Shown piece after piece: positions 1 through 64,000 of a stretch of 64,000 nucleotides of DNA (positions are counted from its first letter, which is position 1; the number at the start of each line of letters is the position of its first letter). The stretch lies in the NCBI GenBank assembly GCA_035221665.1, contig CM069140.1, forward strand, positions 68,882,001 to 68,946,000, given 5' to 3'. Origin of the DNA: Okamejei kenojei (lineage: Eukaryota). The notes under the pieces were generated by a model. The model did not search any database. It saw only the letters and a program-made list of their open reading frames with translations, and was not told where the DNA came from. Made by a program: the position numbers and the translations under genes.

Positions 1-406
1 TGACCTAGAAGGGCATGCTGGCCGAGGTGGACACGCTGCGGGGCCACACTTACGGAGCCCGCAGCCGGTCCCAAAGCGGCTCCAGCTCCAGCCGTGGGCA
101 GTTCTGGAAGGGGGGTGAATTAGGGTTAGGGTTAGGCATTTTCCTGTCATCGGAAGATGCCTTAACCTTCCCCCAGCCTGGCACTGCCCCAGTCCCACTA
201 TGGCCATGACCCCCCCACTCTGCACACTGGCAGTCAGTGGGGTTCAGTAAACGGTGGAACCCACAGGAACTGCCTTCACCCATTAATTAGTCTGGTTCAG
301 GAGCCGGACCTCTCATTCAAAAAAACACACTCACAATTATATTCATTATATTATTTGTATATAATATAATTATACATAATTATATATGATTACAGACATA
401 TTCACG

Positions 407-408
<2 letters not shown>

Positions 409-446
<38 letters not shown>
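409..446. repeat. (AT)n microsatellite
   Basis: About 19 AT units. Confidence 0.95.
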
Positions 447-448
<2 letters not shown>

Positions 449-1020
449 TTTAAATAGACTGCAACACGGAAATAGGCTCCCATGATGTAATATGGGAATT
501 GGACACAAGATGGCGCTTACTTTTTCGATCTCATTTTCTAATTAGTTTAATTAATTAATATGCAACTTTTGGCACTGACGAGTTATGATTTCCTTCTCAA
601 TTATATTTTATCTAAATATGTAAAATTTTATGCAGTTCCGAGACATGGGTCACAAAAGTTGATTTCTAGATACATTTTTGATGCTCGGCCTACAGCCTAT
701 TGTGAACACACATTGTGCAAAATGCACACAACTGATGTCAGGATTGAACCTGTCCTTGGTGCTGTGAGGTAACAGGTCTACTAGCTGCATCATCATGCCT
801 CGTATCTGTTTGGAACCTACAAAGTTAAAGGGTGATTTGATCCAATTTCCAAGCCATTGTAAATAAAATATTATTTTCACTAATTGTGTCTTCGAGACTG
901 GCACGAAAGGCCTATTTTAAAAGTCAAAGCAAAAGTTTTCCAGGAGTTAGACTGAAAACACTTTTATGCACAAAGAGGAAGTAACTTTGAACACTTCTGC
1001 AAACTTAAATCAATACTAGG

Positions 1021-1721
1021 TCATGGTATGATGTGATACTTTATTTGTCACGTGTACTGAGGTACAGTGAAATTCATTTTTGTATACAGTTCAGTACAAG
1101 TATCACTATTCATAAGCACTTGGGTACATATTAGATTAGCATCTCAGATACAGTACATGTGTATAATAGTAGAACACTGAGACAGTATAAAGAGTGGCTA
1201 GTTTGTCGTCATTTTCAAGTCCCAGTTGTATGTGCAGGGATCTTGATCTGACCATGAAGGTCGGTTGTCTTGGCCAAGCTGGCTGTTGTGCAGTGTCCGC
1301 CTCTGCTCCACCGGTGTAAGCTGCATCCGGTCCATGTGCTCGTCCTCTTGGATCGACACCCAGTTCCAGCCGAGCCCCGGGTTGTTGCAGGGCCTCCTGC
1401 GGCCCACTCCATCATCGAGGCCGTGTACTCCCTCCCATAGACGGTCTACTTACCCGCCCTCCAGGTGGGTTCACTTGGGTCCTTGATCCACGGCAGGCGA
1501 GCCGGGCCTTCGGGTGAGTTCCTATCCATGTAGTGGGTCCACCATCCACGATAGGCAAGTCTAGGGAGTATGGGACGGGCCTACCGTGCGGGTTCCTGTC
1601 AGCGACGCGGGTCCACCGTGGTGAGTGGGTCATCCATCTGCGGCGGGTGAGTCCCTGGTTTCCGGCAGGTGAGCTGGGCCTCCTGTGCGGGTCCTCGGTC
1701 TACGGGCCACGGCTCCCAGGG
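1021..1721 (-). mobile_element. Non-autonomous retroposon with GC-rich body and Rex1/Babar-like 3' end
   Basis: 8-bp TSD ATACTAGG (1013-1020, 1722-1729); minus-strand tail ...GTGACAAATAAAGTATCACATCATACCATGA; interrupts a decayed CR1 3' end. Confidence 0.65.
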
Positions 1722-2011
1722 ATACTAGGGACAATCTGTCAATGATAGATCTTTGTTAACCAAAGGTATTAAATGATATCGGATAAGTGTATGTATGTGG
1801 AGTTTAGGTTAGTGTTTTTCAAGTGAATTGTCCAAAATAAACCAGAGGCTAAATACCCAGCTCCAATCTTTTGTCCCTTAATTTGTGGTTATGCTGCCAT
1901 AGAAAATTTAGATAATGCCACATGCAGATGTTTTACTTGAAATGGCATTGGTTGAAATTATTTGAAATGATTTCACACTTGACATGAGAGAGTTATCTTA
2001 CTTTTTTTTAG

Positions 2012-2137
2012 CAAGGTTTACCCGAAACAGAGTTTAAAGATGAAGATCACAGCATATTTCAGTCAGCAGCCCGGCAGTGCCTGGAAGATGGGCATGCAGC
2101 TGAACTTTTGGAAATTCTACAGGATAAACAAAATGAG
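2012..2137 (+). CDS. GLMN: GLMN coding exon (QGLPETEFKDED...QDKQNE)
   Basis: tttttag|CAA...GAG|gtac, 126 nt. Confidence 0.92.
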
Positions 2138-5100
2138 GTACTATTACAATTTGAATGGTTTTATATTAATAATCTTATTTTCCATTAAATATAACATGGA
2201 CATGTATCTTACTTTGAAACATTTACTATTAATATTTAAATTAATATTTCTAAATCGGCTATATTTCATGTAGTAAAAGTAACCACAGTCCAATAGGTCT
2301 TGTTATTTGACTTCCAACATCTATAGTTTAAACATTTATTTCAAAATTAGGAACACCCATGGTGATTATAATTTCCATTAAAGACAATTTGGTTCAACAA
2401 TTTGGTTTAAGCTAATTAAATATATTTCTGTGATCTTTGATCTATAATCTTTTAATGAGGATTAATAAAGAAATAGTGACTTTCACAACTTATAGGAGCT
2501 AATACCATAATTAAAATCGCTAGCAGTGGCCCCTGATGCAAAGAACAAATTTAGTCTTGGTGTTTTATTTTTAAATAACTGTCCAATGTTGCCAGAGTAA
2601 CTTAAGCAGTTAGTTAAAACATTTATGCACTTCTTATTGTACCATTGCAATTTTTTTTGGTTGCAAATACGGAATGAAAGTTTCCATTTTCCCCAGATAA
2701 ATGGGAAAAAATATGGAACAAACCAAAAATATAATTTTAACTCAATATAATTATAGTAAAATTTGATTGCAAAGTTAAAATATTGAACTTGCTTGTAAAA
2801 GAGTGAGTGCCTTGTACCTTAGACAATATGCATTGCTTCTAATAAAAATATTATTTAAAAAAGAGTGAGTGCCAAATCTCCATGTCTCTAGTTTGGAAAA
2901 AGGAAAATACCAAAAGGAAAATACATTTAATTGACAATATTTTTACACCCTATTAAGCCCGAAAGTAATTTATAACCAATGATCAAAGTTTGAAATATTG
3001 TCACTATGTTCACATACAGCTTATGCTGTGAAAACAACAAATACATTGTTTGCGTTCATTTGATTTCTATTTTGTGAAGCTGGCAACAAGACCTATTTTC
3101 CTTTCTACAAAATTGCATGTCATGGCTTCATAATGGTAGTGATAGCACAGTCTAGATTATATGCTGAAAGTATCAGATTGGTCTCAAACCCACAATCTGG
3201 AATTGAGAATAAAGCCAACAATTCTTCCTTTATCACTTTGGCTAGAGTTGGGGAGGGGTGGGTTGAGTGGAAAGATTAAATATCATTATTTAATGCCAAA
3301 GCAATTGTTCTTTGAAAGGACAATTTGTGGCTTTTTGTGCTAACGTAGAACAAAATTTATGTATCATCTGTATAGTTTGAACCCATTTAATTTATCATCA
3401 TAATTTACATTGAATATCTTACAGGACTTTGTTATCTGCATGGGTTGGAATCTCCTTGGACCTGTTGTCAATTGTATTTTGAGAAATGAGCAACAAAGTG
3501 AGAACATGGAAATCTGCACAAAAATAATAGATCGTGTGATAGAGGTAAGAGAGCACTTACAGAGGGAACTCCATAAATCGTAGTGTAATTTTTTTGCATT
3601 TATCAGGCATGTTATACTTCCGATTTAAATCGGAATTCCGATTTTTATTGTTTTGCCGTCGTATCAGCCGCTGTCGCCAAAGGCGTCGGTCCAATCACAT
3701 AATGCGCTCCGTACCGGTCACTTCGCTGCTAATCAACCGCTGTCTCTGAGGGGGTTGCGTCCTATTACCGACCAGCTTCCCTTAGAATCCGCTTCGGCCT
3801 ATATTTCTCCAATCAGCCGCTGTCTCCAAGGGCGTTGCGTCCAATCACATAATGCGCCGATCACTCGGCGGCCAATCAGACGCAGTCTCCCGAGGGGCGT
3901 TGCGGCCAATATCCGACCAATTTCCATAACTGAAGCTGAAGATGGCTACAGAAGCCGAGAGAAAGGAACTAGTTAGCAGCTCAACAGGCAAGAAAGAAGC
4001 ACAGGGTAGCCATGTTGAGCAAGTTTACAAAAAGCAAGTGTCAGGCAAAGGGAAAGTCAAACTAGAGTTTAGGTAATGTTAAAGAAGGAACTGCAGATGC
4101 TGGAAAATCAAAGGTAGACAAAAATTCTGGAGAAACTCAGCGGGTGAGGCAGCATCTATGGAGCGAAGGAAATAGGCACCCCTGCCCCTGGACCCCAAGC
4201 CAATGCTTCCTACATTTTTTCTGGAGGTGAATATTTATTTTCACATGGAGGTGGAGCCTGATATATTGTGCATTTTAAGAAGAGAGAAGAATCTTGCCTT
4301 GATCAACACTGAAACTATAAATCTACTCTATTTGGCTTTGGGAACTTGGTGTGCATACATTGGTGTTTTTCTGACATTAACAGTTTTGGCACTTGAGAAA
4401 GTACAGAATTTCCTGTGAAGCACGTTTGGATGACTTGCAATTTTTAAGTGGCCATGTACAAATTGAAGTAGTTTCTTTAATAAACTGTATTTTTTCCATA
4501 CATTTATAAATGCATTGTTACATCTTATGCACATTTCTCTCATGTGGGTGAGATTTGGGCTCTGAAGTTCAACCCAAATTAAATACCAAGATAATTCTTG
4601 ACTGGGAGCTTCGTAAAGTGAAAACTTCAATAACGTGCCAAGTGATGCCACGATAATGATCTATCAAGGATTTTATGATGAGTAAATATAGCTTTTAAAA
4701 AAAAACCTGAAAATATAATTTAATCTCATTTTAGTTAAATTAACCGTACAAAATTATATAAATTTGCTTCTCAAAGATATGTTCCTTTCCTGCAGATAAG
4801 TAACCCAAAGGAACTTCTATTGGGTTTACTTGAACAGATTGAGGATGTTTTTGAAAAGAATATATCTAAAGTCATCTTACTTCTCCTGCAGCCACTTCAG
4901 GCAGGTAATTTGAAAATGCACATGAAAGCTTAATTTATTGAAAGTTAATACTTCATAGTTAATAGTTTCATCAATATACTTTAAGACCTATCTGTTTATA
5001 TTACGTGCGTTATTTTGGAAGTAGAATTTATCTTTGGTCAACATTTCAAGGCTGTGTATTTGCTCTAATCCTGTTGAACCAGTGTGCGTCCTGTACCATA

Positions 5101-8100
5101 ACCTGTGTGATCTTGAAAGATGAGTGTACTTGAGATATAGACTGGACAGCTCGCAATTTGACACCGGGGACAAAAGGCAAGGATCTAAACATTTGAGCGA
5201 CTGATCTTAACGGCACTTTTTGCTGATGTTCTGCTGATCAGAACAGTTAATAATGATAATCTACAATTTGATTATTCAGAAATCCCGGTGGTTAATTTCT
5301 GGGTCATGTGATAATGTTTACCATGCTTCCTTTGTCTCTGCTTGGTTGCGTTTACTGCACTTTGAAACTTACCAGGCCTTGTTTGTTGCCTACCCTTGAA
5401 ACTCACAGGACTCCTATTCATCAGACCCCTGTTTCCTGCTTTCCTTTGAAACTTACTGGCGCCCTAATTCCCGCATGACTGGAAATATACTGTGCTACTT
5501 TTCCCGGCGTACCTGAGAGTTCCAGGGTTCACTGGAAAACTTATTATACTACTGTGCTACTTCTTAAAAAAATAAATGAATATGTTGAGGTATTAATGGG
5601 GAATAGCATCCAATTGTTCAGATAACCTGCCAATTATCCACCATTAGTCCTCATTGTGTTGGAAACAGAATTTTACTGTTGTGATGTGATACATTATTAA
5701 AAGCATAGTCACATTTTTATCAGCATATGTACACTTTTTAGTATATATAGCGGTGAGAATTTTTTAATGGGTTTCAGGAGAATAAGAAGGAGAGTCTAAT
5801 ACTAACTGTGGCTTCTGGGTTTATTAATGTAGCAGTCCATGTGTTAACTCTTAAAGTTCCTGACTACCTCGAAGCATTACCACGATGAATGCTGACAGTT
5901 TTATTATAATCTGGGCCATTAAATCAAAACTTGACTAGTTCCAATTTATTTAAATGTTCTTCAATCGCAAGATTTTACCGTAGATAAAATATTTTTTTTA
6001 TTTTCCTTCTGTAAAATTGCAACTTCAGTTAAGAAGTTGTTCCAGTTGTATGGGGTCTTAACTTGAATAATTTCATGAATCTAACAACAAATATATTTTT
6101 CCCAGTGCTACTAAAAATGAAACACAAAATGACATATTCTGTGGGATTGTGTCTTGCAACCATTCAACGCCAACTCTCTAAACTGCCTGTACCTATTAAT
6201 GATGAACAGCGCATACAGGATGAACATGAACTTTGCAAGTGTTGTATGGCTGTTAGCTCTTTTGTTAAACCATTTGTGGATGAAGTGACTCAAACAACAA
6301 ATTCCAAGAGAAATCCTTCCTATAATGAGCTAAAGGAGGAGCTACTAAAATTGTAGGTACTTAATTTTCAATATAATAATCTATATGCTTCAACTAAGCT
6401 TTAGTCGGGTAAATAAATGTGTGTAGCCTAACTGGTATTTTGTGATTAATATAGCTTTATGAAAATATTGGAATACCCACTACTGACTGCACAATTACAG
6501 CCATTAACCAAAGGGATTGAAGACAACTCATTACGAGCTTTTGCTGCTGAAATTGTAGTAAGTTTAATTTGTCCACTCTGTTTTATGCACAAAGTCATTC
6601 CTCACACATTTCCTTTGCGTTTGCAATGGAATTAACTTAATTCGGTCATTTAGATGTTTAGTTCACATCAGTATCACTTCACTAAATAATATTTTTATCG
6701 TGATCATTATTTTTATTTAATACATAACTGAAAAAAAAAATCTTGATTCCACTAATCATAAGTGCAAACGTAAATCTTAATATGGAGTTCTGTGCATTTT
6801 GCATTCAGTTTGTTTTTTGTGCGTGGCTAATAGTAACATTTTCGTGGGAATTTTGAGTTGGCTCGAATGCTCCATGCCACAAGTGTGCAGTGCTGAGAGG
6901 TTTGGAATACTGATTACCGGTGATATAATCAGATTGACTATCATTTTGGAGTGAAAAAAAAGTTATGTTTGGATGAATGCTACTTCCAGAGGGCAGGAAT
7001 CAAGAAACGAGTAGGCTTGTACAAAAAGTGGAAAAAAACATTAGTAAATTATTTGGTGAAAGAAGGACAAGGAAAGCATAAGTAAATCTTTGCAGAGCAA
7101 GATATAACAATTTATGAAGATATGTCAAAATTACTATATAATGTACATAATTCATCTTTGACAGCATAATCATGTAGAGTCAGTTCCAGAATTATTTCAC
7201 TTAGAATAAATATTTGAATGTGCATTTATATTTGTATAAATAAATGTAATAGAGAATTATACTTAGACTCAAACGAGTGTCGTCATGTCTTGTAGGTTTA
7301 CTTGGTGGCAATTGGTGAATCGCTTCCTGTGTTGATAGTTCATCCATTGTTACAGTCCAGAAAGAAACTGCAAGAGATAGACGCTCTGCAAGAAGATATA
7401 AAATACCCGACAAATTCATTGGCAAGCTTGGCATATCTTTTATTTGTTCAGCATATTGGTATTGCTCTATTTCCAGCTGTATACAGGTATGTGAAGATGA
7501 GAGTCCATTATTTAGGACGATATTCTTGAGAATTAATGGGACGTGACTAGAGGTTTAGTGCTTGTTGTCGACAATTTATGAAGATCTTTGAAAATGTATA
7601 TAATTGTTGCAGTATTAAGATCCTCTCTGGAAGATAAGCCCCTGTCCCACAGTATCTTTAGCTTGAAAATTCCCATTCATAAGAACTTTCTTATTCATTT
7701 GGTCAACTTGTGTGTTTCTTCTATTATACGAGGCACTGCAGAATGTTTTGTTACGTTAATCGTGTTTCACATTGCAAGATATTTTAAAATGTGATTTTAA
7801 ACTAGAAAGTTCTTAGTTCATTTTTATTAACTATCAAAATGACATTCCGCAGTTGCTTTTGGGTACAGAAAAAAACAATTACGTCAAAATACCCCTCCAG
7901 CTTGCTCCTCAAATCGTCGCTGATTTTATGCTTCAAGAGCCCAGTCCTGAACCTCATTTTCTTGTTTTGAAAATGTTGTCACTTTTAAATATATACGCAG
8001 CAGATAAGCATTCACAGCTGTCTATATGTAGGTTTATTATTGTCATGTGTACTGTGGTACAGTGAAAAGCTCTGCAGTGCTTTGTTTTCAAGCATCCTAT

Positions 8101-11100
8101 AAGATGGAAACATTCTCCCAGTCACAGTCTTAAAGTGGTCAAATTGTTATTCCGACACCATGTGAGCCACGGGTTCTAGTCTGCAACCAAAAGAAACGAC
8201 TCTCTCAGAATTGTTCATGATTTAGTGAAATAGAAAAAACATTTGAATTAGGAGCAGGAGCAGTTCACCCAGTCCTCAAGCCTGCTGTTGCACTTAATAA
8301 AACTGTCCTACCCTACCTTGTCAGGAGCAAATTTAGCAGCCTTTCATACCTTCATCCAAGTCTTTGATATGAATTGTAAAATGTTGAAGCCCTTGCTTTG
8401 AAATTCTTGCAATAGCTTACCAGCAGAGAAAGACCTTGCATGCCTAGTCTATTTTTCCTGTCAGCCAGCCAATCTACTCTCCACACCAATAGGGGATCTC
8501 TACACCATGGGCTTTCATTTTCCATAACCTTTGATGCAGCATCTCATAATGGATCCCAGAACTACTAAACCTCAATATCAGCCTCATTCTGTTCAGTCTG
8601 TTCTCGGAGAACAATCACTTGGAAATTGTAGTTGCCTAAAAAGGCACTTTAACTGCTAGAAACATAGAAAATGGGTGCAGGAGGCCATTCGGCCCTTCGA
8701 GCCAGCACCGCCATTCATTGTGATCACCGCTATCAATAACCCGTGCCTGCCTTCTCCCCATATCACTTGACTCCACTAGCCCCTAGAGTTCTATCCAACT
8801 CTCTTAAATCCATCCAGTGATTTGGCCTCCACTGCCCTCTGTGGCAGGGAATTCCATAAATTCACAACTCTCTGGGTGAAAAAGTTTTTTTCACCTCAGT
8901 CTTAAATGACCTCCCATATAACCATATAACAATTACAGCACGGAAACAGGCCCTCTCGACCCTTCCAGTCCGTGCCGACCATTTGTTTCCCCCTAGTCCC
9001 ATCTACCTGCACTCAGACCATACCCCTCCATTCCCTTCACGTCCATATACCTATCCACTTTACTCTTAAATGTTAAAATCGATCCTGCCTCCATCACTTC
9101 TGCTGGAAGCTCATTCCACACAGCCACCACCCTCTGAGTAAAGACGTTCCCCCTCACGTTACCCCGAAACGTCTGTCCCTTAATTCTCATGTCATGCCCT
9201 CTTGTTTGAATCTTCCCTACCCTCAATGGGAAAAACGTATCCACGTCAACTCTGTCTATCCCTTTCATCATTTTAAAGACCTCAATCAAGTCCCCCCTTA
9301 ACCTTCTGCGCTCCAAAGAATGAAGACCTAACTTGTTCAACCTTTCTCTGTAACATAGTTGCTGGAACCCTGGCAACATTCTAGTAAATCTCCTCTGTAC
9401 TCTCTCTATTTTGTTGACATCCTTCCTATAACTAGGCGACCAAAATTGTACACCATACTCCAGAATTGGTCTTACCAATGCCTTGTACAATTTTAACATT
9501 ACTTCCCTACTCCTATATTCAATGCTCTGATTTATAAAGGCCAACACACCAAAGGCTTTCTTTACCACCCCATCTACATGCGATTCCACCTTCAGGGAAC
9601 TATGCACAGTTATTCCTAGATCCCTCTGTTCCACAGCATTCCTCAATTCCCTACCATTTACCATGTACTTCCTATTTTGATTTGTCCTGCCAAGATGTCC
9701 TGTCATTCTAAGACTGTTGCTCCTGGTTCTGGACTCGTCCAACATTGGGAACATTTTTCCTGCATCTAGGTTGTCCAGTCCTTTTATAATTTTATATGTT
9801 TCTATAAGACCCCCCTCCCCCTCATCCTTCTAAACTCCAGTGAATACAAGCCTAGTCTTTTCAATCTTTCCTCATATGATAGTCCCGCCATCCCCGGGAT
9901 CAATCTCATGAACCTACGCTGCACTGCCTCAATCACAAGGATGTCCTTCCTCAAATTAGGAAACCAAAACTGTACACAATACTCCAGATGTGGTCTCACC
10001 AGAGCCCTATACAACTGCAGAAGAACCTCTTTACTCCTATACTGAAATCCTCTTGTTATGAAGGCCAACATTCCATTAGCTTTCTTCACTGCCTGCTGTA
10101 CCTGCACGCCAACTTTCAGTGACCAGTGCACAAGGACACCCAGGTCTCGCTGTACCTCCCACTTACCTAACCTAACCCCATTGAGATAATAATCTGCCCC
10201 CTTGTTTTTGCTGCCAAAGTGGATAACCTCACATTTATCTATATTATGCTGCATCTGCCACGCATCTGCCCACTCACTCACGCATCTGCCCACTCCTGCA
10301 ACCTCCTAACATCCTCTTCACAGTTCACACTGCCACCCAACTTTATGTCATCCGCAAACTTGCTAGTGTTGCTCCTAATTCCATCTGTTGCATTGAGGGC
10401 TAACATGTTTGCTCATGGTGTGTTGTTGGGAGTCTCAGTAAATAGCCCATGAGGTCTGAGATGACCTCCACAAACAGCCTTTCATGATGTTAGTGCAAAA
10501 GAGGGAAGGAAATCTTGAGAGTCTGATTCAGGATAGTGCACCGTCAAAATAAAATGTAATTTTACCCCCAAATTTATAAAATGGCTGTAAAATAGTAAGG
10601 AACAGAGGAAATTAATACATGTTTTATTTCTAGGGGGGTGATTAATGTAATAGATTTTAATATACCTTTTATGTTTTGTGTTTGTAATTTAATGTGACTG
10701 AAATCTCTGCAGCCCTCGATATCTACTACAAGTGAATTTGGAATATATATCTGCATTAATAAGCAAGTAAGTTAACAGAAATACATTCATCCATCTTCAA
10801 AAGTATTATTGCACTAATCATTATATTTGAACATATGTTTGTTTATAGGTTTTAGTGAACTATTCTTTCTTTTCTCCTTGAAATTATTGGGTGAGGAATG
10901 AGTCTTTGGTGGCCAGTGCTAAACTTAGGGTATTTGCTGCATATTTGGTTCCACTGAAGTCATTGGAGTTGAACTTGCAGAGGCAAGTACAACTGTCGTC
11001 TGATAGTCTTACATGTGAATTGTGCTGGCAATCAAAGATGAATGTGTTCCTAATTAATTGGATCAGACTTTCAGAAATTCCCAAATGCCTAAGCAGTAGG

Positions 11101-14100
11101 ATCTTGATGCATTGGATGGAGGCAGAAAATTGTAGGTCAGCCAAATTTTACTTGTCTCCGCTGTCCCATCCGCATATTTAGATAGTGGTGAATATTTGTT
11201 TTTGATTGTTCATGTATCATGATGACGGCAAAGCCCATTTCTTTTTAAATCTTTTTATTAGCTTTTTTACCAAAAACAAAACAAAAAGAATAATGATAAC
11301 GATAACAATGATATTGATACATAGGGATCAAGATTACATTAATAACAGGTATAACCTAAATATGAGTCCAGTATCAAAATACACATTGAATATAGACATC
11401 TAGGTAAATATAGTTAAATGTTTAAAAGAAAACTTGTATATATTTAAAATTTAAAAAAAAAGATAAAAAGAAACAAAATTGAAAAAAGGAAGAAACAAAA
11501 CCCCCCAAAACAGAATCTGAGCTGAGAATTTCAACAATTTACGTTCCTGTTTGTCATCAAGTCCATTCCACCATATAAAGGTAAAATAATTTTTATAACA
11601 GTTGGAGAGGGAGCAATTTATGTTGTGTGAAAATGTTGAATAAATCTTCCCCAAGTCTTATCAAATTTAACCAAGGGTTCAACAATGTCACTCCTGATTT
11701 TTTTTCTAAATTTAAACATGATATCGTTTCAGAGTACCAATGGAGTGTGGTCAGAGGGTTAGAGTCTTTCCATTTAAATAAAATGTATCTTCTGGCGATT
11801 AATGTGGTAAAAGCAATCAGCTGATGGGTAGCCCAAAATGTGGTAAAAGCAATCTAACATTGGTAGCCTAAAAATTGCAGTAGTAGGATGAGGCTGTAAA
11901 TCAATACCTAAAACTACAGAAATGGTATCAAAGATTTCTTTCCAATATTTTTCCAAAAGTGGGCAGGACCAAAACATATGGTCAGTGAGTCCACTTCAGA
12001 GTTACATGTGTCACAGGTAGGATTTATGTGACCATAAAAATGAGCTAACTTATCTTTTGACATGTGAACTCTGTGAACCACCTTGAATTGTATCAGAGCA
12101 TGTCTTGCACACATTGAGGAAGTATTAACTAATTGACGAATCTTCTCCCATTTCTCTATAGATAGAGAGATTTGGAGTTCTCTTTCCCAGTCATTTTATC
12201 AATATACCTATTTGTAATTTCAAAATCAACTCATAAATAGTCGTTATTAATCCTTTCTGAAAAGGGTTCAAATGTAAATTTTTTTCAAAGATTTCGGTTT
12301 GATGTGGTAACGGAAGAAAGGGTACAGTAGCCTTCAAAAAATGTCTAATTTGTAAATATCTAAAAAAGTGTGAATTAGGCAAATTTATATTTATTGGAGA
12401 TTTATTGGAAAGACATAAAACAACCATCCAAAAACAAATCACGAAAAGCTACTAATCCCTTCCTCTTCCATAACAGAAAGGCTTGATCAGTACTAGAAGG
12501 TTGGAAGAGAAAATTAGATATGATAGGACTCAATAAGATAAAATCATCCAGTCCAAAAAACTTATGAAATTGAAACCATATTCGAAATGTATGTCTTATT
12601 GGGTTAGTCGTATATTTATTCAATCTCGTAATTGTAAAAGGTAACGAGGCTCCTAGAATAAAAGCCAATGATAGCCCTTGTATAGAATCGCGTTCAAGAT
12701 ATATCCATCCTGGGCATTGGGTATCTTCTAAATCTTTTGTCCAAAACGTTAAATAACGAACACTAACTGCCCAATAGTAGAATCTAAGGTTTGGAGATGC
12801 CAAACCTCCATCTTTTTTTGATTTCTGTAAGTATTTTTTACTTAGTCTGGAATTTTTATTCTGCCATATATATGAAGAAATTTTGGAATCAATAATATCA
12901 AAGAAAGTTCCAGGATTTTTAGAGGCAAGCGTAGCTGGGGCCCATGCGTGTGCCCATAGCTACGCCTTGTGTTTGGAGGAAATGGAGTCAAAAGAGAAGT
13001 TATTGAGGGTAAGGACCAACTCCGCTAGGCGGAGGAGGGTGTCAGTGGACGGGTATGGGTTGCTCCTCTGGTCGAGGAAGAACCGGAGGGCTTTGAGACC
13101 GTCCTGGTGGGGGATGGAGGTGTAGAGTGACTGGACGTCCATGGTAAAGATGAGAGGATGGGGGCCTGGAGAATGGAATGCGCAGAGCCGACGGAGAGTG
13201 TCTGAGGTGTCTTGAACATAGGTGGGGAGGGATTTAACAAAGGGGGAGAGGATGGCGTCGAGGTATGTGGAAATGTGTTCGGTGGGGCACGAACAGGCAG
13301 AGACAATGGGTCTGCCAGGGCAGTCGGGTTTGTGGATTTTGAGGAGAGGTAAAATCGGGCCGTGCGGGGCTGAGAGACAATGAGGTTGGAGGCTTGGGGG
13401 GGTAGGGAGCCGGAGCTGATGAAGTCGGTTATGGTGCTCGAGATGGTGGCCTGGTGTTCATCAGTGGGGTCATGGTCCAGGGGTAAGTAGGAGGAGGTGT
13501 CCGATAGTTGGCGCGCAGCCTCTGCTTTGTAGAGATCAACGCGCCAGACTACCACGGCACCTCCCTTGTCGGCGGGTTTGATAACCCAGTCTGGGTTGTT
13601 ACGGAGCGAGTCGATGGCATTACGTTTGGGGGTGGAGAGATTGGAGTGAGACGGGAGTGGAGAGGTCGAGGCATTGATGTCCAAAGAAGGATTTGGCAAT
13701 AAAAATTGGTATCGTCTGAAATAAATACAAAAATTTAGGTAAGATAATCATTTTAATAGCATTGATTCGGCTGATTAAATATAAGGACATTGGTGACCAT
13801 TTAGTAAACTGTTGTTTGATATGGACAATTAAAGGCGTAAAATTAGCTTTAAATAAATCCTTGTGTTTCTTGGTAATCTTAATACCTAAATAAGTAAAAC
13901 TTTTGGTAGTCAATCTAAGTGGAAACTGTCCATAATTCGAAACTAGATTGTTTAATGGAAAAAAGCTCACTCTTACTAAGATTTAGTTTATAACCAGAGA
14001 AACTACTAAATAGTGCTACTATCGCCGGAATAGATTTCTCAGGGTAAGAAATGAATAATAACAGATCATCTGCATAAAGAGATAGCTTATGTGTCTTATT

Positions 14101-17100
14101 CCCGCGGACAATACCAAAAATATTAGGGGATTCCCTCATAGCAATGGCCAAAGGTTACAAAGCAATATCAAACAGTAAAGGACTTAAAGGCAGCCCTGTC
14201 TAGTACTGAAAAAAGGGGATCTCTGATTATTGGTAAGTACAGAAGCCTGAGGTATATGATATATCAGCTTGATCCAAGAAATAAATTTTGGACCAATCTT
14301 AAATTTTTCAAGTGTATTGAATAAGTATTCCCAATCTATCAAATGCCTTCTCAGCATCAAGTGAAATGACACATTCTGGGGTTTTATTTGACGCTTTATA
14401 TACTATATTCATTAATCTCCTAACGTTAAAGTATGAGTAACGATTTTAATAAAACCTGTCTGATCTTCAGAAATAATTTGTGGTAAAATATTTTCCAATC
14501 TCATAGCTAATATTTTGGACAGAATTTTGGAATCTACATTTAACAGTGATATAGGTCTATATGATGTCACTTCAGTAGGGTCTTTATTTTTTTAAGAATT
14601 AAAGAAATAGATGCTTCATAAAAGGATTGTGGTAATCGATTCATTAAAAGGGCTTCTTTAAAAACCTTGCATAGACAGGGAGACAATAAACTTGAAAAAT
14701 ACTTTTAAAATTCTACTGTAAACCCATCTAAACCAGGAACTTTACCAGAATTCATTGAAAGGATTGCTTTCTGTATTTCTTCCTCCATGATGGGTTCATC
14801 TAACAACAGAGACTGTGGTAAATTCGGCAAGTTCAGTTTCTTTAAAAACTCATGCACTATGTTGGAATCAGTAGGATATTCTGATTGGTATAGGGAGGTA
14901 TAAAATTCCTGAAAGGAATTATTAATTTCGTTATGGTCTACAGTTGGTGTACCATCCCGCTTACTCACTTTAGTAATCTGACGTTTGGCTGACACCGCTT
15001 TCAACTGATTAGCGAGTAATTTACCAGATTTTTTGACGTATATAAAATTGACTTTTGGTTTTAAGTAGCTGGTTTTCAATCGATGATACTAATAACAAAT
15101 CATATCTCAATTGAAGTTCAACTCTATTCTTATAGAGCTCTAAACTAGGAGCTTTTGAATATTTGTTATCAATTTCTTTAATCTCATCAGCCGATATACG
15201 TAGTTCTTTTTGAGTTTGTTCCTTGTTTTTGAGTTTAATCCCACGGAGCATGAAATAATTTGTCCACGAATATATGCCTTAAAAGCATCCCAGACTACAC
15301 CATTGGATATTTCTTCAGTAGAGTTTGTTAAGAAGAAGAAAGCAATCTGATCTTTAATAAAATTAACAACATTGAAATCTTGAACCAAAGTAGCATTAAA
15401 TTGCCATAATTTAGCACTAAACTTGGAATCAGGTAGTTTGATTGATAGTTTCAATGGTGCATGATCAGAAGTAGCAATTGCATCATACTCACATGCAGTG
15501 ACCGATGAAGCTAGCTGAGAATCTATTATAAAGTAGTCAATCCTAGAATAACTATGATATACATGAGGAAAAAAAAGAAAATGATTTGTTATTTGGGTGT
15601 AAGAATCTCCAGACTTCTAACATTCCAGAGTCAAGTAAAAAAGAATTGATAAGACTAGCTGATTTATTTGGAGGGACATGATCAGATGTAGATCTGTCAA
15701 TCAAGGGGTTCAAACAACAGTTAAAATCTCCACCCATTATTAAAACGTGTTCATTTAAATCAGGAAAGGATGCATTTAACTGTTTAAAAAAACTCAGGGT
15801 GATCAATATTTGGTGCATAAACATTCATAGCAACTTTTTGGTTATAAAGAACACCAGTAATCACCAAAAATCTACCATATGGATCAGAAATTGTTTCATG
15901 AACAAACGGAATTGAGAGTCAATAAAAATAGAGACTCCTTTCACCTTAGCCTGTGAATTTGAACGAAACTACTGTCCTCACCAAAACTTGAAAAATGGTT
16001 GATTGTCATCTTGCCTTACATGAGTTTCCTGAACAAAAATAATCTGAGCATTTAGTCTTTGAAGAACTTTAAAAAAAAAATTCCTCTTAATGGGATGGTT
16101 CAAGCCATTCACATACCATGAAAGGAAGTTAATAACTTTATCCATATTGTTTGTAAAAATCATGTGGGATATAAAGGGTTAATTTCTTAAAGCATAATAG
16201 TTACATAGAAACATAGAAAATAGGTGCAGGAGGAGGCCATTCGGCCCTTCGAGCCAGCACCACCATTGTGATCATGGCTGATCGTTCCCTATCAATAACC
16301 CGTGCCTGCCTTCTCCCCATATCCCTTGGCTCCACTAGCCCCTAGAGCTCTATCTAACTCATTTAAATCCATCCAGTGATTTGGTCTCCACTGCCCTCTG
16401 TGGCAGGGAATTCCATAAATTCACAACTCTCTGGGTGAAAACGTTTTTTCTCACCTCAGTCTTAAATGACCTCCCCTTTATTCTAAGACTGTGGCCCCTG
16501 GTTCTGGACTCGCCCAACATTGGGAACATTTTTTCTGCTTTTCATGACACTGGAAGAAGAAAAATCTAGGGCGGAGCCTAAGTGACGACATTTCAGACAT
16601 TTTTGTAGTTCAGATTCTGCACAAATGAAAAACACTAAGCAAGAAACAAAAGACCCCTCCCACCCCCCATACCCACCCATGTAAAGCCCGAAACTGACCA
16701 ATAGACAGTCAGTACACTACCTAATCCCTTCCCTACCCCCATCTCTCCTAACAACAGCACCCAGCATAAAAAAAAAGCATATTTGCCACTCAATAGCCAA
16801 AACATGGTCAATGTTGTGGTTTTTTTTAAAGTACATGTTGGCAGTGGAACACAAGAGCAAGAGCTCCTTCATATTATTTAACCAAGGTCAAAATATGAAA
16901 AACAAGAACTGTGTTCACTTAATTTATCTAAAGACAGGGGGGGAAATTTAAAAATAGAAAAACTGACAAAAATTCTTAAAAATTAATATATATAAAAGAA
17001 AAACAACTCGCCCAGTTAAATTCTTAATCATTACCAAACGATATATTGTCAAAATAGGAACAGTAAATCTCCAATTATAACTTAATCAGCTATCAATTGC

Positions 17101-20100
17101 TCCCGGTCAACTTCACCCTCATACGCCTCCAGAAAGCTGTAAGCGTCTTGAGGATTGTTTAAAAAATCGAATGTTACCATTAAAGAGTCGTATACGTACG
17201 CAGTCTAGCTGGATAAAGTAAGGCTGGGTACACCTTTTTCTTAAACAAATCAGGCATAACTAATGGAAAGACTTTCTTATCTCCAAAAGCTCGTAACTAT
17301 AATCAGGAACAAACCGAAACTTGCATCCTTCATATTCAACCACGCCCAACTATAGTGCTCAATGTTGAAAGTCTCCTTTACCATTTTAGAAGCATATTTT
17401 ATAACATTATCTTTAACCTTCCGGTAAACCAACAATTCGCAAATTCAGTCGACGGCTTCTGTTTTCCAGATCCATATTTTTAATCTTGTATTGCTGGAGT
17501 GCTCGTGTATTTTCATTCATTCTCCGTTCCAGTTTTTCAATCCACAAATCTCTCTCCTGGCCCAGGGTTCGCAAGTTATCAATTTGTTCCTTATGTTCAC
17601 AAGATTAATCTTGTAACACAATCAGCTTGTCTTGAACTTCCTTCAATTTGCTCAAAACTCCTTTCACCATTTCTTCCAAACTGCAAAATCTTGTTTTCAT
17701 TTCATTTTTCTGTTCATCGTTCATTTTCGATATTGCTTCTAAGATACTAGAGTCAGAAGCTGTGGCTGTGGCTCTCCCACGTTCCTTCCTTGGGGAGCCT
17801 CCTTTCCCTCGTCTCCATCTTTTACATGATTAAGGCGTATAAAAGTGTTATCAACACAATGAAAAGTTAGACCGTGCCTTGAAGTCAAGTAAAACAAGTA
17901 ACATTGAATGAGTGGTAAGTAAAAGTTAAAAGTTAAGGGAGCAAACAAATTTGCAACCTTTACAGCATGCTGCCACTAGGAGAGTCCAACGCCCATTTCT
18001 AAGTGTCCTTGAACCGAGGTGCTTAAAGGGTCACGATGGGGGTCATGTAAAAGTCTTGAGCCAATCCATGGCAGACTAGCTAAAGATGGATCTTTTCCTC
18101 CCTGAAGGACATTGGTGAAATAGATACGTTATTTACACCAATTTTGCAGTTTTATGGTCAATCTTTCTTTGTGAAATTTCTATTATTGGTGTGTTTTGTA
18201 GTTAAAAAAACAATTACAAGGAGAGAGTAAGTTTTTCAGTTTATATTAACTTCCTTGTCACCAGTTTTCGTTTTGATGACTAATATGATATTGATAAATG
18301 GTGATGATTTTTTAATATAAATTGTGAAATTTGTTGTGTATAATGATTAAACGTCTTGTCATAGAGTTATACGCATGGAAACTGGCCACTCGGCCCAATT
18401 CATACATGCCAACCAAGATGCACCATCTAATCTAGGCCCATTTGCCTGCGTTTGTACAATATTCCTCTAACCCTTTCCTATCCTTGAATCTGTCCAAGTA
18501 TCTTTTAAATGCTGTTATGTTGTATTTTCTCTTCTAGATAAAGTAACTGTTTATTTTAATTATCTTAGGACAGAAGAGTCCATGTTGTCTAAAGGATTAG
18601 TAAGTATTTATTTACACTACAACCAATCTTACAATTCTCATTTGAAATATCTATCAGAACCTTTTACTGCTAACTTAATACTTTATCTAACAATCAAATA
18701 CATAAACATCTTCTAATGTGATATTTTTGTTGAAGTCTGACCAAATCTACACTTCAGTGCGAGTTTCTGAATCAGTTTTCCTTTTTCAGGAATTATATGA
18801 ACATTGTTTATTAGCAATTGAAGATAATACTCTTTCCCACAACTATTTGGAAATCAAAAACATTCTTGGTGTTCCTCAGGTAATTCACTATAAATGCCTA
18901 AAGTGGATTTAGAATCTGCTCTCTTTAATTGTTATTGCATCTACTTCTGGATAACATTTTTAATGGGTTATTTCTCAAATTTCTTTCTGTAGGAGTTAGT
19001 GAAAGTGATGACACTATGTCCTTTCGAGCATATGGTATGTATTAATGCCACTATATAAAATCTAAAGAATATTGAGTGCTTTATTAAAATTAACTGTTAT
19101 CTGTGCAAACTATCATATTGATAGTGGCAATAATCCTGAAATAGGCAAATACAATACAATAAAGAGCAAGAATGTAAAGAATTCCTGAAAATATTCATGA
19201 AAATTACTTTCTTTGGTGTTTGGGGACAAGTTTGGGTAAATATTTGATTACATCAGGTTTAAAATAACTCCAGAAAACCCCCAATTTAAAGTAAAAACAA
19301 CTTGAGAGCAAATTTTAAGTGAGTTAAAAAGAGAGCTAGCCTATCGCATTCTATTTCATTTTTAAAAGGACTAATTGGTAGTAGACCAAAGGAAAGATGG
19401 TGCAGCTGGAGAATGTACATATTTCCAACCGGGGAAGAGGAAGGGATACCAAATCTCGAGTTTCTAGATTAACATAAAATAGGAAAAAGTGGTTTATGTC
19501 AAATACAGGTTGAATACGCAAATGGCATAGAGGATTTAAAAAGGAAATAAGAGAGTAGTGAATATATTCAAGGCCAAAAGAAAAGGGATTCCCAAAGTCT
19601 TTTACATATTCATACTGAAAGGGCAATCAGAATTGGGATGAGAGAAATTAAGCTAATCTTTTGAAGGTAGAAAACATAGCTGAGTTACCAAATAAGCATT
19701 CCTCTTTCACTGGAGATGGAGATGATGCTAATGAAGTATTAAGAGGGTGGTAACAATGTAAGTCGAATAATCATTTGCGCCACATGAGATATATCCTCAG
19801 TTACTGATGGAAGTAAGGGTGGAAATCATGGAAGCTCCCATCGATCCAAACCTTCCTATTGGCCTCAAATTTTGGGTTGTGCTAGGAGATTGGAAAATAG
19901 CAAATGTTACACACCTATTTACAAAATGCTATTAGGATAACTGCAATTACAAGCCTAACATTGATGTTGGGAAAACGATTTGCAACATTAATTGTCTGTG
20001 TACTTTCTTTAAAATAACAGGATGCTTTAGTAAAACATATTGCATTGCAACTAATATAAAAGTGAGGAAGGTGCAGAGAGACTTGCCAGAGATGAGGGAG

Positions 20101-23100
20101 TTCAGTCATATGGAGATATTGGGTTATTCTTGTTGGAGCTGGGAAAGTTAATGCCTTTGCAAAATTGAAAACAATTTTAATGGATTAAATAGTAATTTAT
20201 TGTTTCTGGTCATAGAAAAGTCAGTTAACCGAAGATGTGGGTTTAAGGTAATAGGGTGATGAGTGCCTGAAACACGCTGCCAGGGGTGGGTGTGGAGTCA
20301 GATACAATAGTGACATCCTAGCGATGAGACACGACTGGCAAGACCGACGTCGGGCAGAGCTATAGTTGTGGGTGACTCCATTGTCCGAGGTGCGGACGGG
20401 AGATTCTGTGGCGGCAGGTGAGACTCGCGGATAGTCTGTTGCCTCCCTGGTGCCAGGGTTCATGATATCACAAACCAAATTCAGAATCTCCTCGAGACGG
20501 AAGGTGAACAGCTGGCAGTAGTTGTGCACGTTGGCACAAACGACATTGGGAAGAAGAGGAAGGAGGTTTTGCAACACGAGTTAGGAAGAAAACTGAAAAG
20601 CAGGTCTTCTAGGGTGTTATCTCTGGATTACTTCCAGTACCTAGTGCTAGTGAGGGCAGGAACAGGGAGATAGAGGACCTATCTGAATGTGTGGCTGGGG
20701 TGCTGGTGCACTGGTGCAGGGAGCAAGGATTCAGCTTTATAGACCACTGGGATCTCTTCTGGGGTAGGGGTGACCTGTACAAAAGGGACGGGTTACACCT
20801 TAACTGGAGGGAGGAACCAAAGTTCTGGCAGGCAGGTTTGCTAGGGCTATCACATAAAATCCCAATAAAATACATTTACATTTGTGGTTGTAACGTGACA
20901 AAATGTGGAAAGGTTCAAGGGGTATGAAAACTTTTGCAAGCCACTGTGTGTGTGTCTTTTATCTCCTGTTCTGTATTATGTTTACATATTCTGTTGTGCT
21001 GCAGCAAGCAAGAATTTCATTGTCCTATCTGGGACACATGACAATAAAACTCTCTTGTCTCTTTGACCTAAGCAAAAAAAGGGTTCTCAGGGAAAAAAAG
21101 AGCTACCTTAAATTTAATTCCATCTGGTTGGGTACCTATAGTAGGGTGAAGACTATTCCATGCTTTAATTGTGCGGGGGAACTCCATGCCGCAGCCAGCA
21201 TCTCTGGATAGAAGAAATTAAGTGACGTTTCGGGTAGAGACCCTTCTTTAGATTTCCTCTGGTTTTAGTGTTTTTAGTTTAATATAAAGATACAGCGTGG
21301 AAACAGGCCCTTCGGCCCACCAGGTTCACACCGACCACTGATCATCCGTACACTAATTCTAACCCCCCCCCCTTAGCGACATAAGTCAAGAGTGTTTTAT
21401 TCTCTCACATCCCAGTCAGAACAATGAAATCCTTACTTGCAGCAGCACAACAGAATATGTAAACATAGTACTCTGTAAGCACTGTTAGAAATGAGAAAAC
21501 AAAACAGTATTATATNNNNNNNNNNNNNNNNNNNNNNNNNNNNNNNNNNNNNNNNNNNNNNNNNNNNNNNNNNNNNNNNNNNNNNNNNNNNNNNNNNNNN
21601 NNNNNNNNNNNNNNNNNNNNNNNNNNNNNNNNNNNNNNNNNNNNNNNNNNNNNNNAGGTTCTATCGTATAGTATCGTGTGTGTAGGAAGGAACTGCAGAT
21701 GCAGGTTTAAACAGAAGATAGACACAAAAAGCTGGAGTAACTCAACAGGTCAGACAGAATCTCTGGACAAAAGGAAAATATTACGTTTTGGGTTGGGTCT
21801 AAAAAAGGTTCCTGCACACCTTTGGAATGTGGAAGGAAACAAGAGCACCCGGAGAAAACGCATGTGATCAAAGGGAAAAGGAGCAAACTCCATACAGACA
21901 GCACCCATATTCAGGATCAATTCCGGGACTGGCAATTTTAGGCAGCAACATTATGGCCAATGTACTGCCCTATAGTCTTGGACTGAATTAAAACATACAG
22001 TAGCTGTAAATGGGGACTTTGCGTCACTTAGAGATTTAAGACTGAAAATGGATAGTTTCTTTTTTTTTTAGTAACCAAAGTTATCAACGTATATTTTTTT
22101 GTGTGTTGGAAAATAAAATATTTATTTTATTAAGCTGTTGGACTTGCTCCCTCATACACCAGAGATCTGTGTTCGATCCTGTCCTCGGGCACTGTCTGTG
22201 TTGAATCTGCACATTCTCTCTGCAAGCATTTAGGTTTCCTCCCACATCCCAAAGACGCATTGGCTTTGTAGGTTAACTTCTCTCTGTAAAATTGCCCCTA
22301 ATGTGTAGGGAGTGGGTGAGGAAAGTGGGATAACAGAACTTGTGTGAATGGGTAGACAAAAATGCTGGAGAAACTCAGCGGGTGAGGCAGCATCTATGGA
22401 GCGAAGGAAATAGGCGACGTTTCGGGTCGAGACCCTTCTTCAGACTGATATGAAGCTGTAGAGGGGTGGGAAGAAGAAAGGAAGAGGCGGAGACAGTGGG
22501 CTGAGGGAGAGCTGGGAAGCGGAGGAGAAAGCAGGGACTTCCTGAAATTGGGTTCGTCAATTTTCATACCGCTGTGGTGTAAACTGCCCAAGCAAAATAT
22601 GAGGTGCTGCTCCTCCAATTTACGGTGGGCCTCACTCTGGCCATGGAGGAGGCCCACGACAGAAAGGTCGGATTCGGAATGGGAGGGAGAGTTGAAGTGC
22701 TGAGCCGCCGGGAGATCAGGTTGGTTATTGCGAATTGAGCGGAGGTGTTGGACAAAGCGATTGCCAAGCCTACGCTTGGTCTCACCGATGACACCTAGAG
22801 CAGCGGATGCAATAGATGAGGTTGGAGGAGGTGCAGGTGAACCTCTGCCGCACCTGGAAAGATTTCTTGGGTCCTTGAATGAAGTCAAGTGGGGAGATAA
22901 AGCGATAAGCGTAGCATTTCCTGCGATTGCAAGTGAAAGTGCCAGGAGAGGGGGTGGTTTGGGTGGGAAGGGACGATTTGACCAGGGAGTTACGGAGGGA
23001 GTGGTCTCTGAGCAAAGCAGACAGGGGAGGCGATGGGAAGATGTGGCCATTGGTAGACAAAGCTGGAGAAAATCAGCATCTATGGAGCGAAGGAATAGGC

Positions 23101-26100
23101 GACGTATCGGGCCGAGACCCTTCTTCAGACTGATGTCGGGAGGGGGTCGGGAAAAAGAAAGGAAGTGGCAGAGATAGTAGGCTGTGGGAGATCTGGGAAT
23201 GAGAGGGGAAGGAGGGAGAAAGCAAGGACTACCTGAAATTGGAGAAGCCAATGTTCATACCACTGGGGTGTAAACTACCCAAGCGAAATATGAGGTGCTG
23301 TTCCAATTTGCTGTGGGCCTCACTCTGACCATGGAGGAGGACCAGGACAGAAAGGTCGGATTCGGAATGGGAGGGGGAGTTGAGATGCTGAGCCACTGGG
23401 TGATTCGGTTGGTTATTGCGAACTGAATGTAGGTGTTGCGCGAAGCGATCGCCAAACCTGCACTTGGTCTCACCGAGGTTGATCATATGCTGAATAATCC
23501 AACCAGAATTTTGTTTGGAAGTGGAAAGAAATAATATAAATTGCATTCATTGCAACATGTAAAAAGAGATGAGATACTGTATTGTAATTTTGCTGCTTGT
23601 CATTGTGGTATATATCATGTCTTGATTGGTGAATATGTTTGGTTTGTGACTTTATTTGAAGCAGAAATAATATGTGAATGCTTCATTGACCATAATTCAG
23701 ACTGGTAACTACGCACTTCGTCGGAGCACATTATCGTACGTGTCATGCAAGCTGTCTTAAATGACCACCTAAAATGTCATTTGGCAACCTAAAAAGCTGC
23801 CTAGGTTGCCTGGCTGGCAACAGAGAAAAAAAGTTAAGCGAGAGCCCTGACAAGGAATTTATGTTTTTAATGCAACCTTAAATGCTTTCATTGTCTGAAA
23901 GGCTGATGGTTGCATATTCAACATTGATCTAAAGTCCAGAATCTGTGTCATTTAGCACAGAGACCATGTCATACTTTGGATTAACCTGGATTTTGGACAG
24001 TGTTTTTAAAAATAGGTTGGTATAATTTTTTTAATTGATTCTGTTATCCATTTCCAAAGAAAGGATGGGCATTTTGGGTCATGTAAGATAGACTTGGCAA
24101 TCGACTTGCGATAAACTGAGTAATCAGAACAGCGGTTTTCTGAAAACAAAGCATTGAAACCAGAGAACCAGCATTTAGCCGAACATCCAGAAATGTTTAT
24201 TTTCTGGACAATTCCTATTTTGGACAGTTAGTCTTTGGATATAAGACATAAAGTACTTTTCAAAAGGGAATAAGATAACTGCTTGAAGGGAGAAAATATA
24301 GTCATGGGGAAAGAATAGGGGATTGAGACCAATTGGGTCGTAACTTTTAAAAGTTGATGTAGATAACATGGGTTGAATAGTTTTCTTTTTATGCTGCTTC
24401 ATGATTCTAATTTCCTTTTTCATGTTGTAGCGGAAATGGAGCCTGAAGATATTCCAGCAAAACATTGATAAATTTGATTCAGAAGGAAAATACAAATTAT
24501 TTAGGTGAGTATTGTCAGGAAAGGATGATTTTATATTGAAGACGATGTCTTTAATGTCTGCAGCTTCTCTCAAGATATTTTAAAATTTACGGAATGCAGT
24601 TCATATACAATAGGTTAGGAAAATAATAAGGGGTAGGCCATTTAGGACAGAGATGAGGAAAAACTTTTTCACGCAGAGAGTTGTGAATCTGTAGAATTCT
24701 TTGCCACAGAAGGCAGTGGAGGCCAATTCACTGGATGTTTTCAAGAGAGTTAGATTTAGCTCTTAAGGCTAAAGAAATTAAGGGATATGGGGAAAAAGCA
24801 GGAACTGATTTTAGATGATCAACCATGGTCATATGGCTCGAAGGGCCGAATGGCCAACTCCTGCACCTATTTTTCAATGTTTTATATCTATGAGAACTAC
24901 TAGGAAACCTACAGAAAACTACTTACTATGCCTATGAAGAAAAAGCAAGTGCTTTCAATTTACTAATGTCAAATACTTGTAACATTACATTGTTCAAGAT
25001 GCTATCAATACCCAATGTTGAGAAGAAATATCATTGCTTTTAAGCTTTATTAGATTAAAAAAAGACATAATCTTTTAATTTATTTTAGAATTATATAGTG
25101 TGCTGACCAGAATTAAACACAATATTCCAGTTGTGACTTTGAGTGTTGTGTAAAAGTGCAGTTTCACTTCTCTGTTCTTTTACTCTAAACTTCCACTTAC
25201 TTATTTTGCAAGAATTTTTTTTGTTAAAGTCAGTCTACTTGGAAGTAGTCTTTTTCAGTTGATAATTTATAGCAGAGTTCTAATGCATATATTTTGTGTG
25301 ATTGCATTGTACTGGAACAATTCAATTTTTAAAACATGCCAAAACATTGTTAACAAAATTAATTCAATCAAAAAAATAGCTTTTTTCATTGCACATTGAT
25401 TACCTATAGGCATTACTTAAAGAAAGGAAAATGAAATTTGATTACGTCAGGATAGACAAAAATGCTGGAGAAACTCAGCAGGTGAGGCAGCATCTGTGGA
25501 GTGAAGGAAATAGGCAATGTTTGGGTCGAGACCCTTGATTACGGTCATCTTAGTTTAAAGCTGCATCATTCACAATGCTGTACATGAGTTTCAGCCGTGA
25601 GGTTGACAAGAATATTATCATAATTCTAAAGTTAAATGCTAATCTGCCACTGCATTGACCAAACAGTTGTGAGTAGTTTCTGTGGTATCTCCACATTGGT
25701 GTAAGCCTTTCCTAAGCTATTGGATCTCCTTGAACGTTTTATGAATGCATTGCACGTCTTTAAATCCACTCCACAAAATCAGAGTGGAATTTGCTTCAAA
25801 TTCTTTCTTAATGTTAACAGTCGCTTCAAGGCACATAAGTATGAATGATGGAAAACACACTTCATTAAGTAACTGAAGTTTCACAGTTGTGGTTCAAGCT
25901 TTACATGTTCAGTCATCTCAAATTACTGAACTGCAGGCTAAAGGAGTCATAATTATTCTACTGAAGTCTCGTTGCAATGCTAAAGAGGACCTTGAACTTT
26001 GAGATTATTCTAATGTATTGCATTATTATGGGAACCATGTTGCAGTGTGAGTACTTCAACTGAATTGTAACTAGATTTTTAAAGATATTTCAGAATGTGC

Positions 26101-29100
26101 GCTATGTAATGGAAGAAATAAACATGGAGAATTAAGCTCTTAGGACTGAAACTGTCAATCAGATTTTTCTATTTATAGTTATTCTTTGTTCAGGTGTTTA
26201 TTGAAGACAACTCATCATGCTGGAGTACAAGGTTATATTATACAAAATATTAAAAATCAGATTGATCTAGCATTGAAGGTAAGCATGTTCTTAGGCATAT
26301 AATCTTTCTGTGTAAGTATAGATTTATACCATTGTTGTTACTTTTTATTGATCGAAATGTGCTGTCTCATTTTTGTGGGTTTTGTAAGTAAAAGCCATGG
26401 CTGTTATTTTAGTCAGATATTCCATATTATTTGACATTCCTACTTTGTGAGCTCCATGCAAAGGAATTATTCGGATAACTTTGACATGCAATGCAAGCAT
26501 TAACGGAAATCTTTTTGTATATTTTATAAAACATTTTTTTTGCTATATTGTTCATTTCATAAAGTCTCACATTGTATTTTATTTATTTTTGAAATATGGG
26601 TGATGCTAGAAGGGCCAGAAATTGCTCCACATCTCAAATATCCCTTGAGGAGTGGTGATGAAAGTGCCTTTATGAACTACTGCAACCCTTCTGGTGTAGG
26701 TCTTCCCTTGGTAATGGATTATTGTTGGGTGATACAGTTGGAGAAACATTATTTCATGTGCAATTCAGTAAGATCTTGCCATACATAATTACATCAGATA
26801 GTGCAAAGAGAAAAATAATCAGTGTGCAGAATATAATGCTACAGCTTTACAGGTCCAGAGAAAATGCCGATTTAAAAAAAAAGTGCAAGGGCCGCAATGA
26901 GGTATATTAGGAAAATACTCTTCGTTTATGAGAGGGAATGACTGACCGAGGTATAGGTTTTTAATTCAGTGAGAGTATCTACATAAAGGTTGGCACAGGT
27001 GGTAGAACCGTTGCTTCACAATGCCAGAGACCCAGATTATGTCCTAACCTCGAGTTTGCATGTTATATCCCGTGCCCACGTGGGTTTCCTCCCATATCCC
27101 AAACACGTGCGGGTTGTAGGTTAATTGGCCCTGTGTACATTGCCCCTAAGGTGTAGGGAGTGTTTGCAAAAATGGGATAACAGAGAACTAGTGTGAACAA
27201 GTGATACTGGCATGGACTCGGTCGGTCTAACGGCCTGTTTCTCTAAACTAAAACTTAAACTAAACATATGTGCAACAAAATCACATTATTCTGGAATTTA
27301 CAATTGATTCCAGGACCTCCTGAAGCAGATGAGATTTCAGTGCTGCATCTTCATGGCGATGTTGTTCAACCACTCACTTAAGCTTATGTTGCTTAAGGTT
27401 GAGGTGCTCCAGATGGAAGCCACACGTCTACAACCAATAGTTATGCCAGTGGTTGACCATTTTCCACCTTACTTACAATTCTTTATCTGTTCTTTTCCCC
27501 AACTTTTCATTCTAAAATATCTACCTTTTAGTAAATTTAAACTTGTTTTTGTTTCTAGGTCAGCAATGGAAATACGTGGTTCTCAGGCCAACAACTGGTC
27601 CCTCTTCTTCACTTAGTCCTTTCACTTCCTGAAGGAGCTGAAACAGATTTACTTCAAAACACAGACAGGTAAGTTTCATGCTTGATTTAGTAGAATTAAC
27701 TTTTAGCCATGCAGTAATTGTAATGGGTCAGTGCAGTGTGCTTTGCAGGGATGGGGAGAGAGAAACTTTTCCTTGGATACATGGACCCCGTGAAAATGTA
27801 TTAATGGCTGTGCATTGTACTCTGCTTCCAAAATTCAGTTCCATCCACTTTAGTGAAACCAAGTGTAAAGGGTGGCACTTCAGGAGCACTGAATGCAACA
27901 GACAAGGTTGGAGGAGGTACACATAGAAACATAGAAATTAGGTGCAGGAGTAGGCCATTTGGCCCTTCGAGCCTGCGCTGCTATTCAATATGATCATGGC
28001 TAATCATCCAACTTGGTATCCTGTACCTGCCTTTTCTCCATACCCCCTGATCCCTTTAGCCACATCTAACTCCCTCTTAAATATAGCCAGTGAACTGGCC
28101 TCAACTACCTTCTGTGGCAGAGAATTCCACAGATTCACCACTCTCTGTGTGAAAAATGTTTTTCTCATCTCGGTCCTAAAAGACTTCCCCCTTATCCTTA
28201 AACTATGACCCCCGTGTTTAGGACTTCCCCAACATCGGGTACAATCTTCCTGCATCTAGCCTGTCCAACCCCTTAAGAATTTTTTAAGTTTCTATAAGAT
28301 CCCCCCTCAATCTTCTAAATTCTAGTGAGTACAAGTCGAGTGTATCCAGTCTTTCTTCATATGAAAGTCCTGCCATCCCAGGAATCAGTCTGGTGAACCT
28401 TCTCTGTACTCCCTCTATGGCAAGAATGTCTTTCCTCAGATTAGGAGACCAAATCTGTACACAATACTCCAGGTGTGGGCTCACCATACAACTGCAGCAG
28501 AACGTCCCTGCTCCTATACTCAAATCCTTTTGCTATGAATGCTAACATACCATTCACTTTCTTCACTGCCTGCTGCACCTGCATGCCTACTTTCAATGAC
28601 TGGTGTACCATGACACCCAGGTCTCGTTGCATCTCCCCTTTTCCTAATCGGCCACTGTTCAGATAATATGGTCACATGAAGATCTGTCTCAGCTGGATGG
28701 CTGCTGGGGTCCCTGGAGGGAAGTGAGAGAGGAGGTGTAGGGACAGGTGTTACATCTCCTGTGGTTGCAGGGGAAAGTACTTGGGGAAGAGGTGGTTTGG
28801 ATGGGAAGGGACATGGAAACCAAGGAGTTGCAGAGAGAGTGTAGGAACTCTGCAGATGCTGGTTTAAACCGAAAATAGACACAAAAAGCTGGAGTAACTG
28901 AGCAGGACAGGTAACATCTCTGGAGAGAAGGAATGGGTCTTGACCTGAAACATCACCCATTTCTTCTCTCCAGAGATGCTGTGTGTCCTGCTGAGTTGCA
29001 GAGAGAGTGCTCTACAAAATGCAGAAAGGGGTGGAGACTAGAAGATGCGACTCATTGTGGGATTGTTGAAGGTGGCGGAAATGTCAGAACAATGTGTTTG

Positions 29101-32100
29101 ATGAATAGGCTGATGGGAATAGGTAAGGACCAAGCAAGCTCTATCCTCATTTCTGTCAAGGGGATGGGGAGAAAGAGTCAAACAGCAGGACTTGGAGGAA
29201 ACATGGGTGAGGGCTTCATCCACAACAACGAGGAAACCACGTTTACCGAAGAAAGAGGCCATCTCGGATATCCAAAAGTGACAAGCCTCATCTTGGAAGC
29301 GGATGCGGTGGAGAAGGAGAAATTGAGAGTAAAGGATTGTGTCTTCGATCAAGGTGGGGAGGGGGTTAGTCAAGGTTGCTGAGGGAGTCAGTGGATAATC
29401 TGCCCTCTTGTGATGGAGCCTGAGAGAGATTGAGAAAAGGGAGAGTGGTGTCAGAGAGTTGCAGAGGAAAAGTTGGGGAATGGTGTTGGGGTACATTTGG
29501 AACAAGGAGTGTTCAATGTAACCAATAAAAAGACGGGCAAGGTGAGAGGAGTCAAAAGAGAGATTGTTAAGGGTGAGGACAAGTTCAGCCAGTGGGTGGA
29601 GAGGGTGAATTGAGGTGTACTGATTTGGTCTCTGATCAAGGAAGAAACATGGGTCCCCGAGGCCTTCCTGGTGGGGAATGAAGATGTAGAGGGACAGGAT
29701 GTCCAAGCTCAAGATGAGGCAATGGAGGCTTAAGAATTGGAAGTCGTTGAAGTAGCGAAGAGCATGCAAAGTGTCTTGGATGTAGTTCGGAAGGAACTGC
29801 ACGAGGTACAATATGGAATCGAGATATTTGGAAACAGTTTTGGGAAATCCGCAGTTAACTAGTCAGATACGAACAACGGAAGAGAAAGTTCTGATTTTTT
29901 TGGCAGCACTGTTGGTAATTTCCAACTTCCATGAGCCCATCTCTTTTAGTTATTAAATAATTACATCTCAATAGCACATTTCAGTTTTAGAGTATCCCAA
30001 AGTGTTGGGAACCAATGAAGGTATTTTAAAATGTAATCACTATAGAATAAGTGATAATCTATTTGTGCACAGCAAACAGATTTCTGGTGATAAGTAGAAA
30101 AAAATGAAATCCTGATGATAAATAGGGAAGAATAAGTTGCCAAGTAAAGTTGTTGAACCTGGAATTGACAATTTGATGTCTCTTGGTATTAGGGTCATGG
30201 AATCACTGAATCTTCTGAGGTACCTTGTAATCAGGGATAATGAATTGGAGAATCAAGTAAGTATTTGGAAAATGAAAAATATTTTGCATATTCCTGTCGT
30301 TTTTGTACATTGATTGATACAGCTAGGAAACAAGCTCTTCGGCTCACTGTGTTATCCCATTTTCACATTCATCCCTTACACAATTGGGGCAATATAAGGA
30401 GGCCAATTAACCTACAAAGCAGGCACGTGCCGTAAGTAATTAGTCAGGGTAGGCAGTGGCTTTTTAAAAATCTTGAAAACCGCGCATGCACAGATTATTC
30501 TCTGTGAGCTGTCAGTCGGCTTTAAAAAAACTTGGAAACCGCGCGTGCGCAGTTCTCTCGACTTTTATCTTCAATAGGTCCTATCTCTTAATAACGTATT
30601 TAAAAACATAGAACTCAAAGAAATTTACTTACCATATTATTTGTACACAAATTACATTCTTCTCTCTGTTTGTACCAAGCTGTTTTAAATGTTCTAATTA
30701 TTTTTGTTCCTTTGTGCTGTTGAAGTTTAAGTTCTGGCCTTGATCTGCCATTTCCAATTATTTGGGTATTTTCCTCGTAAGTTTGCTTTGAGAAACTCTT
30801 CAGGTAACTCTTAAGGTCCCACATAGGAGATTAGTGGAAATTAGGGCACATGGTATTGGGGTTGGAGTGCTGACATGGATAGAAAATTGGTTGGCAGACA
30901 GGAAACAGAGAGTGGGGATTAACGAGTCCCTTTCAGAATGGCAGGCAGTGACTAGTGGGGCACCGCAAGGCTCAGTGCTGGGACCGCAGCTATTTACAAT
31001 ATACATCAATGATTTGGATGAAGGGATCCAAAATAACATTAGCAAATTTGCAGATGACGCAAAGCTGGGTGGCAGTGTGAACTCTGTGGATGCTATGAGA
31101 ATGCAGAGTGACTTGGACAGGTTGGGGGAGTGGGCGGGTGCATGGCAGATGACTTTTAATATGGCGAAATGTGAGGTTATCCACTTTGGTAGCAAAAACA
31201 GGAAGGCAGATTACTATCTAAATGGCGACAAGTTGGGAAAAGGGGAAGTACAGCGGGATCTGGGGGTCCTTGTTCATCAGTCTATGAAAGTAAGCATGCA
31301 GGTGCAGCAGGTAGTGAGGAAAGCGAATGGCATGTTGGCTTTTATAACAAGAGGAATTGAGTATAGGAGCAAAGAGGTCCTCCTGTAGTGAGACCACACC
31401 TGGAATATTGTGTGCAATTTTGGTCCCCTAATTTAAGGAAGGACATTCTTGCTATTGAGGGAGTGCAGTGTAGGTTTACAAGGTTAATTACCGGGATGGC
31501 AGGACTGTCATATGCTGAGAGAATGAAGCAGCTGGGCTTGTACACGCTGGAGTTTAGAAGGATGAGAGGGAATCTTATTGAAACATATAAGATTGTTACG
31601 GGTTTGGACACGCTGGAGGCAGGAAACATGTTCCCGATGTTGGGGGAGTCCAGAACCAGGGGGCACAGTTTAAGAATAAGGGGCAAGCCATTTAGAACGG
31701 AGACGAGGAAACACTTTTTCGCACAGAGAGTTGTGAGTGTGTGGAATTCTCTGCCCCAGAGGGCGGTGGGGGCAGGTTCTCTGGATGCTTTCAAGAGAGA
31801 GCTGGATAGGCCTCTTAAAGATAGCAGAGTCAGGGGATATGGTGAAAAGGCAGGAACGAGGTACTGATTGGGGATGATCAGCCATGATCAAATTGAATGG
31901 CGGTGCTGGCTCGAATGGCCTACTCCTGCACCTATTGTCTATTGTAATCTCTATCCATCTTTGAAAAACCTGCCAAGAAACTTGCGCATGCATATGCACA
32001 GTAGGCTGCTGCGCATGCGCAGTAGGGTGGTGCGCATGCGCAGCGTGCAGCGCAGCACATGCACGCAGTCCACAGTGTAAAGGCAGAATTTCAGCTGCCT

Positions 32101-34048
32101 TTACGGACCGTTCTCACTGATACCTTGCCTACCCTGACGGCACGTGCCTGCTACAAACTCACATGTCTTTGGGATTTAAGGGGGAAACCGGAGCACCAGG
32201 AGGAAACCCACATGGTCACAGGTAGAACATGCAAACTCCACAGGACAGCGGTTAGGATCAAACCTGGGTCTCTAATGCTGTGAGGCAGCAGGTCTCCCTA
32301 ATTCATCATCTAATTGCGTTGTTGTGATGCTGAGTGCCTCCAATCCGAGATCTGATATATTGTGCCCAATGCATGGAGAGGTTTAAGGGATTGCAGTATT
32401 TTGGGTTGTGGAGAGTTATTATTACAACAGTGGTCAAATTGACCAGCTGGCCAGCAGAAAATCCAGGGATGGGTGCTCACTGGATATCAAGACTGGATCG
32501 GAGCCCAACTATTGAGCGCAAAAAGGTCAGGATTGGTGTTGGTTGGTTGACATGATAGTTTGTCATTAAGCCTGAAAGCATGCAGAGAAGATTTATGTTG
32601 CCAGGACTCAGAGGCCTGAGCTATAGGGAGCGAATGAGCAAGCTAGGACTTTATTCCCAGGAACTCAGGAGGCTGAGGGATGATCTAACAGAAGTGTCTA
32701 ATATCATGAGGTGAATTGATAGGGTTAATGGCCAGAGTCTTTTATAGGGAGTACAGTATAAAGAACCAAGGTTTAAGGTGAGAGGGGCAACCTCTGCAGT
32801 CAGAGGGTGGTGGGTAAATGGAACAACCAGCCAGAGGAGATAGTTATGGCAGGTCAGATAACAGCAATTAAATGACAATTGGGTAGGTACATAGTTAAGA
32901 AAGGTTTAGAGGCATGTGGGCCAAACATGAGCAAATAGATGTAGCATCTTGGTCAACATGGACAAGTTGGACTGAAGGGCCTGTGTCTGTGCTGTATGAC
33001 TCTACTTAGGAAGGACGGTGTCAATCACCAAATGCAGAAGCAAGGTGTATCGGCAGAGACGAATGGAGCATGCCTGCTTTTCTTAAAATAGGATTTCTCA
33101 AAAAGGCAACTGAATCCAGATGCCAGATTTCCATTAAATTTCCATTAAATCAGACCCCCTACTGCACACTTAAATATGATAATGAATATATTTTCCTCTC
33201 CATCAACTGACACACACAAAAACACACATGTAAAATCATGGTTATATTACTTCCCTCTTTCAATTCTAGCATTCTTTATTCCGCCAGACTAGTTATTCAA
33301 TTTTAAATCTTTCACAGACTGGATTATGGACTGATCTTTTCTGGATTGAAAAGTTTCTGAAGCCACTGCGAACTGGTTTGAATATGTCCAAGGCTCATTA
33401 TGAAGCAGAGATCAGAAACAAAAAGGATAATCGGAAAATTAAAGGTTTGTTTTATTTTATGTTTCGCTGTAATAAATTCATTTGTTAGCATTAATTAGAA
33501 ATCATACATCCTATTCGACATTCCAAATCAAAATACTACAGTGAAACACAGTGACAAGATTATCAAATTAATGTTTCTGCAGAACAAAAACATTTTCCTA
33601 GTTAAGCAATGAGGAAAAACTATTTTTGACAAATTGCAGGTTGAAAGCAATACTGGAAACCAGTATAATTTGATAAATACAGTTTTTATACAGGGTAGCG
33701 AAAGATAACTTAATTAATTTCATTTTAATAATTTCAGATGCTTCTAATCATGAAACACGGTGTTCCTTGACAGTTGGTGGTAAAACGTTACCAAAAATGA
33801 CGAATGCTATGCAACTGGAGGTAAACATCTTGATTCTTGAATTTGTTTTACTTGTATCACCTTTAATGTATGTTTTACATCAATTTAATCATAATGCTAC
33901 ATTATTTCACACAGTTAACTTGTCATTTCAGGTTCTGCAGTCAGCTATCTACACATTTGATGTCATGGAGAGTATACAGGCCCGAATAGAAGAGCTGATG
34001 GAGTTAAAAATGAAATCCGGAACGGAGACTAAAAATGTGAACTTTTAG
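2012..34048 (+). CDS. GLMN: Glomulin (RBX1/CRL inhibitor, FKBP-associated protein); 17 coding exons, 1773 nt = 590 aa + stop; short first coding exon not found in window
   Basis: Joined exons give one open frame with all GT-AG introns. Peptides such as MGWNLLGPVV, NPKELLLGLLE, IIQNIKNQID, LPEGAETDLLQN, SLNLLRYLVI and GLNMSKAHYEAEI match human glomulin as recalled. Confidence 0.97.
3425..3544 (+). CDS. GLMN: GLMN coding exon (DFVICMGWNLLGPVV...RVIE)
   Basis: acag|GAC...GAG|gtaaga, 120 nt. Confidence 0.95.
4796..4904 (+). CDS. GLMN: GLMN coding exon (ISNPKELLLGLLEQIE...LQPLQA)
   Basis: tgcag|ATA...GCAG|gtaatt, 109 nt. Confidence 0.95.
6106..6352 (+). CDS. GLMN: GLMN coding exon (LLKMKHK...ELKEELLK)
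   Basis: cccag|TG...AAATT|gtaggt, 247 nt; overlaps ORF 6063..6356. Confidence 0.93.
6455..6557 (+). CDS. GLMN: GLMN coding exon (FMKILEYPLLTAQL...FAAEIV)
   Basis: atag|C...GTA|gtaagt, 103 nt. Confidence 0.93.
7296..7486 (+). CDS. GLMN: GLMN coding exon (VYLVAIGE...SLASLAYLLFVQ...PAVY)
   Basis: tgtag|GTT...ACAG|gtatgt, 191 nt. Confidence 0.93.
8658..10385 (-). mobile_element. CR1 (HER1-like) LINE 3' fragment, interrupted by a second CR1
   Basis: (TTTCTATG)n-type tail; ORF 9802..10293 contains RPHLEYCVQFW (CR1 RT C-terminus). Confidence 0.9.
8914..9698 (-). mobile_element. Nested CR1 3' fragment of a different subfamily
   Basis: (TTATATGG)n tail; LYKALVRPILEYGVQFWSP...[14 protein letters not shown]; host CR1 resumes at about 9699. 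Confidence 0.88.
10713..10766 (+). CDS. GLMN: GLMN coding exon (PRYLLQVNLEYISALIS)
   Basis: tgcag|C...AA|gtaagt, 54 nt. Confidence 0.9.
12906..13681 (-). mobile_element. Internal Penelope RT fragment inserted into L1 ORF2
   Basis: [12 protein letters not shown] and [12 protein letters not shown] motifs; TSD CAAAGAA (12899-12905, 13682-13688); near-identical to ~43072-43838. Confidence 0.88.
16203..16540 (-). mobile_element. CR1 3' fragment nested in the L1 inter-ORF region
   Basis: ACATAGAAACATAGAAA tail; same subfamily as the element at 8658. Confidence 0.87.
18569..18599 (+). CDS. GLMN: GLMN coding micro-exon (TEESMLSKGL)
   Basis: cttag|G...TTA|gtaagt, 31 nt. Confidence 0.9.
18790..18879 (+). 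CDS. GLMN: GLMN coding exon (ELYEHCLLAIEDN...GVPQ)
   Basis: ttcag|GAA...CAG|gtaatt, 90 nt. Confidence 0.94.
18993..19034 (+). CDS. GLMN: GLMN coding exon (ELVKVMTLCPFEHM)
   Basis: tgtag|GAG...ATG|gtatgt, 42 nt. Confidence 0.94.
19250..20260 (+). mobile_element. Old, highly decayed CR1 ORF2 remnant
   Basis: Degenerate CR1-like segments such as GATTGGAAAATAGCAAATGTTACACACCTATTTACAAA; no open frame. Confidence 0.5.
20355..20848 (+). mobile_element. CR1 ORF1 esterase (SGNH-like) fragment
   Basis: Translates as RAIVVGDSIVRG...VCCLPGARV...VVVHVGTND...FIDHWDLFWGRGDLYKRDGLHLN, with an internal stop. Confidence 0.85.
20850..20946 (+). mobile_element. Tc1-like transposon terminal inverted repeat remnant
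   Basis: Ends ...AAGGGGTATGAAAACTTTTGCAAGCCACTG, a typical fish Tc1 TIR. Confidence 0.7.
21516..21655. other. Assembly gap (140 N)
   Basis: Run of N. Confidence 1.
22140..22352 (+). mobile_element. tRNA-derived V-SINE (HE1-like)
   Basis: B-box GTTCGATCC followed by a V-domain-like TGTCTGTGT...GGTTTCCTCCCACATCCCAAAGAC. Confidence 0.7.
22353..23480 (-). mobile_element. Tandem Penelope 3' fragments (GIY-YIG end and pseudo-LTRs)
   Basis: [12 protein letters not shown] and GETKRRLG...QHL motifs; hammerhead-like cores at 22416-22443 (intact) and 23101-23128 (mutated). Confidence 0.88.
23490..23849. mobile_element. Probable non-autonomous hAT-like DNA transposon end
   Basis: Ends ...AAGTTAAGCGAGAGCCCTG (CAGGG terminus); partner TIR not seen. 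Confidence 0.45.
24431..24504 (+). CDS. GLMN: GLMN coding exon (RKWSLKIFQQNIDKFDSEGKYKLF)
   Basis: tgtag|CGG...TAG|gtgagt, 74 nt. Confidence 0.94.
24625..24890 (+). mobile_element. CR1 3' end fragment
   Basis: AATAAGGGGTAGGCCATTTAGGACAGAGATGAGG...GGCTCGAAGGGCCGAATGGCC stem-loop. Confidence 0.82.
26194..26278 (+). CDS. GLMN: GLMN coding exon (CLLKTTHHAGVQGYIIQNIKNQIDLALK)
   Basis: ttcag|G...AAG|gtaagc, 85 nt. Confidence 0.95.
26988..27262 (+). mobile_element. tRNA-derived V-SINE (HE1-like)
   Basis: A-box-like TGGCACAGGTGG; GGGTTTCCTCCCATATCCCAAA core; CR1-like tail ending (CTAAA)n. Confidence 0.7.
27559..27668 (+). CDS. GLMN: GLMN coding exon (VSNGNTWFSG...LPEGAETDLLQNTD)
   Basis: tctag|GTC...ACAG|gtaagt, 110 nt. 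Confidence 0.95.
27921..28668 (-). mobile_element. CR1 3' fragment
   Basis: ACATAGAAACATAGAAA tail; PHLEYCVQIWSP and [12 protein letters not shown]. Confidence 0.9.
28680..29820 (-). mobile_element. Older Penelope RT fragment containing a fold-back mini-PLE (28842-28992)
   Basis: ORF 29038..29811 has [10 protein letters not shown] and ILYSQFL; direct repeat GAGTTGCAGAGAGAGTG at 28825 and 28993 flanks the mini insert. Confidence 0.82.
30193..30256 (+). CDS. GLMN: GLMN coding exon (VMESLNLLRYLVIRDNELENQ)
   Basis: attag|G...CAA|gtaagt, 64 nt. Confidence 0.95.
30420..32150. mobile_element. Non-autonomous hAT-type DNA transposon inserted in a V-SINE and carrying a CR1
   Basis: TIR CAGGCACGTGCCGTCAGGGTAGGCA (left copy has an 11-bp insert); 8-bp TSD CTACAAAG/CTACAAAC; SINE halves at ~30315-30419 and 32151-32295. 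Confidence 0.8.
30813..31945 (+). mobile_element. CR1 3' fragment (RT C-terminal half)
   Basis: PQGSVLGPQLFTIYINDLD, ISKFADD, RPHLEYCVQFWSP; 3' stem-loop. Confidence 0.93.
32570..33005 (+). mobile_element. Decayed CR1 3' fragment
   Basis: GCAGAGAAGATTT...AGGAGGCTGAGGGATGATCT...GAAGGGCCTGTGTCTGTGCTGTATGACTCTA. Confidence 0.78.
33318..33444 (+). CDS. GLMN: GLMN coding exon (TGLWTDL...GLNMSKAHYEAEI...KIK)
   Basis: cacag|ACT...AAAG|gtttgt, 127 nt. Confidence 0.93.
33738..33820 (+). CDS. GLMN: GLMN coding exon (ASNHETRCSLTVGG...MQLE)
   Basis: ttcag|AT...GAG|gtaaac, 83 nt. Confidence 0.92.
33932..34048 (+). CDS. GLMN: GLMN last coding exon (VLQSAIYTFDVMESIQARIEELMEL...NVNF*)
   Basis: ttcag|GTT...TAG stop, 117 nt. 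Confidence 0.95.
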   Translation, partial: VLQSAIYTFDVMESIQARIEELMELKMKSGTETKNVNF

Positions 34049-34474
34049 ATTTACAAGGGAAAAGTGTGGAGACTATGCAAATATAATGTTTGATCTTTTA
34101 TTCCAAACATACCGTTCTTCCTGGAGGGATTCATTTTGTATACTATTATTTAAGTTGTTCAAATCAGTCTGTATATGATTTTTTTCAAATATTTGTATTG
34201 TGAAGCAGATGTACTGAACCTGCTCTCCCAGAAAAAATGATGTTGTATCATCTCAATGCAGTTCTACACATGACAAGAAAAAACCCTCCATTTTCAATGT
34301 ATTACTTTGGTTTCGAATGATTGTACCATACATTTGGAGTTTGTTAAATCAGTGGGGACATAAGAAAAATGGCAGATGAACTTTTAGAAAATGCTTTTCA
34401 TGCAGTGTGTCAGTATCAGTTAGGGGAGAAAAATATTTTTCTTACTCAAGTTATTTCAAAATACACTAAAAAGC

Positions 34475-34480
34475 AATAAA
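34475..34480 (+). terminator. Candidate GLMN polyadenylation signal AATAAA
   Basis: AATAAA about 430 nt downstream of the stop codon; no transcript evidence. Confidence 0.45.
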
Positions 34481-35530
34481 ATATGTATATAGTTCTCGCC
34501 ATTCTGTAAGTGCATCACTGTTATTTCATGTTACTGACAATGCAATTTTAATTGGCCTTTGATTAAGACCTACAGGTTTTGGTAGTTCACACCACACACT
34601 GAGTGATACAAGATCTGCAGTTTATGTCCATTATATATTGTCTTCATATACCATGAAAGCTAATAGTTCCAAAGCTTACCGAGTATGGAGCAGGGATATG
34701 AGCTTGTACCATTAATGTTCCATCTTGCTAAATACCAAATTATTGCTGTGCTGCACCAAGTTTCTGAGTAAAGTCAAACAATTTACATCAAGAGGAAAAC
34801 ATAGCTATAGAATCTGTTTCTGTTTATTTCTCATGAGAATATTCTCATATTTTCATATAATTATCAATGCCTCTTTTATCAATATCTCTTTTACTATGTT
34901 CTTTTTTTTAAAATCAGTTTTACCGACACTGTCTTTTAGTTCTAATTCTGTCTTTACTCTGTGGATAGTTACAGGTGAACCGATTTAACTGTCCTAATGT
35001 CTGTCATTCATTTTCATTCACTAATGGGTTTTATTTTGTCTCAATGGTGATTGAAGTATCTTGCACGCTGGACAAGCTAGCTTTGGAAAGCTCCAACATG
35101 GAATAAACAACACCTGCTCACTTCTTGAACTTGCTATGTAGAAACTGGGCAACCATCCCAACTAGTATCAGCCAGTGTTTCTACTCCACACAAGTCTGGA
35201 AAAGTTATTTGCTATCATCCTGCAAATTGTTTTTATAGTATTATCACATTTTTTAACTATTAAGTATTGTGCCTTTCGTACTTTTAAATGCAGGTCAATT
35301 ATAAATCTGGCCACATTTTACATTGGTAATTCCGAATACAAGTAAATTAGGTACTGATCTACATCTTATGTTATGGAAACCTTGTAAATGTTCTGCCTGT
35401 AAATGAGCAAATGTTCTGCCTGTAAATGAGCAAATTATTATCTAGCTTTTTTAAAGGCTAACATATTTCAATTGGAAGAATATTATGAATGAAATACAGT
35501 CTGAATCAATATTAATTTTTCAACAAACAT

Positions 35531-35536
35531 TTTATT
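35531..35536 (-). terminator. Candidate C1orf146 polyadenylation signal AATAAA
   Basis: TTTATT on the + strand about 60 nt past the stop codon. Confidence 0.5.
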
Positions 35537-35598
35537 TTCAACTATCTTAATCAATCATGTTGTTCAAAAACATACTTTTGAAACTATTACAACTTATT

Positions 35599-35721
35599 TC
35601 ACTGGAGAAAGTTTAGCTGTCGCTTGTGTAGCATTTCCCAGACAGGGCTACGTTCAATAATCTGAGCTCGGCTCATGGCGATACGATCACGAACACTGTC
35701 CGCGTGTGGTTTGCACGTTAC
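35599..35721 (-). CDS. C1orf146: C1orf146 last coding exon ([14 protein letters not shown]...[13 protein letters not shown]...FLQ*)
   Basis: tgaag|GTA...TGA, 123 nt. Confidence 0.92.
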   Translation of the reverse strand, partial: VTCKPHADSVRDRIAMSRAQIIERSPVWEMLHKRQLNFLQ

Positions 35722-38700
35722 CTTCATAAGGAATACATACTTGAATCACTAACCATGTTTGAAACATTGCACAAGCAACATTACTACAGATCCATAATAC
35801 GCAACAGCTAACAGTAATGTAAGTCCTCATACAAAAATAAAGTTTGAAATCTCACTGCTAAAATGCTCTAATTGGTAAGTTCAATTAAGCTTTTATACAA
35901 ATAACACTTCTATTGTTATCACCATCAGGTCAGTACTACAGTAATCTTTAGAAAAGGTAATTAAAGGAGCTGCCTCATTTTGCATGTTTTGGAGCATTAA
36001 TATATAAGACTCAAAAGTTCAATTAGATTTTAGTTGTTAAAAGTATACTTACCTTGGCTAAAGTGAGCATGCTCTTGACTATATCACCGGTATTGTGTGA
36101 AGGTATGATTTTCAGATTATTACCTAGAAATCTAAAAATAATCCATATATAATGCAATAGTTCAGTGTTAGTCAAAAGAAATCAATGATACACAATACAT
36201 AGTTGAGTTATTTGTAGAAATAGATTAGCTTTTGTAATACTGGGAGTGGCGGCACTGCCCTGGCAGCAGCGGCTCGCCTGCAGTCCGTCTGTTTTTCTTT
36301 TTATTTGTTGTTTTCTTGTCTTGTTTTTTAGCGTTAGTTTGTTATTATGTAGTGTATGTGTGTGGGAGGGGTGGGAGAAACGTTCTTTGTCTCTTCCTTT
36401 TGGGGGGACGCGGCTTTTCTTGTCGTATCCTCCGTCTCCTTCTGCGCTGAGGCCTATCGCGGAGCTGGCGGTTTCCAACTTTAACTGCGACTGACCAGAG
36501 GCTCCGGAGGTAGAGCCAGCCAGGACTTACCAGCGCGGGGCTGGCCGACTTCGGGGCTGCGGCGGGTTCAGGCGTTCCATGGCCCGACTCGGAGCTGTGG
36601 CGGCTTTCCGGTGGTGGCGGCGGCGGCGACTCCCGAGGTTCGGCCGCGGGCACAGTGGACGACATCGTCAGGCGCTCGCAGGTCACAGGTTGGTGACCTG
36701 TTTTTCCGGTGCTCCCGCGGCAACATCTGTGTCCGCTGGACTGGAGGGTGGCAGTTTCGGCAGCTTCGACCGCCCCGGGCCGCGGAGTTGAACCGGCCCG
36801 CTCGCAGAGCATGGTTCAGATGCAGGACTGACTTACATCACCCGGTGCGGTCACAACATCGGAGGCCTGGGTCGCCTCAGCGCTGAGGAAGAGGAAGAGG
36901 AAGAAGAGAAGAGACAAAGACAAGATTTTTGCCTTCCACCACAGTGAGGAGGTGTCTGGTGAACTCACTGTGGTGGATGTTAAATATGTGTTTATTGTGT
37001 GTTTTTGTTATTTTTATTATATGTATGACTGCAGGCAACGAAATTTCGTTCAGACCGCAAGGTCTGAATGACAATTAAGTTTTCCAAGTCCAAGTTCCAA
37101 GTAATAATCTCTTGATGCTGTTATTTTTGGATCATTTTTGTTCTTGAGTAATGCAGCGTTAGCTTGCTACAGTTGGTGGTACTTACTTGCCCATGTCTGC
37201 ATGACTGTTGCTGTCTGTTAGTTGAGATAGTAAGCAGAATCTAAAAGTTCTCATGCTATTAGAAGATGAACAGCATTCAAAGATGCATCTTGATCCGCTG
37301 AATTACTCCAGCACTTTTTTTTGTTTCAACAATAACCTGTCTCTCACTACCACCAAAAACTTTGATTTACCGTTTACAGAACCTTTTAGTTGACGAATGA
37401 TAACCTTGTTTAAACAACTGTAAATTTCAAATATAACATTCCCTTCTCGCCCCCTCTCTCTTGCCCCCCCCTCCCCCCCCCCCCCCCCCCCCATCTCTGC
37501 ATAATGGCAAACCACTACTGTATTTTCATCTCTGTTTCTTGAGCTTGGGCTATAGACAAAAATCTAGCTTCTTCCAGCTAGATGCCAAATTCCAAAGATG
37601 AACTTTTCTAAGTTTATCCAATGTTAGACCAAATGTTTTGTCAGTTACACAGAAAAAAGATGCAGCCATCATTCGTAGCTTTACACTGCAATCGTTCTCT
37701 TGCCCTCTCATCGTGAGTGTAGTAGATGGAGACTGGAAATTCTTTCCTTTATAAAGCTTTTCCAAAAAGGTAATATATTTGGCATGACAAACAACACTGA
37801 TTTACACACCAAAAGACAAAGATTTCTGCTTAAGGTCAGCTAAAACATTTTAATTTCTGCAATTTATTGCGATATGCTCTCCAAATGTTATTTGAAAATC
37901 AAATAGTTTTGTGTTATTTATAAAACTTCCTTTAATGGCGAAAACCTGTACCATTAATATAACCAGTAAGATTTCTTTTTGCTAGCATATTCTCAATTTA
38001 ACGAGAATTTCATTAGATCATGAATAACCTTTAGATATGTAAATAGTAAAGTTCTCAAATAACTAATTTCCATAGTAAGTACCTTAGCTGAATTTTAAAT
38101 AGTACATCCCACTCTTTCTGACCATACAGGCCTGCAGTCAAAATCAGGAAACTGTTTCGATGAATGCGGACAAACTGCTCAATGCGTTCCATCAGCTTTG
38201 TTTCTGTAGAATTATCACAGAAATCTTGAGTCCCTATAATAATAAATGCGACACCTGTGAAAATGAAAAAAGGTGCCTTATATTACAAAAAATTAGTGTT
38301 TCCAAAATGGGAAAAATCTGAGTAAATCATGTATATTTTGTCAGCATCTAGAACATAGAACAGTGCAGCACGAGAACTGGCCATTCAGCCCACAATGTCC
38401 ATGCCGACCATGATGCCAAGTTAAATTAATTCCGTCTGCCTGCATGTGATCAATATCCCTTCATTCTCTGCATATCCATGTGCCAATCTAACAGCCACTT
38501 AAATGCCACTCTCATATCTGCCACCACCACTGTAAAAAAACATGTCTAACAAATCTTTAAATTTTGCCCCTCTCATCTTGTCTGACATCTAATAAACATT
38601 TCGAAGAATTCAAGCTTAAAGATCATTTGCCTATTTTGTACACGAGGAATATCAGCAGAATAATATAAATACAGGATATTCATGGCATTTATAGATGAGA

Positions 38701-41700
38701 ACGGGGTGAAGGCTTTAGGAGAAGACGGGTAGGGCAGTGGCAGACTAGTGGTGTGGGGGTGAAAGTAAGCATTCTGCTGGAAAAGGCTATAGGGGTTAAT
38801 ATCTAAAGTCAAGATCAAACAAGACGTATTTATCGACAATGTTAGTAGATTCTGGTGGTGAATGCATGTAAATTATTTTGGGAGATTGAACCTTCCCAGT
38901 ATTTAATTGGAGAAAGTCACCCTTTATCCTTGCTGCTCTCTTGACTGCAATTTCTTAGTAAATAATATATTAAGGTCATGATGTGGGTTAATAAAATTCT
39001 GAGTGCCAGAACACAAGCCCACTTCCACTACTCCAGCTGTCTGACCATTTTCTGCATTTCTTGCTGGCAGCTGCAGGCAGAGTAATTAAAAAATGAAGCC
39101 GCAATGATTGTGTAATTATGCTGTAACGTTTGGCTACATAAATTCATATCAATGCCAAAAAAAATTACACTCAATTATGCAGCTGATCTTTATTGGTTGA
39201 AGTGACAACCAGAAACTGGTATTTAAATTGCATTTTTGCACATCATAAACAAAACTTCACATTTCTTACTATTGCTATGAAGTTTGATAGTCAAGGAAAT
39301 TGGCAGAGAATCTGAGGTAACTTTATGTTTCTGCCCAGAATAGAGGTTCTTGTGGGCATTTGTTAAATCATTTGAAGGAAGAACAGAGGGTGCAAAAAAC
39401 TGCAAGGTTTCCAGAGCAGAAAAAGCTATATTTCTGAGACAACTCTCGCCCTCCATTACCCTGGTGATTTTTTCAAGCACAACGCAATTATTTGGACTTG
39501 ACTGAGATTGAGCGGAGAGATGTCAGAATTATGGCACCAGTTTCGAGATAGCCTCCAGAGACACAGTGTGTTGATGACTGTGACGGTCACTGCAGCCCTG
39601 AATCTTTTTCCTCGGCTTCTATCCAAGTTGACAGATGTACCGTTAACAATACTTTCAGTTGACAATGTACACAGGAGAACGACATGTCGTTCCCAAAATA
39701 AAAAAAGTGTCTTGATCAATTGGTGCAAGGGACACCAACAGGAAAGCACAGGGTCATAAACAAAATCATAGAACATTACAGTATGCTATTCAGCCCATCA
39801 AGTCTTTGCTGGCTCTGCAAAAAGCAATCCCATTCATCCATCAGGTCTGTAGATTATTCACCTATTAATTTATTACCATTTCCTCTTGAAAGCCTCAACT
39901 GAATAACCTTCAAGAAAGTAGATTCCAGAAATACCACCATATTAAAACGTTTTTCCTCATTCCTGTAGCTCTTTACAAATTAACTTTTTTCCACAAGTCA
40001 TGCAACCCTTGGTTAATACGGTTTTCCTCTACTCTTATCCAAACCTATGAATGCTCATATAACTCTTTTGAGACTTTTCATATTGTTCCACTCCAAGAAA
40101 AGTATCAACAGGTTTGTCCTTGCTGTTCAAATTCTTAATCTCTACAACCATTCCATGAAATCTCTTCAGCATTCTCAATAGTCTTCACATTATTCCAAAA
40201 GTGGAATGATTAGAATTGACTGCAGTACAATGGTTGTGGCTATACAAAAAATATATAAAGGTTCAAATTACCTTTTTACTTTAGCACTTTGCCTGTATTA
40301 ATGAAGTCTAGGATGTTTTCTAAATTTGCCCCAACAATGTCAAGGATTATGGGGAGAAGGCAGGAGAATGGGGCTAGGAGGGAGAGATAGATCAGCCATA
40401 ATTTAATGGCGGAGTAGACCTGGTGGTCCGAATGGCCTAATTCTGCTCCTATCATTTATGACCCCTTATGACATATATGCATTTATCTCCATGTTCCTAA
40501 ATCACTTTCTGAATTACACAATTTTGTCCACTTTCATGCTCTTCCTGCCAAAATATACCATACACTCTGGTTTGTATTTCATCTGCCACAGGGACATTTC
40601 ATCTACTATGTCTTCCTGAAGACCACTTTTACCACCCCCTCCATTAAACACATTTTAAAATCTCCTGCACAAATGTATCAAAAATGGTGGTTTCCATGTA
40701 ACCATATAACCATATAACAATTACAGCACGGAAACAGGCCCTCTCGGCCCTTCCAGTCCGTGCCGACCATTTGTTTTCCCCTAGTCCCATCTACCTGCAC
40801 TCAGACCATACCCCTCCATTCCCTTCACGTCCATATACCTATCCACTTTACTCTTAAATGTTAAAATCGATCCTGCCTCCACCACTTCTGCTGGAAGCTG
40901 ATTCCACACAGCCACCACCCTCTGAGTAAAGAAGTTCCCCCTCACGTTACCCCGAAACCTCTGTCCCTTAATTCTCATGTCATGCCCTCTTGTTTGAAAC
41001 TTCCCTACCCTCAATGGGAAAAACGTATCCACGTCAACTCTGTCTATCCCTTTCATCATTTTAAAGACCTCAATCAAGTCCCCCCTTAACCTTCTGCGCT
41101 CCAAAGAATAAAGACCTAACTTGTTCAACCTTTCTCTGTAACATAGTTGCTGGAACCCTGGCAACATTCTAGTAAATCTCCTCTGTACTCTCTCTATTTT
41201 ACAAGTGTTTCAGCACTTGCCTCCAAAAAGCACCAGTCTGGAGTAAGGTAGATAATTGTTTATCACAAGCCATTCTTTCTGCTTTTGTCAACTTTTAACA
41301 CTTTTCAGAAATTAATCTTGCTGCATACTGCTTTATGTTCTTATTAATACTTAAATCACAAATTTTGCTAACATGTACCTGTACTTCTGGATATCTTTGT
41401 TCTACAATCCACCTCAGAATCATATCTATGCACATTTTGTGTGGCGTCATTATTCTTCCTAACGACATCCTTTTATTCAATTTAATTTACGAAATTGTTA
41501 TTTCTTCAAGATATCTGGATATTGCTAGTAAGGCCAGCATTGTTTATCCTTAAGTTGTTTGTTCATGCATTTCAAATGCAGTTAAAAGTCAACCATGTTG
41601 TCAAGTCGAGGGTACACAAAAAGCTGGAGAAACTCAGCGGGTGCAGCAGCATCTAAGGAGCGAAGGAGATAGGCGACGTTTCGGGTCGAGACCCTTCTTC

Positions 41701-44700
41701 AGACTGGTCAGGGATCAGGGAAACGAGAGATATAGACGGTGATATGGAGAGATAAGGAACAATGAGTGAAAGATATGCAAAAAAGTATCGGTGATAAAGG
41801 GAACAAGCCATTGTAAGCTGTTTGTGGTGTGAAAATGAGAAGCTGGTGCGACTGGGGTGGGGGAGGGAGATGGAGATAGAGGGAATGCCAGGGCCTGAGG
41901 GCTGAGGGAGAGGTGGGAAGGGGAGGAGACAGCAAGGGTTAACAGAATTGAGAAAATTCAATATTCAAGCCCAAAGGATGCAGACTCCCCAAGTGGAATA
42001 TGAGGTGCTGTTCCTCCAGCTTGCGGTGTTGCTCACTCTGGCCGTGGAGGAGGCCCAGGACCGAGAGGTCGGATGTGGAATGGGAGGGGAGTTGAAGTGC
42101 TGAGCCACCGGGAGGTCGGGTTGGTTATTGCGGACCGAGCGGAGGTGTTCGGCGAAGCGATCGCCAAGCCTCCGCTTGGTTTCACCGATATAGATCATCT
42201 GGCATCTGGAGCAGCGGATGCAGTAGATGAGGTTGGAGGAGGTGCAGGTGAACCTCTGTCGGACCTGGAAGGACTGCTTGGGTCCCTGAAAGGAGTGGAG
42301 GGGGGAGGTGAAGGGACAAGTGTTGCATTTCTTGCGGTTGCAAGGGAAAGTGCCCGGGGAAGGGGTAGAGTGGGAGGGGAGGGAAGAATGGACAAGGGAG
42401 TTGCGGAGGGAGCGGTCTTTGCGGAAGGCAGACAGGGGGGGAAATGGGAAGAAGTGGCGGGTAGAGGGGTCACGTTGGAGGTGGCGAAACTGGCGGAGGA
42501 CTATATGTTGTATTTGCCGGCTGGTGGGGTGAAAGGTGAGGACCAGGGGAACTCTGCCCTGTTTGCGAGTGGGGGAATGGGGAGCGAGGGCAGTGTTGCG
42601 GGGTATGGAGGAGACCCTGGTGCGAGCCTCATCAATAGTGGGGGAGGGGAATCCCCGTTCTCTGAAGAATGAGGCCATTTGTGATGACCTGGTGTGGAAC
42701 ACCTCATCCTGGGAGCAGATGCGGCATAGACGGAGGAATTGGGAATAGGGGATGGAGTCCTTACAGGAAGCAGGGTGGGAGGAAGAGTAGTCCAGGTAGC
42801 TGTGGGAGTCAGTAGGTTTGTAGTGGATGTCGGTCAGGAGCGTATCACCTGCAATAGAGATGGTGAGGTCAAGGAATGGTAGGGAAGTGTCGGAAATGGT
42901 CCAAGTGTATTTGAGTGCCGGATGGAAGTTGGTGGTGAAATGAATGAAGTCAGTCAGTTGTGTGTGGGTGCAGGAGGTGACACCAAAGCAGTCGTCGATG
43001 TAACGGAGGTAGAGGTCGGGGATGGGGCCCTGGTACGCCGAGAACAAGGATTGTTCGACGTACCCAACAAAGAGGCAAGCGTAGCTGGGGCCCATGCGTG
43101 TGCCCATAGCTATGCCTTGTGTTTGGAGGAAATGGGAGGAATCAAAAGAGAAGTTATTGAGGGTGAGGACCAACTCTGCTAGGCGGAGGAGGGTGTCAGT
43201 GGACGGGTATGGGTTGCTCCTCTGGTCGAGGAAGAACGAGGGCTTTGAGACCGTCCTGGTGGTGGATGGAGGTGTAGAGTGACTGGACGTCCATGGTAAA
43301 GATGAGAGGATGGGGGCCTGGAGAATGGAATGCACGGAGCCGACGGAGAGTGTCTGAGGTGTCTTGAACATAGGTGGGGAGGGATTTAACAAAGGGGGAT
43401 AGGATGGCGTCAAGGTATGTGGAAATGTGTTCGGTGGGGCACGAACAGGCAGAGACAATGGGTCTGCCAGGGCAGTCGGGTTTGTGGATTTTGGGGAGAA
43501 GGTAAAATCGGGCAGTGCGGGGCTGGGAAACGATGAGGTCGGAGGCTCGGGAGGGTAGGGAGCCCGAGCTGATGAAGTCGGTTATGGTGCTCGAGATGGT
43601 GGCCTGGTGTTCGTCAGTGGGGTCATGGTCCAGGGGTAAGTAGGAGGAGGTGTCCGAGAGTTGGCGCGCGGCCTCCGCTTTGTAGAGGTCGACGCGCCAG
43701 ACTACCACGGCACCTCCCTTGTCGGCGGGTTTGATAACCCAGTCTGGGTTGTTACGGAGTGAGTCGATGGCAGTACGTTCGGGGCTGGATAGATTGGAGT
43801 GAGACAGGGGGGTGGAGAAGTCGAGGCGGTTGATGTCCCGACGGCAGTTCTGGATAAATAGTTCTACAGCCGGAAGGCTACGAGGGGGGGTCCAAGTGGA
43901 GGCGGTGCGTGGGAGACAGGAAAAGGGATCATCAGTGGGGGGCGAGGGCTTCTTCCCGTGGAAGAACGCTGTGAGGCGGAGGCGACGGTAGAAGAGCTCC
44001 AAGTCGTGGTGGGCGCGGAACTCATTGAGGTGGGGACGGAGGGGGACAAAGGTGAGACCTCTGCTGAGGACAGACCGTTCGATGTCGGAGAGGGGGAGGT
44101 CCGGGGGGATGGTGAACACGCGGCAAGGATGGGGGTTGTGGCCGGAGGAAGGCAGGTGAGTGGACTGAGGACGAAGCGCTGTGTGGTGGGGGGGTGGAGG
44201 GTGGTCAGGGGGTGGGGTGGTATGGGGGCTGTGGTGTGGGTGGGGAAGAGCAGGGGTTACATGGTAGGGGGGGGATGGGGAAGACCTAGTGGAATAGCCA
44301 CTAAGGTTACTGGCGCTGGGGAGACGGGCACTAGGACCCAGTGTGGTGGGAGGAGTTAGCAACGTGGAGGCTTCAGGCCCACTGCAGAGTCCAGTCTGCA
44401 GGTGAGGCGACGGCTGCGGGCTGCTGGAGGGCGGTGGAGAGTCGTGGGTCGGCGGACCCGAAGGTAGGAGTCCGCGGGCAGTGGAGTCGGGGTCGGCGGG
44501 CGATGCGTTGGAGGTCCCGGTGGGCGGGTGGTCGGTCCGACCGGTGAGGCGGCGAGATGAGTGGGGTGCGGTGCGGCGGCCGTGTTTGGGCAGCCCCGGT
44601 CCGGCGGCGATGCAAGGTGAGGCGGGTGCGGCTGTGGTCTTCGGTGGGCCCAGTGCACTGGAGATGCTGGATGGGCCCGGTGCGGCGATGGAGTTAGGTG

Positions 44701-47700
44701 GTCCCGGGGGGCGGCGAGGTTCGGCAGTCGCGTTGCGCTGGTGATGGGCGGTGGAATCGGGGAGGGGGAGATAAGCAGAGTTACCGGGCAGGCAGCGGGG
44801 CTGGGCGTCATCAGTAGGCAGGTGGAGGTCTGCGGCAGCATCGGCGTGGAGGTCGGTGAAGGCGGCGTCCTGGTGAGTCCTGGAGGCGCTCCTCGTGGCC
44901 AAGATGGCGTCGGGGGACTCAGGCCGGCGGCTCGGGCCAGAGTTGGGGCCCGGGGCCTGCGGGCGGTCGAGTCGGGGATTGTCGGTGGCTGGAACGGCCT
45001 GGAGGCGGGCTAATTTCAGGTCCTTGGTGGCGGTAAGGTGGGACAGGAATTGTTGATTGAAGCGGTGGATCTTCCGGAGGATGTAGTGTAGTTGGGGTCC
45101 GTTGCAAGTCTGGGTGAGTGAGGCCTGAAGTTTCGGGAGAGTCAATGCGAGGTCCTGCTGGTGTCGGCGCATTGCAACCAGGGTGGACCTTAGTGCCCGG
45201 TTGGAGAATTGTACAGTGTGGCGGCAGATGGCCCGTCGGTACCGATAGTCCGGCTGGGTTCCGAACTGGGAGGCAGTGAATTGGAGCTGGAATCCACGGG
45301 GTATGAGATGGAGGCGCAGGCAAGCCCCGAGGAAGCAGATGTGGCTGTGGTATCGAGTCTGGGTGAGGATGTGGTCGTAGAGTTGGAGGGAAGGGGGTAT
45401 CACAGAGGGGGAGCAGTTAGAGAGGAGGTTGCGAAACTGTCTCCGTAGGGAGGAGGAGAACTTCTTCAAAGTAGGCATACCTTGAGGAGATATCGCAGTG
45501 GAGTAGACAAGGTTTTCAAGAAGGAACTGCAGATGCTGGAGAATCGAGGGTACACAAAAAGCTGGAGAAACTCAGCGGGTGCAGCAGCATCTAAGGAGCG
45601 AAGGAGATAGGCGACGTTTCGGGTCGAGACCCTTCTTCAGACTGGTCAGGGATCAGGGAAACGAGAGATATAGACGGTGATGTGGAGAGATAAGGAACAA
45701 TGAGTGAAAGATATGCAAAAAAGTATCGGTGATAAAGGGAACAAGCCATTGTAGGTACACAAAAAGCTGGAGAAACTCAGCGGGTGCAGCAGCATCTAAG
45801 GAGCGAAGGAGATAGGCGACGTTTCGGGTCGAGACCCTTCTTCAGACTCAAGCCATTGTAAGCTGTTTGTGGTGTGAAAATGAGAAGCTGGTGCGACTGG
45901 GGTGGGGGAGGGAGATGGAGATAGAGGGAATGCCAGGGCCCGAGGGCTGAGGGAGAGGTGGGAAGGGGAGGAGACAGCAAGGGTTAACAGAATTGAGAAA
46001 ATTCAATATTCAAGCCCAAAGGATGCAGACTCCCCAATGTCAAGTCGTCGACTTTATTTGTCACATACACATACAAGATGTGCAGTGAAATGAAAGTGGC
46101 AACACCTGCGGATTGTGCAACAACTACAGAACAGAATAGAACAGAATCAGTATTTACATGTTAAGAATCTTTTTTTTTACAAAAGACACAACAGTAAATT
46201 AGTACAGTAAATTAGTTCCTGGTGAGATAAGACCTTTGGCCCGATGGCCTGTGGGAAGAAACTCCATCTCATCCTCCCTGTTTTCACAGCATGACAGCGG
46301 AGGCGTTTGCCTGACCGTGGCAGCTGGAACTGTCCGTTGCTGGGGTGGTAGGGGCCCCCCATAATGTTGCTGGCTCTGGATCTGCACCTAGTGTATAGGT
46401 CCTGCGGGGGAGGGGCCGAGTGTAGTTCCCATAGTACGTTCGGTCGAACGCACTACTCCCTGCAGAGCCTTCCTGTCCTCGGCAGAGCTGTTCCCAAACC
46501 AGTTTGTGATGTTGTCGGATAAGATGCTTTCTACAGCCTCAGAGTAGAATGGCGGCGGCGCGGACGCATCGTGACGTCCTGTGTCTCCCGAGAATTTGTG
46601 AATTAAGTATAATTTACTTGCTTGTTTTAAGTGCTCACTCGGAGCAGTCTTGCACTCCTCTCATACAGCCGGCAGGAACTTCTCAACTTCGGTTCCTGCG
46701 GCTACAATAAATTTACGGGCGAACTCCGTCTCCCTCCCGAACATGCCAGCACAGCGGAGCTGCGGGGCGGCGGATCAGCGGAGCGCACCAAGTCAGTCTG
46801 GCCGACCGGAAGCACCCACAGACGGCGACGAGACGCAAGCACCGCCGAGGATGCCGAGGTGGGTTAAAGGCTAGGTTAGAACGAGCCCCACAAAGGCCAT
46901 CGATTCCTAGCCTTTTCCTCGCCAACGTACGCTCACTGGCAAACAAAACAGACGAACTCTGGCTACTGATCATCTCACACAACTGGATCAAAGACTGCAG
47001 CATCCTGATCTTCACTGAAACCTGGCTCAACGCCGATGTTCCTGACAGCGCCATCGAGCTAACGGGGCGTCTTATACACCGAGCGGACAGAACACCAGAC
47101 TCCGGTAAGACCAGAGGTGGGGGTCTGTGCATTTATGTAAATAAAGCATGGTGCACGGACACCACCATCATTGGGAGTCACTGCTCAGCTAACCTAGAGT
47201 TCCTATTGGTTAAATGCAGACCGTTCTATCTGCACAGAGAGTTTACCTCCACTGTTGTGACTGCAGCCTATATTCCTCCTGACGCTAATGCTAAGCTTGC
47301 AATGAAAGAACTGCATACTGCCATTAGCAAACAACAGACTCACAACCCCGAGGTAGCCTTCATTGTTGCGGGTGACTTCAATCACTTCAACCTGAAGACT
47401 GTACTCCCCAAATTCCACCAACATGTCTCCTTCGCCACTAGAGAAGGCAAGACACTGGACAAAGTCTGCACAAAAATGGCTGTAGCTTACAATGCCTTCC
47501 CCCTACCCCACCTTGGTCAGTCTGATCACCTCTCATTGTTCCTGCTCCCTAAGTACTCCCCACTCATCAAACGTGTAAAACCACAGTGAGAACAGTTAAA
47601 GTTTGGTCAGAGGAGGCTAACTCCACTCTTCAGCAGCATTTTGGAAACACTGACTGGAATGTGTTTGTAGCCCAGGCCACCCTCGACTCCCACACAGACA

Positions 47701-50700
47701 TAGACGCTTATACATCCTCTGTTCTGGAGTTTATCAACTCCACCATCCTCAAACGGATTACCACATTCCCGAATCAGAAGCCATGGATGAACAGTGAGGT
47801 CAGGCTATTGCTGAAAGCACGGGGCACTGCTTTCAGGTCAGGCGATGCTCGAGCCTACAGTTCATCCAGGGCTAACCTGAAGAGGGGCATCAAGAAGGCC
47901 GAGCATAGCTACAAGCTTAGGATTGAGGAGCACTTCAACAACAACTCCGCCCACGACGCATGTGGCAAGGCATCCAGGCCATCACGGACTTCAGAGCCAC
48001 CAACACCACCCCCACATCCAGCGACTCATCCTTCCTTGAGGAGCTTAACCACTTTTATGGCCGCTTTGACAGGGGCAACCAAGAGATGGCCATCAAGGCT
48101 ATGCTCCCTGCTGATCACCTGCCCCTCACACTCACCCCCTATGACGTGTATCTAGCACTGAGTAGGATTAATGCACGTAAGGCTGCTGGCCCTGACAGCA
48201 TCCCTGGGTGCGTCCTCAGGACCCGTGCTGCGCAGCTGACAGACGTCTGGACTGACATCTTCAATATGTCACTTGCCCAAGCAGTTGTCCCCACGTGCCT
48301 TAAAACCACCTCCATCATGCCAGTGCCAAAACACTCCAATGCGGCGAGCCTCAACGACTTCCGCCCAGTTGCACTTACTCCCATCATCACCAAGTGCTTC
48401 GAGAGGCTGGTCCTGGCACACCTCAAAGGCTGCCTACCTCCCACACTGGAACCCTATCAGTTTGCCTACCACAGAACAGGAGTACGATGGATGCCATCTC
48501 AACGGCGCTCCACTCCGCCCTCTCCCAACTCGACAACAGAGACACCTACTGTTCATCGACTATAAGTCAGCATTTAACACCATTATCCCCTCAAAACTGA
48601 TCACCAAACTCAGCGATCTGGGCATTAACCCCTCTCTCTGCAACTGGATACTGGACTTCCTGACTAACAGACCACAGTCTGTTAGGTTGGACAACCACAC
48701 CTCTTCAACCCTCACCCTGAACACCGGCGTTCCACAGGGCTGTGTACTGAGCCCCCTCCTCTACTCCCTCTTCACGGTTCTAACACCATCATCAAGTATG
48801 CAGATGATACAATGGTGATTGACCTCATCAGCGACAACGATGAGTCGGCCTATAGGGAGGAGGTTCAGCTCATAGCAGCATAGTGCGCTGACAACAACCT
48901 GGCCCTTAACTCCAAGAAGACCAAGGAGCTCATTGTGGACTATAGAAGGTCTAGGGGCTGCATGCACACCCCCATCCATATTAACGGGACGGAGGTGGAA
49001 CGCGTTTCCAGTTTCAGGGGGTCAACATCTCTGATGACCTCCCTTGGACCCACAATACCTCTACACTGATCAAGAAGGCTCACCAGCGTCTCATCTTCCT
49101 GAGGAGACTAAAGAAGGTCCATCTGTCTCCTCAGATTCTGGTGAACTTCTACCGCTGCACCATCAACAGCATCCTTACCAACTGTATCACAGTATGGTAT
49201 GGCAACTGCTCTGTGTCTGACCGGAAAGCACTGCAGAGGGTGGTGAAAACTGCCCAACGCATCACCGGTTCCTCACTCTCCTCCATTGAGACTGTCCAAA
49301 GCAAGCGATGTCTGCGAAGGGCGCGCAGCACCGTCAAGGACTGCTCTCACCCCAGCCACAGACTGTTTACCCTCCTCCCATCCGGGAGGCGCTACAGGTC
49401 CCTCCGTTGCCGGCCCAGCAGGTTCAGCCAGGTTGTTGTCAGCTTCTTCCCTGCGGCTGTTACAATACTTAACTCTGCGCCTCGGTGATTGCCAGTCGGA
49501 CACTCCTTCCCCCAGTATAATTGCAAAACTGTTTGTATATATATATATATTTTACCGTTCATTATTCTAAGTTCGCTCTTCTGGGGAGATGCTAACTGCA
49601 TTTCATTGCCTCTGTACTGTACACTGCACAATGACAATTAAAGATTGAATTGAATTGAAAAAAAAAGCACTTAAGGATCCTCACAGAGACTCTGAATTTC
49701 CTCAGCTGCCTGAGGTGGTAAAGGTGCTGCCTTGCCTTACTCACCAGAACGGCAGTGTGTGTTGTCCATGTCAGATCCTCTGAGATATGGACTCCAGGTA
49801 TTTAAAGCAGCTCACCCTATCCACAGTAGTCCCATTTATCTCCAGTGGCGTGTACGTCCTCGGATGTTGTGCCCTTCTAAAGTCCACAATCAGCTCCTTT
49901 GTTTTTGGGACATTCAAGAGGAGGCTGTTGTCGTGACACCAGAGTGCCAGATCAGCCACCTCCTCCCGGTTGGCCTTCTCATTGTTATGGGAGATCAGGC
50001 CCACCACCAGTATCATCAGCAAACTTGATGATGGAGTTGGAGCTGAACCTGGCCACACAGTCATGTGTGTACAGGGAGTACAGTAGGGGTCTAAGGACGC
50101 AATCCTGGGTGGATCCTGTGTTCAGGGTGAGGGGATGGATGTATGTCTCCCCATTTGACCACCTAGGGCCTGGCAGTGAGAAAGTCCAGGACCCAGGCAC
50201 ACAGGGGAGTGTTAAGCCCCAGTTTCAGCAGCTTTTCAGCCAGTCTGGTGGGAACTACCATATTGAAAGCTGAGCTGAAGTCAATGAACAGCATCCTCAC
50301 AGAGCCCCGCTTGTGAGATTGGAATCACTTACAACTCATATCAGTAGCCGTTTACCTCCTCTTAAGGACATTAATGAATCAGATTTATTATGGCAATCCA
50401 GTGTTTTTGCTATTATTACTTATAGCTTCTTTAGATTTACCTACTTAAATTTAACCATAGCTACGTAACGTACGCACGTGTTTGAAAAAGACCTCTGGAT
50501 ACAAGTGCAGTCATGTAATGACAATGCCATCAGACTCGCAACTCAGCACGTTTCATAGTATTCTCTTGCTTGCATCAAAACAATCTTTTATAGAGATATT
50601 TTTGTTTGCATGGGCACGATTTTGATTACAAGATAAAGCCAATGATTAAGTTATGATCAGGTATTCAACACTCCTTTTGAATTCTAGGTATTAATTAAAT

Positions 50701-53700
50701 CCTAATGTTTACAATTAATAGAACAGACTGCATAAAAGGATGAACTACGCTATAATTTTTGCTTGAAGTATTGTAAAAAATTCCAAATTGTTGCAAAGTG
50801 GTTGAATGTAGCAAAATCAGAGTAATAGTGGAAAATAATTTTACTTGATTAATGCATTTTCTATTGTAGCTACATAATAAAACAATTATATACTACTAGT
50901 TTAATTAATTTTACCAGAAAGTGGGAAGATGATTGATCCAGTTACTACTGAGTCAGAGAATCTAATTCGCTGGTGCTCTCTTGACAAAGACAAAATTGTA
51001 TCATGACGCTGGAAAAATGTGAAAAGCAAAATACATTTAGGTAAAACCCAAAACAACACTGAAAGAATGACTAAATATAAACAAATATCCAAAGGTTAAT
51101 TAAGTTTACTGTAACAATACACAAAATAATTTCCTGTAATTGTTAGATTTATCAAATATTTACTGAAAATTATATGAAAAAGTTCAGTTAAAATATTGAA
51201 GATGCAAGAGGTTGAAAATACTAGAACCTGGAGCAAAAGAAAAAAACTGCCAGAGGAATTCTGTTACAGGATTTTGACCTGAAATGTGGATCATCACTTT
51301 GCTTCCACGGACACTGCTTGGCCTGATAAATTCCTCCAGCAGTTTGTAGAAACAAGGAACTGCAGATGCTCTCTTACAAAAAAAAAGGCAAAATCAGATC
51401 AGGTAGCATCTGCAGAAAATGGATAGGTGATACATCAGGTCTGGATCCTTCCTCAGGCAGAGTCTAAAAAAGGATCCCGGTTGGAAGTGCCACCTCTCCA
51501 TGTTCTTCAGAGATGCTGCCTGACTTGTTTCTCCAAAATATTCCAAATTGAATTTAAACTGGAGGTGACTGCTTCTGTTACTCCAGCACTTTGTGTCCAC
51601 CAGCAGGTTGTTTTATGCACCAGCCAATATATTGTGGGAAGACCAAAAGCTTACATCTATTTTTTAGATGAACAATATATTTGAACAGTGTAGCACACAA
51701 AACAACAAGACGAGTCTGATGTTATTGGAAAAATTGGTCCAACTTCGATTCATTCACATAATTATGGTGCTACTTGGTTGTATTTTCTTTGTAAATTAAT
51801 TTAAACCTGAAATCTGGTTATATTTTTCTTCACAAGTTAACAGCATTCAGTTGCGATTCAGTTTTTTTATAGTTTACCGTAAATTATATTTTTATACTTG
51901 TTGGCCAGCAAAGCAAATACGCTAAAACCCAAGCCCCTTGGATTTGGGACCCCCACAGTCCACTTAAGATCATCACCAGATTGCTTAGGTAGTGTTGGAA
52001 TTATCTAATGGAACACCGTGCAAACTGTTTCAATAATACAGCATGGAAACTGGCCCTTCAGCACGCAGTCCATGCAGATCATCCGTTCACTCTTTCTCAT
52101 CCACTCCCTGACCATCAGGGGCAATTTACAGCGGCCAATTGACGTACAAATCTGCACGTTTTTGGGATGAAGGAGGAATCTGGAGCAGCCAGAGAAAACC
52201 AAGGCAGTCACAATCTCCATACAGACAGCACCCGTAGTCAGGATCGAACCCGAGTCTCTGGCGCTGTAAGGCCACTGCACTGTTGATAACCTCTTTTAAG
52301 GTTAATAAAGTGGCCAGAGAGAAGGTGTGTGTTTGGCGGACAGCATGCCCTGGGTTCCAGGCAGCAGAAGCTCATACACTCGTGTGTAAGAAGGAACTGC
52401 AGATGCTGGTTTAAACTGAAGATAGACACAAAAAGCTGGAGTAAGTTTCCTTCTCCGTCTCTCTCTATCCCTCCCCCATTCAAGTCGCATTCTCTCACTT
52501 CAGGTAGCCCCGGCTTTCCTCTCTTTCTATCTCTCTCCCACCCAAGTCGCACTAGCTTCTCGTTTTCACCCTACAAACATTAACAATGGCCTGTTTCCTT
52601 TATCATCGTTACCTTTCGGCATATCTTTCATTAATTGTTCTTTATCACAGTACATCATCATCTATATCTCTCGTTTCCCTTATCCCTAATCAGTCTGAAG
52701 GGTCTCGACCCGAAACATCACCCATTCTTTCTCTCCAGAGATGCTGCCTGTCCCGCTGAGCTTTCTGGGTCTCTCATCAGACTCATCTTGTCGTTTTCTG
52801 TGCTAGTTTTCAAATATACTGTATATTCCAGCATTGTGTGTCTATCTTCGGTATAAACCAGCATCTGCAGTTCCTTCCTACACTCAGTTTATAAGCAATA
52901 GTTCTTCACAATATTCTGGCTCATGTCATGTGCAGGAAGAAACTGCAGATGCTGGTTTAAACCGAAGATAGACACAAAAAGCTTGATAGGGGACGATCAG
53001 CCATGATCACAATGAATGTGAATAATAAGTCAATAAGTCTAGCAAACTTCGCTCCTTAGATGCTGCTGCACCCGCTGAGTTTCTCCAGCTTTTTGTGTAA
53101 CCCTAGCAAACTTAAGTGTTGTTTTGGGTTTTACCTAAATGTATTTTGCTTTTCACATTCATGATACAATTTTGTCTTTGTGCTGGCTCGAAGGGCCAAA
53201 TGGCCTCCTCCTGCACCTACGTTTCTAAACTCAGCGGGCGAGGCAGCATCTCTGGAGAGGAGGAGTGGGAGAGGCTGCGGATCGAGATCCTTCTTCAGAC
53301 TGAGAGTCAGGGGGAAGAGTAAACGAGAGATATAGACGGTGATATCTGGAGAGAAGGTACACAAAAGTGCTGGAGAAACTCAGCGGGTGCAGCAACAACT
53401 ATGGAGCGAGGGAAATAAACAACGTTTCGGGCCGAAACCCCTCTTCAGATATCTGGAGAGATATGGAATAAATTAATTAAAGATATGCATAAAAACTCAA
53501 AACGGCTGAAAAGGACACAAAGTGCTGGAGTTAGTCAGCAGGTCTGCGGCGATCTAGCGGGATAGGAGGCCGCCTGTCCACAGCAAAGATCCTATAGCTA
53601 TAATCCACAGCACCCTGTCTGGGCGGTGGCACCGGGCGCCGCCGCCGCCGCCATTCGGCCTCCGCGCTCCCTCCCACCTGCAGGGCGGCGCTGACGATGG

Positions 53701-53719
53701 CGGCTCCACTCGTCGCCAT
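35599..53719 (-). CDS. C1orf146: C1orf146/SPO16 (SCRE), meiotic ZZS-complex partner of SHOC1; 5 coding exons, 510 nt = 169 aa + stop
   Basis: Joined exons are in frame with GT-AG introns. RFSDSV..GSIIF.LSGVAF, IE.FV.IH.NSFL, FLG.NL.I.P.HNT and AQIIE.SPVW match human C1orf146 as recalled. Tail-to-tail synteny with GLMN. Confidence 0.93.
36053..36131 (-). CDS. C1orf146: C1orf146 exon 4 ([26 protein letters not shown])
   Basis: tttag|A...AAG|gtaagt, 79 nt. Confidence 0.93.
36240..37100 (+). mobile_element. CpG-rich non-autonomous retroposon with Rex1/Babar-like 3' end
   Basis: 3' hairpin TTCAGACC-GCAA-GGTCTGAA, then TGACAATTAAG and a (CCAAGT)n tail; candidate TSD GTAATA (36234-36239, 37101-37106). 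Confidence 0.7.
38083..38254 (-). CDS. C1orf146: C1orf146 exon 3 (GVAFIIIG...[25 protein letters not shown]...IQL)
   Basis: cacag|GT...AAG|gtactt, 172 nt. Confidence 0.93.
40700..41200 (-). mobile_element. CR1 3' fragment, near-identical to 8914-9410
   Basis: Same (TTATATGG)n tail and ORF 40781..41167. Confidence 0.9.
41675..41702 (-). ncRNA. Minimal hammerhead-ribozyme-like core in the PLE 3' pLTR
   Basis: CUGAAGA-A-GGGUC-UC-GACCC-GAAAC-GUC. Confidence 0.7.
41939..45478 (-). pseudogene. PLE RT/GIY-YIG polyprotein (~1180 aa) broken by two small deletions (~43237, ~42087)
   Basis: ORFs 43196..45478 and 41965..43458 join if 2 nt are restored (per the copy at 13078-13095). A further 1-nt restoration gives the C-terminus ...[10 protein letters not shown] seen at 57130-57169. 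Confidence 0.85.
45613..45640 (-). ncRNA. Minimal hammerhead-ribozyme-like core in the PLE 5' pLTR
   Basis: Same core sequence. Confidence 0.7.
45818..45845 (-). ncRNA. Second hammerhead-like core in the 5' pLTR (inside a 95-bp self-insertion)
   Basis: Same core sequence. Confidence 0.7.
46048..50305 (-). mobile_element. 5'-truncated Rex1/Babar LINE (46048-46549 and 49666-50305), split by a nested element
   Basis: [31 protein letters not shown]; reading frame [23 protein letters not shown] is continuous across the insertion. Confidence 0.88.
46550..49665 (+). mobile_element. Near full-length Rex1/Babar LINE (APE + RT, frameshifted)
   Basis: [47 protein letters not shown]; (ATTGA)n tail. 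Confidence 0.92.
50915..51008 (-). CDS. C1orf146: C1orf146 exon 2 ([31 protein letters not shown])
   Basis: ttccag|CGT...TCTG|gtaaaa, 94 nt. Confidence 0.93.
52035..52285 (-). mobile_element. tRNA-derived V-SINE
   Basis: Minus-strand GGGTTCGATCCTGACTACGGGTGCTGTCTGTATGGAG. Confidence 0.75.
52385..53530. mobile_element. Cluster of Penelope pLTR fragments in both orientations plus a split CR1 3' end
   Basis: Repeated AAGGAACTGCAGATGCTGG / CAAAAAGCTGGAG modules; hammerhead-like variant at 53421-53448. Confidence 0.8.
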
Positions 53720-53980
53720 GACACCGGCCAGCATCCCGACCTCACGCCCCATGTACGGGCCCCGCCCACCGTACAATGCCACGCCCACTTTACGAGGCCC
53801 CGCCCATCGTACAAGCCCCGCCCATCGTACACGTTCCGCCCACTGTACACGGCCCCGCCCCATGTATGGGCCCCGCCCACCGTACAATGCCACGCCCACT
53901 GCACGAGGCCCCGCTCGCTGCACGAGGCCCCGCCCGCTGCACGAGGCCCCGCCCACTGTATAAGGTCCCGCCCCCATGAG
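53540..53980 (-). promoter_or_regulatory. CpG island / putative C1orf146 promoter with tandem GC boxes
   Basis: CpG-rich island spanning exon 1; about 12 CCCCGCCC/CCACGCCC-like motifs at ~19-20 bp spacing in 53745-53975. Confidence 0.7.
53678..53719 (-). CDS. C1orf146: C1orf146 first coding exon ([14 protein letters not shown]); in-frame upstream ATGs at 53734 and 53752 are alternatives
   Basis: gtcATGG Kozak context; CAG|gtggga donor with phase 0 matching the next exon; AIVSAALQ resembles human IIISSSLK; lies in a CpG island. Confidence 0.75.
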
Positions 53981-53994
53981 AACAAATAGTAATT

Positions 53995-54160
53995 AAGTCA
54001 TTTTTATTTATATAGCACTTTTAAATCAACTCACGTTGAAGCCAAAGTGCTATACAGAGATTAAAAAAAATAGTTTCATATAGTTTTATAGTTTCAAAAA
54101 TCCATATAAAATTAAAAAAAAGAAAAATAAAGACACAATACACTATAGGATTCAACATTT
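53995..54160 (-). mobile_element. L2-like LINE/SINE 3' end
   Basis: TTTATTTATATAGCACTTT...CAAAGTGCTATACA stem-loop signature. Confidence 0.55.
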
Positions 54161-55585
54161 GAAAGCAAATAGAACTGAGGTTGCTCATGGTCCCAAAGGC
54201 ACACTCACTGATATTTAAGTCACTTAATCCTTCCCAATTTCAAACATTGTCCTTCCAAAAAGAAGAAAAATAAAGACACAATACACTATAGGATTCAACA
54301 TGAACGCCCACCCAACAAATAGTACAATTGCAATTTGCATTAATCAATTAAACATGCTGGTCAAATTAGATACACATAGATTTAAAAAAAAACTTGTGCC
54401 TCTGATGTAGAAAAGCAATCTTCAATTTTAATTTTTGGTAAAACGACTCAAGTCACCTGTGAAGTGTGCAAATTAATGTCCATTGATCTTGGATGAGATT
54501 GTCAGAGGCCAGTCTTGTAACAGGAGTAAGAAAAGCGCAAAACATATTTTTTTTAAAAGCTGGTGTTTCTCCAGAAAATAACTGGCTGACATTTTCTCCC
54601 AACAATGAGCAAAGTAAATGCAAATCCATTGCCATGCTTCTCCAATTAAAAAAAGCAAGGTACTTGTGTGAGGGTGATAAAATGAATTTTAGCTTTTATA
54701 CAAATAGAATTTATGTTTAATTTCAGATGGTATTTATTTCACCTGTTACTTAATTTCCCATTTATTTGAAGTAGAATATAAATGTATTGTGAAAATTGGA
54801 AAAAATGAAATAAAATAACATCCACACAGAAGATGGAAACCATGAAAGTCCTATCGAACTTATTTCCACATACCTCGACTCCATCCTACCTCCCCGGTCA
54901 AATCTCTCCCTACCTATGTCCAAGACACCTCACACGCTCTTCGTCTCCTCCCTGACTTCTTTTTTCCAGGCCCCCATTACCTCATCTTCACCATGAATGT
55001 CCAGTCACTCTACACCTACATCCTCATCATGAGGGTCTCAAAGTCCTCCGTTTCTTCCTCGACCGCAGAACCAACCAATCCCCGTCTACAAATACTCTCT
55101 TTTGCCTAGCAGTGCTGGTCCTTACCCTCAACAACTTTTCCTTTGACTCCTTCGATTTTCTCCAAATCCAAGGCGTAGCTATGGGCACACGCATGGGCCC
55201 CAGCTATTCCTGCCTCTTTGTAGGGTACGTCGAACAATCCTTGTTCGAGGCGTACCATGGCTCTATCCCCAAACTCTACCTCCACTACATTGATGACTGC
55301 ATTGGTGCTACCTCCTGCACCCATGCAGAACTCACTGACTTCATCCATTTCACCACTAACTTCCATGCGACACTCAAATTCACCTGGACCATTTCCGACA
55401 TCTCCCTTCCATTTCTAGACCTCTATCTCCACCGCAGGTAACAGACTACTGACTGACATCTACTATAAACCCATCGACTCCCATGGCTATCTGGACTACA
55501 ATTCTTCCCACCCTGCTTCCTGTAAGGACTCCATCGCCTATTCCCAATTCCTCTGTTTACGTCGCATCTGCACCCAGGACGAGGT

Positions 55586-55792
55586 TGTAGATGATATTTG
55601 TGTACACCTTTAATAGTAGTGACGAAGCCCTTGGTAACCACTCCCCCACCAGCCAGTATAATTGTGACCTTCCCACCCTTAGCTCTCTCTCTAGTGTCCG
55701 TGACAGACCACGTACAGCTAGGGCAGTGATGTGTATGTACGTTTAATAAAGTAGTGGAAAAAATTCATCTGTGTATGCCTGTACTCTTTACA
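55586..55792 (+). repeat. 5' LTR (207 bp)
   Basis: Direct repeat of 62142-62344; by eye about 10 substitutions and 2 small indels. Confidence 0.93.
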
Positions 55793-56717
55793 TGGCGTCA
55801 GAAGTTTGTTCTCCTGCGTCTCCTGTCTATCGGGTTTTATTTCTTTAGTCCCAGTACCCCCTCCCTGTGTCGCAATGCCTTCTGCTTGTCGTAAACCTGA
55901 CATCCTGATCTTTGATACCGACATAACTCACCGCTGAAACGTTTTCCAACGCGACTTTGAGCACTACGTTACCATCGCCTATCCTGCCGTTGCCCCTGCG
56001 GTCAAAGCCTCCCTCTTGCTCAACTTGGCCGGTCCCGAAGCTCTGGAACGATCGGAGTCGTTCGTCTATGGGCTCAACGAGAACGCTCAGGACCCGGTAC
56101 GTCTACTTGCAAAGTTTACACAGTTGTGTGACATTCCTACTAACTGAATCCTGGAGCATTTCAAACTTTTCGGTCGCCGCCAAAACCCGGGGGAATCAGT
56201 TGACAATTTTGTCGCCGCGCTGCAGCAACTGGCTCGCCGCTGCGACCTGCATGTTTTAACCCGAGACTTTAACCCAGGACATTTTAGTCTATGGACTACG
56301 GGATGAAAAGCTGCAGTCTGAGCTACTTCAGAAGCCTGATCTGACTTTTAATGAGGTGTTGCATGCCTCTCCCCTGGCAGAGGCCGTCTCCTCCGCTGTG
56401 CTGTCGCCTGATCATGAGGTCCACGCGGCCAGTTTTTGGCCGGACGCCAATACTATGCTCCTCAGCGACAGAGGGTCAGCCCTGCGCCAGGGTCCAGACC
56501 GTGTCAACGATGCTCGAATTGCAACTTTGCTTCGCACCGCTCTAATGTTTGCCCTGCGCTGGGAAGAACCTGTAATTTCTGCCACAAGCCTAACCACTTC
56601 TCGGCGGCATGCCGTTCCCGTTGGAAACCTGCACAGCCACAGCAGAAGCCCTCTCACTACCTGACACGTGATGATACGGCGCCTGGTTCCCATCACCAGC
56701 ATGAAGAACTCTCTCTG

Positions 56718-57520
56718 GGGTTACACAAAAAGCTGGAGAAACTCAGCGGGTGCAGCAGCATCTAAGGAGCGAAGGAGATAGGCGACGTTTCGGGTCGAGA
56801 CCCTTCTTCAGACTGGTCAGGGATCAGGGAAACGAGAGATATAGACGGTGATGTGGAGAGATGCCAGATGCCAGATGATCAACCTCATCTACTGCATCCG
56901 CTGCTCCAGATGCCAGATGATCTATTTCCGTGAGACCAAGCGGAGGCTTGGCGATCGTTTCGCCGAACACCTCCGCTCGGTCCGCAAAAACCAACCCGAC
57001 CTCCCGGTCGCTCAGCACTTCAACTCCCCCTCCCATTCCGTATCCGACCTCTCGGTCCTGGGCCTCCTCCATGGCCAGATACCGCAAGTTGGAGGAACAG
57101 CACCTCATATTCCGCTTGGGGAGTCTGCATCCTTTGGGCTTGAACATTGAATTTTCTCAATTCTGTTAATCCTTGCTGTCTCCTCCCCTTCCCACCTCTC
57201 CCTCAGCCCTCGGGCCCTGGCATTCCCTCTATCTCTATCTCCCTCCCCCACCCTAGTCGCACTAGCTTCTCATTTTCACACCACAAACAGCTTACAATGG
57301 CTTGTTCCCTTTATCATCGATAATTTTTTGCGTATCTTTCACTCTCCACATCACCGTCTATATCTCTCGTTTCCCTGATCCCTGACCAGTCTGAAGAAGG
57401 GTCTCGACCCGAAACGTCGCCTATCTCCTTCGCTCCTTAGATGCTGCTGCACCCGCAGAGTTTCTCCAGCTTTTTGTGTAACCCTCGATTCTCCAGCATC
57501 TGCAGTTTCTTCGTTAACAC
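56718..57520. mobile_element. Short Penelope insertion with inverted pLTR, between Gypsy gag and protease
   Basis: 16-bp TSD TGAAGAACTC[T/C]CTCTG (56702-56717, 57521-57536); hammerhead-like cores at 56784-56811 (-) and 57391-57418 (+). Confidence 0.9.
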
Positions 57521-59847
57521 TGAAGAACTCCCTCTGTCTGATTCGGGCTCTTCCCAGAGCGAGCTGAGTGTGTTTTCGCTGAAAAATGCACCTGCACTGA
57601 TAACGGACCCGACCGTGCGAGTCACTGTGAATGGCATCGCCTTCTCTGCTAAAGTCGACACGGGGGCTGCTGCCAACGTTATGTCAACAAGCCTTTTCAG
57701 GAAGATAAGAAATAATGAGCTCGTTACCACTGACCGCTCTGTTTTGCGTGCCTATGGGGGAGGCGTGCTCGTTCCCGTGGGGAAGGCCAGTCTCTACTGC
57801 AAGGTACTGAAGGCCTCTCAGCCCCTCTCTTTCTTTCTGCTAGACGGTAAATGTGACCCCCTGTTGGGCATTCGGGCCTGCCAAGACCTCGGATTGGTGA
57901 ACTTCCACCGTGACATTCGCCTGGTGCAGTCGCCCCTGGACCCGCTGGCCGAATACCCGGACCGTTTCGACACCAAGCTGGGAAAGCTTCCCTGCAGCTA
58001 CAAAATCGCCCTCAATCCTGACATCGAACCCGTCATCCGTCCTCCGCGATGTGTGTCCTTCGCGATGAAAGACAAAGTCGAGTCTACACTTCGTGATATG
58101 GTGTCCATGGGCATCCTGAAGGAGGTGAATGACCCCACCCGGTGGGTCTCTACCATGGTCGTCGCGGCGAAGAAGGATAAGAGTGAATTACGAATCTGCA
58201 TCAACCCAAAGGACCTGAACCTGGCCATCAAGCGCCCGCATTATCCCATGCGAACCGTTGAAGATGTTGCTGCACATGTCGGTCCTGCCACTGTGTTTTC
58301 GGTTCTCGCAAGAGCTCGTACTGGCAGATACCACTTGATGAACGGTCTTCATACCTGACAACATTCAGTACACCCTTCGGCAGGTTTCTCCACATGCTGT
58401 TCGGGATCAACTCTGCCAGTGAGGTGTTCCAAAGGAGAATGGAACAACTGTTTGCCGGGCTCCCGTGTGCCATCATTGTCGATGACATCCTAGTCAAAGG
58501 GAAGGACGTCGCTGAGCACGACCACAACCTCCGCCAGGTGCTGGAGCGAGCTCGGGAAGTCAACCTGAAGCTCAACAAAAAAAATGCCGGTTTCGTGTCC
58601 CTGAGGTCACCTACATGGGACACGTCTTCACAGCATCGGGGCTGAAGCCCGACCCGCAGAAGACAGCCGCTATATCCGAGATGCGTGCACCTGCTGGCGT
58701 GTCAGGCCTCCAGCGCTTCCTGGGCATGGTCAAATACCTGAGAAAGTTCATCCCCGACTTAAGCAAACTGAGCGCACCTCTGAGAGACCTGATAAAAAAG
58801 GACACTGCCTGGGCCTGGTTCCCGCAACACCAGAAAGCTTTTGACATTCTCAAATGTAAGTTGATCAGCACGCCAACGTTGAAGTATGTTGACCTCCAGC
58901 ACCCTATCGTTCTCACATGCGAAGCGTCTAAGTTTGGCCTCGGGGCCGCTTGCTTGCAGCTCCATGACGGAGTACAACTGCCCGTATCTCACGCATCCCG
59001 TACAATGACTCTCGCTGAACAGCGCTATGCCCAAATAGAAAAAGAATTGCTGGCTGTTGTCTTTGCCTGCTCAAAGTTCAAGGACTATATTCTGGGCACC
59101 TGCTTCACTATTGAGACGGACCATCAGCCTCTGGTTACTATCCTCAACGCCGATACACGTGGCCTCCTCTCGGCTTCAGTGCATGATGCTCCAGCTACAA
59201 CGGTTCACTTTTACCTTGGTTTATCGAAAAGGCAAGGACATGTTTGTTGCCGACACTATCTCGGGCGTCTCTCACATCCACAACCCGCCACTCCTACGAG
59301 GCGTCCGATTTGATAGTCCTAAACGTTAATTTCGTGCCCTCCAGTCAGATGAAGTCTCTGGCCCAGCACACGCCGGCTGACGCTTCGCTACAACAGCTGG
59401 CCGCTATTATCAAGCAGGGCTGGCCAGACCGCCATTCTTCCCTGCCGGCCGCGGCGGTGCCCTATTTTCTGGTTCGTAACGAGCTGGTTCTGCGTGATGG
59501 TGTGATTGTGAAGGGGCACAAGGTGGTGGTGCCCGCAGCACTTCGAGAACAATACTTTGAAACTGCCCATCGTGGCCATCCCGGGGCCGAAGCCACTCTT
59601 TCCATCACTCAGAGCCAGTTCTACTGGCCTGATATGGCTCGTTATTTCTGGGCCAGGTTTTCCTCGTGCTCTCCTTGCAACAGCCTCGCCCCGCAACAGC
59701 AGCAGCAGCCCCTCTGGCAGCAGCCTGCTCCCGACCTTCCCTGGTCTGCGCTGGCAACTGACATTTTCGAGTGGTGCGGAAAGCACTTTCTCGTGCTTGT
59801 CAACTTACTCCAGCTGGTTCGAGGTTGACCAGCTTCACTCCTTGTCT

Positions 59848-61510
59848 TAGAAACATAGAAACATAGAAATTAGGTGCAGGAGTAGGCCATTCAGCCCTTC
59901 GAGCCTGCACCGCCATTCAATATGATCATGGCTGATCATCCAACTCAGTATCCCGTACCTGCCTTCTCTCCATACCCTCTGATCCCCTTAGCCACAAGGG
60001 CCACATCCAACTCACTCTTAAATATAGCCAATGAACTGGCCTCAACTACCCTCTGTGGCAGAGAGTTCCAGAGACTCACCACTCTCTGTGTGAAGAAAGT
60101 CTTTCTCATCTCGGTCTTAAAGGATTTCCCCCTTATCCTTAAGCTGTGACCCCTTGTCCTGGACTTCCCCAACATCGGGAACAATCTTCCTGCATCTAGC
60201 CTGTCCAACCCCTTCCGAGATCCAGTCTTTCTTCATAAGACAGTCCTGACATCCCAGGAATCAGTCTGGTGAACCTTCTCTCTTTCCTGATTTGAGACCA
60301 AAACTGCACGCAATACTCCAGGTGTGGTCTCACCAAGACCCTGTACAACTGAAGTAGAACCTCCCTGCTCCTGTACTCAAATCCTTTTGCTATGAAAGCT
60401 AACATACCATTCGCTTTTTCACTGCCTGCTGCACCTGCATGCCTACTTTCAATGACTGGTGTACCATGACACCCAGGTCTCGCTGCATCTCCCTTTTCCC
60501 AATCGGCTTTAAATAATAGTCCGCTTTCCTGTTTTTGCCACCAAAGTGCATAACCTCACATTTATCCACATTATACTGCATCTGCCAAACATTTGCCACT
60601 CACCCAGCCTATCCAAGTCCGCAACACTGCCCCCCAGCTGCCCGCAAGTTGGAGATATTGCATCCGCAAACTTGGAGATATTGCCTTCAATTCCATCCAG
60701 ATCATGTAAATAGCTGGGGTCCCAGCACTGAGCCCTGCGGTACCCCACTAGTTACTGCCTTGCCATTGTGAAAAGGAACCCGTTTACTCCTACTCTTTGC
60801 TTCCTGTTTGCCAGCCAGTTCTCTATCCACATCAATACTGAACCCCTAATACCGTATGCTTTAAGTTTGTATACTAATCTCTTATGTGGGACCTTGTCGA
60901 AAGCCTTCTGGAAGTCCAGATATACCACATCCACTGGTTCTCCCTTATCCACGCTACTAGTTACATCCTCGAAAAATTCCACAAGATTCGTCAGACATGA
61001 TTTACCTTTTGTAAATCCATGCTGACTTTGTCCAATGATTTCACCACTTTCCAAATGTGCTGCTATCCCATCTTTAATAACTGACTCTAGCAGTCCCACT
61101 ACCGATGCTAACTGGTCTGTAATTCCCCGTTTTCTCTCTCCTCCTTCTTAAAAAGAGGGTTACATTTGCTACCCGCCAATCCTCAGGAACTACTCCAGAA
61201 TCTAAAGAGTTTTGATTATCACTAATGCATCCACTATTTCCTGAGCTACTTCCTTAAGTACTCTGGGATGCAGCCTATCTGGCCCTGGGGATTTATCGGC
61301 CTTTAATCTATTCAATTTACCCAACACCCACTTTCCCGACTGACCTGGATTTCACTCAATTCCTCCTTTGACCCACAGTCCCCTGCTATTTCAGGCAGAT
61401 TATTTATGTCTTCCTTAGTGAAGACGGAACCAAAGTAGTTTTCAATTGGTCCGCCATATCCTTGTTCCCCATGATCACTGCAAGGGACCTACATTTGTTT
61501 TAAACATTTG
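59848..61510 (-). mobile_element. CR1 fragment inserted in the Gypsy integrase
   Basis: AGAAACATAGAAACATAG tail; SQHGFTKGKSCLTNL and VYLDFQKAFDKVPH. Confidence 0.92.
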
Positions 61511-62141
61511 GTCAGTTTTTATGTTCCCTGCCAGTTTTCGAACAAACACCTTTGGTATCTATCCAGAATCTTCTTCTGTTCCCATCGACAAGTCCTGCCG
61601 TGTCCTCCGCAGTCCTCTTTCCTGGCCAGGACTCGTCCGTATCCCGCGGTCCCACCTCTGGCCACTCCAGGCTTGCCGTTGTTGTCGGCTCTGCTGGCTC
61701 CCCTCGTTCATACCTTGTCAACCACGGTGGCACGATCTACCGTAGATCTCGTCAACATCTCCGGCTCGTTAACGAGCACCGTCCTCCTCCAGCTGCTCTT
61801 TATGCCCCCCCCGTGCCGCATTCGTTGCCTCGCGCCATGCCCACCCTGCTTAGTCCTCCCTCTCGGCCCTCCACGGTGCATCCTCCCGCTACGCTTCCTG
61901 GTTCTCCGGCCTTCTCGCCTCCTCCCTCTCCGTCCTCTCCTCTGCCTCTGTCGCCCAGGAGTTCTCCTGTCCGTGGCTCCCCTTCTGCCCCGGCGACAGT
62001 CCGGACCCAGTCTGGTCGCCAGATCGTTATGGTGATTACGTGTGATTTTGCGTTCCTGTATTACAGCTGTTTACTTTCCCTTAGCGCATGAGACGTGGTC
62101 GCCCTGTCACTACTTGCTGTTTCGTTTTTATAGAGGAAGGA

Positions 62142-62344
62142 TGTAGATGATGTGTGTACACCTTTAATAGTAATGACGAAGCCCTTGCTAACCACTCCCC
62201 CACCAGCCAGTAATTGTGACCTTCCCACCCTTAGCTCTATCTCTAGTGTCCGTGACAGACCACGTACAGCTAGGGCAGTGATGTGTGTGTGCGTTTAATA
62301 AAGTAGTAGTAAAGATTCATCTGTGTACGCCTGTACTCTTTACA
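62142..62344 (+). repeat. 3' LTR (203 bp)
   Basis: Preceded by the PPT and followed by the TSD GAGGT. Confidence 0.93.
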
Positions 62345-62918
62345 GAGGTGTTCCAAACCAGGGCATCGGAGATGTCCTCTTTCTTTAGGGATTGGGGGGG
62401 GGGGGGGGGGGTTCCCCTCTTCGGCTATAGATGTGGCTCTAACCAGTCTCCTCTATATCCCGTAGCTCCACTCTCACTCCCCACCCCCCCACTCGTAACA
62501 AGGACAGTCCCCCTTGTCCTCACCTTCTACCCCACCAGCCGTCACATACAACAGATAATCCTCCGACGTTTTCGCCACCTCCAACGGGATCCCACCACTG
62601 GCGACATCTTCTCCCCTTTCGACTTTCCGCAGAGACCACTCCCTCCGAAACTCCCTGGTCAATTTTTCCTTTTCCACCGAAACCACCCCCTGCCCTGGTA
62701 CGTTCCCTTGCAACCGCAGGAAATGCTACACTTGTCACTTTACCTCCCCCCTTGACTCCATCCAAGAACCCAAGCAGTCTTTCCAGGTGAGGCAGAGGTT
62801 CACCTGCACCTTCTCCAACCGCATCTATTGCATCCGCTGCTCTAGATGTCAATTGCTCTACATCAGTGAGAACAAGCGTCGGGTTGGCGATCGCTTCGCC
62901 CAACACCTCCGCTCAGTT

Positions 62919-63336
62919 AGAAACATAGAAACCAGGAGTAGGCCATTCAGCCAGCCTGCACATTCAATATGATCATGGCTGATCATCCAACTCAGTATCC
63001 CGTACCTGCCTTCTCTCCATACCCTCTGATCCCCTTAGCCACAAGGGCCACATCCAACTCACTCTTAAATATAGCCAATCAACCCCTCCTCCCACTTCCC
63101 CAAATCCGGGACAATCTTCCTCATGCCTGTCCAACCCCTTAAGAATTTTGTAAGTTTCTATAAGATCCCCTCCTCCTATTCCAGAGAGTATAAACCGAGT
63201 CTATCCACCTTCATAAGACAGTCCTGACATCCCAGGAATGTCTGGTGAACCTTCTCTGCACTCCCTCTATGGCAATAATTCAGATTTGCACCTCAGGTGT
63301 GGTCATTACAACTCCTCCCTGCTCCTGGCTATGAAA
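62919..63336 (-). mobile_element. Deletion-riddled CR1 3' fragment inserted in the host Penelope
   Basis: TSD GCTCAGTT (62911-62918, 63337-63344); CR1 tail. Confidence 0.75.
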
Positions 63337-64000
63337 GCTCAGTTCGCGCCAACCAACCTGAAAGACCTTTCTGGGGCCTCATGAGACCCACCGCAAATTG
63401 AGGTGCTTCTTGGGCCAATGAACATTGACTTCTCCAATTTCAGGTAGCCCTTGCTTTCTCCCTCCTTACCCGCCCCGGCTCTCCCACAGCCTACTGTGTC
63501 CGCCTCTTCCTTTCTTCTTCCCGCCCACCCCCCACTTCCACATCAGTCTGAAGAAGGGTCTCGACCCGAAACGTCACCTATTCCTTCGCTCCATAGATGT
63601 TGCCTAACCCGCTGAGTTTCTCCAGCATTTTTGCGCACCTTCCACACAGAAGATATTTTCTTTGGTGGAAATCATCCTTTCCATCAGTAGATTTTCTCAT
63701 GAAAGACTATGGAATTAAGGTATATTAAAATAATGATTATTTTCATTTTTATACTGAAGAAGCCATGTTAAAACTGATATCCTTTAATTTAGGCCATAGC
63801 ATCTGATAAAATGGTAATCAATTCTGAAAATATCCTATGCATTCAAAGAAATTTAAAAAATCACCATGTAATGCTGAAGCTACTATCTGCTGGCGTAAAA
63901 GCATCTCATTCCTCAATCTTTTTCATCTTTCAGAGAGACTCTGGTCGCTGTATAATATTGTATCTGATGCAGATTTTGCAATTAAGGTTAAGAATGTGTC

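Follow-up and report, generated by a model that had tools for sequence, protein, structure and literature searches.

The 64,000-nt stretch of Okamejei kenojei DNA analysed here (the window, to which all positions refer) carries on its minus strand the gene SPO16, whose first intron contains an inverted copy of the acceptor region of exon 2 (Table 1). A family search recovers four SPO16 exon blocks, and the exon 1 peptide agrees with the Carcharodon protein at 13 of its 14 residues, which assigns the insert to intron 1. In exon 3, identity to the Leucoraja erinacea protein amounts to 92%. Exon 2 has the 94 nt ascribed to it in an earlier sequence-only reading, and its skipping is computed to shift the frame, as that reading had held, with translation ending after 20 codons. 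An inverted tblastn match in the last part of exon 4 did not correspond to a long DNA palindrome. Directly upstream of the start codon lies a GC-rich minisatellite with units of about 19 nt (window 53745-53978), and a direct local duplication of 45 nt, 98% identical, is also present upstream of SPO16 (window 54114-54158 / 54257-54301). Far from the insert, window positions 26171-26284 on the plus strand match the Ybp2/glomulin family weakly and below the cutoff (E = 0.1), in line with a convergent GLMN neighbour as in human. SPO16 is expressed in the mouse germline. In mice, loss of Spo16 makes males and females alike sterile, and heterozygotes are fertile (PMC6357729). The sterility of nulls suggests that strong exon-2 skipping would be purged, and the fertility of heterozygotes that skipping in up to about half of the transcripts could be tolerated.

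Positions 53115-53181 are the reverse complement of 50984-51006 joined to 51017-51060, identical at 67 of 67 nt, and sequence comparison thus confirms the claim of a perfect inverted copy that lacks a 10-nt splice-site block. The skipped block comprises 8 intronic and 2 exonic nt, and its placement is ambiguous by 1 nt, such that the long arm can reach 45 nt (51016-51060). A gap of 2,054 nt (51060 to 53115) separates copy and donor, and the donor includes a candidate branch-point A at 51037, taken from a motif scan only. Both copies belong to one pre-mRNA, as had been proposed, since the insert lies within intron 1 and the donor consists of intron 1 and exon 2 sequence. The concern that the 67-mer might be a multi-copy repeat was checked against the species' own 2.76-Gb genome, where it was found in at least two places (the counts being lower bounds); the two returned were the copy and the donor. 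The lack of any substitution over 67 nt has a probability of 0.19-0.37 under neutrality at a branch divergence of 1.5-2.5%, and the identity of the arms is compatible with neutrality.

The insert splits the 3' end of a LINE, whose family has a reverse transcriptase as its upstream frame and which, from its tail, we take to be CR1. The two halves are collinear; 58 sampled copies join both anchors, and 37 of these 58 carry identical 7 letters across the break, 3 of which are missing here. The sequence-only reading was thus right about the split. Between the halves lie 161 nt, of which 67 are templated. The filler has no second place in the genome when up to 2 mismatches in 27 nt are allowed, and genome and local searches found no template for it. 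The small repeat inside the filler is presumably Penelope-like, and both it and the 11-nt duplication are present where a mini-PLE with its own target-site duplication had been claimed. The Penelope label stays presumptive, because an Rfam search gave no hammerhead and only sub-threshold hairpin matches. This repeat matches 56718-56774 at 57 of 57 nt, and another exact copy lies on a different contig of a 1-Mb sample, so that local templating from 56718-56774 is not needed. Around the inverted copy itself the sequence contains neither poly(A) nor a target duplication, 3 nt of target having been lost instead, and the 11-nt duplication flanks the nested repeat only. The inverted match at the left junction reaches 11 nt, a length attained in 3 of 2000 shuffles and reduced to 8 with the intact donor, in a window that was chosen post hoc. 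Two head-to-head repeat ends (window 52827-52986) form a 57-bp hairpin with a 46-nt loop and sub-threshold miRNA-like Rfam matches.

Table 1. Features of SPO16 intron 1 and its surroundings (window positions; a dot marks features given without strand)
Feature	Position	Strand	Remarks
SPO16 exon 1, coding part, 14 codons	53719-53678	-	donor GT after 53678; at edge of CpG-rich stretch
SPO16 exon 2, 94 nt	50915-51008	-	Pfam SCRE/SPO16, E = 2e-7
Donor of copy: last 52 nt of intron 1 and first 25 nt of exon 2	50984-51060	-	
10-nt block with acceptor AG	51007-51016	-	missing from organism A's copy; organism D's copy keeps 8 of its nt
Inverted templated copy (44+23 nt)	53115-53181	+	antisense to exon-2 acceptor in pre-mRNA
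Left half of split LINE 3' end	52983-53018	+	
Right half of split LINE 3' end	53180-53227	+	53180-53181 are 2-nt microhomology with copy; 3 nt of target lost
Filler	53019-53049	+	31 nt, with 53114 making 32 nt
Truncated multi-copy repeat, 53 nt	53050-53102	+	inside filler; 11-nt duplication 53039-53049 / 53103-53113
11-nt inverted match to 53152-53162	53012-53022	+	53152-53162 spans the 10-nt deletion junction
Second, older inverted copy, of plain intron 51672-51721	52775-52822	+	42/50 columns (84%); splits another repeat after 52760; 14-nt filler
Arms of repeat-repeat helix	53227-53350 / 52645-52763	.	about 104 bp, -164 kcal/mol; predicted to enclose copy in loop

The copy in reads and in related organisms

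Contigs from 8 of 24 runs of organisms A to G were compared, representing A, B, C, D and F; 86-91% of X6, X8, X10 and X15 was covered, and such contigs can show presence, not absence. In both organism A samples, contigs end at 51045 and resume at 51031, the pattern expected of a 45-nt exact repeat if the word length were 31, a value that is itself inferred. The second of these samples, X2, differs from the possible source in sample and in study. One of its contigs runs exactly across the left junction (53096-53144) and another across the skip and the right junction (53130-53194), at depths of 18-19 for the insert, 25-34 for the donor and 44 for what the two share. The reads therefore bear out the claim of a real insertion rather than an assembly glitch, as exact contigs cross all three junctions in a second sample of A. 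The contigs of both A samples show T at 53574 where the window has C, and X2 departs from the window at 52017-52018.

In organism D, one of three runs (X10) yields a 56-nt contig of depth 17 that is exact over 53159-53194 and has the same exon-2/LINE junction. The 8 letters that precede are those of the donor's AG block and differ from the skip junction of A. This contig is unlikely to be DNA of A, since the D donor contig (depth 13.7) differs from A's upstream. No copy was seen in the contigs of B (X6 unbroken over 50700-51244, X7 with the donor only at depth 3.7), C (X8 unbroken over 50700-51215) or F (X15 with the donor only at depth 35), none of which spans the empty junction itself. The donors of D and F differ from the copy by no letter and that of B by one, and no compensatory substitutions were seen, in a view limited to 31 nt of D's copy. 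The junction common to A and D speaks for the sequence-only reading; against it, B, C and F show no copy in these contigs and the one D contig lacks the AG bulge. As the word overlap with A is higher for B than for D (0.47 vs 0.33, over 66 words), the presence of the copy in A and D but not B is patchy; word-share noise, lineage sorting or loss may be responsible.

The common junction suggests that the insertion predates the split of A and D. Because the D copy keeps the AG at the same junction, the 10-nt loss in A would be later than the insertion, and the apparently precise omission of the splice site is probably secondary, which rests on the one D contig. If 10 nt are deleted at random from the 77 nt, the AG is lost in 13% of cases. 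The idea that the original repair itself made the 10-nt skip, through a double template switch involving the LINE end, is disfavoured by the AG-keeping copy of D and survives only if that copy was later corrected from the donor.

Local duplication and the proposed history of the insert

The SPO16 copy is not the only inverted duplication in this intron. A second one, which with its filler occupies window 52761-52823, scores 59, compared with a best of 33 among 500 control tiles; the two events lie 300 nt apart and within about 1 kb of the CpG-rich gene start. Judged from its sequence, this copy, whose origin is not a splice site, has decayed; a genome search with 51660-51740 returned only itself and left it undetected, and BLAST missed it too.

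Over 1.064 Mb, 9 of the 37 inverted two-copy pairs surveyed are 100-10,000 nt apart, one of them being the SPO16 copy, where 1.8% would be expected (p = 2e-8); 24 of the 57 direct two-copy pairs are local as well. In this survey two-copy status was judged within the sample only, seven inverted pairs no more than 100 nt apart were excluded, and the filter was relaxed after a stricter version (4 local among 14 inverted pairs) had missed the SPO16 copy itself. A split-repeat test was positive for 1 of 8 other local pairs, and it missed the SPO16 copy, which marks the test as insensitive. At about 8 per Mb, local inverted copies would number some 20,000 genome-wide. Vertebrate splice sites number a few hundred thousand, and by rough estimate at least on the order of a hundred local copies would overlap splice sites by chance. 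The survey also contains a 156-nt inverted copy of the same anatomy, 98% identical, that lies 1.05 kb from a unique donor and splits a repeat (6 collinear pairs; locus L005, G000:C10:68960297-68960452 / 68961504-68961656), as well as a cluster spanning less than 3 kb of three related pieces, some inverted and some direct, each 84-88 nt long (L071, G000:C6:30071000-30073952), which are possibly serial local duplications.

The insert is likely a near-neutral, repair-mediated duplication, in which 77 nt were probably copied backwards and the AG block was probably lost only later, with probably little or no effect on splicing. Its history would begin with a germline break in an old LINE remnant within intron 1 of SPO16, where the split, with its 3-nt loss and 2-nt microhomology, is directly visible. 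The right end of the LINE would then have invaded the donor 2.05 kb away, with synthesis running through the 3' splice site and on into intron sequence; some 32 nt of filler would have been added and the ends rejoined by an SDSA- or MMBIR-type process. After this insertion, which appears from the common junction to be older than the A/D split, the A lineage would have deleted the AG block that is seen to be kept in the D contig. A template switch against the left junction may have caused the deletion, since the inverted match there lengthens from 8 to 11 nt. A deletion that lengthens the left-junction inverted match in this way fits quasi-palindrome template switching. The small repeat would have entered the filler later. 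In the pre-mRNA, a repeat helix of earlier formation is predicted to enclose the copy for the most part.

Predicted RNA pairing and alternative readings

The alternative that survives best, itself unlikely, accepts the same origin and proposes that the copy measurably weakens exon-2 splicing, a side effect that would be either free of selection or slightly deleterious, and that the 10-nt loss in A may persist because it frees the AG. It draws on the predicted duplex between copy and donor, which folded alone has -98.2 kcal/mol (-125.6 for the perfect 77 bp) and hides part of the pyrimidine tract together with the candidate branch A at 51037. Obstruction of splice sites by paired regions has been reported (PMC8052449), and half dosage is tolerated in mice (PMC6357729). 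The 44+23 bp duplex claimed in the sequence-only reading is thus strong by itself, but it is excluded in a nested fold by a repeat helix that forms earlier. From exon 1 to exon 2 (2,840 nt), the duplex is absent from the minimum structure and has a probability of 4e-7, because the repeat helix encloses the copy; forcing it costs 7 kcal/mol, which is less than 1% of the total energy and within the error of this nested model without pseudoknots. In a fold of the nascent RNA, the enclosing helix has 104 expected pairs and has closed about 1.6 kb before transcription reaches the acceptor. Pairing of copy and acceptor is thus predicted to be disfavoured, short of being excluded. The dampening reading is further weakened by D, which carries the AG-covering version, and by the 13% of chance 10-nt deletions that would remove the AG anyway.

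It is improbable that a reverse transcriptase acting on unspliced SPO16 pre-mRNA made the copy, a proposal that replaces only the copying step and leaves the functional verdict unchanged. On the strand of the small repeat, both inverted copies in the intron have the sense of the pre-mRNA, and Spo16 is expressed in the mouse germline (PMC6357729). Against this stand the missing poly(A) and target duplication around the copy, the 3-nt target loss, and the 39 of 39 proximal duplications free of retrotransposition marks in a survey of repair-mediated duplications (PMC2671141). Furthermore, local copies in our survey occur in both orientations (9 inverted and 24 direct).

A bolder version of dampening, itself improbable, holds that a perfect 77-nt antisense mask of the first acceptor, produced by chance repair, lowers the dose of SPO16 and that one lineage kept an AG-freeing template-switch deletion. 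If this were true, nature would offer an allelic series for long-range masking of a splice site, with no copy in B, C and F, an AG-covering copy in D and an AG-free one in A. A literature search for an inverted intronic duplicate causing skipping gave no direct case by title or abstract start.

The first reading of the locus, a selected cis switch for exon-2 skipping in which the AG is bulged out on purpose, is very improbable. It had in its favour the identity of 67/67 nt, the common pre-mRNA, the frameshifting exon and a junction common to two organisms. However, its defining bulge is missing from the copy of D, where the AG is kept; the copy was not seen in three of the four related organisms (B, C and F); the identity is compatible with neutrality and no compensatory changes were seen; and conserved complementary regions tend to avoid branch points (PMC8052449). 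Such copies are, moreover, common locally, one without splice-site origin is decaying nearby, and in the nested fold the earlier repeat helix is predicted to exclude the duplex. That an assembly artefact or a multi-copy repeat explains the copy can practically be dismissed, despite the 100% identity of the arms and a neighbourhood dense in repeats, given two places for the 67-mer in the genome search, exact contigs of a second sample across all three junctions and a right junction found in another organism as well, unless the second sample is from the same specimen and the D contig is spurious.

Comparison with known systems

As described in the survey by Pace et al. 2009 (PMC2671141), repair-mediated duplications are inserts of at least 50 bp with a donor at a distance between 50 bp and 5 kb, exactly one other copy and no poly(A/T), and their breakpoints show microhomologies of 2-9, deletions of 1-15 and fillers of 1-68 nt. 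Partial exon/intron donors made up 4 of 824 cases in human, and divergence was in line with neutral rates (PMC2671141). Six of seven such features are found at SPO16 (the split collinear LINE, the size, the single other copy, the donor distance, the breakpoints and the absence of poly(A)), the breakpoints having 2-nt microhomology, a 3-nt deletion and 32 nt of filler when the nested repeat and its duplication are set aside. For the seventh, an empty orthologous site, the contigs of B, C and F show no copy but do not reach across the empty junction. The sequence-only reading is upheld in that the insertion was templated locally and interrupts the 3' end of a LINE. The split transposon remnant with microhomology, deletion and filler corresponds to the commonest class of those duplications (10 of 39; PMC2671141, as above). 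The SPO16 case differs in that it comes from a cartilaginous fish, a group outside that survey, that a repeat later nested in the insert and 10 nt of the copy were probably lost, and that pairing with the donor in pre-mRNA is no topic in the available text of that survey (PMC2671141). It would represent one more repair-mediated duplication, this one from a cartilaginous fish and with a history that can be dated in part, and it cautions that an exact copy lacking only a splice site can reflect later deletion.

Other repair products resemble the insert in part. MMBIR templated insertions (MMB-TI), known as germline variants that may be multi-templated, are likewise inverted copies of nearby DNA with microhomology, which here is present at the right junction only; their search takes templates at most 100 bp away, unlike the 2.05 kb here (PMC8421209). 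With the templated insertions (TINS) of Pol-theta, the insert has in common its AT-richness and the short repeats and inverted matches in its filler, as from aborted rounds of synthesis, whereas TINS are 3-30 bp taken from the flanks of the break, and here 67-77 nt come from 2 kb away, only the 11-nt match fitting (PMC7165422). Unlike retrocopies and LINE-mediated insertions, the copy has no poly(A) tail and no target-site duplication around it.

Should the duplex change how often exon 2 is included, the three natural states in close relatives would open the birth of a long-range splicing structure in an essential meiosis gene to direct testing. The established counterparts of such a structure are PCCRs, conserved complementary regions with a role in splicing, which the SPO16 copy resembles in that it lies in an intron and is complementary to the surroundings of a splice site a few kb away at most. 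PCCRs are conserved, show compensatory changes and tend to avoid branch points (PMC8052449), whereas the SPO16 copy is patchy among relatives, differs in structure between A and D, and covers a candidate branch point.
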